NCBI GenBank assembly: GCA_964187785.1 | Contig: OZ076421.1 | Span: 35,092,001 to 35,156,000, forward strand | Length of the DNA: 64,000 bases | Origin: Amphiscolops sp. MND2022 | Taxonomy: Eukaryota | Direction: 5' to 3' | Shown: piece after piece, positions 1 to 64,000 of the stretch | Layout of the letters: every line of letters starts with the position of its first letter | Position numbering within the stretch: the stretch's first letter is position 1 | Translations under genes and position numbers: made by a program | Notes under the pieces: model-generated | Databases searched by the model: none | Seen by the model: the letters and a program-made list of their open reading frames with translations, nothing else | Told to the model about the DNA's origin: nothing

Positions 1-362
1 GTCCGCCCAAGGCAAACTTTACTCCAAAGGGTCCCCCCTTTCATTTTTCTTTTTTTCAAGGAAACATACAAAACCGGACGTGCCCAAAGGGTCCCCCCTT
101 TGGATTTTTTCGGCACTGTGCGACTTTTTTTCGAAAATTTTTTAATGTCCCTAAAGGGTCCCCCCCTCTGAGTTTTTTGATATTTTGCAACGGAATGTTT
201 GTTAATAAATCCAGAAGGGTCCCCCCTTTTACATTTTTCGGCACTATGCGACTTCTTTTGAAAGAATTTTTTTTTCAAAAATTTCAATTTTTTTCCAAAA
301 AAAGTGTTTTACGCTTTTTGAGCCTTAGATATGGCGCCGACTTTAGACGTTCTCGTCTTGTT
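1..362 (+). repeat. Dispersed 'AAGGGTCCCCC' repeat family (Repeat A), copy ending in GGCGCCGACTTTAGACGTTCTCGTCTTGTT
   Basis: Tandem sub-units AAGGGTCCCCC...TTTTTCGGCACTRTGCGACTTTTT, with a conserved terminal motif at 333-362 that recurs at least 9 times in the window. Confidence 0.85.
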
Positions 363-480
363 TTCTTCAGACTACAATCCTCACACTGATCGGTCCACTT
401 CTCTTACAATTCTTACAATCTTAAAATCTTACAATTCTTACTTAGCAAATTCAAAATACTGGCGCAAAAGCTTGCGAAGT

Positions 481-787
481 AGTATTTTTACATCATCTAA
501 GAAACTCAAGGGTACGCCCTCCTTAGAGTATTTTCGGCTCTGTGAGACTTTTTTTTCGAAAAAATTTTTAATGTCTCAAAAGGGTCCCCCCTTCGAGTTT
601 TCTCATATTTTGCGACTGAATGTATGTTAATCAATCCCAAAGGGTCCCCCTTCTACATTTTTTGGCACTATGCGACTTTTTTTGAAAGAATTTTTTTTCA
701 AAAATTACATTTTTTTTCCAAAACAAAACATTTTTGCGCTTTTTGAGCCTTGGATATGGCGCCGACTTTAGACGTTCTTGTCTTGTT
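481..787 (+). repeat. Repeat A copy
   Basis: Same sub-units and the same terminus (GGCGCCGACTTTAGACGTTCTTGTCTTGTT, ending at 787). Confidence 0.85.
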
Positions 788-1575
788 GATGCTAATCCTC
801 ATAGGCTCATATACGAACTGCATAAAACAGCATATGGCATAGGCACCATCACGCGGATATTAATCATGTTGTTTTCTGATCAGAACATCTTGCTGTTTTA
901 ATGATTTATTAGCATAATATGCTGTAATCGTCTTGCGGTGATGACTACATTGCAGTAGATGTAAACAAGTAACATAGTTTTACCAATGTATTCATACGAC
1001 TAATACCATATGTCAACACTGTATCGAACGACAATATTCCTATTCGTATATCTAAAGATATTGATTGATAAACGCGTACTGTAACATGGCAAGGAATATT
1101 TTGATTAAGAACAAAAGTAGATTGTTTTCAATGTTTGAAAAAGACTTCAAACGTTTTTGACATCTGAGTCGGGGATTCACTATTGCTGAAACTATGGATA
1201 CCCTAGGATAAGTGGGGGTTGACTTCAGTGGTGTTACACACCGGTCATCTCGCACGGATAGTCCTGCGACATATGCGTTTTAGCAGATTTTCAAACTCTG
1301 CCTAAGTTGAACTAATGTTCAGTTTTAAACAGCAGGCGTGAACATCAATTATTGTAAAATTGTGAAAAGATATGACTTTTTAATGCAAACTTTGAAAGAC
1401 CAGAATGTAATACCTGAATTTCAGTATGGAGAATTTGCGCTTTGCAAAGAAGTAATATATCATTACCACTCTCATCGTTGTTTTCGCATTTAAATCACTA
1501 CTACAAAGTTTCACAACAAAACTTAGATTTTTAGTTTCTCAAGAAAACGAAAAGCAATCATTCTTTCGTACTAAC

Positions 1576-1755
1576 CTCACTGAGTGAATTTTTCCACCAC
1601 TCTTGTTCCAGACTGTTTCCCTCGTAGTCCGGTAGGAAGTCCCAGAAGCCATCCAGAGTCTGGAATTGTCGCGTCGGAGTATCCAGCACCTTCAGAATGC
1701 CACTGCATTTTTCCAGGAAAAGTAGAACAAAGAATAAATTTGATATTCCTAACAT
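1576..1755 (-). CDS. GUSB: Beta-glucuronidase (GH2), first coding exon with signal peptide
   Basis: ATG at 1755. Hydrophobic signal MLGISNLFFVLLFLEKCSG is followed by ILKVLDTPTRQFQTLDGFWDFLPDYEGNSLEQEWWKNSL, matching the GUSB N-terminus (SPSRE..LDGLWSFRAD...FEEQWY..L). Donor GAG|GTTAGT at 1575. Later exons were not found in the window. Confidence 0.72.
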
Positions 1756-4671
1756 TAATCTTTCTTCACTTCCTGGATGATTATCGCCTTTAAACTTTTC
1801 CCTTCAACTTTTGTGGAACCACTGAATCCATGGCTTATAACTTTGCTGTTTACTTTGTTCAGTTTCGTTCCTCTTTCAGCAGAAATAGTCGACAATTTGT
1901 CGACAATTTTCCCGATTTTCTGTTTATCCACTTCAATTGTCCAGAACTTCCATAATATCCATTTAGACAGATTCTAGCGGCCTATGGAATTTAGTTTTTC
2001 GCTTCAAAGGAGTTCTCGATCATTTTCTTATCGAAATGATCAAATGTCTAAAGCTAGAGATATTGAATTTTCTTCAAAATTTAGCAGACCTCTTCTAGCA
2101 AATGAACAAAGCTTTTCGTCAAAAGCATTTTTTCTTTGAACCTACTGAGTATAGAGGCTGGGTTTTTCTGTAAAAAACTAGGTAGAACTTTGATCTACTA
2201 TTTGTTCAAAAACTGTAAAAAAAAGTTCCATCTCCATAGGAAGTTACGGTTAGAACAAAGATGAAAATTGTTCATATACTCAGTCGTTAGAATAAATGAG
2301 AATATTTTAGCATTATTCAAATTACCCTAATAAAGTGCCTATCTCTGTAGGTTAAAGGAACTCTGCAAATCTTTTGGTGTAACATTCTTGCCGGAAATTT
2401 TCAGCCACATAAATTTTGTGACAAAGACGTTCCGAGTTCGTTTCAAGGTTCGGTTTGTGGAAACAATCTTAATTTGTTTTGTTACTCTGAAGATATTTTC
2501 CCACGTAAACTGATTTTGCAAAAGTATCGGCGATCTTTTATGAATTGAAGTTTTGGAGGGTTGCGAATTTCTTTAACTTTTGCGAATTTCACCAAAGATT
2601 TTTCAATATTGTGGAACTTTTATGAGGAAAAATTTCCATGGAACGAAATTTACAATATTTTAAATGTTTTCAGCTACGAACTAGCGTTTTCGAGTCTTAA
2701 TTCTGCTCCTAGGGGAATTTTTTGGACTGTGAGATTGATCCGCGTTTTCTCGATAATTGACGTAAGCATATTCAAAAGTCTCTTTTTGAGTCTGAAGTGG
2801 GCGCCGACTTAATTTGTTCACGGCTTGTTCTAGCTTGAGCTCGGATATTTTAATGTTAGGAACCGATTTTATTACAGTGTATTGAACTACGTATGCTTAC
2901 GTTTACTTATGAAAGTGGCTAGTTCACTTGTATTTAGCGCGTTTTTAGCTTTGATTGAAAACTTGCTAATATAGAAAGTAATTTAGAAAAACTAGGCACT
3001 TGTTTTTCATGTTTGATTCCATACCGGTTGGTAATTTTATTTAAAAAACGATTTCGACTTTTTTATATCAAGATACTTTTCTCAGAAAAATTGCCCTACT
3101 TAAATAAACTTTCTAGGATCTTGATGGAATATCTTTTTCAGATAATTAAATCATAGATTCAGAAAATGATCCAGAAACAAAGTTTGAAGGCGAGTAAATT
3201 TCACTTTATTCAATACAAAACTGCAAATCTCATATCATTTATATCTAGTCTGTTATCATCGGAAAACATTAACAAATATTTGAGCTCGTTAGAATTGCTA
3301 CTTTGTCGAGCTTTATCTTGACTCTCGTTTAGCCCAAACAGCATCTCAGACTAGCAAGACGCTGGGTTTCTGTAGCCGTATCTCTATCAAGTTCAGCCGT
3401 ATTTAGTGGTTATGTTTGAAGTCACAAAATATGCTCTTGACCATCATTTACCCGTTACACCATCATCGAGATTTCATAGAAAGAACAAACTTTTTGGTAT
3501 ATTGTGGCCTAGCGGGCCTGGATTTTCTATGAACTTGGATGACTCCCTGAGTGATGTTTTTGAACCTTTTCTAGTTCCAATAGGATCTCAATTGAACTTT
3601 TCCTCCAAAGATTTTTGCGTTATTTGAAAGAAACTTAACTTTTTATATAAATTTTATAATTGTTTATATGAATTAAATCAAAACAACTTCAGGAGAGGCG
3701 ATTGAAAAAGACATGATCGAATTGATGCATTTTTAGTTTCCTCAAGAGCATCAAAAATGGTATAGGGCCTTTTTCCACATTCCAATGCATGTTCATGCAT
3801 GTTTCATGCAAATCCATGCACAAATTTATATGTTCATGAATGCGGTCTCACCTACGTACGAAATGAGATTGTTTATGTAATGGAATTAAATACGTAGGTC
3901 ATCGAAAGTTTTTGAATTGGTATGAAAAGTGGCATTCTTTCGAGAGGCAAGAAAAATATCACTTTCTCAATATGAATATCAAGTCTGCAGGTTTTCGTCA
4001 ATGAATTTGTATATGAAACAAGGATTTTAGAAAGTCTGGACTTAACTTTCACCTCTAAGGAACTTCCGGACCGAACATTTTTGGCCAATTGAAGAACTTG
4101 GCGCGTGACATCATTATTTGAACAGGAACCATTCAATAATCGCCTTCTGAGAAGATGTGAAAAATACAAACAGCGTCGTTATTTTTCAGTTTTGCCTGGA
4201 TTAAGTTACTATTGTTGCTCGATGATAAGAATCTTCATATTCATCGAAGCACAGTCTAGAATGCATCTGCAATCAGGGAACTAAATTGGATTCTTTTGCG
4301 GGACTTGGTCGAAGCTTCAAAAACTCACCGAGCTAAAACAAAGCAACAATCTAGAGAACCACCAGTGAAAAAAACTAACTTTGGAAAACTTGCGAACAAA
4401 ATTTCAGTCTTCAGTTGACCAAAACATGTTCCTCAGAAGCCAATGCTAGAAGTGAAATGTGAAAATTTTAGCTAAATGTAGGACAGCGAACTTCAAAACC
4501 GGGGACTTACACATAAAGGCAAAGAAACGAGACACAGTGTAATTCTTGGTGGGTCAAAAAAGCCTCAGAAATTTACCGTTCCACTAAAAATCTGGGTCAA
4601 AGTCGAGGTAATGAATCTCTCATTAAACAAATTGATGCAAGAAACATTATGCAACTGTAGCAGGAGAGAAT

Positions 4672-5055
4672 GGGAGCATGGCGTAGTGGTTAGAGCATTC
4701 GGCCTGTACTGGGGCGGTATCAGGTTCGAATCTCTCTCAACTCACCATTGTTGGTCCTTAAGCAAGTCATTCATCCCTAGCTTAGTGGTATGGTGAATGA
4801 CAAAAAATAACGCATTTGGCGGAGAAAATCAAAACAAAAAGAGCAACGGTGAGCAGTCAGACCTTTGTGACCTTGAGCAAGTCACTTTGAAACCACAGCT
4901 TCAAGTCCACCATTACTTGACCACTTGGCTGCAAATATGGTACCATAGCTTGCTATGGGGAGATAGTATCCGAAAGGGCGCCGACTTAGAAAAACAGAAC
5001 TGCTTATTCGGCGTCCACCCCGCGGAAATGGGGAAATTAACTTCTCTTCTCTCTC
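4672..5055 (+). mobile_element. tRNA-derived SINE
   Basis: A box TGGCGTAGTGG (4679-4689), B box GGTTCGAATCT (4723-4733) and a CT-rich 3' tail. Homologous copy at 49481-49830. Confidence 0.8.
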
Positions 5056-5641
5056 TAAGATTTCAATATCAATCCAGGCTAAGCAGGTGACATTACTCGC
5101 CTACACAATAGTTAAAAAGGAAATGTGTTTCAACACCAAAAAGGAAATGCGTATGAGGGAAATGTCATCCCCCACGTGATTTAATTTTGTTGCCTTTATC
5201 AACCTTTAAAACGTCACGTTTCAACCTGCCAGCTTGTTGGAACGGCTGTAATAAGGTCTTACCCTACGAACGTTTTGCATATCTCGACCTTATTATAGTG
5301 TAGCGAGGGAACACTCTCAATCGCGAGGTGGTTAGTAGTGTTATGACACTACACCCAATAGGATTTGGTAATTTCTGATTACATTATTCTGCAAGGACGA
5401 CGTTCCTAAGGATTTATTACTTTTGGGACTGGTTTAGGTCGGGTTTTCTGTGTTCAAAAATTGCCCAGCTGCTAGCACTGCAAGGAACATTGAAAAAGAG
5501 ATAAGATCTCTCGTTCCTCCTAAGGAACAAAAAAGTGGTGCAAAGAACACGATCAAAACTAAGAGCTTTGAGCTCTAAACTTCCCTAACCATAAAGAACA
5601 TAAAAAGGAGAAATCCGTGTTCAATTAAAAGTCCCTTAAAA

Positions 5642-6500
5642 ATGACAAACGCTATAGACTACCTCGATTTAGCTCTCGCAAAATTCACCGGACTAGATTC
5701 GTCCGAAGATGCACTAACGTTTCTAAACCTCACTGAACGAAAAATTGGATTTTGCGTGGGTATACGCCACGCCACCGACGCAACCTAACAAACGTTGTAC
5801 GATCAACGTAGACGCAACCTTTTCGGATCAATTTTACGAGGACCAGCACAAGACTGGTTTGACGGATTAGCCGCACGTAAAACTTGGGATGAAATCAAAA
5901 GAGAATTTCTTAATGGTTTCACCGTTGACAATGACAAATATCTCAAACGAATTGACGCTGAGAATTTAAAAAGACAGGCTGACAAAAACATTAAAAGCTA
6001 CATATACCGAGTTGTAAAAGTTGTAGACCTAGGATGGTCCAGCTCTTCCGAGAACGAACGCAAGCAAAAATACATTGATTTCTTCCTCCGAGGTCTAGCC
6101 CCGCGAGCGCTCAAATAAAATTCCTATCAACGCAAGATAGAGCATCCGGCGGAATCTTGGGATGATATAAAGTCCCATGTGATTAACAAGAACCTGAGCT
6201 ACAGCATCAGCACCAGTATGACTGGTATTCAATCATGCCCATCGGATTCCCAATCGGGTCTAGAGGAACAAGTCAGATTATTGACCGAACAACTAAAAGA
6301 GAACAAAATTAACGCCACTTGCGACTGAAATAATCCTCCTGACAAGCAGAATTTCACTCGGTTTGCAAAAAAATGCAAACTCTCATATTGCAAAAAAATC
6401 CGGTCACACCATAAAGTTCTGTTTCAAAAAAAGGAATGACAAAAAAGTTGCAGGAAAAGAAAAGTAAAAACTGACCAGTTCAAAGAAGAATATCGCAAAC
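5642..6500 (+). pseudogene. Gypsy gag relic
   Basis: ATG at 5642 is in frame, past one stop, with ORF 5795-6118 carrying the LRGPAQDWF retrotransposon-gag motif. Confidence 0.7.
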
Positions 6501-6796
6501 GAAGTCACTCTCGAGATAGGACAGACCGCGAACGACCGGGAAGCTCCTCCTATAACGAGTCATGATATAGAAGAAATTCGTAGGATCCAACAAACGACAG
6601 ACCCCGAAATAATGAAAAACAAAATAGTTCGTACGATCGAAAAGACAGCGACCGCCGGGAAAATCCCGCTCAAACAATGAAAAGAACCGCCGAGAACGAT
6701 CTTTTGACAGAAATACCGCTCGGTACCGGAGCCCTACGCCAAACGTAAGGTTTGATCGGCGTCGAAGTCAATCTGACGAACGAGTGAACGCACTCT

Positions 6797-9300
6797 TTGA
6801 CTGTGTTAGATCCAAAAGTCCTTAAATTAGAAAAGTCTCCGGAAAATTCAAAAAACAACAAAAGGTGCCTCTTTCTTGAACTCACTCATTTCGCCGCCGG
6901 AGACCATAACAAAAACAGTGGTATCGAAGAACAATTTCTCTTGGATACTGGAGCAACGTCCTCAATCCTTAAGTACACAACGTACAGAGAAATTGGCAAA
7001 TTGCAAAACCTTGAGCTCCATGAAACAGTGTCATCAACAAAGGCTGTAAATACTAACACTCTTGATCTGTTGGGATACACTTTCATCGTTTCGTCCTTCG
7101 ACCGCGAAGGTAGCTACAAGATTAGACATAAAGTCCTGGTGTCAAGCCCGAATGGACCGAAACATAATATACTGGGGATGGATTTCATCCACCAGTTCGA
7201 GTCAAAAATAGACATAAACAACTCTATGTTCCCTCCTGAAAGCCTATCTTGGACAATGGGTTTCACTCTTATATACACGAAAAATCCTTTCCGTATGTTA
7301 GCCGCTTCCACGCAGTCCCACTCACTTCAAACGTTTCGATTGCACCAAAATCCACCCGGGTAATTTCCGTTTTGCCGTCTAAACCTCAAATAGAGATCGC
7401 AAAAGAGACAAATTTTGCATTGCAACAAAACTCTCGAAACTCTGGCGTTTTCACCTTCATTGTGCAATGTATGCATGCCAAAAAACAATTTCCCATCTTA
7501 CTAAATAATCCAAATGCCCATCAAATCACCCTGAAAAAAGGAAATCTGAGATTTATATCCCATGATCTCTCAATTCGAGGGTCGGTCTCAAAAAAATACC
7601 GAATCACAGACAAGGTCGCCTTCGTGGAATAGGTTGCAAATTGCAGCGAGGAACTGCAATCCTTTTCGAAGTTTGCCCACTGCCACAGTTAGTGGAACAA
7701 GAAAACTCAGGAGATGATTTTGACTTACTTGGACCCAAAGATGAACTTCCGACTGACTCCTCAAAGAAAGCTAAATCTCAAACCAGAGAGTAACAGCCAA
7801 GACAATTCTCTATTGTGGACCAAAGACGAAATAGCCCAAAAACTGAAACACTTTTCAAAAGAAGACCTAGAATTTCTTCTGGAATTCGATTTCTCTCAAA
7901 GTGTCCTGACAGATGATGAATTTGCGCTCCTTGCACGCATTCTTCTAGAAGACCAAGAAGTTTATTCTAAGTTCCAATACGACGTTGGACAGATTAAACA
8001 ACAGTTTCTCAAACCAGATTCTGACTTGAAACGGCAAAGACCTTCTAAAGTGCCATTACACAACCGTGACAAATCAGAAGCCTTGTTAGAACAACTCGAA
8101 AAAGAAATGGGCGGTGAAGAAGAAATGGGTTCTCATTTCATAAACCCGGTTATCCTAATACCCAAAGGAGATTAGTTGAAATTAGTTATAGATGCATGAT
8201 ATCTTAACTCAATCACGGATCTCACTCACTACTCGTGGCCCCTAGAGCCGCTGAACACCCTTCTAATAAAAATCAAAGTAAAACTCTTCTGCACAAGTGA
8301 TTTGTCATCTGCGTACAATCAAGTACCGCTGACCGAAGAAACACAGAAACTTACCAGTTTCGTGGTCGGGTCAAAACAATCCACCTTCCTCGGAGGGTTT
8401 TTTGGCCTTTGCGGTTTACAAAATTTCTTCAGCCAAATAATGACAATTCCTTTTGCGTCCCTAATCAAGAGAAAGAAAGCAATAACTTATATCGACGACA
8501 CGCTGATGCAAGCAGAAACAAAATCGGAATTATTCGATATCATTAGAGAATACCACACTCTGCGTCGCTCCTCCGGGTTAAAGGCAGCCCCAGACAAAAC
8601 AAAACTCTTCCTACGGAATGTCCAGTTTCTAGGACATGTCGTTTCCGGTGACGGAATTCAACCGGTTGCAAAGCGTGTAGAAAAACTGAAAACCCTAAAG
8701 TCTCCCGAGAACAAAAGAGACGTGATGCGCGTACTCGGATGCCTTGGGTTCTACAGCAGTTACATCAAAAACCTCCACGTTGATTGTAAATCCTTCTTCG
8801 ACCTCATTAGAGACGACACGCCGTTTGAGTGTGCCCCGAACACGAGGCATTGTTCAAGGCAATCAAAGAGAGAATTTCGAAGGACAGGATCCTCGCAATA
8901 CCGAACGAAATATACCCGTTTCATATCCATGTTGACTCCCAAAGCGTTGGTACTGGCTCAATCCTGGTCCAACAGTTCCCTGAAGGGAACAGAATTGTTT
9001 CCTTAAATTAAATGATCTTCAATAAGAGCGAACAAAAAATGTCGACAATTCACCACGAACTCTCCGTAATCGTCTCAGCGCTTCAAAAGTATGAGCACTT
9101 CATCATTGGATCACCATATCCAATATTCATCTTTTGCGACCACAAACCGATTCCTGATTCTCAACCTTTGGGCACGAAAAGGAGAATTTTCGCATCGGTT
9201 TTTCCGATACCAGTTGATAATCACACAATTTCAAAATTTGAAAATTATTTGGACGCAAGGAAAAAACCTTGCGTTCCCAGATATCCTCAGTAGAAACTTG
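6797..9300 (+). pseudogene. Gypsy pol relic: aspartic protease, RT, RNase H
   Basis: FLLDTGATSSIL (protease), DLSSAYNQ and YIDD (RT), HVDS...CDHKPI...DILSRN (RNase H), spread over several frames. Confidence 0.9.
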
Positions 9301-10539
9301 ACCATCGAGGACGTCAATACACAACAACAAAAACATAAACATATCCCACGGCATATCAAATTCTACGATCCCCAAGGGAAGGAAATACGATATTTCATTG
9401 ATCATGACACACCCAGCGACGGGAATGCAAAAGACTTTCTCCAAATAGTTTGCCATAGGAATATTGAAACAACAACTCTGAACCTGAAAAACAACGAAAC
9501 TGACATCTCCGTTACACCATATCGGAAAAAAGAGTGCATTCAATCACTGAGATAAAGGAAAAGTTCCTCCAAGGCAAACACATAAACCAGTACCGCAAAA
9601 TGAGCTTCAACGATGTCGAAGACTCTGAATCCTTTCACCATTCTTCCGGAATTGAAAACGAAGTGGCTTATGAAGTCGAACATAATGAAAGAAGTAGTAT
9701 TGAAGACGAACAAATGAAAGACGAGAAATTACCTCCTGAAGCTGACATCGACATTATCAACTAAATACAAACAGCACGAACTGCGTTCAGGAAGAGACCA
9801 CCTTCAGAGAATTGCCTCTTTGAGCAAGTACCTGAAGACAAAGAATTAACAATCGAAAACCTCCTACAAAATCAATCTGTTTCTTCAAAAGTAGCAAACC
9901 TGAATCTCTCACTGATAGTTGAAGAGCAAAGACGAGATCCTGTGCTCAAAATTGTTAGAACATGGGTGAACCAAAACGTCGAACCTACAAAAAAACCATG
10001 AAATTCGCCAGAATCGAGCCTTACAGTCAAACTTCAATCACATTGAAGACCTCATCATTGATACAAACACTGACATCCTGTGTTTCATTGAGAAAAGTAT
10101 TGGAACCGATACGACCCACAATACGACAGCAAACTACAGTACATCCATGAGACATACGAAATGGTATTCGGATCAAAACCACAAAAACCTCTCTCCCTCA
10201 AACTAAGGCTCTTGCGCAACCTCGATTTGACATGTTCATCACAATTCTGTGAAAGTCTACCACAACATACTCACTCAACCCGAGACTCCGAGAACAAAAC
10301 CATCGCTCTCCTCCTACTGCCTCCAGTAGGCAGTGACCTTCTCACTAGAGAAAACATCTTCAAAAAAATCTACTGCGATGCCTACCAAAAATCCCTCGAA
10401 ACAACTTCTAGATCTCATAAACACCGGAACCGATTTAAACTCGCTAAACCACTCAAGGCCCATCAAAAAGTCCCACTTGAAAACCACAGTGTACCTTGAT
10501 GAACGCTTTCAACACTCCAATCCACGGGGTCATTGCATA

Positions 10540-11210
10540 AAAGCTTCGAAAGTTGGCAAAAAAGACGTTTTTCGTCATTTTCGGTGCCAATTTGGGACAG
10601 TTTTTGTTTAAAAACTGCAACAAACTCTTCGGAAATGCCTACTGGACAACCAATTCTTTCCTTGTTGAACCCTTGTTAACATTCCAATCCATGAAGTCTG
10701 TCGAAAATATGACTAAAAATTGCATAGAAACTCTGAAAAATTTGGATTTTTGTCAATTTGTCAATTTTTTGGGGTCAATTTAAGATCTTTTTAATTTGGG
10801 AAACAACCATTATCTTTTCCGAAAAGCTGACTGGACAACGAATTTGTGCCATGCTGAGCGTTTTCAACTTTCTAATCCACGAAGTCTATTGAAAAATTGA
10901 CAAAAATCGCAAAAAAACTTCAAAAATAGGGCCATCTTTGGTTTTTCTATCAATTTCGGTGTCAATTTGAGATCTTTTTCATTTGAATAACAGCCATTCA
11001 ATTCTTTTAAATTATTTCTTCAAAGAAGACTATTGGTCAACGAATTCGTGCCATGTTGAGCGTTTCCAACATTCTGTTCTACGAAATCTATCGAAGAATT
11101 GTCAAAAACTTCTTTAATACGTGAAAAATTATGATATTCTTGCAAATTTTGTCATTTTTGGGGTCATTTTTGGGTTATTCTGGATTCCTTGGGATCAACC
11201 AAAAAGTTGA
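10540..11210. repeat. Degenerate tandem repeat, about 190-200 bp period (3 units)
   Basis: Unit GGWCAACSAATT...AAGTCT.TCGAAAA..TGACAAAAA recurs near 10642, 10831 and 11033. Confidence 0.6.
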
Positions 11211-11894
11211 GAAATTTCCACAATTACATATCGCACGAAGCTAAATTTATGTGAGTTTAATGCCGTGGGTTTGATGTTTGATTCAAATATTTTCCTTTCC
11301 CCTAAGGAATTTGGGCGGGAAAAAATTCGAAAATCACGAAATCGATGCTGCCAAAAGCTAAAATCTATCATTGCAATAGTCTCTACCTGAAATCCATTAA
11401 TTTCACTATCATCAAAGCAGTAAATTCAATTGAATGCAAAATTATTCATGCTTTGTCTGAAGACTAGCGGGAAATGTTAAACTTGTTAAACTTGAATACT
11501 TCTTGTCTCAAACGGACCCAAGTATCTGAAGCATCAAAGCATCTCAGTCTTACATTTTGCTCCCTCCTTAATAGCGACTCAATTTTCACAAAAAATAATG
11601 AATTGGGCAAGAATTACACTTAGAAGTGCAATAGGGCAAGTATGCGACAAGTTTGCAACAAAATTGGCTGGAACTCCACAGCAAACCACCGATGGGCAGT
11701 CAATTGCATTTCTATCGGTAATCACCAGGGATGAAAACCGCATGGCCGTATACTGCGTGCCGTTCTCTGATTGGCCAGTAACATGCTGTATAATACAGCA
11801 AACTACAGTATGATTTGTTGACACATAACACTGTCCATTTCAGATTTGTGTTCATTCCACAAATGTTAGCTTTTATTAAGTATTACAAAAGTGG

Positions 11895-13400
11895 TGCCCT
11901 GGGTTTATACAATGTAAGCGATGCAGTGCGGCAATCAAATTTACAGATCTCCACACACATGGAACATCGTTGAAAAACCATGTCATGCGCTATCACAGAC
12001 ATTTGGTTGACAAAGAAGGTACAATTTACTTTTGCTGGTCCCGCGCAAAAGCAGGGTACTGACTAAAAAGTAAGTTACTTTTTATTGCAATGAATTATCT
12101 GATTGGATTTTTGTTTGATTGGCAGTTATATACTTCGTAATGTTAAAAATAATTAGATAAATCATCTGAAATCAATTATTTGATTGACAGTTGTATACTT
12201 CATAATGATAAAAACATTAGGGACCGTCAAAAGTAAATTGTACCACGAAGAGGAAGCCAACAGAAATAAAATCCCGAAACTGGAGGATTATTATGTAAAA
12301 AAATGAAAACGATTATCCAACGTTACCAAAGCTACATAGGGTTACGATACCTCATTGCTGTTCAAGTCTTACCATTCCAAATTGTTGAGGATCCAATTTT
12401 CGAATGGGTTTTGGTTTTGGGGGCATTGATCGGACGGCGATAGCAGAAAAAAAACAAGCGTTCTGGCAAAAGACTGGCGTAACAAAATCACAAATATATT
12501 CAAGCAGAAACGTGTTTTATACATGCTGGACAGTTGGACAAACCCAATTTCTGAAAATCATCATTTGTGCTTTGTTTTGAAAATAAACGGCGAAATATTT
12601 TATTGGTCGAGTGTGGTGATTAACGACAAAACAGCTGCAATTATCAAAAGTGGTGCCATGAAAGTAATTGATCAAAATGAAGGACAAGGCGGCAGAGTCG
12701 TTGGTTGTGTCGCAGACAACGCAAGAAACATGCAAGCAGCATTGCGCATAATTTGCGAAGAAAAAGGAAACTGTTTCAATATCGCATGTTGTGTTCGCTT
12801 TTTAAACTTATTGACTGGAGAGGTATTCTGAAGCCTTGATGTTCTCAAGGCAGCTATGTAAAATATGGATGAACTTATTAACAACGAAGTTGAACAAATT
12901 AGTGCACAATCGTCCACGAGCAAACTTAGGCGCAAAGCTAGATGATATTCTATTCTTCGCTATAATTTTGAAAAGATCTCGAAGAATCAATCAGTGGATC
13001 AAGAAGTCGAGGAAATAAACAACGAAATCGAAATCTGGCAAGATTTTTATCATACCATCGATTAAATATCTTCATTTGGCGAAAATAAAATGATATTTTG
13101 TTTGAATTTGAGTTTTTCCCTGAGATAAATTGGAAAACAAGTGATCTCAGATGAGTGTGCTGTATACAGCGATGTATACAGCAAAAAATTCTGTACGCAG
13201 TGCACAGCAATTAATAGGAAATACAGCAATTTTCCCATCCCTAGTAAATACCCGACTGAAATGCTATTTTGCTCGACTTGTAATTTTGTGTGTCATTCTC
13301 TTGCATTACATTGGAATGCTGGCTTTCAGCGGTGGTTATGTTGATTTGAGTAACCTGGGTAAAGTAACGTTAATAAGATGGGTCGCATTAAGAGCGCTTG
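11895..13400 (+). pseudogene. hAT transposase relic with BED zinc finger and one intron
   Basis: CKRC...GTSLKNHVMRYH (BED), LPFQIVEDPIF, LDSWTN, VADNARNM and C..(R)FLNL hAT core motifs. TIRs not identified. Confidence 0.85.
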
Positions 13401-13599
13401 TTGGCAGCGCTTTTCCTTAAGCTGTTGAATAGACAAAATTTTGTATTTTACTCTTCATTTTCTTGAAACAAAATTATTTGCGCGGGATTTTTTCTACCAG
13501 TTTCTGCCAAAAGCTACTTGATGAAGGAAAGATTGAAACCACTTTCCGCTTGACCTACAGGTTAACAGGAATTCTTGTCTGATGATGGGGTCTGGGAAG

Positions 13600-14568
13600 C
13601 AAGAGTTCGGGGTTTGAGTCGCGTGCGAGATCATTTTAAATGCTTGCAAAAACGGAGGGAAAACAAGATCCCCATTTGAGACTTTTGGTCTCTGTGAAAT
13701 TTTTGGTCTCTGTCCTTACTCCTTTCGTTGTTTCGAGGAAACAGCATTTTGCGAACAGAGAGACACCTTTAAGGTTTTTCGGAACTGCGCGAATTTCCAC
13801 CAGCAATTTCGGTTTTTTGATGTTCTCTGCTGAGTAAAACCGTTTTGAGACTCGAAACCTACCGTAGTTGTTTTTTTGGTACAGAGACTGATGAGTTTTC
13901 ACATTGTGTTCCTAAGCTTCAATTTTCCGGCAGAAAGATTTTTGGAAAAAATCCTTTCACTAGGGGGTCACTCCTTTGGTCTGTTTTTAGTCGGCGCATT
14001 TTCCTTTAAGGAAAAAAGCCCGACTATTACAGTGGCTAGTTTTTTTTTCGTCAGACCACAGAGCTCATCGCGTATGTACCACTTTTTACAGAAACTGATA
14101 AGTTCACTCAGGCCAAGTTCCACCAATGCAAACTTACTGCAAAGGGTCCCCCCTTTCGTTTTTTACCTTTTTTACGTAACCTACAAAACCGGAAGACTCC
14201 AAAGGGTCCCCCCTTTCAATTTTTTTCGGCACTGTGCGAATTTTTTTTTCGAAAATTTTTAATTTTTCAAAAGAGTCCCCCCTTCGGATTTTTTGATATT
14301 TTGCAACAGAAAGTATGTTAATGAATACCAAAGGGTCCTCCCTTTTCATTTTTCGGCACTATGCGACGTTTTCGAAGTTTTTTCAAAAAAATTTTTTCAT
14401 TTCCAGTCGAGAAAAGTGATTTTCCAGTCATATCGAGCATGAAAGGCACACTTTGGGTGTCTCGAAAGTGTTTTCAAAGCTTTTCATGAATACATCCTGG
14501 GCATATTTAGAAAACTGAGCTTTTTGAGCCTTAGATATAGCGCCGACTTTAGACGTTCCCGTCTTGTT
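13600..14568 (+). repeat. Long composite Repeat A copy with degenerate B-box-like 5' part
   Basis: GGTTTGAGTCGC near 13610, AAGGGTCCCCC units at 14141-14340, terminus GCGCCGACTTTAGACGTTCCCGTCTTGTT ending at 14568. Confidence 0.75.
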
Positions 14569-15028
14569 AGTTGCATGAACTAGATTTATTTCCGTAAAGA
14601 CTTCTAAAGTTCAAAATATTGGGATGTCTTTTTTTCCAACAATTGAGGCCGGAAGGTGTCTGTTTTTTTCAAATCAATTGTGGTAGAGCCTAGACATACC
14701 TTGAACTAAATGTGAGAAAAAGAATATTTGAATATTTGAATTGATTTGGTCAGATAAATATGGTATGAACTAAAACACAAAACAATTTATATTTATTCAT
14801 ATGAGGAACACATATCTGGACGGGACGCAGAAAAGAGCTTTACAGCTCTAGGGTATACGCCCCCAAAAACAAAAGAAGAGTTGTCAGCTCCAATAAAGGA
14901 ATATACTAGGAATTCTGGAACTTTAACCAAAAATGAGGTTAAAAGATGTTTCACTGTCAAGGATGTACAGTTCTTTGAAATTCATTATGAACTTTTTTAA
15001 CATTATTTTGTCAATATTGTCTCCGAAA

Positions 15029-16751
15029 CTAGGCAATAGACTGTTTTTCATTAAAAAATTGTAACATTTTGTAACTCTCCCGGCTAATGAGTTTTTGGCT
15101 GCAACAGTTCGCGAAAAATGGGGTCGAATTAGTCCAGCAATTTGAGATCGAGTTAACCGTAGGAAACCTTTTGAAGATCCAATGATCTAATTGTCGAAAA
15201 ACCATAAATTTGAAATAGAGTCTCTTTGAATATTTCTTCAATGTAAAGTTCAAAAACTGTTTCTATTTTATGCTTCATAAACAAGTCAGAAACTGTAACG
15301 CTACGTTTTCTGAAGAAAATTGTTCGTATAATTCGTAATTCGTTTTTGCATTAATAGAATCTCATTCAGCACTGAATGTCTTGTACCGCCGTATATGAGC
15401 AAACCGTACAGTATAATTGGTTTTGCATATGCTTGATAAAACCTTAAGAGAGCTTTCCGGGAAAAACAATAACGTGCCTTGTAGACCAAACCATTAAATT
15501 TAGCTAATCTTTTCTGGATACTCGCTATATGGCTATGAAAATTCAATCTTTTGTCGATACTAACGCCTAGGTACTAGAATTTTTCTACAATGTCTTTTTC
15601 GCCTGCTAAACCCTCAAGTTCGTCAATTTCCGTTGCGGTTATTGTTTTTCCAAAGGAAAAAATTGTACACTTAGATACGTTGACAGTCATTTTGTTAACC
15701 GAAAATCATTGATTCATGCTTTCTAGATCCAATTCTACATCTTTTGTTACATTTCTACAGCTTTTAGAAGTTACAATTGCGGTATCATCAGCAAAAAGAA
15801 CCATGTTTGAATTCTTACATGTTTCAGGCAAATCATTTATGTATATCAAAAACAAAAGTGGGCCCAAGATTGAAACTTGTGGAACTCCACAATCAATGCT
15901 CCTCGATGAAGACTTTTGATTACCCGAAAAAAACGAATTGTTCTCTGTCAGATAAGTAATCTCTGAGCAAATTTTCAATTTGACCGCGTAGTCCAAAGCT
16001 ATTTAGTTTTTTAATAAGAAGATTGTGATCAACGGTATCAAAGGCTTTTTTAAAATCAATGAAAGCTGCCAAGCCATAGTGTTTTTTGTCAATTGTTTTT
16101 CTCATAAATTCAGTGATTTCTGCAATTGCATGTGCACAAGAAAAATTTTCTCTAAAACCGAATTGTTTGGGAGTTAGTAGTTTATGCTTCGCCAAAAATT
16201 TTGTTATTCGTTTGTGAATGAGTTTTTCAAAAATTTTGCTCAGGGAAGTCAAAAGACTAATAGGGCGATAATTATCCGGTAGGGAAAAATCACCTTTCTT
16301 TAAAAGCGGAAGAACTTTCGCAATTTTCATAGACTTAGGAAACTTTGAATCTTTTATAAATCTCATTGAAAATATTGGCTAAAAATTGACTAATTGAAGA
16401 TGCCGCAAGCCTCAAAAGTTTAAAAGAGATGCCATCATGACCAGAAGAAATTTTGTTCTTTAGGTGTTTGATTATACTGTAAACTTCAGATGCATCTGTC
16501 TCGAAGAGAGCGAAAGTTTGAACAGGTCCGTCCGCGTCGAAGTCAACATTGGGTAAGGATTCACTACACTCATTTGCAAGTTTTTTTCCAATACTTACAA
16601 AAAAATCATTAAATTTTTCAACGTCTACTTCTCTTTGTTTCTTGGTTTCTTTCCCACAAAAATGGTTAAAACAGTTGAATAATTCTTTTGAATTGCACAC
16701 GTTTTTGATTTTTTTCGTCATAATAGGATCGTTTAGCTTTCCGATTTTCAC
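15029..16751 (-). pseudogene. LINE ORF2 reverse transcriptase (frameshifted)
   Basis: DNYRPISLL, QFGFR, DFKKAFDTVDH, GVPQ.SILGPLLFLIYINDL and FADDT motifs across several frames. Confidence 0.9.
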
Positions 16752-17727
16752 TGGTGACCGAGTTACGGAGTTTCTTGTAAACTAACTCGTTCTTTTTGCT
16801 AGCCTCTTTTACGTAAGAGGCATGCGCTTTATCACGTTTATGAATCAAAGATTTGATATGGTTTGTTACCCAATTTGATCTTTTCTTCGTAGCATCAAAA
16901 GTTTTGTGTGGAGCATACTTCTCGGAAGCTGAATTCAGAACACCGGTGAGGTACTCTAATTGTCTTTCAACTGTGTCACACTGACATTTACGAAGTGCTT
17001 GATCTGTGTAAAACAAAAATTTCAAATGATGATCTTCTTTAGAAAAGCCGGAAAAATCACGAAACTGAATAACATCATTATCGTTGCAATGATTTGTGTC
17101 ATATAAAATAGGAAATCTCAATGCATAGTGATCACTGATTTTGTATTTGAGAGTTTCAACTTTTATTTCTTTAGTTGATATGCAGAGGTCAATGCATTTC
17201 GAAGTTGACAGAGTCTCTCGAGTAGGCTCTTCATTCTGCACAGATAGTCCGAATGCTTCCAAACAAAGTTCTAGTTTTTTGGTTTTATAGTCTAGATTAT
17301 CAAGAACATCAATATTGAAGTCTCCTACGAGTATGGAATCTCCTTTCATTTCAAACAAATCAGTTAGAAGACAACCCATTTCATCAAAAAGGACAGCTTT
17401 AGCATCTGGTGGTCTATAAATCAGGCAGACATTCAGCGGATCTAAAGCGTCCCGATGGATTGTGACAATTACGTGTTCAATATTAGATTTACATTTGGTT
17501 GTAGTGTAATTCACGTCTTCTCTCGCGTAGAAAGCTAAACCGCCACCAAGTTTGTTCAGTCTATTTGATGTTTCAATTTCAGAGTAGTCGTCGAGCCAAT
17601 AAAGGTCAATAGGGTCATTTCCTGTCAACCAAGTTTCACAAAGGCAAATCAACACAGGTTTTACTTCAAAATCACCAAAAGTAGTAATTAACTGGTCATG
17701 ATGGCACCTAAGTGAACGTATGTTCAT
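16666..17727 (-). CDS. LINE ORF2 apurinic endonuclease domain
   Basis: MNIRSL, LCETWL, GGGLAFY, IYRPP, VGDFNID, CIDL and ISDHY motifs. Confidence 0.9.
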   Translation of the reverse strand: MNIRSLRCHHDQLITTFGDFEVKPVLICLCETWLTGNDPIDLYWLDDYSEIETSNRLNKLGGGLAFYAREDVNYTTTKCKSNIEHVIVTIHRDALDPLNVCLIYRPPDAKAVLFDEMGCLLTDLFEMKGDSILVGDFNIDVLDNLDYKTKKLELCLEAFGLSVQNEEPTRETLSTSKCIDLCISTKEIKVETLKYKISDHYALRFPILYDTNHCNDNDVIQFRDFSGFSKEDHHLKFLFYTDQALRKCQCDTVERQLEYLTGVLNSASEKYAPHKTFDATKKRSNWVTNHIKSLIHKRDKAHASYVKEASKKNELVYKKLRNSVTSENRKAKRSYYDEKNQKRVQFKRIIQLF

Positions 17728-18829
17728 GTAAAAATGTCTGAGGTTTTAAAAGTTTCCACAGATTCCATCCTTATTGCAAGCTGACAAAAACTGAAGAAAA
17801 AACGCAAAGTTCAGAGTATTAAAGAAGTATTTGCAGTCAAACTTTAGGAAGTTTATGTTTTAAGTGTAGTGAGGTTTAGGTTTCAAACTATTTGTCCATT
17901 ATCATTTTTGAAACTTTTTAGAAATTTGACTGCAAGTTCATCAATTTACAGTCCCTCGTCCATTGATGTCATTATCGCGATAGAAGTTTTTCGAAAATTG
18001 CAGGCCCTCCTCATCTGGTGACGACCGTATTCGTTTCAATAAAGATTTCATTTGATTTTCCACGAGTTTGGATGGTTCAGGCGTCATTGCAACTTTTTCA
18101 TGCTGCTTTTGAGATGGCTTGACTTTTCTAACGGCTATGTCTTTGATATCATGTACCGCTTTCACAGAATTCAACTTGACGCTTTTGTATCTTCCATCGA
18201 AACTTCTGGTAAAAGCTTTTACTTGGCAATTGTATGTAGTTGTTAGTGTGAAAAAAAGAAAGTGTGAAAAAAATTACATTACGTAAAGTTAACAATATGT
18301 CAAAGTTAGCCATAGTGGCAAAATAACTATTGCCATAATTCAGAATTTCATACAAATTTACAGTTGCTATTCAAATTCGTTCTTATCCGCACTGAGTTCG
18401 TCAGATATACCAGAATAATTTATTGGCAGAAAAATATCGCACTGCCACTCAACTGGTTGAAATTGAAGTTACATGTCAAAATTGACCAGTTTAATATCAC
18501 TTTTCTAGTCACGCGGTGTTTATTTTTTTTCAAGATAAAATTGACCCATGGTTGATACATTTTGTGCGGTTTCCAGAACACAGTTCCAGTGTAATTACCT
18601 CGTGAAGCTTCAAGATAATTTTTGTGGGAGTTGCAGTCTCTCAGCGGATGAAACTGTTTTCAAGGAACCTTGGGCTTTCAGACAAAAAATCAGAACTGTT
18701 AACGTTATATCCTCGATTTTTAAAATCTTGCCAGGTTGTTGTCGGAGTTCCCATCTGTTTAGTATACAACTTTCGTGTCTTTCCAACTTGACATACGATA
18801 ATGCTGTTCTGAGATATTTTTAATGTTAG

Positions 18830-19069
18830 TTTCAACATATGATTCATCCATTCATTTCTTACATTAGATTATTAGTTTCATTGACTCCCCAATGTTTCCA
18901 TTAATTATATTTTCGGTGCGATCAAGGTGTGATACAAACTTAAAGTTGATTTACCTTAATATTGTTGATTTCCATTACTAGCATTCAGTTGCCCAAATTT
19001 CTTTAAAGTTCTCTACAATGATTATCAAGAATGATGATTACAAATATCTTTTCGGTACATAACCTATAA
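18830..19069 (+). repeat. Copia 5' LTR (240 bp)
   Basis: Matches 23591-23814 with 8 substitutions and one 16-bp indel (counted by eye). Confidence 0.95.
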
Positions 19070-19084
19070 GGTTATGTGGCCCAG
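19070..19084 (+). promoter_or_regulatory. Copia primer-binding site GGTTATG(T)GGCCCAG
   Basis: Directly follows the 5' LTR and is the Drosophila copia-type GGTTATGGGCCCAG site with one extra T. Confidence 0.8.
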
Positions 19085-19622
19085 AACGATTCCACTGGAG
19101 TCTGTGATCCCAAGTGATTGAATGGGACATTAGAGGAGCAACATTTTCTGCGAGAAAAAATGACGATTTCAAAGAAAAGGTTGGAATTTGACAAAAAAAG
19201 AGTCTGCGGACAGTTGAAGAGAAAGTTCTACAATTGGATTTCACAACTTTACGAAAACTTTTTGAACCCATAAAGTATTACGGAAAACTTCAAACTTTCT
19301 CATTAATTAGTGCTAGATCCCTTCCCATATAAGAAACTCCCCTTTGAATTTTTTAAAAAAGATTTTTTTTATAACAAAATGCATTTCATTTCAGGATGAT
19401 GAAATCAAATAGAAATTAGAGTTTCAGACTCTGATTGACTAAATAGTGATAAAAAAAGTTCACTTTTGTTTTGTTAGCAGATTTGCCGTAGAGTAAATAG
19501 CTTGTCATCAATTCGAAATAAAAAAAATGGTTGCCTAATTTTTTTATTATTTGAATTTTGATTTTAAAATCAATAATATTTGTTATCTGAGTGTTTGTAG
19601 TGAGTGTTGCAAGCTTGATTGT

Positions 19623-22600
19623 CATGGCTGTGAGTGTCCAAACGAAGTTGGAAAGTATCAAATTTTCAGGGAGCGAGGATGACTTTGTTATGTTTTGTGA
19701 ACAGTTTGAAGCTAGAATGTATTTGTTGGGACTGTTTGGTGTGCTGAATGGAAGTGAGGGTGTTCAGTCTTGTAGACCGAAAGCAAGAAGTGGTTCATCG
19801 AGAGAAGAAAGGCAGGTGATGAAGCTGATGAAAAGGCGGCGGAAATTTTTGCTGACAAAAAGTATAAGATCTGGTGCGAATTGGTACAATGCTTGGATAA
19901 AAAGTCTCTGTTGTTCGGAAGAAGTTACAAAGATGATGGTCCAGCTGCGTGGAAAACCTTGTGCGACAGTTTTAAGAGTTTTGAGCGTCCTCGGTTGCAG
20001 CAGCTGATTGAGAAACTGACCTCACTTAGAAAAGATCAAAATGAAACCATTGTTGATTACATTACGAGAGCTGAAGACCTACAATACAACCTAAGTCAGG
20101 TGGACGAAGCGCTAAGCGAGCAAATGTTTATATCAATATTGTGCCCTCGTAAAGTTTACCAAGGAAACCAAAAGTTTGGACGAGGTAAAGAGGGATCTGA
20201 TAAACTTCGACACCGACCGAAGGAAACCAAGAGCAGAAGAAACCACGTTCCTCAGTCGAAACGAAGTTAAATGTCATCTCTGTGGAGGACCAGGTCACAA
20301 ATCATTTGAGTACACAAAAAACACGTACAGAGACCAAGCAAACTAAGAGTTTTGGACAACCTCGCGTCTGTTTCAAATGCAGTAAACCAGGACATATAGC
20401 GAAGTTTTGCCCATCCCAAGTGACTTCCCGCGATAGTAAGCATCGAATGCCGGAAAGATTTTGTAACCACTGCAAGAAAAAAGGACACACCTTAAGTACC
20501 TGTTTCAAATTGAGAGGAAACCAAAGCAACCAAGGAACCGATGAGGCAAGATTAGCCGTGCAACAGGATGACTCAGGCAAAAATGAGGAGGTCCAATTTT
20601 CATTCTTTGCAAATGAAGATATTGAAGTGAGTAAAAATGACCTGGTGGTAGATAGTGGTTGCACGAACCACATGATAAAAGACAGGAAACTGTTTGCCGA
20701 ACTGAATGAGGAGATAGAAGGAGTTGTTGGATGTGCCAACAAGACGGAGTCGAAACTGTGGGGAAAAGGCCGTGCTGTCTTCTGTGTAAAGGATAGCGAA
20801 GGTAACGCGAGAACAGTGGAGTTGCGGGATGCGTTGTACGTGCCGGCGTACGACAGAAACCTAGTGTCCGTAGCGCGACTGAAGAAAGTCGGGGTGGAGA
20901 TTCGTTTCGGAGAGGAAAACTCCTTAACGACGTCTGATGGAACCAAGTTTCACATAGAGCAAGAAAATAATTAGTTCGTTTGGAGAATAGTCCCTGATTT
21001 GAGAGTAACCAAGCATGAGACATGCCTATCCAGTAAACTAAGTAAGTGGCATGACCGACTGGGTCATAATAACTGGGAGGATTCGAAAAAGTTGAAGGAA
21101 CATGTTGTTGGAATGGATGTGTGTGAAAATGATGTGTTCGTGTGTGAAGTGTGTGAGGTTAACAAAGCCAAAAGAAGACCTGTACCCAAAGACTGCATTA
21201 CACGGGCCAAAGAGCCATTGGACTACGTACATTGTGACGTCCTAGGCCCAGTGTCACCAGTTTCGGTGGATGGTCATAAGTACGACATCGGATTCCAAGA
21301 TAGTTACAGTCGCTATGGTAAGATTTATTTCATGAAAAGCCGTGACGAAGTAGCAGCGAAATTTGAGCAGTACTGTGCAGATATAGGGAAACCAAGAGTT
21401 CTTGTAACCGACTGTGCAAAGAGTTCGTTGGCGGTGACATGAAGACATTTTGTAGGAACAAAGGCATCAGACAGGAAACATCTGCACCGTATACACCGGA
21501 GGAAAATGGGAAAATTAAGACAGTGTGGGGAACAATTTGCGGAATGGCCAGGTGTATGATCCATCGGGCCAACATGGACAAAGAATATTGGACATACGCA
21601 CTGAACTATGCATTTTACATCAAAAACTTGCTCCTACACTCAGCAACCAAGCAAACTCCATATGAGAGGATGTACGGTGAAAGGCCAAATTTAAGCTTTA
21701 AAAAAGTGTTTGGCTGCAAAGTTTACAGTTTTGTGGAGAAGCAATTCAGAGGAAAATTCGACGAGAGAGCAAAAGTGGGAGTCTTTCTAGGTTTTGCAGA
21801 GAACAGCAAACTGTACATAGTTGGATTAGAGGAAAACGGCGCAACCAAGAAGATCAAAACAAGAAGTGTGAGGTTTAATGAGGATGAGTTTTACTTTGGA
21901 ACCAAGGAAGGTCAACCAAGTGTGAACAACATCCCATCCAATCAAGTTCATGACACAGATGTTGCGGGCGATGAAGTGTCATTCAATGCAAAGAAGGAAC
22001 AAAGTCAGGTTAAGCTACCATGTTTCGTTCAAGAAGCCTTGAGTGATCCCCAGTGGAAGGAAGCAATGAAAACTGAATTCGATTCCTTCTGTAGTAACCA
22101 AGTTTGGACATTGGAGAAACTACCGAAAGGAACTAAGCCATTGAGAGGAAAATGGCATTTTGCGATGAAACACAACGAAGACGGAAGTTTCAAGAAGTGC
22201 AAAGCCAGATTTGTTGCGAAAGGTTTTGCACAAGTTGACGGTCGCGATTTCTTCGAACCCTATTCACCAACTGCGAGAATGTCTACAATACGGATTCTGT
22301 TGAACCTAGCAGCGCAGTATCAAGTAAAACCAAGACAGATGGACATCAAAACAGCATAATTGAATGCAGACATAGAAGAAAACATCTACATGGAACAACT
22401 GGAAGGCTTTGAAGTCAAAAAATAACGAAGGTAACCAAGTGTACTGTAAGTTGCGAAAGAGTTTATACGGACTTAAACAGTCTGGGCGCAACTGGTATTT
22501 AACACTAAAGATGTTCCCAGAAAAGAATTGGATTCCGAGCATGTATAAACGACAAAAGCTTGTTTGTGAGAGGTACTGGTGATGAGGTGTGTGTTGTGTG

Positions 22601-23550
22601 TGTGTGGGTGGATGATATGCTTTATTGGGGACGACAGGATGCTTTTGTTGGATGGTTCGAGAAGAAAGTGAAAGAACAGTTTGAAGTGAGTGACTGTAGT
22701 TCATTACATTGGTTCCTCAGGATGAAGATAGACGTTAGAGAAAGCGAAATCGCAGTAAGTCAGGAGAAGTATATTGACGATCTTTTGAGACGCTACAACA
22801 TGAAAGCGTGTAAACCAGTACAAAATCCGTTACCAGAAAATACCAAGTTCGAACGAGAAAGTAACAAAGAACAAGATTATGACGAACAAAGCATAATGGA
22901 ATGACGAGACTATAGAGGATTAGTTGGTAGTTTGAACTACTTAGCACTTAGCAGTCGTCCTGACATTGCTCATGCCTCTCACGCCTTAAGTAGTTTCCTA
23001 GAGCACCCATCAAAAGAACATTGGATGGCCGGAAAACGAATTTTGAGGTATTTGAAAGGAACCAAGCCACATGAACTCGTGTTTAGAATGTGTGAAGGTG
23101 GCGTGTATGTTTGTGCTTTCTCTGACGCAGATTGGGCCGGTGAGTTGACATCGAGAAAGAGTACAAGTGGCGTGTGTGTGAAATTGAACAGTGTGAGTGG
23201 TTGTGTGTGTTGGACCAGTAAGTTGCAAGCTAGTGTTGCTCTGTCAACAGCCGAAACTGAAGTCAATCCTTGCACTGTTGCTGTGCAAGAGTTGTCGTAT
23301 GTCTGTGGTGTATTGAGTGAGCTTGGAGTTGTTGTGGTGAAACCTGTGAGCGTGTTTGTTGACAATCAAGCATGCATAACTCTAAGTAAACACTCAATCC
23401 ATCATAACAAGACAAAACATAAAAACTTGCTTCCTTCAGGAAAAAACAGAAAAAGGCGAAATTTTACTGGAATTTTTACCTACAGATAGAATGCCGGCAG
23501 ATCTGCTAACAAAACCTTTAGGGAAAATAGAAACAGAACTTTTCACTAAC
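19623..23550 (+). pseudogene. Copia gag-pol (frameshifted, with stops)
   Basis: CCHC knuckles, VVDSGCTNHM protease, WHDRLGH..CEVC and HCDVLGP integrase, KARFVAKGF and VWVDDML RT, FSDADWAG RNase H. Confidence 0.93.
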
Positions 23551-23577
23551 ATTTTGCTGTGCCCTTGATATAGCACC

Positions 23578-23590
23578 GAAAAAGGGGGAG
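23578..23590 (+). promoter_or_regulatory. Copia polypurine tract
   Basis: GAAAAAGGGGGAG immediately before the 3' LTR. Confidence 0.85.
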
Positions 23591-23814
23591 TTTCAACATA
23601 TGATTCATCCATTCATTTCTTACATTAGATTATTCGTTTCATTGACTTCCCAATGTTTCCATTATTTATATTTTCGGTGCGATCAAGGTGTTGATTTACC
23701 TTAATATTGTTGATTTCCATTACTAGCATTCAGTTGCCCAAATTTCTTTAAAGTTCTGTACATTAATTAACAAGAATGATGATTACAAATATCTTTTCGG
23801 TACATAGCCTATAA
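23591..23814 (+). repeat. Copia 3' LTR (224 bp)
   Basis: Direct repeat of 18830-19069. Confidence 0.95.
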
Positions 23815-24947
23815 GTTAGCAAAACTTCATCCGAACTTTGACGTGTATTTCGAATTCTATTCCTGTCAAGAAAACGAAGGATATGCTTTTTAAATTGCCA
23901 TTTTGGACCCCTATATACAGATTTGAAACAGTTTTCAGATCTGTAGAGGCATGTTTAATTGTGTCTTTGATGATTCACAACATTGACTCAACAAAAACTC
24001 TAAACTATTTTCAACTTTACTTCCTGACTTTTCACTTTTGTTCAAACTCTTGATCATATTGGTGACTCAATAAATGAAATATAAGACGTTTCTTATATGT
24101 TTTGGCGCTCTTTCAACTTGACATTCAAAGCCAACCTTTTCGATGAAATTCTGATGCAACCTCAGAAGAAATTATTCTTTGGGTTTCTTTTCCGAGCTCT
24201 CTCTGGAAAACTTGGTTAGTCCATTCCAATTTTTCGTGGTTCCCAGCGCCAACAATTCATCTCCAGTACGAGGATTTTGCTTCCCACTCCAAAAATCAGC
24301 CTTTTCTGGAGTTTTTTCGCTTACTTCAAGCAGCAAACATCGTTATCGCATCAGTCAAAGGACAAAAATGGTTCTTCAACGAACAGAAGTTTTTTTTCGA
24401 ACGACAACAGAATTGACAATCCTTACAGCTACTCTCCACGTGTACTACAACCTAGCTAGCCACTTCAAAGTCTCCATACGCGAAAACTTTTTCAGCCTTT
24501 ACCTAGCTGCATTGAGTAGAGAGTAGGGAGTGGTTTTTTGAGGAATTTTTTCCTTAACACATATTAGGGTGATACAAGTGTAAAACGTCCTTTATTAACC
24601 TTCTCTAATTAGAGAACGAAAAGTAGCTATAAAAAAATTCTCGGAACGCACACCTCTGACTCAAAACGCCTTAGTCGTTTTTGTTAGATTTTTTCTCCAC
24701 ATTCCATTTCACGACTTTTTTCAAAGTAACGTCCAGTCCCGTCCAGATTCTTCAACTACCGTCCTGCAAAGGTAAGTAACAGACTGTTCGTTTCGTACGG
24801 TGCCCGTACAGACCCAAACCGTCGCTCGTTCGAAATTTCAACGCGGAACAGGAAAAAACTTTCATTTTGCTCTCCTTGAATTTCTTTTTTTTACGGTTCG
24901 CAGCGGTTCCCTTTCCGTAAGCTGTCTGACTTCTACTACGATCAACG

Positions 24948-27272
24948 ATGGTGAACCCGAAGATCGACACTCTCAAAAATCACTTCCGACTGCACGAGTG
25001 CAAGTTTGAGAATACTTCGAACTACCTTGCATCGAAGTTGACCTCGGACAACAACATCCAGCGCCTGCGTGAAATTCTTGCGCAGTTGCAAACTATCGCC
25101 GCCAAACTCGAAGAAATCTCCGAACAGATGTCTGCCTTCATGACGCTCGATGATTTGGAGCCATTTCTCCAGAAGTCAGCCGACTTCTCTTTAATTCTTA
25201 TACACTATGATGACAAAATCGACAATCTAACCCAGAGCGGCCCAAGTCGCTCTTCATCAACCTGTGCTCCCTTCGAGCGCCGATGCGAAGATTCACCTTC
25301 AGCACCCACCAATCCAGCCTCACAACAACAGCGGGATTTTGCAACCGCACCCAACAACACGACACGCCTGCCGCAGCTTTTCATCAACTCCGGACAACCT
25401 GTAACTCGCGCTACATCACAACCACAACTTCCCACGCATATCATGGACATGACGGGTCCCGAGCTGTCCCGCCACTTAGGAAGTTTGGATAACTCTCATG
25501 TTTCTACAACCGCTCATCAGGACCCTTCCTACACCGAAGACATGCAAAGAAACACCGAGTTGGATCCGGAATAACAGGACTTGGCCTCTGAAGCCATTCC
25601 TTCACAGATCTGTGAACCGCATTTGGACAACTCAGCCGTCACTCTCCCTATCCAGCGACAACCACCGCAGTTGGACAACTCAGTCGTCACTCTCCCTCAC
25701 CAACAGCAACCACTAAGTATTGCCTTTTATTTGCCACATCAGTCACCCTCAACAACTGCAACTAGCCGCTTAGTCTACACCACCAACTATCATCTACCAA
25801 CTTTCGACACGGTTTTGACAAACAGCGTCCGTCCATCATATCAGGTGGTCAATCCCCACTTTCCGTTACCCCACATGCAAAGCGCCAATCTTCAACATCT
25901 TCCACCTTCATCAGTTCCGCCTCCAGCTGAACCGCTAACACAATTTTTTCCGTCGTCCAATCACCAGACTTTTCTGCCTGTAACGCAACACATTGCCGCT
26001 CACCCTGACATTTGCTTTGCCACCAACACCGAATGGATAACACGGACTTTTCCTAACCCAGCCACCGAGTGTCCTCCAATGTTACAACCTCATTGTATCA
26101 ACCAGCCGATTCAGCAGTCAGTTGGATCAACCCCTACCGTACCAGTTGTTTCAACCCAACACCCGTTCGCCGCCTTTTGTATAAAACTGCCGCCTGTTCA
26201 GATTCCGAAATTCGATGGGGATCCTCTCGCCTTTTATAATTGGATCAACATTTTCAAAGCATATGTTCACGGAAACAGATCGATCTCACAAACTCACCGA
26301 ATCACTTACCTGCAAAACTCAGTTTCCGGAAAGGCGAAAGACCTCATCCGAGGTTACTCTTGTAACCCTGCTTTCTACAACGTCGCGCTAGCGGAACTTG
26401 AGTCTCGCTTCGGTTCACCGCAACACGTAACAGCCTACATTCGCTGTCTCGAATCATGGCAAAAAATGTCATCGCTAAACCTCGTATCGTTTTCCACATT
26501 TCTGAAACAGCTGATTCAAACCTTCCACAATTTCCATTTCACTGCTGATCTGCATTCCGCAACTGTACTTACCCTCGCCAAAGAAAAACTCCCGCACCAT
26601 TTGTTGCTCAAATGGACTGAACATACAGTTAGAAACAACATGTCAACACCTACTCTGCTCGATTTCCAACAATGGTTGGATATTCAAGCAAAGGTACTAG
26701 AAACACTCGAACCAGCTTGTGATAGATCCGTTGACAACGAACGTTCTTCGAGCACCACCGCACCAAAGACATCGAAAATCAAATCCCTTGCTTGCCCAAT
26801 CTGTGCTGCTCCGCACTTTGTCTACAAATGCCCCCAGTACACGTCCGCTTCCATGAACGAAAAACTTCAAAAGGTCAAAGACCTCAAGTTATGCTACAAT
26901 TGTTTGGACAACTCCCACTTGAAACCCGACTGCCCATCCAAAATTCGCTGTCAAGAACCCAACTGTGGTGCTTCTCACCACACCTCTCTCCACACTCAAC
27001 TCCGAAAAGACCTTCGCAATGTCAACGAAAAAAATCTCTCGACTTACAAAAAGTCAGTTTCTAGCAAATCCGATCTACAAAATAACGAACCCGATGCCGG
27101 AACGTCAACGCAATTTCAACATTTCAACGCTCCCAGAGTCAAAAATCCTCCCGACAACCGCAGTTTAACGCCGCCGCCATCGACAAATTTCCCAAAGATC
27201 TTTTTTCCGTTCTTCAAATTATCCCCGTTTCCATCATCAATGGAGACAAAACGTTTGATACATATGCCTTGA
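24948..27272 (+). pseudogene. BEL/Pao gag (DUF1759-type core plus three Cys/His fingers)
   Basis: KLPPVQIPKFDGDP, CPICAAPHFVYKC, CYNCLDNSHLKPDC and CQEPNCGASHHTSLH. One internal stop near 25574. Confidence 0.9.
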
Positions 27273-30200
27273 TTGATCCCGGTAGCACAGGAACGTACAT
27301 CGTAAACCATATCTCGAGTTTTCTCAGCTTGAAAACTGGCAAGGAATATAAACTAGATGTACAGTTTCTGAGCCTGTCTCGTTCCTTGTCAGTCTCTGTC
27401 ACATCATTTGACATTGCACCGTACGCCGACAATGACAACAAATTTCACGTACAACACGCTTTTTACACCTCATATATCAACCTTCCCCCTGCCGATACCT
27501 CCGAACTCAATGATATTTGTCAAAATTTCCCCGAGCTCTGTCACATAAAGTTCCCAGACATCAATCAGGGAAAAATTGGTGTCCTCCTCGGCACCGCTTG
27601 TGTCCCCTTCACTCATTCGTTAGAGTGGATTCGCGGAGCTCACAACTGTCCTTCCGGTATTCGAACGGAGCTCGGCTGGACAATTTCCGGCGAGTTCCGT
27701 CACTCCTCCCGAAAGAAATCTACCGCCACGAAGCACCTGCTTTTCTTTGCTTCCCATGAAACCTCGCCTCAATCAGCTTCCACCGACATTCTCGAATACT
27801 ACTGGAATGTTGAAAAAATAGCCACTGAACCAGCGCAAAAAGATGTTTTGTCTACACATGACAAAGAAGCCCTTCAGATACTTCAAGACACCTGCCGCCA
27901 CAATGGCGAAAGGTACGAAATAGGACTTCCTTGGAAGCGCGACACGCCACTACCGAACAATTAATTCGCCGCATTAAGTCAACTCCGCAGCCTTGAAAAA
28001 CGCTTCCGAGAACACCCGCAGAAGAAAGCCAAACTCGACGAAACCTTGCAGAAGGATCTCGAAAAAGGTTACGTGAAACAAGTCAAAATGCAACATCCGC
28101 CGCCTCCGCGAATTTGGTACCTCCCCACGCATCCCGTCGAGGATCCCAATAAACCTGGCAAAGTCCGCCGAGTAGCCAACGCAGCCTCGAAGTTCAAAGG
28201 AGTCTCGCTCAATAACGCTCTTCTAACCGGTCCAGACCTGTTAGCTAATTTGCTTGAAATCATTCTCCGTTTCCGCAAACATCTTGTCGGTGTCTTGGCC
28301 GACATCGAAGGTATGTTTATGCAAGTTGCCATCCGTGAAGAAGACCAGTCTGCGCTACGCTTCCTCTGGTTAGAAGATGGTATCATTCGCCAATATCAAT
28401 ATGCTCGCCTCATCTTTGGCGCCACGTGCTTCCCTTGCTGCGCCATATTCGCTCTACACCGTTGCGCTGCCGACCTCTCCGACCGCTCTCCCGACGTTTA
28501 TGAAGCAGTTTTAAACAACTTTTACATGGATGACTTCATAATGTCGTTTGCCACCGCTGAAGCCGCTCGCCGCCTCGCCTCGAATCTACGCACTGTTCTC
28601 CAACACGGAGGGTTCCGCCTTACCAAGTTCGTTTCGAATAATCCCGCCGCTCTTACTGCTCTTCCCGAAGAAGACATGGAAATCATTCAGAACACAACGA
28701 AAGTTCTCGGTCAGACTTGGTGTCATTCGAATGACACGTTCACAGCTTCAACGCCGAAAACAATCGACCCGCCGCAAACGCTTCGACAACTGTTCAGCAT
28801 GGTTTCCTCCATTTTCGATCCTATTGGATTGCTCGCTCCTTTCTTGATACAACTCAAAGTCATTCTCCAGAACCTCTGGAAGTGAGGACAAACATGGAAC
28901 CAGCCCGTTCCTGACGATCTCGAACCTCGCATCAACAAGTTGGCCACACAATACGCCACCATGCCTGACATCTCCGTACCGCGTCTAATATCACCTCTGC
29001 TCACCTCTGCAGAACTTCACGTTTTCACCGACGCTTCCATCTCCGCATTTTCCGCCGTTATCTACGCACGTCAACCGCCGTCTGACACCACTCCCGCTCG
29101 TCTCGTTTTCGTTCTTGGCAAGAGCCGTAGTAAGGCTCCATCAAGCAACGAAGTGTTCTAAAACTGGAACTCGAAGCCTCCGTTTTGGGAGTCCGTTTAC
29201 TCCGCACCGTTCTAAACGCTTTCGAATGTAACTTTCGCCAAGTTTTTTTTGGACCGATAGTTGCGTCGTGTTGGATTGGATCCAACACCAAAAGAATCTA
29301 AAACCATTCGTTGCTCATCGAGTGAGCAGAATCACTCAACACACAAAACCGAACCAGTGGAACTACGTTCCAACCGAATTGAACCCCGCTGATCACGGAA
29401 CTCGCGGTTTGAAACCCTCAGACATTTCCTCCAAATGGACAAAAGGACCCGATTTCCTTTTGAAGCCTGTAAAATATTGGCCTCAAGAATACCCGCAAAC
29501 CTCGATAGGTCAATCTGCACTGCAACCGTCGTCGTGTCGCAAACCGGCCTCGTTGATATTTCAAGATTTTCTTCTTGGAATCGTTTACTCAAAACAACCG
29601 CAATCGTCCGCTTCTTCATCCGCCGTCTCCGAGATCCGTCGTCGGCGCCAACTTTAACCGCTAATGATTTTCAACTAGCAACCGAAACACTTCTCCGTCA
29701 ATTGCAACTAGTGTCTTTTCCAGCCGTTCTTGGAAAACTTCTTCGAAAGAAATCATTGTCGTCCAAAGACAAACTCCTTCCTTTGAACCCTTTCATTGAC
29801 GAACGCCAAATTATACGCTCTTCCGGACGTCTACAATACGCACAGTTACCCGCAACTACGCGCATGCCCGTCGTCCTAGATGCCCAGTACGCAATAACCC
29901 GCCTCCTCATAGTACACTTTCACGAAATCTGCCACCACGCCGGTCCCGAATACGTCAAGTCATTTCTGCAACAACGTTATTTCATTTTTGGCGTCCGTGC
30001 CGCCCTGCGCACTATCAGTTATCGTTACTTCCAATGCCGCCGCTTTCGCGCCGAAAACGTCGAGCCAATGATGGCGCCCTTACCACGATGCCGATTTCCA
30101 TCCCCTGATACGCCATATCCGTTCGCCAACTCCGGAGTCGATGCGTTTGGACCATTCTTCATTGTCAACGGAAAACGAACTGAGAAACACTACAGCCTGA

Positions 30201-31012
30201 TCTTCACCTGCCTCGTCACCCGCGCCTGTCATTTGGAACCTTGTCCCGCCTTGACCACGGACTCCTTCATCAACGCCTTCCGACGCTTCATTGCCAGAAG
30301 AGGACAGCCGCAGTACATTCGTTCTGACAATGGAAACAATTTCGTTGGTGCCTGTCGTGAACTTCAGGAAGCCTTGAACGCAGGTATCCGCACAGCTCTG
30401 CAAACTCCTCCCCTAGCACCCGAGATGGAATGGCACCTCAACCCGCCGTTTGCGCCGCACTTTGGTGGGGCGTGGGAACGCCTTATCCAAACGGCCAAGA
30501 AAACTTTACTCTTCTTCCTAGGTTCCAGAAAACTGACTCTAGAACTGATTCACACAATCCTTGCCGAAACAGAACTCATGCTCAACTCACGACCTCTGAC
30601 CCATGTTGCAGACTACCCTGACAACGAAGAACCTCTGACTCCCAACCAGTTCCTTCTCCACAGACCCTATGCAAACCTGCCACCTGGAGTTTTCCAAGAT
30701 TCCAGTTATCAGCTCACGCAGAAGTCTTGGAAAGAAACCCAAAAACTCGTCAACCATATTTGGAAGAGACTGCTAACTGAATACATTCCCACACTGCACC
30801 ACCGGTCCAAGTGGAATCAACAACTACCACCAATTACTGTTGAACTTGTGTGGGTGCTTCGAGACATCACTCCTCGTGGGATTTGGCCTATTGGGAGAGT
30901 GGAAGCTGTTTTCCCTGTGCGAGATGGACAGACCCGAGTGTGTTCTGTAAAGACAGCTTACGGAACTTTCGAGGGCCCCGCCGTCTCTCTTTCCCGCGTT
31001 TTCGCCCCGTGA
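27269..31012 (+). pseudogene. BEL/Pao pol: protease, RT, RNase H, integrase, DUF5641-type C-terminus
   Basis: LIDPGST, WYLPTHPV, YMDD, LHVFTDAS, GVDAFGP, RSDNGNNF, GGAWERLI and IWKRLLTEYIPTL motifs. Confidence 0.93.
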
Positions 31013-31433
31013 CGGTTCGTTCGCCACGACTCATTTCCGGAGAGATTTTTCTCGGTCCGCTCTCGTCTCCCCTCTCTTCTCCCTGCAGCTTGGAGGGCTG
31101 GAGCATGTCAATGATGATTCACAATATTGACTCAACATTAACTCTAAACTATTTTTAACTTTACTTCCTGACTTTTCACTTTTGTTCAAATTCTTGATCA
31201 TTTTGGTGACTCAATAAATGAAATATAAGACGTTTCTTATAAATTGAGATAATCCTTTTTCATCTTCCAATAAACGCTTTCAAAAGACCCGGTTTTTGCT
31301 TGAGGACGCACTGTAGCATTATACAAAAATTTTATCACAGTGCCACTGAGCCTCTTGTTGAAACATTGAGCTAAAATAACGTTTTGCCTACCTCCGAGGG
31401 AACTACTCATTTATTGGTAACTTCCAAAACCAG

Positions 31434-32875
31434 CGCATTTTCCGCCGTTATCTACGCACGTCAACCGCCGTCTGACACCACTCCCGCTCGTCTCGTTTTC
31501 GTTCTTGGCAAGAGCCGTAGTAAGGCTCCATCAAGCAACGAAGTGTTCTAAAACTGGAACTCGAAGCCTCCGTTTTGGGAGTCCGTTTACTCCGCACCGT
31601 TCTAAACGCTTTCGAATGTAACTTTCGCCAAGTTTTTTTGGACCGATAGTTGTGTCGTGTTGGATTGGATCCAACACCAAAAGAATCTAAAACCATTCGT
31701 TGCTCACCGAGTGAGCAGAATCACTCAACACACAAAACCGAACCAGTGGAACTACATTCCAACCGAATTGAACCCCGCTGATCACGGAACTCGCGGTTTT
31801 GAAACCCTCAGACATTCCCTCCAAATGGACAAAAGGACCCGATTTCCTTTTGAAGCCTGTAAAATATTGGCCTCAAGAATGCCCGCAAACCTCGATAGGT
31901 CAATCTGCACTGCAACCGTCGTCGTGTCGCAAACCGGCCTCGTTGATATTTCAAGATTTTCTTCTTGGAATCGTTTACTCAAAACAACCGCAATCGTCCG
32001 CTTCTTCATCCGCCGTCTCCGAGATCCGTCGTCCGCGCCAACTTTAACCGCTAATGATTTTCAACTAGCAACCGAAACACTTCTCCGTCAATTGCAACTA
32101 GTGTCTTTTCCAGCCGTTCTTCCAAGAGTTTTCCAAGATTCCAGTTATCAGCTCACGCAGAAGTCTTGGAAAGAAACCCAAAAACTCGTCAACCATATTT
32201 GGAAGAGACTGCTAACTGAATACATTCCCACACTGCACCACCGGTCCAAGTGGAATCAACAACTACCACTAATTACTGTTGAACTTGTGTGGGTGCTTCG
32301 AGACTTCACTCCTCGTGGGATTTGGCCTATTGGGAGAGTGGAAGCTGTTTTCCCTGTGCGAGATGGACAGACCCGAGTGTGTTCTGTAAAGACAGCTTAC
32401 GGAACTTTCGAGGGCCCCGCCGTCTCTCTTTCCCGCGTTTTCGCCCCGTGACGGTTCGTTCGCCACGACTCATTTCCGGAGAGATTTTTCTCGGTCCGCT
32501 CTCGTCTCCCCTCTCTTCTCCCTGCAGCTTGGGGGGCTGGAGCATGTCAATGATGATTCACAACATTGACTCAACATTAACTCTAAACTATTTTCAACTT
32601 TACTTCCTGACTTTTCACTTTTGTTCAAACTCTTGATCATATTGGTGACTCAATAAATGAAATATAAGACGTTTCTTATAAATTGAGATAATCCTTTTTC
32701 ATCTTCCAATAAACGCTTTCAAAAGACCCGGTTTTTGCTTGAGGACGCACTGTAGCATTATACAAAAATTTTATCACAGTGCCACTGAGCCTCTTGTTGA
32801 AACATTGAGCTAAAATAACGTTTTGCCTACCTCCGAGGGAACTACTCATTTATTGGTAACTTCCAAAACCAGCGA
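31434..32875 (+). repeat. Tandem duplicate of the BEL 3' part (with internal deletion), third LTR (32545-32680) and 195 bp of flank
   Basis: 31434-32121 copies 29044-29731; 32122-32680 copies about 30683-31241; 32681-32875 copies 31242-31436. Confidence 0.95.
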
Positions 32876-33429
32876 TTTTCCACAGCCATTTTTAGACAAC
32901 AATCCAATTTTCGGAACAATCCGAGAAGCGTCTATTTAGAATAGATTTCCAAACACTACCTTGAACCATTTTCGGGAATCTCGGAATCAAATCGATCAAT
33001 AGCTAGCACTGAGACCTGGAGGTCTACTGAGCTACTTACGAGCACGGAGTTTCAAACTGAGGAAACTCGAAAAAATCGCAGTTTTGAACACTTTCGAAGG
33101 GCTTCCCCAGAAATTCGTGATACAATTTCTTGATGTGCTTTTGATCCCATGTAGCCTTAAAGATTGCTGATTATTTTCAGAGCTGCAATCCATAAGAACC
33201 CTTTCTTAAATGAAAGAAAGAAAAGAAAAGTTTGTTCGATTGGGATCATTACATTAAAAAAAAACACATGAAATGAAATGATAGAAACCAATGTGGACAG
33301 GAAAAGAGCCTATTGGCTCGTCAAAGTTCCTGCCCTGAAGAACAAATTCAAAATTTTTCGAAATGAGGTTTAACAACAATTTGCGCCCTTAAGAACAGCG
33401 CTTACGTTAAGGACTACTACCGAAAAAAA

Positions 33430-36350
33430 ACTTCAATATTAGCATAATTCCTTTTCAAAGTAACATGCAAAGAGATGCTTGTTATCGACAACATAGTTCG
33501 CGGTTATACTTGTGATGAGCTTTTTAACTTGATAGCTTGATAGTTTCCTCAAATCTGTTGGAATCAAGTCTGCTTCCATTAACCAATCATAAGTGAAGCG
33601 AAGTAAATTTTCTAAGGATCTCCTCTTTAAAACAGTCCGACTGTATTGCGTCGGCATCAATTTTTTCATATTCCATCGAGTTGTATGTTCCCACGTCATT
33701 GGCATCAAGCACTATGAACGATTTAGGTGCTTCTGACCTAAGCTGTCTGAAAAGCTCTTTGATGTTCTCGAGAACGAAAGTTCGAAAACTGTCAAAATTT
33801 CGTTCGTTTTGAGAAGATGATGTAGGGAATAAAATTTCTTCTTGAAAAACATTGCTCGTAAAATTCGTCGTTGGGCTTTTTCAAATTTCGACAAGTTGGT
33901 TTTGGCAGCAGAGCCGTATTTTAATAATCCATAACAAATTCTGGACTTTGCGAAGGAGTTATAAAACATCAGTAGAGACTTTTGTGTAAACATATGACGT
34001 ACGCGATATATCAGGCCACAGAACTTATTGAATTTTTTTCGACGTAATCAATAGGTTCTCTGAAGCACTAAGTTTTGTCCACGTAATCATCTAAATACTT
34101 GCACGCGTTCGAATAAGGAATTTTTTGTCTAAAATCAAAATTTCACTGGGATGACCGCGTCCGAATGCAACTGCTTCGCATTTATCTCTATTTATACTGA
34201 GTCTAACTTGACAAAACCACTGCCATAAATTGTCCATATCTGATTGAATTGAACACAAACCTTTGCGTTTTGAACTTAAAATTGTTGTATCATCTGCAAA
34301 CTTGGCCATGATACAATTTCCTATACACGAATGAATGTCATTAATATACAAAAGAAACAGAAATGGACCCAAGACGGAACCCTGGGGCACACCTGACACA
34401 ATTTTAGGCTTTTCCGTGCCAACACCATTTTGACTGATGTACTGCCTAGGGTCTGAAAGATAATCTCTCAAAATTTCGAAAATTTTCCCCCTAAAGCCAT
34501 AATCTTCCAACTTCTTCAATAAAATATGATGATCCAACGTATCAAAAGCTTTCTGCAAATCAATAAAGCAAGCTTGGCCTTGGGCTTTCTTATCTACTTC
34601 AGTACGAACGAATTCTGTTATTGCAGCGATAGCATCAGCACAAAACATGTTGTTTCTAAATCCATATTGCATGAGACAAATCAAGCCGTTTTTCTCAGTA
34701 AATCATATCATTCGATTAAGTAAGATTTTCTTAAACACTTTACTCAAAGAGCTTAGGAGGCTAATTGGACGATAAATTGCGGGATCTTTTTTGTCCCCTT
34801 TCTTAAACAATGGTACAACTTTGGCAATTTTGAAAATGTCTGGAAATACACCTTCATCTATGCATTTATTGAAGGCAAGTGCGAGATGACGTTCAATAAT
34901 GGGCGAGCAGCATTTCAAAATTCCACTACTGATCCCATCCGTACCACAACTTTTCTTGTTTTTCAATGCTTTGATGATACTTGCAACTTCGAACTCTCCA
35001 GTGGGTTCCATTAACAAAGTTTTGTCACAATTGAAGGACCCCGAAGAATACGCTGTTTGTGGCAGCCTAGATGATAGAACTGACCCATCATTTACAACAA
35101 ATTCATTCAGTTTTTCTAAATCAGGAAGTTCATTTGGTTGCTGATCATTGTTTTTCTGAGTTTTCAAGTCCTATAAATTGCTCGTGCAGTTGGATTTACG
35201 CTAAGTTTTCTGAAATTATCTTGTTTCTTAGCTTCACGAATCATTGATCAAACTTTGTTTCTAAATGACTTATAATCATCATGATTACTTTTTGTTGGCT
35301 TTCCAACCCAAATCTGGAAAAGTTTATTACGTTTAGTGATTGCATTTTTGATTTTACTATTAATCCATTGATTGGATGGCTCTTTACCAGAACTGACTCG
35401 CAGCGGTGCAAATTTATCTACACATTCACTGACTGACTTAACAATGGATTCCACATGATATTCAGCCGATGTTTTTTCGCCAATTTGCTTCAATTTTTGA
35501 TCTAATAAGAAAAGAAATTTCAATGCGTTGTCCTTTCAGATTTTTTGTTTCTAGTCATTGTCGGGTTCGAGACTGTTTTTCTATCGAAGGAATGTTCCTT
35601 GGTAAAATGCAGCTAAACAGTAAAACGATCACTAATGGTGGTCGGAAGAGTTTCAGTGCAAACTACATTTTGGGTTATCATGTGATCGATGCAACTCTTA
35701 GAAGTAGGCGTGACCCTTGTCGGTATTTTTTTGTATCTCAAAATCATAGGCTTCCAAGAGAGCCACCTACTTCTTCCCACCCAGATCATCTTTTAATGTG
35801 TCGATATTAAAGTCACAAAAAAGCAATGTTTCTCCAGGCAAACCCTTCAGGAAATACAATAAAGTCTCTAAATAACCAATGAAGTTGTTGATTTTATTAG
35901 TCTTTGGTCGATATATTGAACATATATTGTACAATGTTTTGTTTTCGATAGTTATCTTGATAATTAAACATTCTATATCAATTTTGAAGGACACAACTTG
36001 AAATGATAATCCATCTTTGACGTAAAAAGCTACACCACCCGATCGTCTCTTGGCATTTGGTCGTGCTTTGAATTCAATTGGTTGATAACCCACTATGTCC
36101 AAGTCAACTAGTGAGTGATCATCCGTCATCCAGGTTTCAGTAAGTGCCAGTACTTCAGGTTTTTTGTCCAAGATTTCTAGAAGGACACGAAGTTCATTTG
36201 TATGATAATCGAGAGATCTTATATGAAGACCTAAAACGGTAAATGTTTTTATTTTGCATTTTTCTGATTCGTCAATATTGTCTCAAAAGACGGATGTTCG
36301 GTCTCCTTTTGGGTTTTTCGGGTACTGTGGAAAAGAATACTTGACGCTTT
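33430..36350 (-). mobile_element. Non-LTR retrotransposon (CR1/L2-Jockey group), LINE copy 2, decayed
   Basis: HIRSL, LALTETW, SGGVAFY and IYRP (APE); YRPISLL, DLQKAFDTLDH, GVPQGSVLGPFLFLLYINDI and FADDT (RT). Confidence 0.9.
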
Positions 36351-36737
36351 GAAGTCTTTATGCTATTTATGAGCCTTAAGGGGGGCGCCGACTTACGCCG
36401 TTCCCGACTTGTTTTTTTAGTTGGCGCAATATATTTTTTCAAACCCCTCGAAGTGACGAGAATAATTCTACCAAATTTTTACAAGTCAAATATCACAAGC
36501 GAGTTGGCCTGGTGTTCAGAGCACGAAATTTCTATGCAGAAGCTTGTGAACAGTCGCCTTCACAACTATAAGGCAAAAGAAAGGATCTCTTTTAGATTAA
36601 CAAAACCGCAAGTATTGAATAAAATAAATTCTAAATCACGTCTATCAAATAAAGTTTAAATTATATCTGGGGAGTTTCATTATCTGTGCAGGTAAATTAT
36701 GTCGTCCACTGTTTTCTCAACATGATGAATGTAAGCT

Positions 36738-39700
36738 TTAGGAAGATTTAATTTTCTTGGGCGGGACGGGCAATGTGCCCATGTACTTGCAGATGATTTG
36801 AAGCATCACTTCGTCAGCACCCGCTCCTGAAGACAAGCAAAAGCGAAAATGTCAAGATTTGCGAGGACCTTGTCTCTGGAAGCTTTCAAGGCTAATAGTA
36901 AAAGATATAATCAACGGAGCAGAAATTTAGAATTTTTGTCGAAACATTTGGTAACAAAATATGCCGCGCTAATCTAAGTGACTAGTTTTGTCCTCCTGAC
37001 ATCATAGCTCATCAAATGATTCACTTTTTAGAGACTTAACGACTAAGTTCTAAAGCCTGCCCAAAGAGGCCAAAGGGTCCCCTTTTGGATATGAAAAAGG
37101 TAATATCCATTTCACCCCTCCCCGATGTTCTTGATATTTTCAGTTCGGAAAAGCCAGTTTAAGCCCAAAGAATACCCTCTTAGATATTTTTCGGCTTTGT
37201 GAGATTTTTCAGAATTTTCATAAAACCGCAACTGAGCATATTCTACAAGACTGCTTTTTGGGTCTTAAGCTGCGCGACGATTTGAAACTGTCTCATCTAA
37301 TTAGTTCTAAAATACCCAATATGTACTATAAAACTTGAGAACATCCTAAACCCAATGTTTCATTAACCATCAAGAACGAATTCAACAATTTGAGCGGCAC
37401 TGGCCCTTACCTATAGAAAGAAGCCTTAGATCTCTGAACGCACGGGACACCTTGCTCTCCCTGGAATAACCCATGCCTCCCCAGAACTGTAGACACGAGT
37501 CTGACACCTCTCTGGCCAGTCGCCCCGCCTTCAGTTTGATCATGGAAGCCAACTTGGTGACGTCACAGCCTTGTTGATACAGACTTACACATCTGCAATA
37601 CAGGCATGCATAGACATGTTTCAATCAGGGATCATGGAAAAATCGATTTTATTAAAAGCTTTGGAAAATCTGAATTTAACTTCAACCATTAGTTGTTCCA
37701 CAGAAAAAAAACAATGTAATTGTAACTTCCGAGGCGAATTGAATGCTATACTTTCTTGATGACCTTACGCAAAAGCATTCATACCAAATTTCCGTGAGAC
37801 CAAACCTTAATGACCCGAAAAGTATTTTACAGAAGTTTTTAGTTTTGTTGTGTTTTAAACAGTTCAATCGTTATGTATTAACTTGATCTTTCTTGACCTC
37901 GTTCAACTTCAAACAAAGGCTCTTTTTTCATGAAAATAAAGCATGTAGCATCCCTGTATATGGATGATCGTAACAACTCCACTTCCGTCTCAAGTTCGGC
38001 CAACCGGAAGTGGATATACTGATTATGTAACAGAGGTCTTCCGAACGCTTTTCGGTCACGTGTGTACTCGGCTGTCTCTCGGATGAGTCCAAACAAGGTT
38101 TCAACGATACTGGCAGCACCCCACATTCGTTCTTCCTGGAACTGGATCATTTGATAGACAAACCCAAGTCCTTCTTCGCCTAAAAACCCAGCGTAATTGT
38201 CAGCATATTTAGCTCAATACTCTGTATACCCGGGTTGACCCTCTTACTAGCATCTTGGCAAGATTTTACCAAGTTCTTACTACATCTTGGCGACCATGGA
38301 AGAACCCATGGCAAGATTCTTAAGATCTTACTAAGATGATACATTATTCCAAGATCGTATCTTGTCACGATGGACAAAATTCTAAGGTTATGAAAAACAC
38401 TCTACCTTCGGTACAAGCAACCGATACTCAATCTAAAGGCTCCGTACACCCAGCAACGGCCATTTCTACTTGTTTTCATAATCAAAATGCTCCAAACTGC
38501 TGAAACAAACTTGTATGCAAAAATGTGCGAAAATTTACGAAAACGTATTCTGGCTTCCAAAATTCTGACGAGAATCCTAATAACTCCTCACCTGTTTAGG
38601 ACTGAGAAATGCGAATGTACCAAATGAACCCTCATTTCAAGGACTTTTGAAAACTTGTAATTTCTCACTCCTGTCGATTCCAGAGACGGAGAAAAATTGT
38701 CTCAAACGTAAAAAGCCACTATCGGAAAGTTACACAGGGAACACTAAAAAATCCGGAAATTTTTCGTAAATTCATATCTCCGTCTTTGAGCCTGTTTCAG
38801 CTCATTGTCCAGGCAATTATTCAGCTGGAGGCTTTTCTGGCGCCGTTGTTGGCAACGATTTTGCAATTGATAGAACAATTAAATCAGTGCATCCCTAAAT
38901 AAACAGCATAAGAACTCTTCAATCAAATTTTATACCTTACAAACAGAAAATTTTAATGCCTAATATAAACATGCTAAAATGTTGATTTTTGCTGACTTCC
39001 TTTCAGATTTTTTTTCTGGCCAAATAGGATTTTGCAATAAAATTATTCTTTGGAACATGGCTCTCTTGATAAGATCTTACCATGACATCTTGGCAAGATC
39101 TTAGCTAAGATTTTTCCAAGATCTTACTAAGATATCCATGGAGGGAAAAAATATTTTTTTTGCTCAATTTCATCTGAATTTGATGTCAAAAAAAGGTGCG
39201 TAACTTTTAAACAATTACCACAATTTCAAGCAAACTACCTGATAACCTTATTTCTTGAAAATAGATTCTGGTCAATAATTTCGCAACCACGCTCACCTAT
39301 CAGATTTTCTTCAGGCACTTTGACATTGTCGAAGAAAATCTGGGCCGTATCTGAACTGTCCATTCCCAGTTTTTCAATCTTTTTCACCCTCTGGACGCCC
39401 TCCGAATCGAGGGGTACACAAATGAGAGACTTGTTCAGATGAACTGGCTCGTCTGGTTTGCCAGTATTGACCAGCATACACATCCAGTCAGCCTGGATTC
39501 CATTGGTTATCCACATTTTATTACCAGTTATGTAGTAATAACCGTCCTTCTTAACCGCCCGGCTGGTAATCCCCGCAACATCGCTACCCCCTCCTTGTTC
39601 ACTGACACCGATACAAGCAACCAAATCACCGGCAATGGAGGGCGCCAGAAACTTTTCCTTCAAATAGTCGGATCCAAAGTTAGCCAGAGCTGGAGTTGCC

Positions 39701-40826
39701 ATGTCACTCTGGACCCCGATGGCCATAGGGATAGCCCCACACGAACACTTGCCAAGCTCCTCTGCAGCAGCAATTTCGTAGCTGTAGTCTAGTCCTAAGC
39801 CTCCGAACTCTGTGGGTTTCGAGATGCCGAGGAATCCAGCGTTTCCCAGTTCTTTGAATAACTCCCGGGCTGGAAAAATTCCGGCCTTTTAGCAGCCAAA
39901 GCGTAAATTCATGGGGAGGAAAGTGACATTCAGACTCAAAAGAATTCAACGTTCGGACATTTTCGGGGAACATGAAGTTTGGTTTTTGAGTGATTCTTCA
40001 CATTAAAACGTGAGTTTTTGAGTGATAATCAGTTCCAAGGAAGTTTACACTGCTTTCATGTCAATTTTTGAAATATGAGCATAGAAACGGGTGTATAAAA
40101 AGGTGGTGAGATACTAAATAGTTCATTATTTTATCAAACATTTCAAGTTTTCAAGTATTTCTAGAAGGTTTGCAATGTTTGAAACACCCATGTGTTTCAA
40201 GTACTCATACATCGGCTTCTTAAATCTGCGAGCTCGTTTTCAAACGATTGTCTGGCGGCGCATTTGACTAGTTTATTTCTCCACACTTCAACGATTACAC
40301 TGAAAAGTCCATTTTTGACAGTTTGAAAAAAAAAACACATAGAAGATCATAATTGGTGTTCGTTCAAGATTATATTCGCAACCGAATTTGAGTGGGAAAA
40401 ACTTGAAAAACGATGTTTTTTTATTTGTTCAAACACATCCTGAAAAAAAACCTTTTTGCAACCTTGAGTTCTAACGGAAATTATACGCAATGTAAACAAA
40501 CTGTCAACTAAATGTAAATCCAAATTATGAAGCCATGAGTTTTGAGAATGAGTTTACGCCTCATTCTTCATTACCTGTTCCCATTCATTCACATATGGCT
40601 CGATATGTTTCTGGATGAGTTTATTGTACGTGTCGCGTAACTCAACGTGTTGCTGGGTGTAAATGTGTTCATGCTCCAAAGTAGGTTGGGGTAAGGCCTG
40701 AAGTTTGGTGGCAACTGGTTTGGGCTTCTCGGACACAACCTGACAGCGGTTTGCAGAAGCCGCAAACGTTCTGCATGCAACATTCTGAAGCCCAAAAGTG
40801 GAATTTGTCAGCATGCGGAGTTTCAT
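36738..40826 (-). CDS. Mitochondrial acyl-CoA dehydrogenase (ACAD family, LCAD-type catalytic Glu in FQEERM), 5 coding exons, about 445 aa
   Basis: Exons 40826-40575, 39885-39297, 38179-37954, 37592-37411 and 36826-36738 join in frame. Motifs: N-terminal targeting peptide, IGVSEQGGGSDV, GNKMWITNG, EKLGMDSSDTAQIFFDNVKVP, KAFGRPL, LQFWGGMGY, RDLRLLSIGAGADEVM. The intron 3 donor is non-canonical. Confidence 0.92.
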
Positions 40827-41780
40827 CTTGGCCTGAAAAACGGACACTTGAAGTTCACGAAATAAAAAACGGAGAGAATAAACGCTGGAAATAGTGGTTC
40901 AATAGTGAATCAGACTCCTTGAAACAATCTTTAGTGGAAAAAAGCAGGCCTAACAACATGCACTTAAAGCATCAGAACTCGAAAAAGGAAATTTGTAAAT
41001 TTTGAATTACTTTTTATGTTCACCCCTCTTCAAATGAATGAGAGCAGACAAAGTGTTTTTCGGGATGTTATGTTTGTGCAGGAAATTAGAACTGAAACAA
41101 GAAATTGAAAACATAATTTTTGTGCATGACAACACGCAAACGCAAATGAAATATACAAAAATGTTAGAATTCAGAACTTCTCTATGCATTAAACTAAATG
41201 TCATAAGAGCATATTAAGTTGGAGAAAATCTGCATCAATAATGGTACATGAATTTGAAAAATGCATGAAACATGCAATAACTCTTTCCTGGAAAAATATA
41301 CATATATCAAAAATTCTCTGATTTTCAAAGATTAATTGTGAAAGGAAATACCAAAGCAGTGAACAAAAAAGACAAGAACAGGTTAAAATTTCCAGAGGTC
41401 TAATTTCACTTTGAAGTCGGTAATGCTATTACTATCACGATAAAAAGTGCCAAGATGAAAATGAATGGGGTACTTTGAGCACTCTTTGTACCAAAACTTC
41501 CGAAGTATCTTGAATAGAATACCAATAAATTGTTAATCAAGGGTATAAATATTAAATTATCTAGCAACTAAAGCAGGTCAAATTTCCACAGTTCGGGATC
41601 CTGCAATGAAAGAAAATCTTTTGATGAGCTTCAAGGGATATTTTCTCACTTCGTTGCATGCTAAAATTCTACTTCACTGATTTCACGGATTCAACCAATA
41701 ATTGGATTCTACTGTTATCCTAATTGCATTAGATACAAAGTTGTGCATAATACATACGAATCCACAATCATTAAAGAAGG

Positions 41781-41880
41781 AGCTTGCTATGGGAGATCCG
41801 AAAAAGAGCTCCGACTTAGAAAAGCAGAAATTATTCGGCGTACAACCCCGCGGTATGGGGAAATTTACCTTCTCTAAGAA
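41781..41880 (+). mobile_element. 3' fragment of the same SINE family
   Basis: AGCTTGCTATGGG...CCGACTTAGAAAAGCAGA...TTCGGCGT.CA.CCCGCGG.ATGGGGAAAT matches 4948-5040. Confidence 0.75.
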
Positions 41881-42570
41881 GGGAATATTTCACGGCTGAA
41901 AAACGTCTGTGACGACAAGAGGAACAATGGTACTGCTGTTTTTCAAGTCATTTTGAAAACTTCCCAGAAAAGAACAGCATTAAATCTGGACAATTACTGT
42001 TTTGAGAACCTTACGGAAATCGGCCCTCCGAAACTTTTGTGACTTGAAATCTTTCGAAACAATTCCAGTAGTACATATATCTCTAAATTCCAAGTTAAAG
42101 TCTTGAAACAATCTTTACGGCAGTCCAAATAGCGGTGACCGGGCATTACGACCAAAGCGGATATTACGCTAAATAGAAGACCGAGTGATACATTTTTTTT
42201 TCAAAATAATGGGCGTACTGTCCGCTTGGGACGTAATGTCCTCGAACTCAAAATAGCCCATTATCAGTGGCATGGAAACGAAGAATCGAATTTGGAGTCT
42301 AATCAATTATGTTTAGGAACTATGTCCAACAGATATCTCTCCCAAAATTTGTTTCTTTCAGCACTTTAAAATGATCAACACTTTTCAACACTTTGGAGTT
42401 TTGAAATGATCAAAATTTCTGAAGTAACATATTTCATGGTTAGTCATCCGATACTATCAACTTGACTGTCAATACCTGGCGCAATACATTTTATACTTGA
42501 AGCAAAAAACTGAAACATCAATTTTTCATGAATTGAAAACGACAAAAAATAAAAGGACGAACGCTATTAA

Positions 42571-42803
42571 CCTTAACTTAGCCACTGTGCCGAATTTGGC
42601 GTGCAAAGTTTTGGCGCAAAGTCCGGAGCCACGGTAGCGGGCCCCCAGCCCAGCAGTTTAAAAATTGATTTGAAAGCCCTGATGCTCCTCTTTCGAAAGC
42701 TCTATAAATTGTTTGTCGGACTTGAATAGTTTGAGATATTGCGGTTTTAAGTTTAAGCACCCGATTTTTGGATGGGTCCAAAATTTTCCTGGTCAACTTA
42801 AGG
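42571..42803. mobile_element. piggyBac-type MITE (233 bp)
   Basis: TTAA at 42567-42570 and 42804-42807. Termini CCTTAACTTAGCC / GGTCAACTTAAGG match at 10 of 13 positions as an inverted repeat. Confidence 0.65.
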
Positions 42804-44843
42804 TTAACTTGAATGCAAAAATGAAACGAGATTTCTCAAAATTAGCAAAATTATGCATTGATTATCCTTAAATCTTAGACGTATTGTAGAAATTTTATAG
42901 CAGTTTTGTTATCACTTCGGCCGGATTGGAACAAAATCATCGTAAAGCAGCTGTCGTAGTCGTGTTTTATTTCAAAGCACAGTCTAAAAGGCGTATCTGG
43001 TAAGACTAACTTCCCTTCTCTATAAAAACGAACAATTGACAATAATGTTTGAAATCCCTCGTTTGTAATTTTCTCGACTTTCCTTTTAAACTCCACGTTT
43101 TTCTATATGTCAAAGCGATTTTGGCCGGCATTTAAATTTCCTAGAAATTTTTCTTTGGGCGACTATTGAAAAAATATCGTCTTTTGATCAATTTTCTTCA
43201 ATCGGAAACTTCTAACCTGCCTCAGATTTCTCAGATTTCTTTTAGCCGATCTGATCAACTCGAAGGCTGCTTCTGACTGGAAGATACAAACTGAAAATGT
43301 CTCCGAATTTTCAATAAATCTAGTATTCACTAATTTTCTCACTTAATGAACAAAGCGGCCAACCAAAACCAAAATTTATTGCGTCTCATCAGCTGAGACG
43401 AAAAGTCATTTGATTGAGAGGTTTTTGGCCTGGGGTGATATAAAAATTAACAATCACTAGAAATTAAAAATGTTCAATATGTTCATGACAGATTGCTATC
43501 ATCTTCGAGATAATGATTCAGCGAGAACTCAGCAAATATGAGCTAGTGTCATACAGTTTCGTTGAAAACTTCGAAGCAAATCACAATCTGCAATTGGAAC
43601 AGCTTTCTGCTAAGTTGCGGATAAAAGTACATCAGTGTTCAAAAAAACCGGTGACCGAGAAATAGCGGATCGTGCCCAATACGAAAACATTTTTTCGTGC
43701 AAGAAAAAATTCAGCTCGAACGAATGAATTTGATTGACATGATTACAAATAATTAGAGGATTGTCTTTAGAGCTGTTTTATCCCTTCCAGCAAAAAATGA
43801 CCCAGACACTTTTTGATATTTTTCCCAAAATAGCAAAATTTTATGTCAGAAACTAGCCGCATATGAAGGCCTCGTTTTAATGCAAAATTTTTCCACCATA
43901 AAATCTAATGAAAAACTTTTAACTGCCAATCAATGTAAAAGAGGATCAATTAGAAAACATGGTCAACAATTTTTTCATCAAATTAAGCGAAACAAGAATA
44001 AAGCAAAGCAATAAAAAACGGAAAAAGTCTATAACGTCTCTCAAACTTCGCTTCAATGCTGTTTTGAAGCATGTGTGAAAAACCAGTTTTCACTCCTTAT
44101 TTATCATCGTTACATGCTAACTCCGGTTCTTCAAGAAAATGACTGCTGTAAAGCACTTGAACTTTCGTTCATTCTACCACCACGATTGTATGTTTTCACA
44201 AGACTGGCTAATTCGAAAATATGTGAAGAATCTTTTCACGCTCATGTGCTTGTCGTTTCAGTTTGTGAACCAATCAAGTGGCATGAACAAGACAGAACGA
44301 ACATGAACATGACATGAACATCGGAAGATTCAAGGGATCGAAAAATCAAAAGGCTCGAAAATCCAGTGAAAACGGCGACAATAACCGGTCAGACACTTTT
44401 GCTATTTGTGAATTCGAAGCGTTTGCATTCATGAACAGTGAATTAGGTTTTACCAAAAAGCGCTCTTATAACTTATTGCGCTTGTGACTGACCACTTAAT
44501 TCTTAAGCTGCGCTTCTCGTAAGAATGCTAAGCAGTAAGTTTAAATTTCCAACAACTTAATTTTCCGAACTTAATCTGCTATGACATTTGTCAGCAAAAT
44601 AGAAGAACCAGGCAATAGTCTTTCAACTGTATTGGGGCCGGGTGAAACGTTCAGAACTTGCAAATCGTGCTGACCAATCGGATAGCGCCAATTTCAGTAT
44701 TCGCTTTTGATATCAGCACTTATTTGGATACTACGTCTTTCGCTTCTTTTGCACTTTCTCTCCCTGATCAATACGCATTTTCAGGTTATCGAAAATCTAA
44801 AAAACAATTCGAATCTGCAAAAAATAGACATCATTCATTTTGC

Positions 44844-46580
44844 GGATAGATTACCAGAAATTTCGTCCTCAGAAAATTCGTCGTCGGAAATTTCGTCGTG
44901 AGATTTCGTCGCCAGAAAGTCCGTCGTAATACACCTCGCGTAAAGTCAATCGTAATTGAATCACTTAGTAAGCGTATGAAATAATGTGAATGAACAAAAA
45001 GCACAGTGAAAGCTAGAATCAACCTGAATTTTTCACATGTTCTATCAAAATTCAATTCTTGTAATTTATTCTTTGAAAATTGATTTAGACAAGGATTTGT
45101 TTTTCGAAAAGGTAGATTGCATTGCTACCTGATGAAAATCGATTGGAAAATTGTTTGTGTCGCAATGATGAATTTTTATACGACGCGTTTTGTATTAAGG
45201 AAAAACTACAAAGCCTCCGCAATTCAACTTTTTTCCGGGAAAAATATCGTACCAATGATGGTTTACTGAGGTACGCACAGATGCTCGTTAAAGATTGCTT
45301 CTCAAAGGGCTGACCACCCTCACCACTGACTGCTGATCACCCAGATACGGGAGCAATCTTTGTCGAATTAACCGGAATCTGCGGTGGGGGAGGGTGCAAC
45401 CAACTGTTAGGTGGCATATCAACAAGAATAATACCAAAATCCAAAACTTCTATTCGATATGATTAAAATCACGAACACAAAAAAATTCACTATCAATATT
45501 TGAAAAGCATTGCGAAAGACTTCAAGAGTTCTATTTTCCCGTCAACTAAGTTTGATAATTTCCTAAAGCAAAGGTTTTGCAGCTTCTTTGTGGAATCTTT
45601 TACATATGTACTCACTCTTCTTCCACCGCCGATTTTGTAATCAAGTAAATCCAAACAGACCAGACCCATCTCTTACTTGAGCAAATCCAGAAACTGCCAA
45701 ATATTTGGGTTACCAGACCGCAAGTTGAATTTAATCTGGCATCCCAACCCTCCATGTGATTGGTTGTCAGCAAGGCTCCTAGGAGTGATCGGTCTCGTAT
45801 AATCCGGAAATCAAGGCTATACGGCGGCTGCCGTCTTTTGATCGAGGATTAATTGCGCCATTACAAGTACGCTCAAAGTAGTTGAACACGGCCGTTACCA
45901 TGGACAACTCTTGTTCTCCAAATTTGATTACTTGTACCTCATTTAGACTATGAACGCTTTTCAAGTCATTTGGTAGAGGCGGATGTTCCTTTTTTCTTTG
46001 TTCAAAAATTTTCTTGGTGTATTCAATTGACGGGAGTTTTGCCAGGACGTGTTTCTTGAGTACCAGCGTAAGCCTTCTGTTTCTCAGCATTTCCAGGTTC
46101 TACCAAGTGATTATGAGCCCCCAAGCTTTCCAGCACGGCTGATGCAATTGTTTGCTATCGACATTTACATCTAATTTGTAGAAAAATTTGCAACGCCATG
46201 ACGTTTCGATGTCAGTCTCTCTTTCGAGATTGCATATATGCCCTTGACGAATGACAATTGGTCGGCCTCGGTTACTAGTCGAAAATTCGATTGTGTCCAT
46301 GATGCAGTAGTTTTGCAAATTACTCGGCTGTTTCAGTCAAATGACAGTGTCTGTACGTCTGATGCTCTTTTATACAGAAACTTTGAGTCTTAATAATTAT
46401 CGTCTCGGGAGTGTTAATGAATAATCGATCAAAGTTGAGAAATAATCAACATTAACACTTTCCAATAGGTTACTTAACTGAAGATTAAGTGGACGCTTCT
46501 AATTATTACGACGAAATTCCTTTATCCGGTAATACGACGAAATTTCTCGCGACGAAATTACCGACAAAATTTTTGTCTCC
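44844..46580 (-). mobile_element. Mutator-like (MULE) deletion derivative with FLYWCH finger and sub-repeated TIRs
   Basis: IEFSTSNRGRPIVIRQGH...WRC...HNH (FLYWCH, about 46300-46080). YFERT, TNHMEGW..RLN and PNIWQFL C-terminal MULE motifs (about 45900-45650). Inverted arrays of GAAATTTCGTCG at 44855-44930 and 46505-46575. Confidence 0.75.
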
Positions 46581-46769
46581 CTGCAGATGACAGCACTTAT
46601 ATCATCGAAGAACAATACTAAGGTGATTAAGGAACCGGAAAAAGACCTGGCGCAAATGAATTCTTGTTGACGTACAATTATTCCTTTCGACAAAATATTG
46701 CCGGGAACGACTTATAAGTTGTGCAGTGGATTTGACGGTGACAATACAATTATGGAAAAACTTAAAGTA

Positions 46770-46985
46770 CTTGACAAAAAATTAAATCTTCATAGTCATA
46801 TAGCTATTATCAAAAAATCGTGGCTTGTCGTTAAGGCCTCAAGATTGTTTCTCCCAAAATGTCCAGGCATATGCAAAACTAGTCACATCTTAGGAATGTT
46901 TTCGGATAGAGGTACCAGACATTCGGTTTTAAATGAAATCGTTTTAATGCAAAAACGAATCTTGAGAATGATACTTTACTTTTTA
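46770..46985 (+). mobile_element. Fragment of the LINE copy 1 family (3' part of ORF2)
   Basis: Similar to the reverse complement of about 15330-15550 (HSHIA...GTRHSVLNEI.LMQKRI). Confidence 0.7.
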
Positions 46986-47679
46986 TTTTAAAAACGTGGC
47001 AATTCAGTTTCGAGTTTGTTTTTGACTCCAAAATATCGACTGTGTCTACATACCCTCTACACATCAGAAGAATTTTCATAATAGACTTCAAAATCTATTT
47101 TTGTTCGACAAATCAACCATTGATTACGAAAAAACAAGCTTACCGACCGATCTCAAACTATCGATTCAATTCGGCCTTAACTTCTGAAAACTTACATCAA
47201 ATATTTTTTCAGGTGGCATGATCTCGAAATACTACAATTCTTTAAATAAACATGATTTTTTGCCGAGGTTTGAAAACAAAATAAAAAATTCCAAGAAATT
47301 ATACATCCAGGAAAGTGAAACTACTTTCAATTTTATTTTAACTATAGGGCCGCATATAAAAACTGAACAGCCCCTGTTTGTGTCCTGTCAGATCGTTTGT
47401 TTGGTCTATGATAAATGTTGAGTTGTTTGCTTTTTGTCTGAAATTCAAAGTTTCAAATAAAAGTGCTTGAAAGAAAGGATAATTTTAGTCGGCTTTTTCG
47501 ATAGAGTCCACTGCATCAGTGAACTGACTCGCTTACTTGATTCTGCCATTTTGCCTAGCGGTTCGTGCGGATTTCCAGACCTGGTGACGGCCTGAAAAGC
47601 AGAACTACGTAGGTTCAAGACCCGCACTGAACCAATTTTTTATGATAGCAAAGGTTGAGGAAATACCATCGTCCGTCTC

Positions 47680-48008
47680 TTGGGGTTTTGCGGCACTATG
47701 CTTTTCCGGAAAAAAATCCACTTATCAAAGGATACCCCCCTTCACGCTCATAAATGTTTTGGCTTAAAAAAGCGTTTTGCGAGCTTCAAGCTCCTTTTTC
47801 GACATTATTTTTTCCGCAAAAAAAAATTTTCGAATGTTTTGATGTTTCCAGTAAGGGAAAACACTGTTTTCGAGTCTTGTGGGTATTCTTTCAGGTATGT
47901 TTTCGGCACTGTAAATTTGATAAAATTTTCACAAAAGCCATTTTGTATATCCAAAAAACTTTTGAACCTTGAGCTTGGGCGCCAAATTGTGCCGTTCCCG
48001 GCTTGTTT
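47680..48008 (+). repeat. Repeat A subfamily copy
   Basis: TTTTCGGCACTRT units and terminus GGGCGCCAAATTGTGCCGTTCCCGGCTTGTT. Confidence 0.75.
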
Positions 48009-49480
48009 ATAAATAAAATTCAATATCAATAGAGAATTGATACAAAATAGTCAAATTGTCTCAGGGGTTAAAAACTTACCTGACGAAAAGATATTACTGT
48101 AAAATAAAAAGATATTACTTCAAAATCAGGGTGTCAAATGTTACAAAATTGTCCCGCATTGAAATCGAATTTAGTAAATGTACTCGATGAAAATGAATTG
48201 AAGTTGCTTGAATATTTATATTTCAAGTGTCTAATTAAAATGTACAATGTTTGTTTATTTGTTCTTGGAACACCCATGATTTTCGTTGAAAATTCGGGTT
48301 AGTTTTGTTGCTGCTGTTCAATTCATCTTTTACCATTCATTCCAATTTAACCACAATCGTACGAAAAATAAAAACCTAAAAGTCCTGCTCAAGTAAAAGG
48401 TCGTCCCAAAAATCCAAGAGTGCGTGCACTTTACCTTACAAGAACATGGTTTGAGAGAGGACCCTGAAAAGTGAGAACAAAACCCAAAAAACAAAGCCAG
48501 CCTCAAAAACAAGAGCAACTTGGGGACATTTTAGCCTCAATTTCGAGATGAACAAATAGACACTGCTTCGTGAGTTCACAGCGGATGACAGCACGTAGCT
48601 AGAAATTCCCTTCACGTTGCCGGAAATTAAATGAAAAAAAAATGAGAGAAAAGTCAAAACGTTTTTACGAAAATCATGAACATTTTGCTCGATGCATTTC
48701 TGAAGCACGCATCTCAGCATTGTTTTAGCATGTTTGAGTGAGGATAATAAAGTATCACATTTACTCACTATAAAAGTAGATTCGTAGCATGCCCAGAGTT
48801 CAACAACGAATCATTTGGCGACGTAGCATACTTTGGCGGAGATAAATACTTATTTTCGAAAATAAAATGCCTGAAATGAACAAGACAAAATTTCAAGTTT
48901 CAACAAATATTTCATGCAATTTTTCGACCACAATTTTCGTATTTTTGCATGTTTATGAAAAAATGTAAAGAATTGAAGAACAAATCAATTAGCTACCTAA
49001 CATACTTTGGTTTGAAAAATAGGCCCCGCCGGGCACACTATTATTTCTGCTTTAATCTTTCATTAATAATAGAATCATATCTGGAATACCAATACACTCC
49101 CGTTTTAGCGCACAATTAATCACTGTACCAGTTTATACCGCCTTTAAATCTCGGACTAGAGCATATATAACGCAGGCGAAGCTCTCAGCGAACGTATAAT
49201 TAACACTCGTTCGCTTCATCTCAATATCTCGTCGTACGAAAGCATAACCACTCGCTCGTTCCATTGCACGAGAAACGAATTGTCGGCAGCTTGAGAAATT
49301 TAATTCTCATGCTTATAGTAACTGCAGAACAAAATATCTGAATTTTTCAGTATCACGACAAGAATTTTACTGAAACAAAAGTTGACATCTTGAGGTTTCA
49401 ATAATATTGCTGCCATCGCAGAAATAATGAAAATAGCATTTCTTGTAGGAAAACGTAAAGTGAACCTAATTTCGAATTTT

Positions 49481-49830
49481 GGGGATCGCGGCGTAAGGTT
49501 TAAAGCATTAAGCCTGAACTAGTGGAGTATCAGGTTCGAACACTTCTCAATTCATTATTGTCTGGCCTTAGCCAAGTCGTTCATCTCTAGCTTAGTGGTA
49601 TGATCAGGGCAAAAAATTTGGCGGAGCAAACAGAAGAGCAACGGCGAGCAGTCACAACTTTGTAACCTTAGGCAAGTACTTCGGAACAATAGCTTCAGGC
49701 CGATCACTGCTTGACCACTTGGCTGCAAATATGGGACCATAGCTTGCTGTGGGGAGATAGTATCCGAAAAGGGCACGACTCAGAAAAGCAGAACTCCGCC
49801 CTGTGAAATTAGGGAAATGAAATTTCCTCT
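49481..49830 (+). mobile_element. tRNA-derived SINE, second copy
   Basis: B box GGTTCGAAC at 49533-49541 and a body colinear with 4672-5055. Confidence 0.8.
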
Positions 49831-50189
49831 TAATTGATACATATGTTTTACATTGGTGTACAATTTTTGGTTGTTTCAGTGTGGTATTAGCATTACAAGC
49901 CAAGCAACAAAATAGCTACTAAACATACCCTTGTTATAGAGAAATATGACATACTCAAAAAAAATAACCAAAAAATGACAATTTCCACTCTTCGTACTTT
50001 TGAAAGTTCGTAGTTTATTGACCATGCTCGAGCTTTAGAATTGTCGCCGCTAAAAAGTTTAGGATGCAAAGTCGGTGGTCAGCGGGCGTCTTGTTTGAGT
50101 TTTCGGAGTTTTTCAAATAAAAAAACATTGATCGAATCATCTAGATTCATTTCAACTTTCTCGGAAAAACCTGGAAAATTCAGCGAAAT

Positions 50190-50745
50190 GTAAACGAAAG
50201 CGCCGTGTTAGCAGTCAATTCAAGGGGTATTAAAAAGATTAAGTCCAAACTCTGAATTAACTCTTTAGATTGGTTCAACAATTCGTAGATTATTTGTAAC
50301 TTTAATAAAAATTTGTATACAACACCGTTTCTGCACGATATTATTTATTAACTCACTAATTGTTCAACAAGAACGACGACTTTTCTTCATCATTCACCCA
50401 ATTCAACAAACTATCAATTCTATTTCTCTGCTCGGGCATCAAATGCCATGAAAGCCATTGAATGGCGATGGACACAACTATGGGGTTAGATTTTGGGTTG
50501 ACTTACCATGGTATCGTACCACACGTATCGCTAGGGCATCATCATATATCCCATTAAAATTAGTTCTCGTAGGCCGAAATATTGATTGTAAATATTAAAT
50601 GAGAGCCGCCGAAACACTGAAAGTAATATAACTCCGCCCTACAAATAACACGAACTTACAGCCAAATTAAACTTAAAATATCTTCACAATCGGCTTGTAA
50701 TTGAGCTCATGAAATTCGGGCGCATTCCCATTCAAACATTTTTGG
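50190..50745 (-). pseudogene. Candidate relic gene with three micro-introns (unknown product)
   Basis: GTAAGT/GTAAGT/GTGAGT donors, each followed by YAG 43, 29 and 26 nt later. One spliced frame has few stops. Confidence 0.35.
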
Positions 50746-51666
50746 GTATCAGGAATTTCGTCCTATGCGAATTCAACCTATGCTTTTTCAATCGCTCATA
50801 CTTTCAACTAGTAGCAATTTCGACTCGAACTAATTCTAGATAATTGATCCTAATTCGATTCAACTTTTTACAATCCATGTTTTTATGTTATTTCATCAAC
50901 TCTTCCAAAAAAAATATACCAACTTTTACACCCATTTTGACATTTTTTGGATTAAAAAATCAGGAATAATCACCCACAAATTCGTTAATGATCAATTATT
51001 CTAAGGAGATAAAATTCACGTGACAGAATTTAGACAAAACTACCCGAGGTTCAAATTGCAGTAGATCGAATATGCATTAGGTTGATTTTTTGTGAGCGGT
51101 TGAAATTGCATAAGACGAAATATCCTGAAACCACTGTTTTGAACCTTCATGCAAAATGCTTCAGTGTTTCGGCTGAGAAAACAGCAATTTGGAATTGATA
51201 GTAAAAATAAAACGCTTAGCACAATTTCATCTGTAGTTTGCTGAAAACGGATAAGTCACAATAAGGGGTACTAATTTGATCTAATTTGCACGTAGGAACG
51301 ATGTTCAAAGTGACCGAGGAGGATTCGAGACCTTGGATTGCCCTGTACGTTGCCCAGCAACGGTGACGTCACGCAGCTTATACAGGATATTTTAACATCG
51401 AGACAAAAAACGGATCTTTTTGAGTCACGACAAAAACGTTAATACGAACATAATTATAGTCAGTGTGTGAAAAATGGTTTGTTCAAACAAAAAACTATTC
51501 TAAGAAACGTTCACTTCCTGTCATAGGAAAAGAATTTACTTTTAATTAGGCTAGTCTGAAATTTTTGAGGAAATTACTTTCAAAAATTTAGGTCGTGGGG
51601 GGCAGAAAAGAGCCCAAAAAACTCAAACTTTCATAGAAACTTCAAATGATGGGATTACAATTGTCA

Positions 51667-51720
51667 CGGTCGAATCATGCGTCTATGTGCTTTAAAGCAC
51701 ATAGACGCTTGATTCGACCG
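51667..51720. other. 54-bp near-perfect palindrome
   Basis: CGGTCGAATCATGCGTCTATGTGCTTT|AAAGCACATAGACGCTTGATTCGACCG is self-complementary except for one T-T pair. Confidence 0.95.
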
Positions 51721-51733
51721 CTCTGGTAACAAA

Positions 51734-52409
51734 ATGTCGGGTCAACATGCAGCTTTAATAAATCTTGACCCTTATTTGTAAGTTGAACTTTGACCTCAAT
51801 TATATTTGTTTTTAATCCAACATTCATGACGTAATATGACGTCACCGAGGAAGGCAATGAGAAAAATGCATTACATTACAAAGCTGTTTAGAGGCAATTG
51901 ATAACAATGTTGAATAAAATACAAAAATATTCCAGACATCTTTCCATTATCAATGGATTGGAATGGTCTGACAAGGGTATGTATGATCCACCACACAAAT
52001 GATTGCAATTAAATATTCTATGATTTTTCACTGCAAGGAGAAATTTTCAAAATAAATCACCTTGAATTGGAAGTTAATAACACTTTCAAAGATGTTGCGG
52101 AAGATTTTTCACAAAGTTAGAAAATTTTATGCCGAAAACTATTTGGTGATTTTCACACCGTTCTTTAACCTTTCTCCTCAGAGAACTGTGAAAGATTTTG
52201 CTCTAAATATGGGGCCAAAAGGACGCATAATAAAGGTTTACGCAGAGTACCGCTTGATGTTACCTTTTGAAAACCCGTCATTTTCCATTATAGCTGTTTT
52301 CTACCAACCGAAATACCAACAATATGATTCCCAGAATAACATGTATGAACCTTGTATTCATTTCAACCTTGCAGCAATTAAACAAGCGCCTCAGGAAATT
52401 ATTGAGTGA
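51734..52409 (+). CDS. Probable small 3-exon orphan gene (one frameshift in a T5 run)
   Basis: Exons 51734-51777, 51936-51976 and 52038-52409, with GTAAGT/CCAG and GTATGT/CAAG junctions that preserve frame. Removing one T at 52105-52109 joins them to ORF 52062-52409. Confidence 0.5.
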
Positions 52410-53479
52410 AATATTCTCGGGTTAGTGTTTGGATTTTTGGAAGCACCGATGAAATGAGTAGTTTTAGTTTGAGTGGGGTGACATTTAATTCGATCAGGCG
52501 GCATTCAGACATTCAAATTCAAACATCAGAAAATGAGCAGTCACGAAGGAAAAACAAATGAGTTCATTGAGAAGAACCTATTCTGGAAACATATGACTTC
52601 AACTAAAGCAAGGAATTGTTGAAAAGTAATTTAAGTATAATTCATTAGGTGGAATTTTAGTTTTTTCAACGTGTGGGGGAAAAGAAAGCAAAGCTAATCA
52701 AGTTTAGTATGCGTTCACACGTCAGCATCTTCAATATCGGGGAAACTCCTCAGCTTGATAATGACATTTTATTATTCAAATCCTTCTTACCCAAATTTCT
52801 TCGGACTTTCAAAAAAAGCAACCTAGCGGGTCATAAAAGTTTTTCAAAAAATATGTTGCATACATTAAAAAAACATCATTCAAGAAATCGAATCCCATAT
52901 TTCTACAGCAGAAGAAACGTGTCTCTAGCAAAAACTACTTGAATTATTGTTGTAATCTATCCTTAATTTGATTAATGCATCGTGAAAATACATGTGACGC
53001 ACACTAAACTCAGATTTCCAAAGTTTTGTTTCGATTTGCGAGTGAGCGGACCTTTAAGCTTTACTCCTCCAATGCAGTTGAGCTGATGTTGATCGAGTCA
53101 GAAGCACATTTTTCTTCGCGATGCTTCGAACGTAGCAAACTCGTGGGTGTACGTTTGATCGAGTTTTGAAAATCAAATGCAGGGTAATTTTTAATACAGA
53201 AAAATACCCAGTTCTTTATCTGGATTTAAACTGGATCATAAACTAGAGTTCGCTGGGTTACTCAAGTTTGCCTTACTTTTTGATTGAGTATGCTTTTCAT
53301 CTCGGAATTTAAAAATGTCTCGCTCTAAACATCCGTGGCTGGGCTTTAAAGTGAAACAGTTTTCAAATTTTAATCAATTCATGCCATGGTGGTCATTACA
53401 TGTTTTTGATGTCGAAATGAACTTGTCGGAAAGTTTCGTTTCTGACATGTTTTCTGCTTCAGAAGTTGATGATAAGATT

Positions 53480-53800
53480 GTGAGATGAAAAGTTCTTCTT
53501 GATCAAGTTTGCGTCTTTTCATCTCACAAACATGCCAGGAACGAAGAATTTGGGTAGTTTTAGTAATATTTTGGTAAAAATTCTTTACGCTTATCGTCGA
53601 AGCTCTCACATTGCAAAACCAGATGATACTCATCCGGTTGACATCGAGTCTCACAGAAGGGGCAGGACTTTACTGGACAGTTTAGAAACTTCGATTTTAC
53701 CGTTGGTAGAGCAGTTGCAGCACACCTAAAATTTGCTAGTTTTACTCTATCTGATCTTAGTAGAGTTTCCAAATAGGGTTCAAACACATGCCAGGAACAG
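53480..53800 (-). mobile_element. LINE ORF2 C-terminal fragment (Cys-His zinc-binding tail)
   Basis: KLANFRCAATALP...CPFC...DEYHLVLQC...LPKYY, a typical tail of a non-LTR RT protein. Confidence 0.65.
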
Positions 53801-55783
53801 AACTTGTCGACTAATTCATTTTGACATTAAAAACAAGTAATGATCATCATGCCATGAATTCATTGAAAATTGAAAACCGTTTTAGTTGAAAGCCTAGCAC
53901 AGATGAGAAAAACTAAAAGTCTAAAACGGGTATAGCTTAAAGACTTCACATATTTGTCGATGGAAGAACTTGTGAAACATTTTAAGATTTCTTGGTATGC
54001 ACCATTCTGTAACATTCATCTTGTCGCCATTCTTTCAACCCTATTGCAACAAGCAAATACACGTTTAATGTGGCGTATTCAAAATGACCAAGTTCACCAA
54101 AACCGCCTTTAGCCAAAAATAAGACGGGAATGTCTGAAGTCGGTGCTCCGCTCGAAGTTTTCAAAAAAGTTGCACAGTGCCGAAACAAAAACCCACAAGG
54201 TACCATTTAGATCCCACGTTAAAAGTAGACCGCTGATACATTCTGTGGTCTGGCGAAAACAAAACAGTCATTGTAACTGTCGGTATATTTCTTACAAAAT
54301 GTTCCGATTAAAACACTTTGAAACCTAGTAAGTCCTGCTTTGAACCATTTCTGCAAGCAAACTTTGGTGGCATCTACACATAGACAGACTAGCGCTCCTT
54401 CAAGTAAACGGCAAACTTCGCAGTGCCGCTGCAACTGTTGTTACAAGAATCTAGTCGTGATCATTTGCCGAGTTGTGAGAGACTAACTCGGATCTGAATA
54501 ACTTTTTCATGAACGCGAGAGAAGCTATGTCAAATGTAGAGAAGGTATGTCACAACAGGAGCTCTTCGGTTGTCAGGAAAATTTTAAGTTTGGCTCTTTT
54601 GGTTAACTATTTCCGTATTCTCGCAGAACATCAACATACTCAAAGGAGGGAGATATTGGAGGAATTCAACTACTTTTGCTCTTTCAGTAATTTTAACGAT
54701 CCTTGGTTAAATTGAATTTCTTTTCAAGTGACTCTACTACAGTCTGTATTTCGTACAGAAAGCGTCGAGTAAAAATGGGTCGACTAAAATCAGTAAAATT
54801 ATTCCAAGAAGTCTATCTTTAAGCTCCGTGGATTACTAGCGTACTGATGCTCACCTATTGAACTAATAGCTTTGTGCTTCAAAGATGCCACATATTTGAT
54901 TGATTTCCTCTCAGGAATTCAGTGTAATTTGGGTCTAGGCTACAGTAGGAATTGTTAATGTTGTTTAATTTCTTCCAAACACCTGCTGAGGAAAAGTTAC
55001 ATGTAAACCACTCCAGGTTTATTCCCATTGACAGCTTTGAATATTCTTGAATGACATCTAAAAAGATATAGTATTTGTAGTTTAACTGATTTTGTTCTGG
55101 CTGAAATGAACTCATTTGCATGAAAGATATACAAACAAAAACACCAACAATTATTTATTCCATAAAATTGCATTTAAATTGATAATTAAACATTCTGCAG
55201 ATATGTAACGTATTTTGCATACTCCAGTTAAAATTTAATTCAGCCACAAAAACTCAAAAGAGTGGTTGCAATAAAATGCCAAGGTATTGTTCGGAATGTG
55301 AGTTTCTAAATGGAACTAAATTCGGGAAAGGGGTATAATACCCCAGAAATTGAAACATCATTTGACCTTCAGACCTCGCTCAGCAGGGTCATTGGGTCAA
55401 AGGTCAATAAATTTGTTGAGAAACTGAACAGGGTAAGACTGAACACACGTGAAGACGTTTGTTACAAGCAATCGTCACATCATTCGGTTATCTCGAAAGG
55501 GCAGGCTCATTTCGTGACCCAACTTTCTACAACTTTAAGTTCATTTCTACAAAAGCGATTCTAAAGAACTGGATGGGATCATTGCTTCCGAGTTGTGACG
55601 TCATGGCAATTCCTGAAGCATGACGTCATAATCATACGATGACGTCATGATTTAATAATGACCTCAAGGTGTTGGCATGGTGACGTCCGTCAGTTTTCTT
55701 ATTACGTCACAGGAAGTAGTTCCGAAATTGATTGCAGAAGGGAAGGTGTTGAAATGTTTTTGTTTGTTATTTAAGATTGTTTG

Positions 55784-56842
55784 TTAATTTTTGTGGAATG
55801 AAGATAACTTTGGCAGCACATTTGCATTTGAATGCGCGTGGCTCAGGTTAGATATGTCGTTGAAACTGTTCGCTATTCTTCCAGAAGACCCCCCAATTTT
55901 AGAGTCACCCATTCCAGTGGTCGGCATGCCAGATGCACCTCCGGGTCCTCCCATACCCATGCCCCCATTAGCCAGACCTGCCACATTCAAGGTCATGGTG
56001 GACCCATTGTCTTGTTTTCCGGCCATAGAGGACCCCAATAAAGTCTGTTTATTCGTCGACGAATGGTGATGGTGACTAACATGGTTCACACTCCCATGAG
56101 CCGGGTTCGATTCTTCGCCAGGTCTAACCGTTCTTTTTCTTATCCAGTCATGTCTGAATGCCTGGGCAGGGGTGAATCTGTCTTCAGGGTTCCATTGCAG
56201 ACAGCACTTGAGGAAGTCAATGAACACAGGATCGTCGCAATCTTTTAAAGCCTTGCTCCAAGATTTTGACCCAGGGATTCCACGGATCTTGTTGCGTTTG
56301 GATTTTCCTGGACCCAGAACCACTTGGTCGTCCTGTAGAGTGACGCTGCAATATCGAGGGTAGCCTTGAACGACAAAAGTTAACATGAACATGTTAGCAT
56401 GAACCAAACTTAGATCAACACCTAAAAATTTTACAACTCTGCCTTTCTCATTTTAAACCGAATCTCAGTCACAGTTTAAAAAATATTTTTTGAACGTAGG
56501 GGGACAATTCCACTTTTATCTTGCTTATTTAGCATACATTCTTCCTCTACAGAAAACTTTTCTAGTTTTTTCTTCCATAATTTTGGCGTATTAAGGGCCC
56601 AAAAACTTTTCTTAGCAAAAAAGACTGGACTTTGAATTCCCGTGACGTGCCTTTGGAGCTGATGAAGTTTCTGGCGCGTTTGGACTGGTCCAGGAGTTTC
56701 TGAGGGGGCATGCCCAGTAGTTCTATGATACACGCCAGCTGGTCTCCCTCGTCCTCGCCCGGGAACAAGGGGATGCCCGTGAACAGCTCCGCCAGGATGC
56801 ACCCAAACGACCACATGTCTATCGCCATTCCATATTTAGCAC
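55784..56842 (-). CDS. DYRK2: DYRK2/3-class dual-specificity kinase, last two coding exons (56842-56651 and 56364-55784)
   Basis: [43 protein letters not shown]...FISSK/GYPRYC...[25 protein letters not shown], closely matching DYRK2 kinase subdomains IX-XI. Upstream exons were not found in the window. Confidence 0.9.
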
Positions 56843-56897
56843 CTAAACGACAAAACGAATATGCAGATACTAAACAACAACAACCCAGACATTCATG

Positions 56898-57063
56898 CAG
56901 GGGCGGTTTTAAGGGGGTGCTAGGGGCAGCCTTTGGAGAGATGTATGGAATGAATTGATGTCACAGCCGGTAAAATGAACCGAGTTTTCCTAGTCTTAAA
57001 TATTCAATTGGTGCTCTCATTTCGGTGCACCACCCGTTAAAGAAAATCCTAAAACCGCCCCTG
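56898..57063. mobile_element. hAT-type MITE (166 bp) with 8-bp TSD CATTCATG
   Basis: TIR CAGGGGCGGTTTTA / TAAAACCGCCCCTG, with a perfect TSD at 56890-56897 and 57064-57071. Confidence 0.9.
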
Positions 57064-59584
57064 CATTCATGTGAAAGGATTGAGGTCAAAGGTCAATATA
57101 CCAAGACCCATAATAAAGGCAACAATAAAAACCCAAACATTTAATAATTAAAGGCAAATAAAAAATTAAAGGCTCTTTTCATGGATTTTTTTCCATTTTA
57201 ATCGAAAATCATGCATGCATAACATTATGGAACCTTTTAAAGCTTCAGTATTCTCCCCGATGTTGAGGTGATGAAAAATGGATAGTGAATGACTGATAGT
57301 GTAAGCGATGGGTTCTCTGTACATAGGCCCTTTACTATCAGGGAGACCTTCAAAAGCCTTGAAGAGGATGGTCGAAGGTGGAATAGAGCCATATGAGCTG
57401 TCACCAAGCTTCTTTTATGCGAACCTTTCTTCAAAAACGGTACAGACTGGCAGATTTTAAAAATTGAAAAAACGGATTTGTGTTTGAACTAACAATTCAC
57501 CCGATTTGAATTTCTTCATTGCTTCGCAGCTCAAAGCTTTCATATCAATTTTTTTCAAAATGAACTTTCAAACACTGAGGTATGCCTCTCCGAAAATTTT
57601 CAAAGAAGCATGTATTATTCATGAATTCAATCCTTATTGGAACCCATAAACGTTCCATTTTCCCTGCACGTTTTAATGAGCACTTACTTCATAAATCGTG
57701 ATAAATTAGTTCCGGATTTTCTCAAAACTGATTGAACATGTTAAGTAAATTATTATCACAAATTTGCTGTTTTGCTATTTCACGATTTTTTGCTATGTTC
57801 TTCAATTCCAAATCGAAACAGACGTTGAAAATAGCTTCTAGATTATTAATGAGTCATCTTCGCTTAACGCTGAATAACCACCATGTACCATACATCACGC
57901 ATTCACTCGCACCAATGTAAGTGGTAAGAGGAAGCAGTAGTTAACTATTAAACCACAATTCGCCTCCTATGAAATAACAGTCCTCTTCAAATTTGAAATT
58001 GCATTTTTCAGTCGCTGTGCGTTTAGTCATTATGACACGACCGAAAGAATATTAGTAATTCCAAGTAGAACATGTTCATTCGCATAGATAACAGATGAAT
58101 AAATCATTTTTTATCGGCTGACAACTAAATAGATGCATACAGGAGATGTAAGAAACATGTAAAATGATGAAAAAATCATACAAGTTGCAGGAATTATGTT
58201 ACTAAATGATACATGTATTAGCAGTCAGTGAGTGTCTTAACTAGAAGCTCAAAAAGATTGAAGAGGTTCCTAAAAAGGAAAGGTTGATTTCTCTACCAAG
58301 ATGATGGTAAGAAGGGAAAAAACATGGCAGACGAAGCAACATGTTGGCCGCCTGAAGGCTGTGCAAACAAGCAAAGCTAACAAATTTAGTGCTTTTTTAT
58401 AACGGGTGACAGCTCTGTTGGATGGAGAAAAATGGTATTAAAGGAACATGTTGAAGATTTTCAAAGGCAAACAAGCACAAATGGACAGGACAGAGAGATA
58501 CAAGGACAAAATAGACAACTAAGCAGTGATGATCATTTTTGTTTCAAAAATGATTTTCTCCTCAAAAATTATCAGCAAAAAATGAAATAAGTTAAATTAT
58601 CTCAGAATACGCCGTTGAACCAATTCCCTTACAAAGTTTGGAACTCACGCGCTCAAGAAATGATTTTCATAATAATAGAAATTGTAGATGCATTGAATTA
58701 ACTTTTAAATTAATCATTTAGACGTGAAATTTGCCTATGAAAATCGAATGGCAATAGGATTCGCTTCGCTCAAAAATTCCGACAAAAAATGAAAAATTAG
58801 TAGGGTCATTTGTCTTTGAACGAAGGTGTTCAATTGTGATGATGAAAAATTGTATTTTTAAGAGACAGTGTAAAAAGCACTTTAATTATCAAATTGAAGT
58901 AATAAATTGTCTTTTGCTATCTATGTATTCAACTAATACCAATAGAGCTATCAAAAATATTTTGCTGTTGAGTTCCATTATCGATGGTAACATGAACGTG
59001 CGGTATAAATAGTGCTAGGATTACACGTGACATTGCCAACAGAGGGTGAAACGCCCGTCGAAAAACTTGGATATCCTTGCTTCTACGATGAGCAGATATG
59101 AACCATCAGATCAATAACTTTAAATTCTAGCTTGATAATTCTGATAATTCCATAATTAGGACAAACTGTCTCTCCAAATTCTCAACCCTAATGCAACAGG
59201 GCTTTTTGCAAAATTTCAAATTTATGCAACTACATTTCGAAAAGGCTCGAGCGTAAACAATAACTTCGTAACCAATAATTCAAGAACAATTGAAAATTTG
59301 GTGTTTTTGCTTATTTGAATATGCTACAAATATGCTACGTAATTTTTTTGCTGCTGAACTTCGTGGAAACTCAAAACCCAAAAATGGCACAGAAACTTCA
59401 AAAAAATAGAATGAAAGACTATTTCGAAACTTTTTGGTTCATTCAAGGCATTTTTGCAATAAAACTATATTTCTCTACACCAAAGGACGCTGAGAAGCTG
59501 TTTAATTTTTCAACACTCTAGATCTTAGTGCCCACAGACACAACCAAAAGTTTGAAGAAAAGTTCATGAAACCTTGAAAAAGAA

Positions 59585-59890
59585 AACAAGACGAGAACGT
59601 CTAAAGTCGGCGCTATATCTAAAGCTCAAAAAGCGCAAAGTTTTTAAAATATGCCCAGGACGTATTCATAAGCTCAGAAAACAGTCTCGAGACACCCAAA
59701 GGGCGCCTTTCATGCTCGATAAGACTCCGAAACCACTTTTTCCCCAACTGGGAACAAAATTTTTTCTTTCGGAAAATGTCGCATAGTGCCGAAAAATGTA
59801 AAAGGGGCCCTTTGGAATTTATTAACATATATTCTGTTGCAAAACATCAAAAAACTCGAAGGGGGACCCTTTGGAGACATTTAAAAATTC
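59585..59890 (-). repeat. Repeat A copy (reverse)
   Basis: AACAAGACGAGAACGTCTAAAGTCGGCGC at 59585. Body is the reverse complement of 14150-14568. Confidence 0.85.
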
Positions 59891-60003
59891 TCGAATTCAT
59901 TTCAAGCTTTTTTGGAAAAAAATTTCTCGATAGAAATGTAAGCTAAATCTGAGGATTCGACGTAAAACATGTTTTTATTCTATATTAGCTGAGAAATATC
60001 AAT

Positions 60004-60340
60004 AACAAGCCAGAAACGGCCCAAGACGGCGCCCGCTCAAGGTCCCACTGTTGTGAGAATTTTCATCAATTTTACAGGACCGAAAATGACCCGAAGGGAT
60101 ACTCCTAAGGCCGTAAAACCGCTTTCCCGCAACTCGAAACATCAAAAAACACATTTCCAGGATTTTTTCACGAAATTTTTCTCCCGAAAATATTCATGAA
60201 AGTGAAGGCAGTACCTTTTGACCAAAGATTTTTTAAAAGTCGCAGTGCTGAAAAAACCCTAGGGAGGGACCCTTTGGTATCCCCTCTACTTTTGCGAGCA
60301 TAATTTTTTTATTCCAACGCCGGATTCGAACCCATGTACA
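60004..60340 (-). repeat. Repeat A subfamily copy (reverse) with B box
   Basis: AACAAGCCAGAAACGGCCCAAGACGGCGCC at 60004, AAGGGTCCC unit near 60270 and GGTTCGAATCC on the minus strand at about 60322-60332. Confidence 0.7.
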
Positions 60341-63021
60341 CACAGTGGAACTCACAGAAAGAAAAGAAACTCGCGTTAACCAGCAGGGCAAGTAGCATAT
60401 TAATTTCACAATATGATTTGAACTTATGAGAAATTCTGATAGAAATGTGTCAGTTTGCTGGTCTTCAAAAAAGCCACTACCAGAGTCTGCGTTTCTACAA
60501 AATCGGCGACTGAAAATCACAATTTTATATCACTCGTCTTTGATCACAAACCCCAACTTGTCTTGCTGAACTTATTCATGAATTGTGAAAATTAGAACTA
60601 GATTCTGGAAGAATTAGAACTGGAGACTGGCGACCATGAAATAAGAGCACTGACGAGAGATTATTTCAGTATACAACCGGCGTTCAAAGACTAATAATTG
60701 TCATCTGTTTGATGTTTTATGGCATTGTTCACCTGGCACATCTATTTATACATCTATGCTATGCATGAAATGAAATTCACCTTGACTACTGACTGCCAAC
60801 AGAAGACAATTGAGTGATTTCAGTTCAACCCTTTTACAGACACTTTTTTTGCATGCACGAACTCCAAGGAAAACGAAAAAAAGCTGAATTCTTTTCAAAA
60901 TATCATGAAAGACTCGGTATTTGAAAAGCAGTGTAAATGCAAATATTAAAACACTAATGCATAGAAAACCATGCATATTCATGAGAGGAAAATATATAGA
61001 TATTGAATTGAATTCAATTGTCAACAAAATCTGAAGAAGTTTTCTATCATACAGAATGTCTCTTCGGACTGAAATTATGCACAAAAAAGCGATAAAACGC
61101 TAAATCTGAGTTTCTGCTCATCAAAATACCAAAATTTCCGTATATAGCATTCAAATTTGGGTTTGAGATTTGAGAGATCCAAGTCTCAGACTTGAGACGA
61201 TAGCTGCAACTGATGTTTAATGAGCACGAGAAACAATCAAAGGAACTGAACTTCCATTTAAGTAAAAAAAAAATCAAAAGTTATCCCAATTAGAAACTGT
61301 TTCAGAAAGCAGTGTATAAGGCTAATGAAACAGAATCAACAGACGGTACAAAATTAGTTTCAGGATAAAAAATTACAAATTTATGCATATACCTAAAGCT
61401 ATCAAAGCAGTTTTCCATTCTTTGAAAAAAAATTATATACATACATTTAAACTCGCATGGTTTCGCATTCGACGGCAAGAAAATGCTGTATGAAAATCAG
61501 AGAATTCAAAATTGATTTATATTGTATAACGCAACATCCATCCATTACGATAGCATTATTATATGCTCTAATGATATTATTAGTAGAAAGCTCAGCGCTT
61601 GATGGTATTTTCAAAAAGTCTTCAAACGCAAAAAACGATACTCGAATTGTATCAAATTAATTTGACAAACGAAGCAAAATTATCAGGCCATATTCATCCC
61701 GTGTGTCAATTACATGTTTAAACGAGCGTGAAATTTTGAATTTGGTAATTCTGGTATTATAAGAATGCTTAATGATGTTCTTGAATTTTGATCGAATCAA
61801 CTCCGATTCAAAGCGGCACTCTGAACGAGGGCAGATAGAGGTTTACATGAGATTGAAACAAATTTAGAGATTGCAGATTGATTTAGAAAAATCACTTCAA
61901 AAGGCGGAAATCATTCAAGGAGCAATTTTGATAAAAACCTCAGATACTCCTGGGAGTTAGTTCTACGACGCTGAGTTCGTTTTAGAATCATTCAAGCTGA
62001 AAATAGAAACAGTTAATTCATTTAATGCATCGCATTAACACTAAAACGAGCTTCCAAAAAATAGCATTTCAATTTTTAGAGGATTTAGATCAAAAATGTG
62101 GAGCTATTTAATTTTCCTGGTTAAGCATCACATAATAAGCTAGAATCACCAATTTTGAACCCATTTTTAGAAATTTGAAAAAAAATCCAACGTCGGTTCT
62201 ATTCAACTCAATTTACATCTGAAAATTATACCAAGCTTAGCATTAAAAGAGATGCTTCTTAGTTTCCAGAAAAAAAATGATTTTATTTTATTCAAAAATA
62301 TAGAAGGAAAATATAGAGGTTTCATTCTGTTAAGGATTCAATTCAAGATGGTAGGAATCATATGTACCATATTCCTATTCCACGATCGTACCAAATTCTT
62401 CCTCAAAACCTTGATTGGAACCGGTACTCCAAACACTGCGATTGATGGTAATTACTCCGGATGTCATGGCTCCATACATGGAAGTGTGATCATATGGTTC
62501 CATGTATGGAATTGCATGGAAGCCTCGTGTATTCAGATCCGGGAAGACAAACCTCTTCAAATATTTTGTCTAAAAACCCAAGATTCGCCGAACCTGTTAC
62601 TTTGGTTGTGACGTAATTTATCACGTGACGTTGCCTATTAAATAAAGCACGATTAATTTTATGACCAAACTAATTCTGCATCTTGACTAAATTACACTAA
62701 AAGCAAACGTGGCAGTTTTATCGACAAACAATTTCCAGTAATGTTTCTTTTAATTTTAGAGAGTTTTCAAAGGAAACGGCGAACAAAGGAACATTCGGCA
62801 AAAAGAGCTGATTTTAGAGCGATTTTAAATTCCAGTATAAAAGATAATTAAATCGTTAAATTGAGCGCGATAGAAATTCAGGTTAAATGCCTCATGTTAA
62901 CATTCGATACATCAAGTCTGTTCTGTTTCTCAGAGTTGTCAGGGTTTACTTCCTTACCGGATTTTTTTAAAATCATGTGATTACTCAAACTCCAATAAAC
63001 CCAGTACCCAAAACTGGTGTA

Positions 63022-63290
63022 AACAAGACGAGGACGTCTAAAGTCGGCGCTATATCTAAGGCTGAAAAAGCGCAAAACAATTTTTTGAAAAAACTGGAAT
63101 TTTTTGAAATTTTTTTTCTTTCGGAAAATGTCACATAGTGCCGAAAAATGTAAAAGGGGGACCCTTTGGGATTTATTAACATACATTCAGTTGCAAAATA
63201 TCAATAAATCGACCGATCAGTGTGAGTCTCGAGGAAAAAAAAGGTCACTGTAAGAGTCGGGCATTTTTCCTTAAAAGGAAAAGCGCTGAC
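63022..63290 (-). repeat. Repeat A copy (reverse)
   Basis: AACAAGACGAGGACGTCTAAAGTCGGCGC at 63022, followed by GGGGGACCCTT units. Confidence 0.85.
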
Positions 63291-64000
63291 TAAAAATAGT
63301 TTACATCCAAAAGAAACGCTATGAAGAAATCGATTCGAAAAATGACAATTTTTCCAACCTCAAGCAAAATTGTAGTCGATAGTTGCATTTATCACAACCT
63401 TTGAAAACTTTGAAAAGTGTTTCGTTCGAAAAAGACCCGAAAATTATCACCCAAAAGAGGCATTTATTTTATGAAATACGGCACCTAATTATCAAGATGC
63501 CAATACCAGTTCATGATTGTAAAATTTGCGCAATTGAAGAGCACAGAGCACATCAATTCAACGTTTGTTATGGTCGACCCAAATGTCTTTGGTTATCATT
63601 TACAGCCGTTATAAATCGAATGATCCCCTGCAGTATCTATAAAGCTAATGTTTTTATAGACCCACAATAAATTGAAGCTTCGAGAAAAACTAGAAATTAC
63701 AGTGGGCACAAATTAACCTGTGCAACTCGGACTAGTCTGTATTTCAAGCTTCAAATTGAAATGGTCAAGTAAACCACAGCCGCATATGCGGTAAAGGAGT
63801 CGGCTTAGGTCTCTTTCCTTCTGATTCGCTCCAATCCCAATTGTTATACGAATTTATTGAAACTGCACACATAGACCATACTATGGTGTAGAAAATGACT
63901 GTAGAAATTTTCGTTCGAATCGTATGGAAAGTTTTTGCAAAAATCAAAAAAGTCGAAAAATGGCTGTTTTTTGGCCATTTTTGGGTTAATTTTGCCTATG

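What the first reader, a model, noticed from the sequence alone, without database searches (positions are those of the whole stretch)
18825..23819. Copia element whose LTRs begin TT and end AA instead of TG...CA
Seen: the 5' LTR starts TTTCAAC at 18830 right after GTTAG, the 3' LTR starts TTTCAAC right after the PPT, both end CCTATAA, the PBS begins immediately after, and GTTAG follows the 3' LTR. The termini are symmetric (AA-3' on both strands) and identical in both LTRs, so they were present at reverse transcription. Established: LTR integrases almost always process a CA-3' end, and TT...AA is not among the non-canonical termini I know of. Inference: this may be a Copia lineage with altered integrase end specificity that standard TG...CA-filtered LTR finders would miss.
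Basis: partly seen in the sequence, partly recalled or inferred. Interest (0 to 1): 0.7.

Follow-up and report, generated by a model that had tools for sequence, protein, structure and literature searches.

The report
Copia retrotransposon family with TT...AA ends
This is a worn copy of a real, multi-copy Copia-type jumping gene whose repeat ends read TT...AA instead of the textbook TG...CA, and in this animal genome related Copia families appear to keep only the outermost T and A fixed.

Summary
The window element (18830-23814) has a 240-nt and a 224-nt LTR that start TTTCAAC and end CCTATAA, flanked by GTTAG on both sides. Thirteen independent insertions of the family, one a solo LTR, show the same ends with 5-bp target duplications of different sequence, which rules out a shifted boundary. 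Genome-wide, 24 of 28 left ends read TT and none TG; 25 of 32 right-end matches read AA and one CA.

The element is a Ty1/copia retrotransposon. Its primer site matches the 5' half of the host initiator tRNA-Met, as in Drosophila copia. The polypurine tract and primer site both abut the LTRs, so the cDNA should be blunt and need no end trimming.

A sister family (about 60% protein identity) has TT...TA ends, with a subvariant ending AA. Of 100 listed sites carrying the same primer site, 96 have A at the LTR end; the base before it is C 18, G 35, A 19, T 24. A penultimate base that integration does not read fits this better than one lineage retuned to AA.

I found TT...AA in no motif list I read, but non-TG/CA Copia are known. 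Earlier first-reader notes of this scan flag TT...AA and TA...GA Copia elsewhere in this genome. Interest is modest.

The parts
18825..18829 (+). Left target-site duplication, GTTAG
   Evidence: It is identical to 23815-23819. Other insertions have 5-bp duplications of different sequence.
18830..19069 (+). 5' LTR, 240 nt, starts TTTCAAC and ends CCTATAA
19070..19097 (+). Primer binding site, complementary to the 5' half of the host initiator tRNA-Met up to the anticodon loop. This copy has one extra T inside the 14-nt core.
   Evidence: Host tRNA-Met genes were found and read. Other copies carry the uninterrupted core GGTTATGGGCCCAG.
19609..23565 (+). Broken gag-pol frame. Pfam domains in order are Retrotran_gag_2, zf-CCHC, Pol_BBD, gag_pre-integrs, SH3_retrovirus and RVT_2, followed by an RNase H-side tail without a Pfam hit. 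The frame is split over at least 7 reading-frame pieces.
   Evidence: A copy with one open frame shows the full domain set including rve.
23578..23590 (+). Polypurine tract GAAAAAGGGGGAG, directly abutting the 3' LTR
   Evidence: The same tract precedes every 3' LTR of the family.
23591..23814 (+). 3' LTR, 224 nt (16-nt deletion relative to the 5' LTR), starts TTTCAAC and ends CCTATAA
23815..23819 (+). Right target-site duplication, GTTAG

Best explanation
The window holds an old, frame-broken copy of an autonomous Ty1/copia LTR retrotransposon family. The family has roughly 25-50 near-identical copies, 240-nt LTRs and 5-bp target duplications. Minus-strand synthesis is primed on a site complementary to the 5' half of the host initiator tRNA-Met, which is the geometry of Drosophila copia and the hemiviruses. 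That site abuts the 5' LTR and the polypurine tract abuts the 3' LTR. The finished cDNA should therefore be blunt and already end ...AA-3' on both strands, so that the integrase joins it without trimming. This step is inferred. In this genome's Copia elements with that primer site, only the terminal A (outermost T...A) is fixed and the penultimate base drifts among C, G, A and T. TT...AA is thus one state of a position that integration does not read, not the mark of a specially retuned enzyme.
For: Boundaries and duplications come, with genome-wide end counts. Three copies have uninterrupted 1336-1338-aa frames. LTR-pair divergence runs from 0 to 4.7%. Older subfamilies, 73-88% identical in the C-terminal 251 residues of the polyprotein, keep the same ends. 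The 14-nt primer-site core is perfectly complementary to host tRNA-Met up to the anticodon loop, and 25 of 27 positions match beyond it. The sister family's LTR is TTTCAG...CTCTTA. Three 5' junctions predicted from its 3' flanks were found exactly where expected. Five insertions of that family end ...CTCTAA. In the census of 107 non-tRNA sites with the same primer site (control 2), 96 of the 100 listed have A next to it, with penultimate C 18, G 35, A 19 and T 24. At least 8 distinct end sequences finish in AA, and GA/CA variants occur within one end type. From the literature: Ty1 cDNA needs no 3' processing and Ty1 integrase specificity was reported as limited to A:T at the blunt end (PMC8487063). 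In plants only the first T of TG..CA is invariable (10.1101/137141).
Against: Only families A and B have boundaries proven by target duplications. For the other end types in the census I assume that the LTR abuts the primer site. The left end is known for two families only, and both read TT. No family A copy with CA ends was seen to spread, so a preference for AA within this family is not excluded. Recombinant Ty1 integrase did not use AA ends at physiological metal concentrations (PMC8487063), so some change in the enzyme relative to Ty1 is likely. No integrase comparison tied to end type could be made. No RNA or cDNA data were available.
Confidence: 0.7

Rival explanations
1. This Copia lineage has an integrase whose end specificity has shifted from CA-3' to AA-3', co-evolved with its LTR ends.
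For: AA/TT ends are stable across all sampled copies and across older subfamilies. Ty1 integrase uses AA poorly (PMC8487063), so some enzyme adaptation is plausible.
Against: The sister family uses TA on the right end and has an AA subvariant present in both LTRs of several insertions, so both states transpose. All four penultimate bases occur next to the same primer site across the genome.
Confidence: 0.2
2. The boundary is misplaced. The true LTR would be one base longer or shorter (for example ending TATAAG with a 4-bp TTAG duplication), or the ends would be canonical in other copies.
For: In the window copy alone, AG precedes both LTRs and G follows both, so the boundary there is ambiguous.
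Against: Thirteen insertions have 5-bp duplications whose first and last bases vary. No copy starts TG.
Confidence: 0.01
3. The cDNA is longer than the integrated form, and the integrase trims it at a subterminal signal, as retroviruses do, so TT...AA is a post-processing product.
For: This is the general retroviral model. The exact RNase H cut at the polypurine tract was not observed.
Against: The polypurine tract and the tRNA-complementary site both abut the LTRs with no spacer. Ty1 shows the same layout and needs no processing (PMC8487063).
Confidence: 0.07

Closest known systems
Drosophila copia (genus Hemivirus, Pseudoviridae)
   Same: It has a single gag-pol frame with the order PR-IN-RT-RH, short LTRs and 5-bp duplications. 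Its primer site abuts the LTR and is complementary to an internal part of initiator tRNA-Met, giving half-tRNA priming (PMC5371799, PMC8515867). From my memory, the 14-nt core GGTTATGGGCCCAG is the same as in copia.
   Different: Drosophila Copia-group elements all have TG/CA ends (PMC5408687), whereas this family has TT...AA. The host here is a different animal, and protein relatedness to copia itself was not measured.
Yeast Ty1 and its integrase
   Same: Ty1 has blunt cDNA ends with no 3' processing and 5-bp duplications. Its integrase was reported to need only an A:T pair at the end, and AA ends are usable in high Mn2+ (PMC8487063).
   Different: All 60 genomic Ty1 LTRs end CA, and AA is not used at physiological metal levels (PMC8487063). 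Ty1 primes from the 3' end of the tRNA.
Plant non-TGCA Copia elements (Tos17 TG..GA, AtRE1 TA..TA, TARE1 TA..CA and the seven LTR_retriever types)
   Same: They are mostly Copia, with short LTRs (mean 272 bp against 240 bp here), 5-bp duplications and a fixed first T (10.1101/137141).
   Different: TT..AA and TT..TA are not among the seven types. These elements are plant lineages, and relatedness was not tested.
Drosophila errantiviruses (gypsy, ZAM, Idefix) with AGT...AnT ends
   Same: This is an animal LTR element group whose ends depart from TG/CA (PMC5408687).
   Different: They belong to the Ty3/gypsy superfamily, have 4-bp sequence-specific targets and different terminal trinucleotides.

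Membership tests
Ty1/copia (Pseudoviridae) | Polyprotein order gag - protease - integrase - reverse transcriptase - RNase H | tested here: met
   One search finds Retrotran_gag_2, zf-CCHC, Pol_BBD, gag_pre-integrs, rve, SH3_retrovirus and RVT_2 in that order. One search finds the same order, in pieces, in the window copy.
Ty1/copia (Pseudoviridae) | LTRs with an adjacent tRNA-iMet primer site and polypurine tract, and a 5-bp target duplication | tested here: met
Ty1/copia (Pseudoviridae) | Terminal inverted dinucleotides TG...CA | tested here: not met
   TT...AA appears in all sampled copies. This is a usual feature, not a strict requirement, since non-TGCA Copia are known (10.1101/137141).
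Hemivirus-type Copia | Primer site complementary to an internal segment (5' half up to the anticodon loop) of initiator tRNA-Met, not to its 3' end | tested here: met
   The core GGTTATGGGCCCAG is the reverse complement of host tRNA-Met positions ending in the anticodon loop. The criterion is from PMC8515867.
Hemivirus-type Copia | Actual use of a cleaved half-tRNA as primer | not testable with these tools
   This needs cDNA or primer analysis from particles.
Hemivirus-type Copia | RT/IN phylogeny grouping with copia or Ty5 | not tested
   No named reference sequences were available. The nearest database proteins (45-58% identity) are unnamed.
Non-TGCA Copia as catalogued by LTR_retriever | [quoted passage not shown] | tested here: not met
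   The motif here is TT..AA, and the sister family has TT..TA. The list is from PMC8220671 and 10.1101/137141.
Non-TGCA Copia as catalogued by LTR_retriever | Short LTRs, a 5-bp duplication and a conserved first T | tested here: met
   LTRs are 240 and 246 nt, duplications are 5 bp, and T is first at 25 of 28 left ends.

The most novel reading that the evidence does not exclude
A whole radiation of half-tRNA-primed Copia families in one animal genome uses all four NA-3' ends (CA, GA, AA, TA), with switches inside single families. Their integrases would then read only the terminal A. This would be a natural series for asking what the conserved CA does in integration, and it would mean that a large share of this genome's Copia elements is invisible to TG/CA-filtered annotation.
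Probability: 0.5. Interest if true: 0.5.

Novelty: new variant of a known kind. Interest (0 to 1): 0.35.

Why it matters
There is a practical consequence. LTR finders that require TG..CA, or the eight-motif LTR_retriever list, would discard this family, its sister family and probably most of the half-tRNA-primed Copia elements of this genome. In the census only 18 of 100 listed ends read CA. Repeat annotation and age estimates would then be biased.

There is also a mechanistic point. The conserved CA is treated as the integrase recognition signal of LTR elements. A set of closely related, recently active families that differ only in the penultimate base is a natural experiment for asking whether blunt-end Copia integrases read that base at all.

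Tried and rejected
I could not fetch DNA around the closest foreign relatives (45-58% identity), so nothing is known about the ends of this clade in other species.
I could not cut out full copies of the more distant Copia families (about 55% and 46% identity). Family B's 5' junctions were instead tested by predicting them from the 3' flanks and searching for that pattern.
- **Polypurine-tract census** meant to sample left ends of other families gave counts close to the control (53 against 39) and was dropped.
- **Reads**: only short-read contigs from one study were available. No empty-site joint and no RNA run were found, so neither insertion polymorphism nor expression could be judged. The depth ratio suggests roughly 25-50 copies.
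- **The listing of cluster members** gave no organism names for the nearest relatives. Only fish names appeared, for distant ones.
- **Integrase residue inspection** was not done. Without end types for the relatives it could not discriminate between the models.
- **Shifted boundary** with a 4-bp duplication is rejected.

Full report
**1. What is in the window**

The 5' LTR is 18830-19069 and the 3' LTR is 23591-23814. Both begin TTTCAAC and end CCTATAA, and GTTAG flanks the element on both sides. The purine run GAAAAAGGGGGAG (23578-23590) touches the 3' LTR. A tRNA-like complement starts at 19070, directly after the 5' LTR. In this copy alone the boundary is ambiguous by a base or two, because AG precedes both LTRs and G follows both. 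The two LTRs differ at 8 of 224 aligned bases plus one 16-nt indel (K2P 0.037).

The coding region is split over at least seven frame pieces. These still match, in order, Retrotran_gag_2, zf-CCHC, Pol_BBD, gag_pre-integrs, SH3_retrovirus and RVT_2. It is an old, dead Ty1/copia copy.

**2. Are the ends real?**

The window lies on a 58-Mb contig of a 1.07-Gb assembly. The LTR finds at least 40 scored copies out of 122 candidates. Every sampled copy begins TTTCAAC and ends CCTATAA apart from a few point-mutated ones.

Twelve LTR pairs and one solo LTR carry perfect 5-bp target duplications of unrelated sequence: GATTC, CCCTC, GTCAT, CTAAC, CATTC, CGTAA, GGTTT, GGCTG, AGTAT, GTCTT, TCGAG, GTTGT and the window's GTTAG. 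One more pair is imperfect. The first and last bases of the duplication vary, so the LTR cannot include the neighbouring G or AG.

Genome-wide pattern counts agree:
- **Left end**: after the polypurine tract the LTR starts TT at 24 of 28 sites, AT at 3, TC at 1 and never TG. The control count was 0.
- **Right end**: before the primer site the LTR ends AA at 25 of 32 matches and CA at 1. This short pattern has a control of 15, so the odd rows may be chance.

**3. State of the family**

- LTR-pair divergence ranges from 0 to 4.7%.
- Three copies show an uninterrupted 1336-1338-aa frame, and most others have one to a few stops.
- One open frame carries the full Copia domain set, including the integrase core.
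- Short-read contig depth over the element is about 25-50 times that of the flanks.
- Older subfamilies, 73-88% identical in the C-terminal 251 residues of the polyprotein, keep the same LTR ends. The TT...AA state has therefore persisted through a long diversification.

**4. How the ends are made**

The host initiator-type tRNA-Met was located and read. The reverse complement of its first 39 bases starts GGTTATGGGCCCAG. Many copies carry exactly this 14-mer directly after the LTR, and complementarity continues at 25 of 27 positions. The window copy and many others have one extra T inside the core.

The element therefore has the half-tRNA primer-site geometry described for Drosophila copia and used to define hemiviruses (PMC5371799, PMC8515867). 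The primer site and the polypurine tract both abut the LTRs. The inferred linear cDNA is then blunt and already ends AA-3' on both strands. This is the situation of Ty1, which needs no 3' processing (PMC8487063). Blunt ends and direct joining are inferences, because no cDNA was observed.

**5. Is this a lineage with a retuned integrase?**

A sister family with about 60% protein identity and many open copies has a 246-nt LTR reading TTTCAG...CTCTTA. I predicted its three 5' junctions from the 5 bases following three 3' LTRs (AAATG, TATCC, TGTTG). All three were found at the expected coordinates. Its ends are therefore TT...TA with 5-bp duplications.

Five other insertions of that family end ...CTCTAA next to the primer site. 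For at least three of them, LTR matches at both ends of the same element stop two bases short of the query end. This indicates that the AA variant itself transposed.

I then took a census of every genomic site with the tRNA-half primer-site core that is not a tRNA gene. There are 107 sites against a control of 2, and 100 are listed. At 96 of the 100 the base abutting the primer site is A. The base before it is:

| Penultimate base | Sites |
|---|---|
| C | 18 |
| G | 35 |
| A | 19 |
| T | 24 |

At least eight distinct end sequences finish in AA. One abundant end type occurs as both GA (28 sites) and CA (3 sites).

Boundaries are proven by duplications for only two families. For the rest I assume abutment. 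With that caveat, the picture is a terminal A that is fixed and a penultimate base that drifts. An earlier follow-up note of this scan reached the same view for a TA...GA Copia 14.5 Mb away on this chromosome (s1-151978). I did not re-test that element, but GA-ending types are the commonest in my census.

**6. What is known**

- In plants, seven non-TGCA types are catalogued, 89% of the elements are Copia, their LTRs are short (mean 272 bp), and only the first T is invariable (10.1101/137141). TT..AA and TT..TA are not among the seven.
- An automated annelid survey lists TGAA and TTAT but not TTAA (PMC8220671).
- Drosophila Copia-group elements are all TG/CA. Only errantiviruses depart from this, with AGT...AnT (PMC5408687).
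- LTR models treat TG...CA as the most conserved LTR feature (PMC3601003).
- For Ty1, integrase specificity was reported as limited to A:T at the blunt end. AA ends work in high Mn2+ but not at physiological metal levels, and all 60 genomic Ty1 LTRs end CA (PMC8487063).

A natural family that has spread with AA ends is therefore a new end variant of a known phenomenon, not a new kind of element.

**7. Limits**

I could not examine relatives in other species or the more distant Copia families here.
- Only contigs from one study were available for read laying, so insertion polymorphism and expression remain open.
Notes of this scan report dinoflagellate-type pieces in the assembly and an animal gene in this window. 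From these I infer an animal host with dinoflagellate symbionts.

**8. Surroundings**

The element sits in repeat-rich DNA. Remnants of a non-LTR retrotransposon (endonuclease and RVT_1) lie at 15920-17727 on the minus strand. A BEL/Pao element lies from about 23962 to 32680.

**Verdict**

The best reading is a hemivirus-type Copia family in a group where only the outermost T...A is constrained (confidence 0.7). Novelty: new variant of a known kind. Interest: 0.35.

Noticed in passing
window 23962-32680: A BEL/Pao LTR retrotransposon (DUF1759, Peptidase_A17, RVT_1, rve, DUF5641) starts 147 bp downstream of the Copia. Its 136-nt LTR reads TGTC...CTTATA with a 5-bp duplication AATTG, so its ends are TG...TA and also non-canonical. 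Its 3' part, including the LTR and flank, is tandemly duplicated with spacing 1439.
   Followed up: partly
window 15920-17727 (minus strand): Remnants of a non-LTR retrotransposon: an AP-endonuclease domain and RVT_1 in separate open frames.
   Followed up: no
G000:C8:62053156-62082195 and beyond (loci L050-L053): A tandem array of several hundred tRNA-Met (CAT) genes with a period of about 210-215 bp. The pattern has 393 genome-wide matches, almost all in this array. Array copies differ slightly in the T arm from a dispersed copy in L048.
   Followed up: partly
window 19070-19084 and loci L001-L047: Two primer-site forms coexist among otherwise similar copies. One is the exact tRNA complement GGTTATGGGCCCAG and the other has an extra T (GGTTATGTGGCCCAG). 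This might reflect copying of the primer site from the tRNA during plus-strand synthesis, as opposed to inheritance from the template.
   Followed up: no
window 19609-20319; loci L027, L030, L038, L022, L046: The N-terminal gag region of the window copy and of several other copies is only 53-69% identical to that of the open-frame copy, while pol is 89-95% identical. This suggests gag-mosaic subfamilies or recombination.
   Followed up: no
G000:C1:101001978-101006916 and C1:101035640-101040578 (L003-L006, L036): Two copies with the same duplication CGTAA lie 33.7 kb apart, which indicates a segmental duplication containing the element. The LTRs of the copy examined (L036) are identical although its frame is broken.
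   Followed up: no
G000:C3:27428031-27430237 (L011, L019): Two 3' LTRs of the family face each other about 2 kb apart. Their outer flanks (GAAAG and CTTTC) are reverse complements of each other, as if an inversion had occurred between LTRs of one insertion.
   Followed up: no
G000:C11:21592580, C2:30295328, C6:57528039: Three 3' LTRs of the family start ATTCAAC instead of TTTCAAC. In the one element examined (L047) the 5' LTR still starts with T.
   Followed up: no
L022:21-491: The C-terminal end of a distant Copia polyprotein (35% identity) lies just upstream of a family A insertion, which may be a nested or adjacent insertion.
   Followed up: no

What the first reader, a model, noticed from the sequence alone, without database searches (positions are those of the whole stretch)
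37593..37958. Non-canonical GG-AG intron of the acyl-CoA dehydrogenase coincides with a TA-flanked TIR element (introner-like candidate)
Seen: protein conservation (SSIYR|CVSLYQQG, family pattern YRxxxLY) places the junction at TACAG|GGATGC...TATTGCAG|A on the minus strand. The donor is therefore GG, and no GT or GC donor nearby restores the frame without an implausible insertion. The same interval is bounded by imperfect inverted repeats, CAGGCATGC-ATAG-ACATG (37601+) and the reverse complement CAGGGATGC-T-ACATG (37956 down), each flanked by TA. The last 3 nt of exon 3 (CAG) are the first 3 nt of the TIR, and the intron ends 8 nt past the other TIR. Established: CAGGGATG is an Ac/hAT-like TIR start, TA is the Tc1/mariner TSD, and MITE-derived introns (introners, larvacean non-canonical introns) are known. 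Inference: this may be a transposon-born intron spliced at a non-GT donor, possibly helped by end-to-end pairing, inside an otherwise intact metabolic gene.
Basis: partly seen in the sequence, partly recalled or inferred. Interest (0 to 1): 0.8.

Follow-up and report, generated by a model that had tools for sequence, protein, structure and literature searches.

The report
Hairpin-closed intron with GT/GG donor alleles
One intron of an animal fat-metabolism gene starts with GG on the assembled chromosome copy and with the normal GT on the same animal's other copy, and its two ends form a long hairpin; it is a good natural test of how strict splice-site recognition is in this lineage.

Summary
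Intron 3 (37953-37593, minus strand) of a five-exon acdh-6-like acyl-CoA dehydrogenase gene lies exactly where homology puts it, and it begins with GG. No GT/GC-AG alternative keeps the protein length. GG is not an error: read-derived contigs and a second assembly both show it.

The other haplotype of the same sample reads CAG|GT at the same junction. The two alleles differ by an 85-nt tract that is about 20% divergent, against 0.4-1% in the flanks. The tract covers the exon end, where all four differences are synonymous, and the 5' arm of the repeat.

The inverted repeat is about 70 nt per arm, far longer than reported. It is present in both alleles and highly significant.

The intron is single copy and has no detectable repeat family, so "introner" and "hAT" are not supported. 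An origin by a one-off inverted-repeat insertion at TA remains plausible.

The intron is lineage-specific. The ancestral intron lies 8 nt downstream (millipede and two other animals). Three closer relatives have introns at -15, +22 or none at this site.

A related species has a GA/GG-AG intron in the same gene, and CAG|GGA fits the non-canonical donors known from the copepod Eurytemora. The GG allele is therefore probably spliced, but no RNA data exist.

This scan has noted similar GG/GA/GC-donor, paired-end introns elsewhere in this genome.

The parts
36738..40826 (-). Five-exon acdh-6-like acyl-CoA dehydrogenase gene. Exons are 40826-40575, 39885-39297, 38179-37954, 37592-37411 and 36826-36738 (including the stop).
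   Evidence: Pfam N, M and C domains. tblastn with homologues. Named cluster members are 'probable acyl-CoA dehydrogenase 6'. Splice sites were read. Introns 1, 2 and 4 are GT-AG.
37593..37953 (-). Intron 3, 361 nt, GG-AG on the assembled haplotype. It is 379 nt and GT-AG on the other haplotype.
37952..37953 (-). The GG donor dinucleotide. The context CAG|GGA has an exonic AG and A at +3.
   Evidence: Confirmed in read-derived contigs and in the independent assembly L010.
37887..37971 (-). Hyperdivergent allelic tract. There are 17 substitutions and 7 gap columns in 85/92 nt. The four exon differences are all synonymous third positions.
   Evidence: The tract edges match the ends of the half-depth, haplotype-specific 145-nt contig.
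37888..37959 (-). 5' arm of the terminal inverted repeat (last 6 exon nt plus the first ~66 intron nt).
37598..37675 (-). 3' arm of the terminal inverted repeat. It is identical in both alleles and ends 5 nt before the acceptor (8 nt if counted from the CCTG core).
37593..37600 (-). TATTGCAG: the TA flank plus the acceptor. It resembles the exon end ATATACAG.
   Evidence: direct reading.

Best explanation
What it is. This is a real, lineage-specific spliceosomal intron of a single-copy metabolic gene. Its RNA is closed by a helix of about 65 imperfect base pairs between its two ends. Its donor is polymorphic: GT on one haplotype and GG on the assembled one, at the same junction.

How it most likely works (inferred). 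Both alleles are removed by the major spliceosome at that junction. This lineage accepts G-only donors when the exon ends in AG and +3 is A. The terminal helix holds the two splice sites together.

Origin (inferred, about even odds). After the ancestral intron 8 nt downstream was lost, a one-off DNA of about 350 bp with long inverted ends landed at the TA of ATA-TA-CAG. Its CAG|G end gave the donor. The duplicated TA plus the host CAG gave the acceptor.

It is not a member of any detectable repeat family.
For: Shown:
- The junction is exact.
- GG is real.
- The GT allele is in the same ENA sample, at 117x against 103x for the GG contig.
- That allele carries the variants and tract edges of the second haplotype seen in the reads.
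- The long inverted repeat and closing helix exist in both alleles.
- The intron is single copy (control).
- The ancestral +8 phase-1 intron is present in L011, L013 and both millipede gene copies.
- The site is empty in L007.

Supporting that GG is spliceable:
- Related species L004/L005 have a lineage-specific intron in the same gene that can only be read as GA-AG or GG-AG.
- In Eurytemora affinis 10-12% of donors are GA/GG, with an obligate exonic AG and A at +3, in recently gained introns (PMC5714493). CAG|GGA fits this.
- All 7 exon differences between the haplotypes are synonymous.
- Unchecked earlier notes of this scan report the same donor types in this genome.
Against: - No RNA run holds this gene, so splicing of the GG allele is unobserved.
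- In most animals GT>GG abolishes splicing (own knowledge).
- In my own sample of this genome, 13 dynein introns plus the 3 other introns of this gene are all GT-AG.
- A helix that buries the donor could hinder U1 binding instead of helping.
- For the insertion origin, three extra nucleotides (TTG) sit between the right TA and CAG, a 2-nt duplication is weak evidence, and no family exists.
- The first 15 intron nt of the GT allele repeat the last 15 exon nt (12/15). Each of three relatives also has an intron within 37 nt of this site. Both points favour local relocation.
Confidence: 0.55

Rival explanations
1. The GG allele is a splice-defective or weak allele carried heterozygously. Only the GT haplotype makes normal mRNA.
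For: - The other haplotype has a canonical donor at the same place.
- My 16 other checked introns in this genome are all GT.
- There is no RNA evidence.
- The only canonical alternatives on the GG allele disrupt a conserved helix.
- GT>GG is usually null in animals (own knowledge).
Against: - A fixed GA/GG-AG intron sits in the same gene of a relative.
- The donor fits the Eurytemora non-canonical consensus AG|G[A/G]A.
- The coding sequence of the GG haplotype is intact, with only synonymous differences.
- Earlier notes report many such donors in conserved genes here (unchecked).
Confidence: 0.3
2. The intron is the old neighbouring intron moved by local duplication and deletion (intron sliding), not an insertion. 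Step 1: a 15-nt tandem duplication created the CAG|GT donor. Step 2: a 34-nt deletion moved the acceptor from an L004-like state at -15.
For: - The GT allele reads ...TACA|GGTCATCTATCTACA directly after GGTCGTCAATATACA, a 12/15 match. P0273 reads RSSIYRSSIY.
- A 9-mer, CTGTATTGC, is shared with the L004 intron. It is placed so that a 34-nt deletion gives our acceptor.
- Relatives have introns at -15, +8 and +22, all within 37 nt.
Against: - This reading does not explain a 70-nt terminal inverted repeat.
- Similarity beyond the first 14 nt is not significant.
- The introns of relatives do not align with ours.
- The relatives also lack a second ancestral intron, which fits one cDNA-mediated loss followed by independent gains.
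Confidence: 0.3
3. GG is a base-call or assembly error.
For: None found.
Against: The 145-nt contig is identical in four runs, at the half depth expected for one haplotype. An independent assembly is 100% identical.
Confidence: 0.01

Closest known systems
GA/GG donor introns of the copepod Eurytemora affinis (Robertson 2017, PMC5714493; also Frey and Pucker 2020, PMC7072748)
   Same: GG donor, exon ending in AG, A at +3. The intron is needed for the full-length protein and sits at a lineage-specific position in a gene with much intron turnover.
   Different: No terminal helix was reported for Eurytemora. Here the donor is polymorphic GT/GG within one animal. My small sample of this genome found no further such donor. 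The organism is not identified.
Introners and other MITE-derived introns (review PMC11282704; PMC9860276; PMC12130899)
   Same: Terminal inverted repeats. A short flanking duplication (TA). One splice site would come from the element end and the other from the duplication plus host sequence. The site is absent in relatives.
   Different: Introners are defined by many similar copies. This intron is single copy, with no detectable relatives of its arms.
Non-canonical introns of the tunicate Fritillaria borealis (Henriet 2019, as summarised in PMC11282704)
   Same: Inverted-repeat ends, exonic TAC before the intron, non-GT donor, species-specific position.
   Different: Fritillaria borders are mostly AG-AC or AG-AT and affect most introns. 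Here 3 of 4 introns are GT-AG. The mitochondrial code is not the tunicate one.
Euglenid nonconventional introns (PMC11282704)
   Same: A stable helix brings the intron ends together, and the borders are non-canonical.
   Different: Those are in a protist lineage, are excised differently and lack a polypyrimidine tract. Here the acceptor is normal.
Intron sliding by tandem duplication (own knowledge, not checked here)
   Same: The position lies 8-22 nt from the ancestral and relatives' positions. A duplicated exon piece sits at the donor.
   Different: Sliding does not predict a long inverted repeat.

Membership tests
Introner / MITE-derived intron family | Many similar copies in the genome | tested here: not met
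   Only self-hits were found with the intron of either allele. Arm words are at control level. The arm profile finds only the two arms. A control repeat gave 13 hits down to 76% identity.
Introner / MITE-derived intron family | Terminal inverted repeats | tested here: met
   About 70 nt per arm at about 75% identity, with 0 of 2000 shuffles reaching the score.
Introner / MITE-derived intron family | Target-site duplication at the borders | tested here: inconclusive
   TA is present on both sides, but 2 nt is weak evidence, and 3 extra nt lie before the host CAG.
Introner / MITE-derived intron family | Absent from the orthologous site in relatives | tested here: met
   The L007 exon is uninterrupted here. 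L004/L005, L011, L013 and the millipede have introns at other offsets.
hAT (Ac-like) element | 8-bp target-site duplication | tested here: not met
   The 8 nt on the left (TCCATATA) and on the right (TATTGCAG) do not match.
Tc1/mariner-type MITE | TA duplication, and repeats related to other copies or to a transposase-bearing partner | tested here: inconclusive
   The TA flanks are met. No related copy or partner was found.
Eurytemora-type G[A/G] donor intron | Exon ends in AG and intron +3 is A | tested here: met
   CAG|GGA; consensus from PMC5714493.
Eurytemora-type G[A/G] donor intron | Spliced in RNA at that site | not testable with these tools
   No RNA run holds the gene. The single read-laying run showed DNA contigs only.
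Eurytemora-type G[A/G] donor intron | Such donors recur in the lineage | tested here: inconclusive
   There is one GA/GG-AG intron in relatives L004/L005. None of 16 other introns checked in this genome has such a donor. Earlier notes claim many (unchecked).
U12-type (minor) intron | Donor consensus RTATCCTT | tested here: not met
   The donor region reads GGATGCTA on the window allele and GTCATCTA on the other.

The most novel reading that the evidence does not exclude
In this lineage the long helix between the intron ends takes over part of the job of U1 pairing. The donor then needs only AG|G, and donor and helix evolve together. The two deeply diverged 5' arms pair with one unchanged 3' arm: GT with a weaker donor-proximal helix (-16.8 kcal/mol) and GG with a tighter one (-20.1 kcal/mol). 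They would be alternative co-adapted solutions kept in the population.
Probability: 0.15. Interest if true: 0.8.

Novelty: new member of a known kind. Interest (0 to 1): 0.55.

Why it matters
G-only splice donors are almost unknown outside one copepod and one tunicate, and how they are recognised is unsolved. Here one animal carries a GT and a GG version of the same intron. Four silent marker bases lie within 18 nt of the junction, and one more lies 7 nt after it. A single RNA read can therefore report both the allele and the splice outcome.

This makes the tolerance of the spliceosome, and any help from the end-to-end helix, directly measurable without transgenics.

The locus also records fast intron turnover. 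Five species or groups show four intron positions within 37 nt, next to a lost ancestral intron.

Tried and rejected
- RNA evidence: no RNA run holds the gene. The only read-laying run gave DNA contigs.
- Base-call error: rejected.
- Paralogue or other source for either allelic tract: none in the genome.
- Repeat family: none.
- hAT 8-bp duplication: absent.
- U12 type: no consensus.
- Known RNA family in or around the intron: none at E<=1.
- Homology of the intron with relatives' introns: no blastn hit.
- Extension of the exon-copy similarity beyond the first 14 intron nt: not significant, p 0.1-0.56.
- Terminal repeat in the relatives' introns and in the L004 GA-AG intron: not significant.
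- Templated correction of the 5' arm from the 3' arm: undecided. Where the alleles differ, the GT allele matches the other arm at 9 columns, the GG allele at 4, and neither at 6.
The 13 dynein introns I could read are all GT-AG.
- Organism: not identified. The protein atlas gave only bacterial clusters. COX1 shows TGA=Trp and AGR at conserved Ser positions, so it uses the invertebrate code, not the tunicate one.
- The first bacterial-like hits (citronellyl-CoA dehydrogenase) suggested gene transfer. I dropped this because frog, bird, amphipod and millipede have the same family.

Full report
**The gene.** The window's minus strand carries a five-exon acyl-CoA dehydrogenase gene.
- The exons are 40826-40575, 39885-39297, 38179-37954, 37592-37411 and 36826-36738.
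- Pfam finds the N, middle and C-terminal ACAD domains.
- The nearest named relatives are 'probable acyl-CoA dehydrogenase 6' of a frog, a bird and an amphipod.
- Bacterial citronellyl-CoA dehydrogenases are also close. The family is widespread in animals, so I do not read this as gene transfer.
- The gene is single copy in the 1.07-Gb genome.
- Introns 1, 2 and 4 are GT-AG.

**The junction and the GG.**
- The Pfam C-terminal domain profile runs from exon 3 into exon 4 without a missing or extra position. The junction is therefore TACAG|...|ATGTG.
- The intron is 37953-37593 and starts with GG.
- Because CAG ends both the exon and the intron, the cut can be drawn in four ways: GG-AG, GG-CA, AG-GC and CA-TG. 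None is canonical.
- Every in-frame, stop-free GT/GC-AG alternative removes 4-11 or adds 8-16 residues inside a conserved helix.
- GG is not an error. All four DNA runs that hold the locus contain a 145-nt contig (37857-38001) identical to the window.
- An independently assembled ENA contig (L010) is identical over 12,249 nt.

**A second allele with GT.**
- In one search the 145-nt contig has half the depth of the long homozygous contig next to it (27 vs 53, 46 vs 87, 34 vs 63, 10 vs 20).
- I searched the protein collection with the read-through ORF of exon 3. This found two ORFs from one ENA sample. P0281 is the window's allele (L010, 103x). P0273 lies on contig L006 (117x).
- L006 carries every variant that one search showed for the second haplotype.
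- Its divergent stretch begins and ends exactly at 37971 and 37887, the edges implied by the contig graph.
- In L006 the junction reads TACAG|GTCATC...TTGCAG|ATGTG. This is a canonical GT-AG intron at the same place.

**The hyperdivergent tract.**
- Between the alleles, 85/92 nt show 17 substitutions and 7 gap columns.
- The flanks show 1 substitution in 280 nt upstream and 5 in 475 nt downstream.
- The four differences in the last 18 exon nt all fall on third codon positions and are synonymous. The chance of that by random placement is 15/3060.
- All seven exon differences between the haplotypes are synonymous, and the last exon is identical.
- Neither tract has another copy in the genome.
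- The tract therefore looks like two old allelic lineages that both stayed under coding constraint, not one recent mutation burst. This is an inference.

**The inverted repeat.**
- The reported 11/12 repeat is the outer tip of an imperfect repeat of about 70 nt per arm.
- It is present in both alleles. Scores are 43 and 51 against a shuffle mean of about 20 and maximum of 36-39, with 0 of 2000 shuffles reaching it.
- Folding closes the whole intron with about 50 long-range pairs.
- End-to-end duplex energies are -40 kcal/mol for the GG allele and -36 kcal/mol for the GT allele.
- Next to the donor, the GG allele pairs more tightly (-20.1 against -16.8 kcal/mol).
- The other three introns of this gene and the corresponding introns of five relatives show no such pairing (z -1.2 to +1.1).
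- The 3' arm is identical in both alleles, and both diverged 5' arms pair with it.
- If the arms were once perfectly complementary, the original donor would have read GC. GT (a T insertion) and GG (C to G) would then be two departures from it. This is an inference.

**No repeat family.**
- The intron of either allele, the exon-intron block, 15- and 18-nt arm words and a profile of the three arm sequences find only this locus.
- The same tool found 13 copies, down to 76% identity, of a repeat in the last intron.
- The profile search scored only 150 candidates, so very old copies could be missed.

**Relatives.** Intron positions are counted from ours, which is 0.
- +8, phase 1: L011, L013 and both tandem gene copies of the millipede Chamberlinius. 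This is the ancestral position.
- -15: L004 and L005.
- No intron at -15, 0 or +8, and one at +22: L007, the closest relative found.
- Ours, L007 and L004/L005 also lack a second ancestral intron after 'WGxA'. This fits one cDNA-mediated loss of two neighbouring introns followed by new gains. It equally allows repeated local relocation.

**Points favouring relocation.**
- The GT allele's intron starts with a 12/15 tandem copy of the last 15 exon nt.
- A 9-mer is shared with the L004 intron, placed so that a 34-nt deletion would create our acceptor.
- Similarity beyond that is not significant, and the introns do not align.
- I therefore leave the origin open: an inverted-repeat insertion at TA or sliding, at roughly even odds.

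**Is GG spliced?** No RNA data exist. Three points make splicing likely.
- L004 and L005 have a lineage-specific intron in the same gene that can only be read as GA-AG or, shifted by a 5-nt direct repeat, GG-AG.
- In Eurytemora affinis 10-12% of donors are GA or GG. They always follow an exonic AG, nearly always have A at +3, and sit in newly gained introns. CAG|GGA fits this.
- Earlier unchecked notes of this scan list many GG/GA/GC donors with paired intron ends in this genome. One follow-up read them as transposon-derived.

Against this, the 16 other introns I read in this genome are all GT-AG. I put spliceability at about 0.65.

**Verdict.**
- The transposon-family and hAT readings fail their defining tests.
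- A one-off inverted-repeat insertion stays possible.
- The new and useful fact is the GT/GG allele pair inside one animal, marked by nearby silent sites.

Noticed in passing
L004:10981-11657 and L005:10970-11646: A related species has a lineage-specific intron inside the equivalent of exon 3. It can only be read as GA-AG (AAAG|GAAAGG...TCTAG|GAAG) or, shifted by a 5-nt direct repeat, as GG-AG. No GT/GC parse exists.
   Followed up: partly
window 37090-37187: A 98-bp stretch in the last intron is missing on the other haplotype (joint 37089>37188 in all four runs). Part of it belongs to a multi-copy repeat (13 or more genome hits). It has no clear inverted ends.
   Followed up: partly
window 38156-39195: Intron 2 is filled with an extremely high-copy repeat. 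Summed contig depth is about 1e5, and loose ends show GGCAAGATCTTGCCAAG-like units.
   Followed up: no
L006:1-5460: The other haplotype has different sequence upstream of exon 3. It includes ORFs with an integrase (rve) domain and a faint Pox_A32 ATPase hit, possibly a Polinton-like insertion in intron 2.
   Followed up: no
L004:14386-15817 versus L005: L004 carries a hAT transposase (zf-BED, RNase-like and dimerisation domains) between exon 4 and the last exon, and L005 lacks it. L005 has exon 4 twice (13642-13821 and 19227-19406).
   Followed up: no
window 39297/38179 and relatives: Ours and L007 have an intron at LIG|EEG that L004 lacks. The ancestral intron after 'WGxA' (frog, bird, L011, L013) is missing in ours, L007 and L004. 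Intron turnover in this gene is high.
   Followed up: partly
L021:1501-2835 (G000:C1929, mitochondrial COX1): COX1 has 11 TGA and no TGG codons, and AGA/AGG fall at conserved serine positions. This points to the invertebrate mitochondrial code, not the tunicate one.
   Followed up: partly
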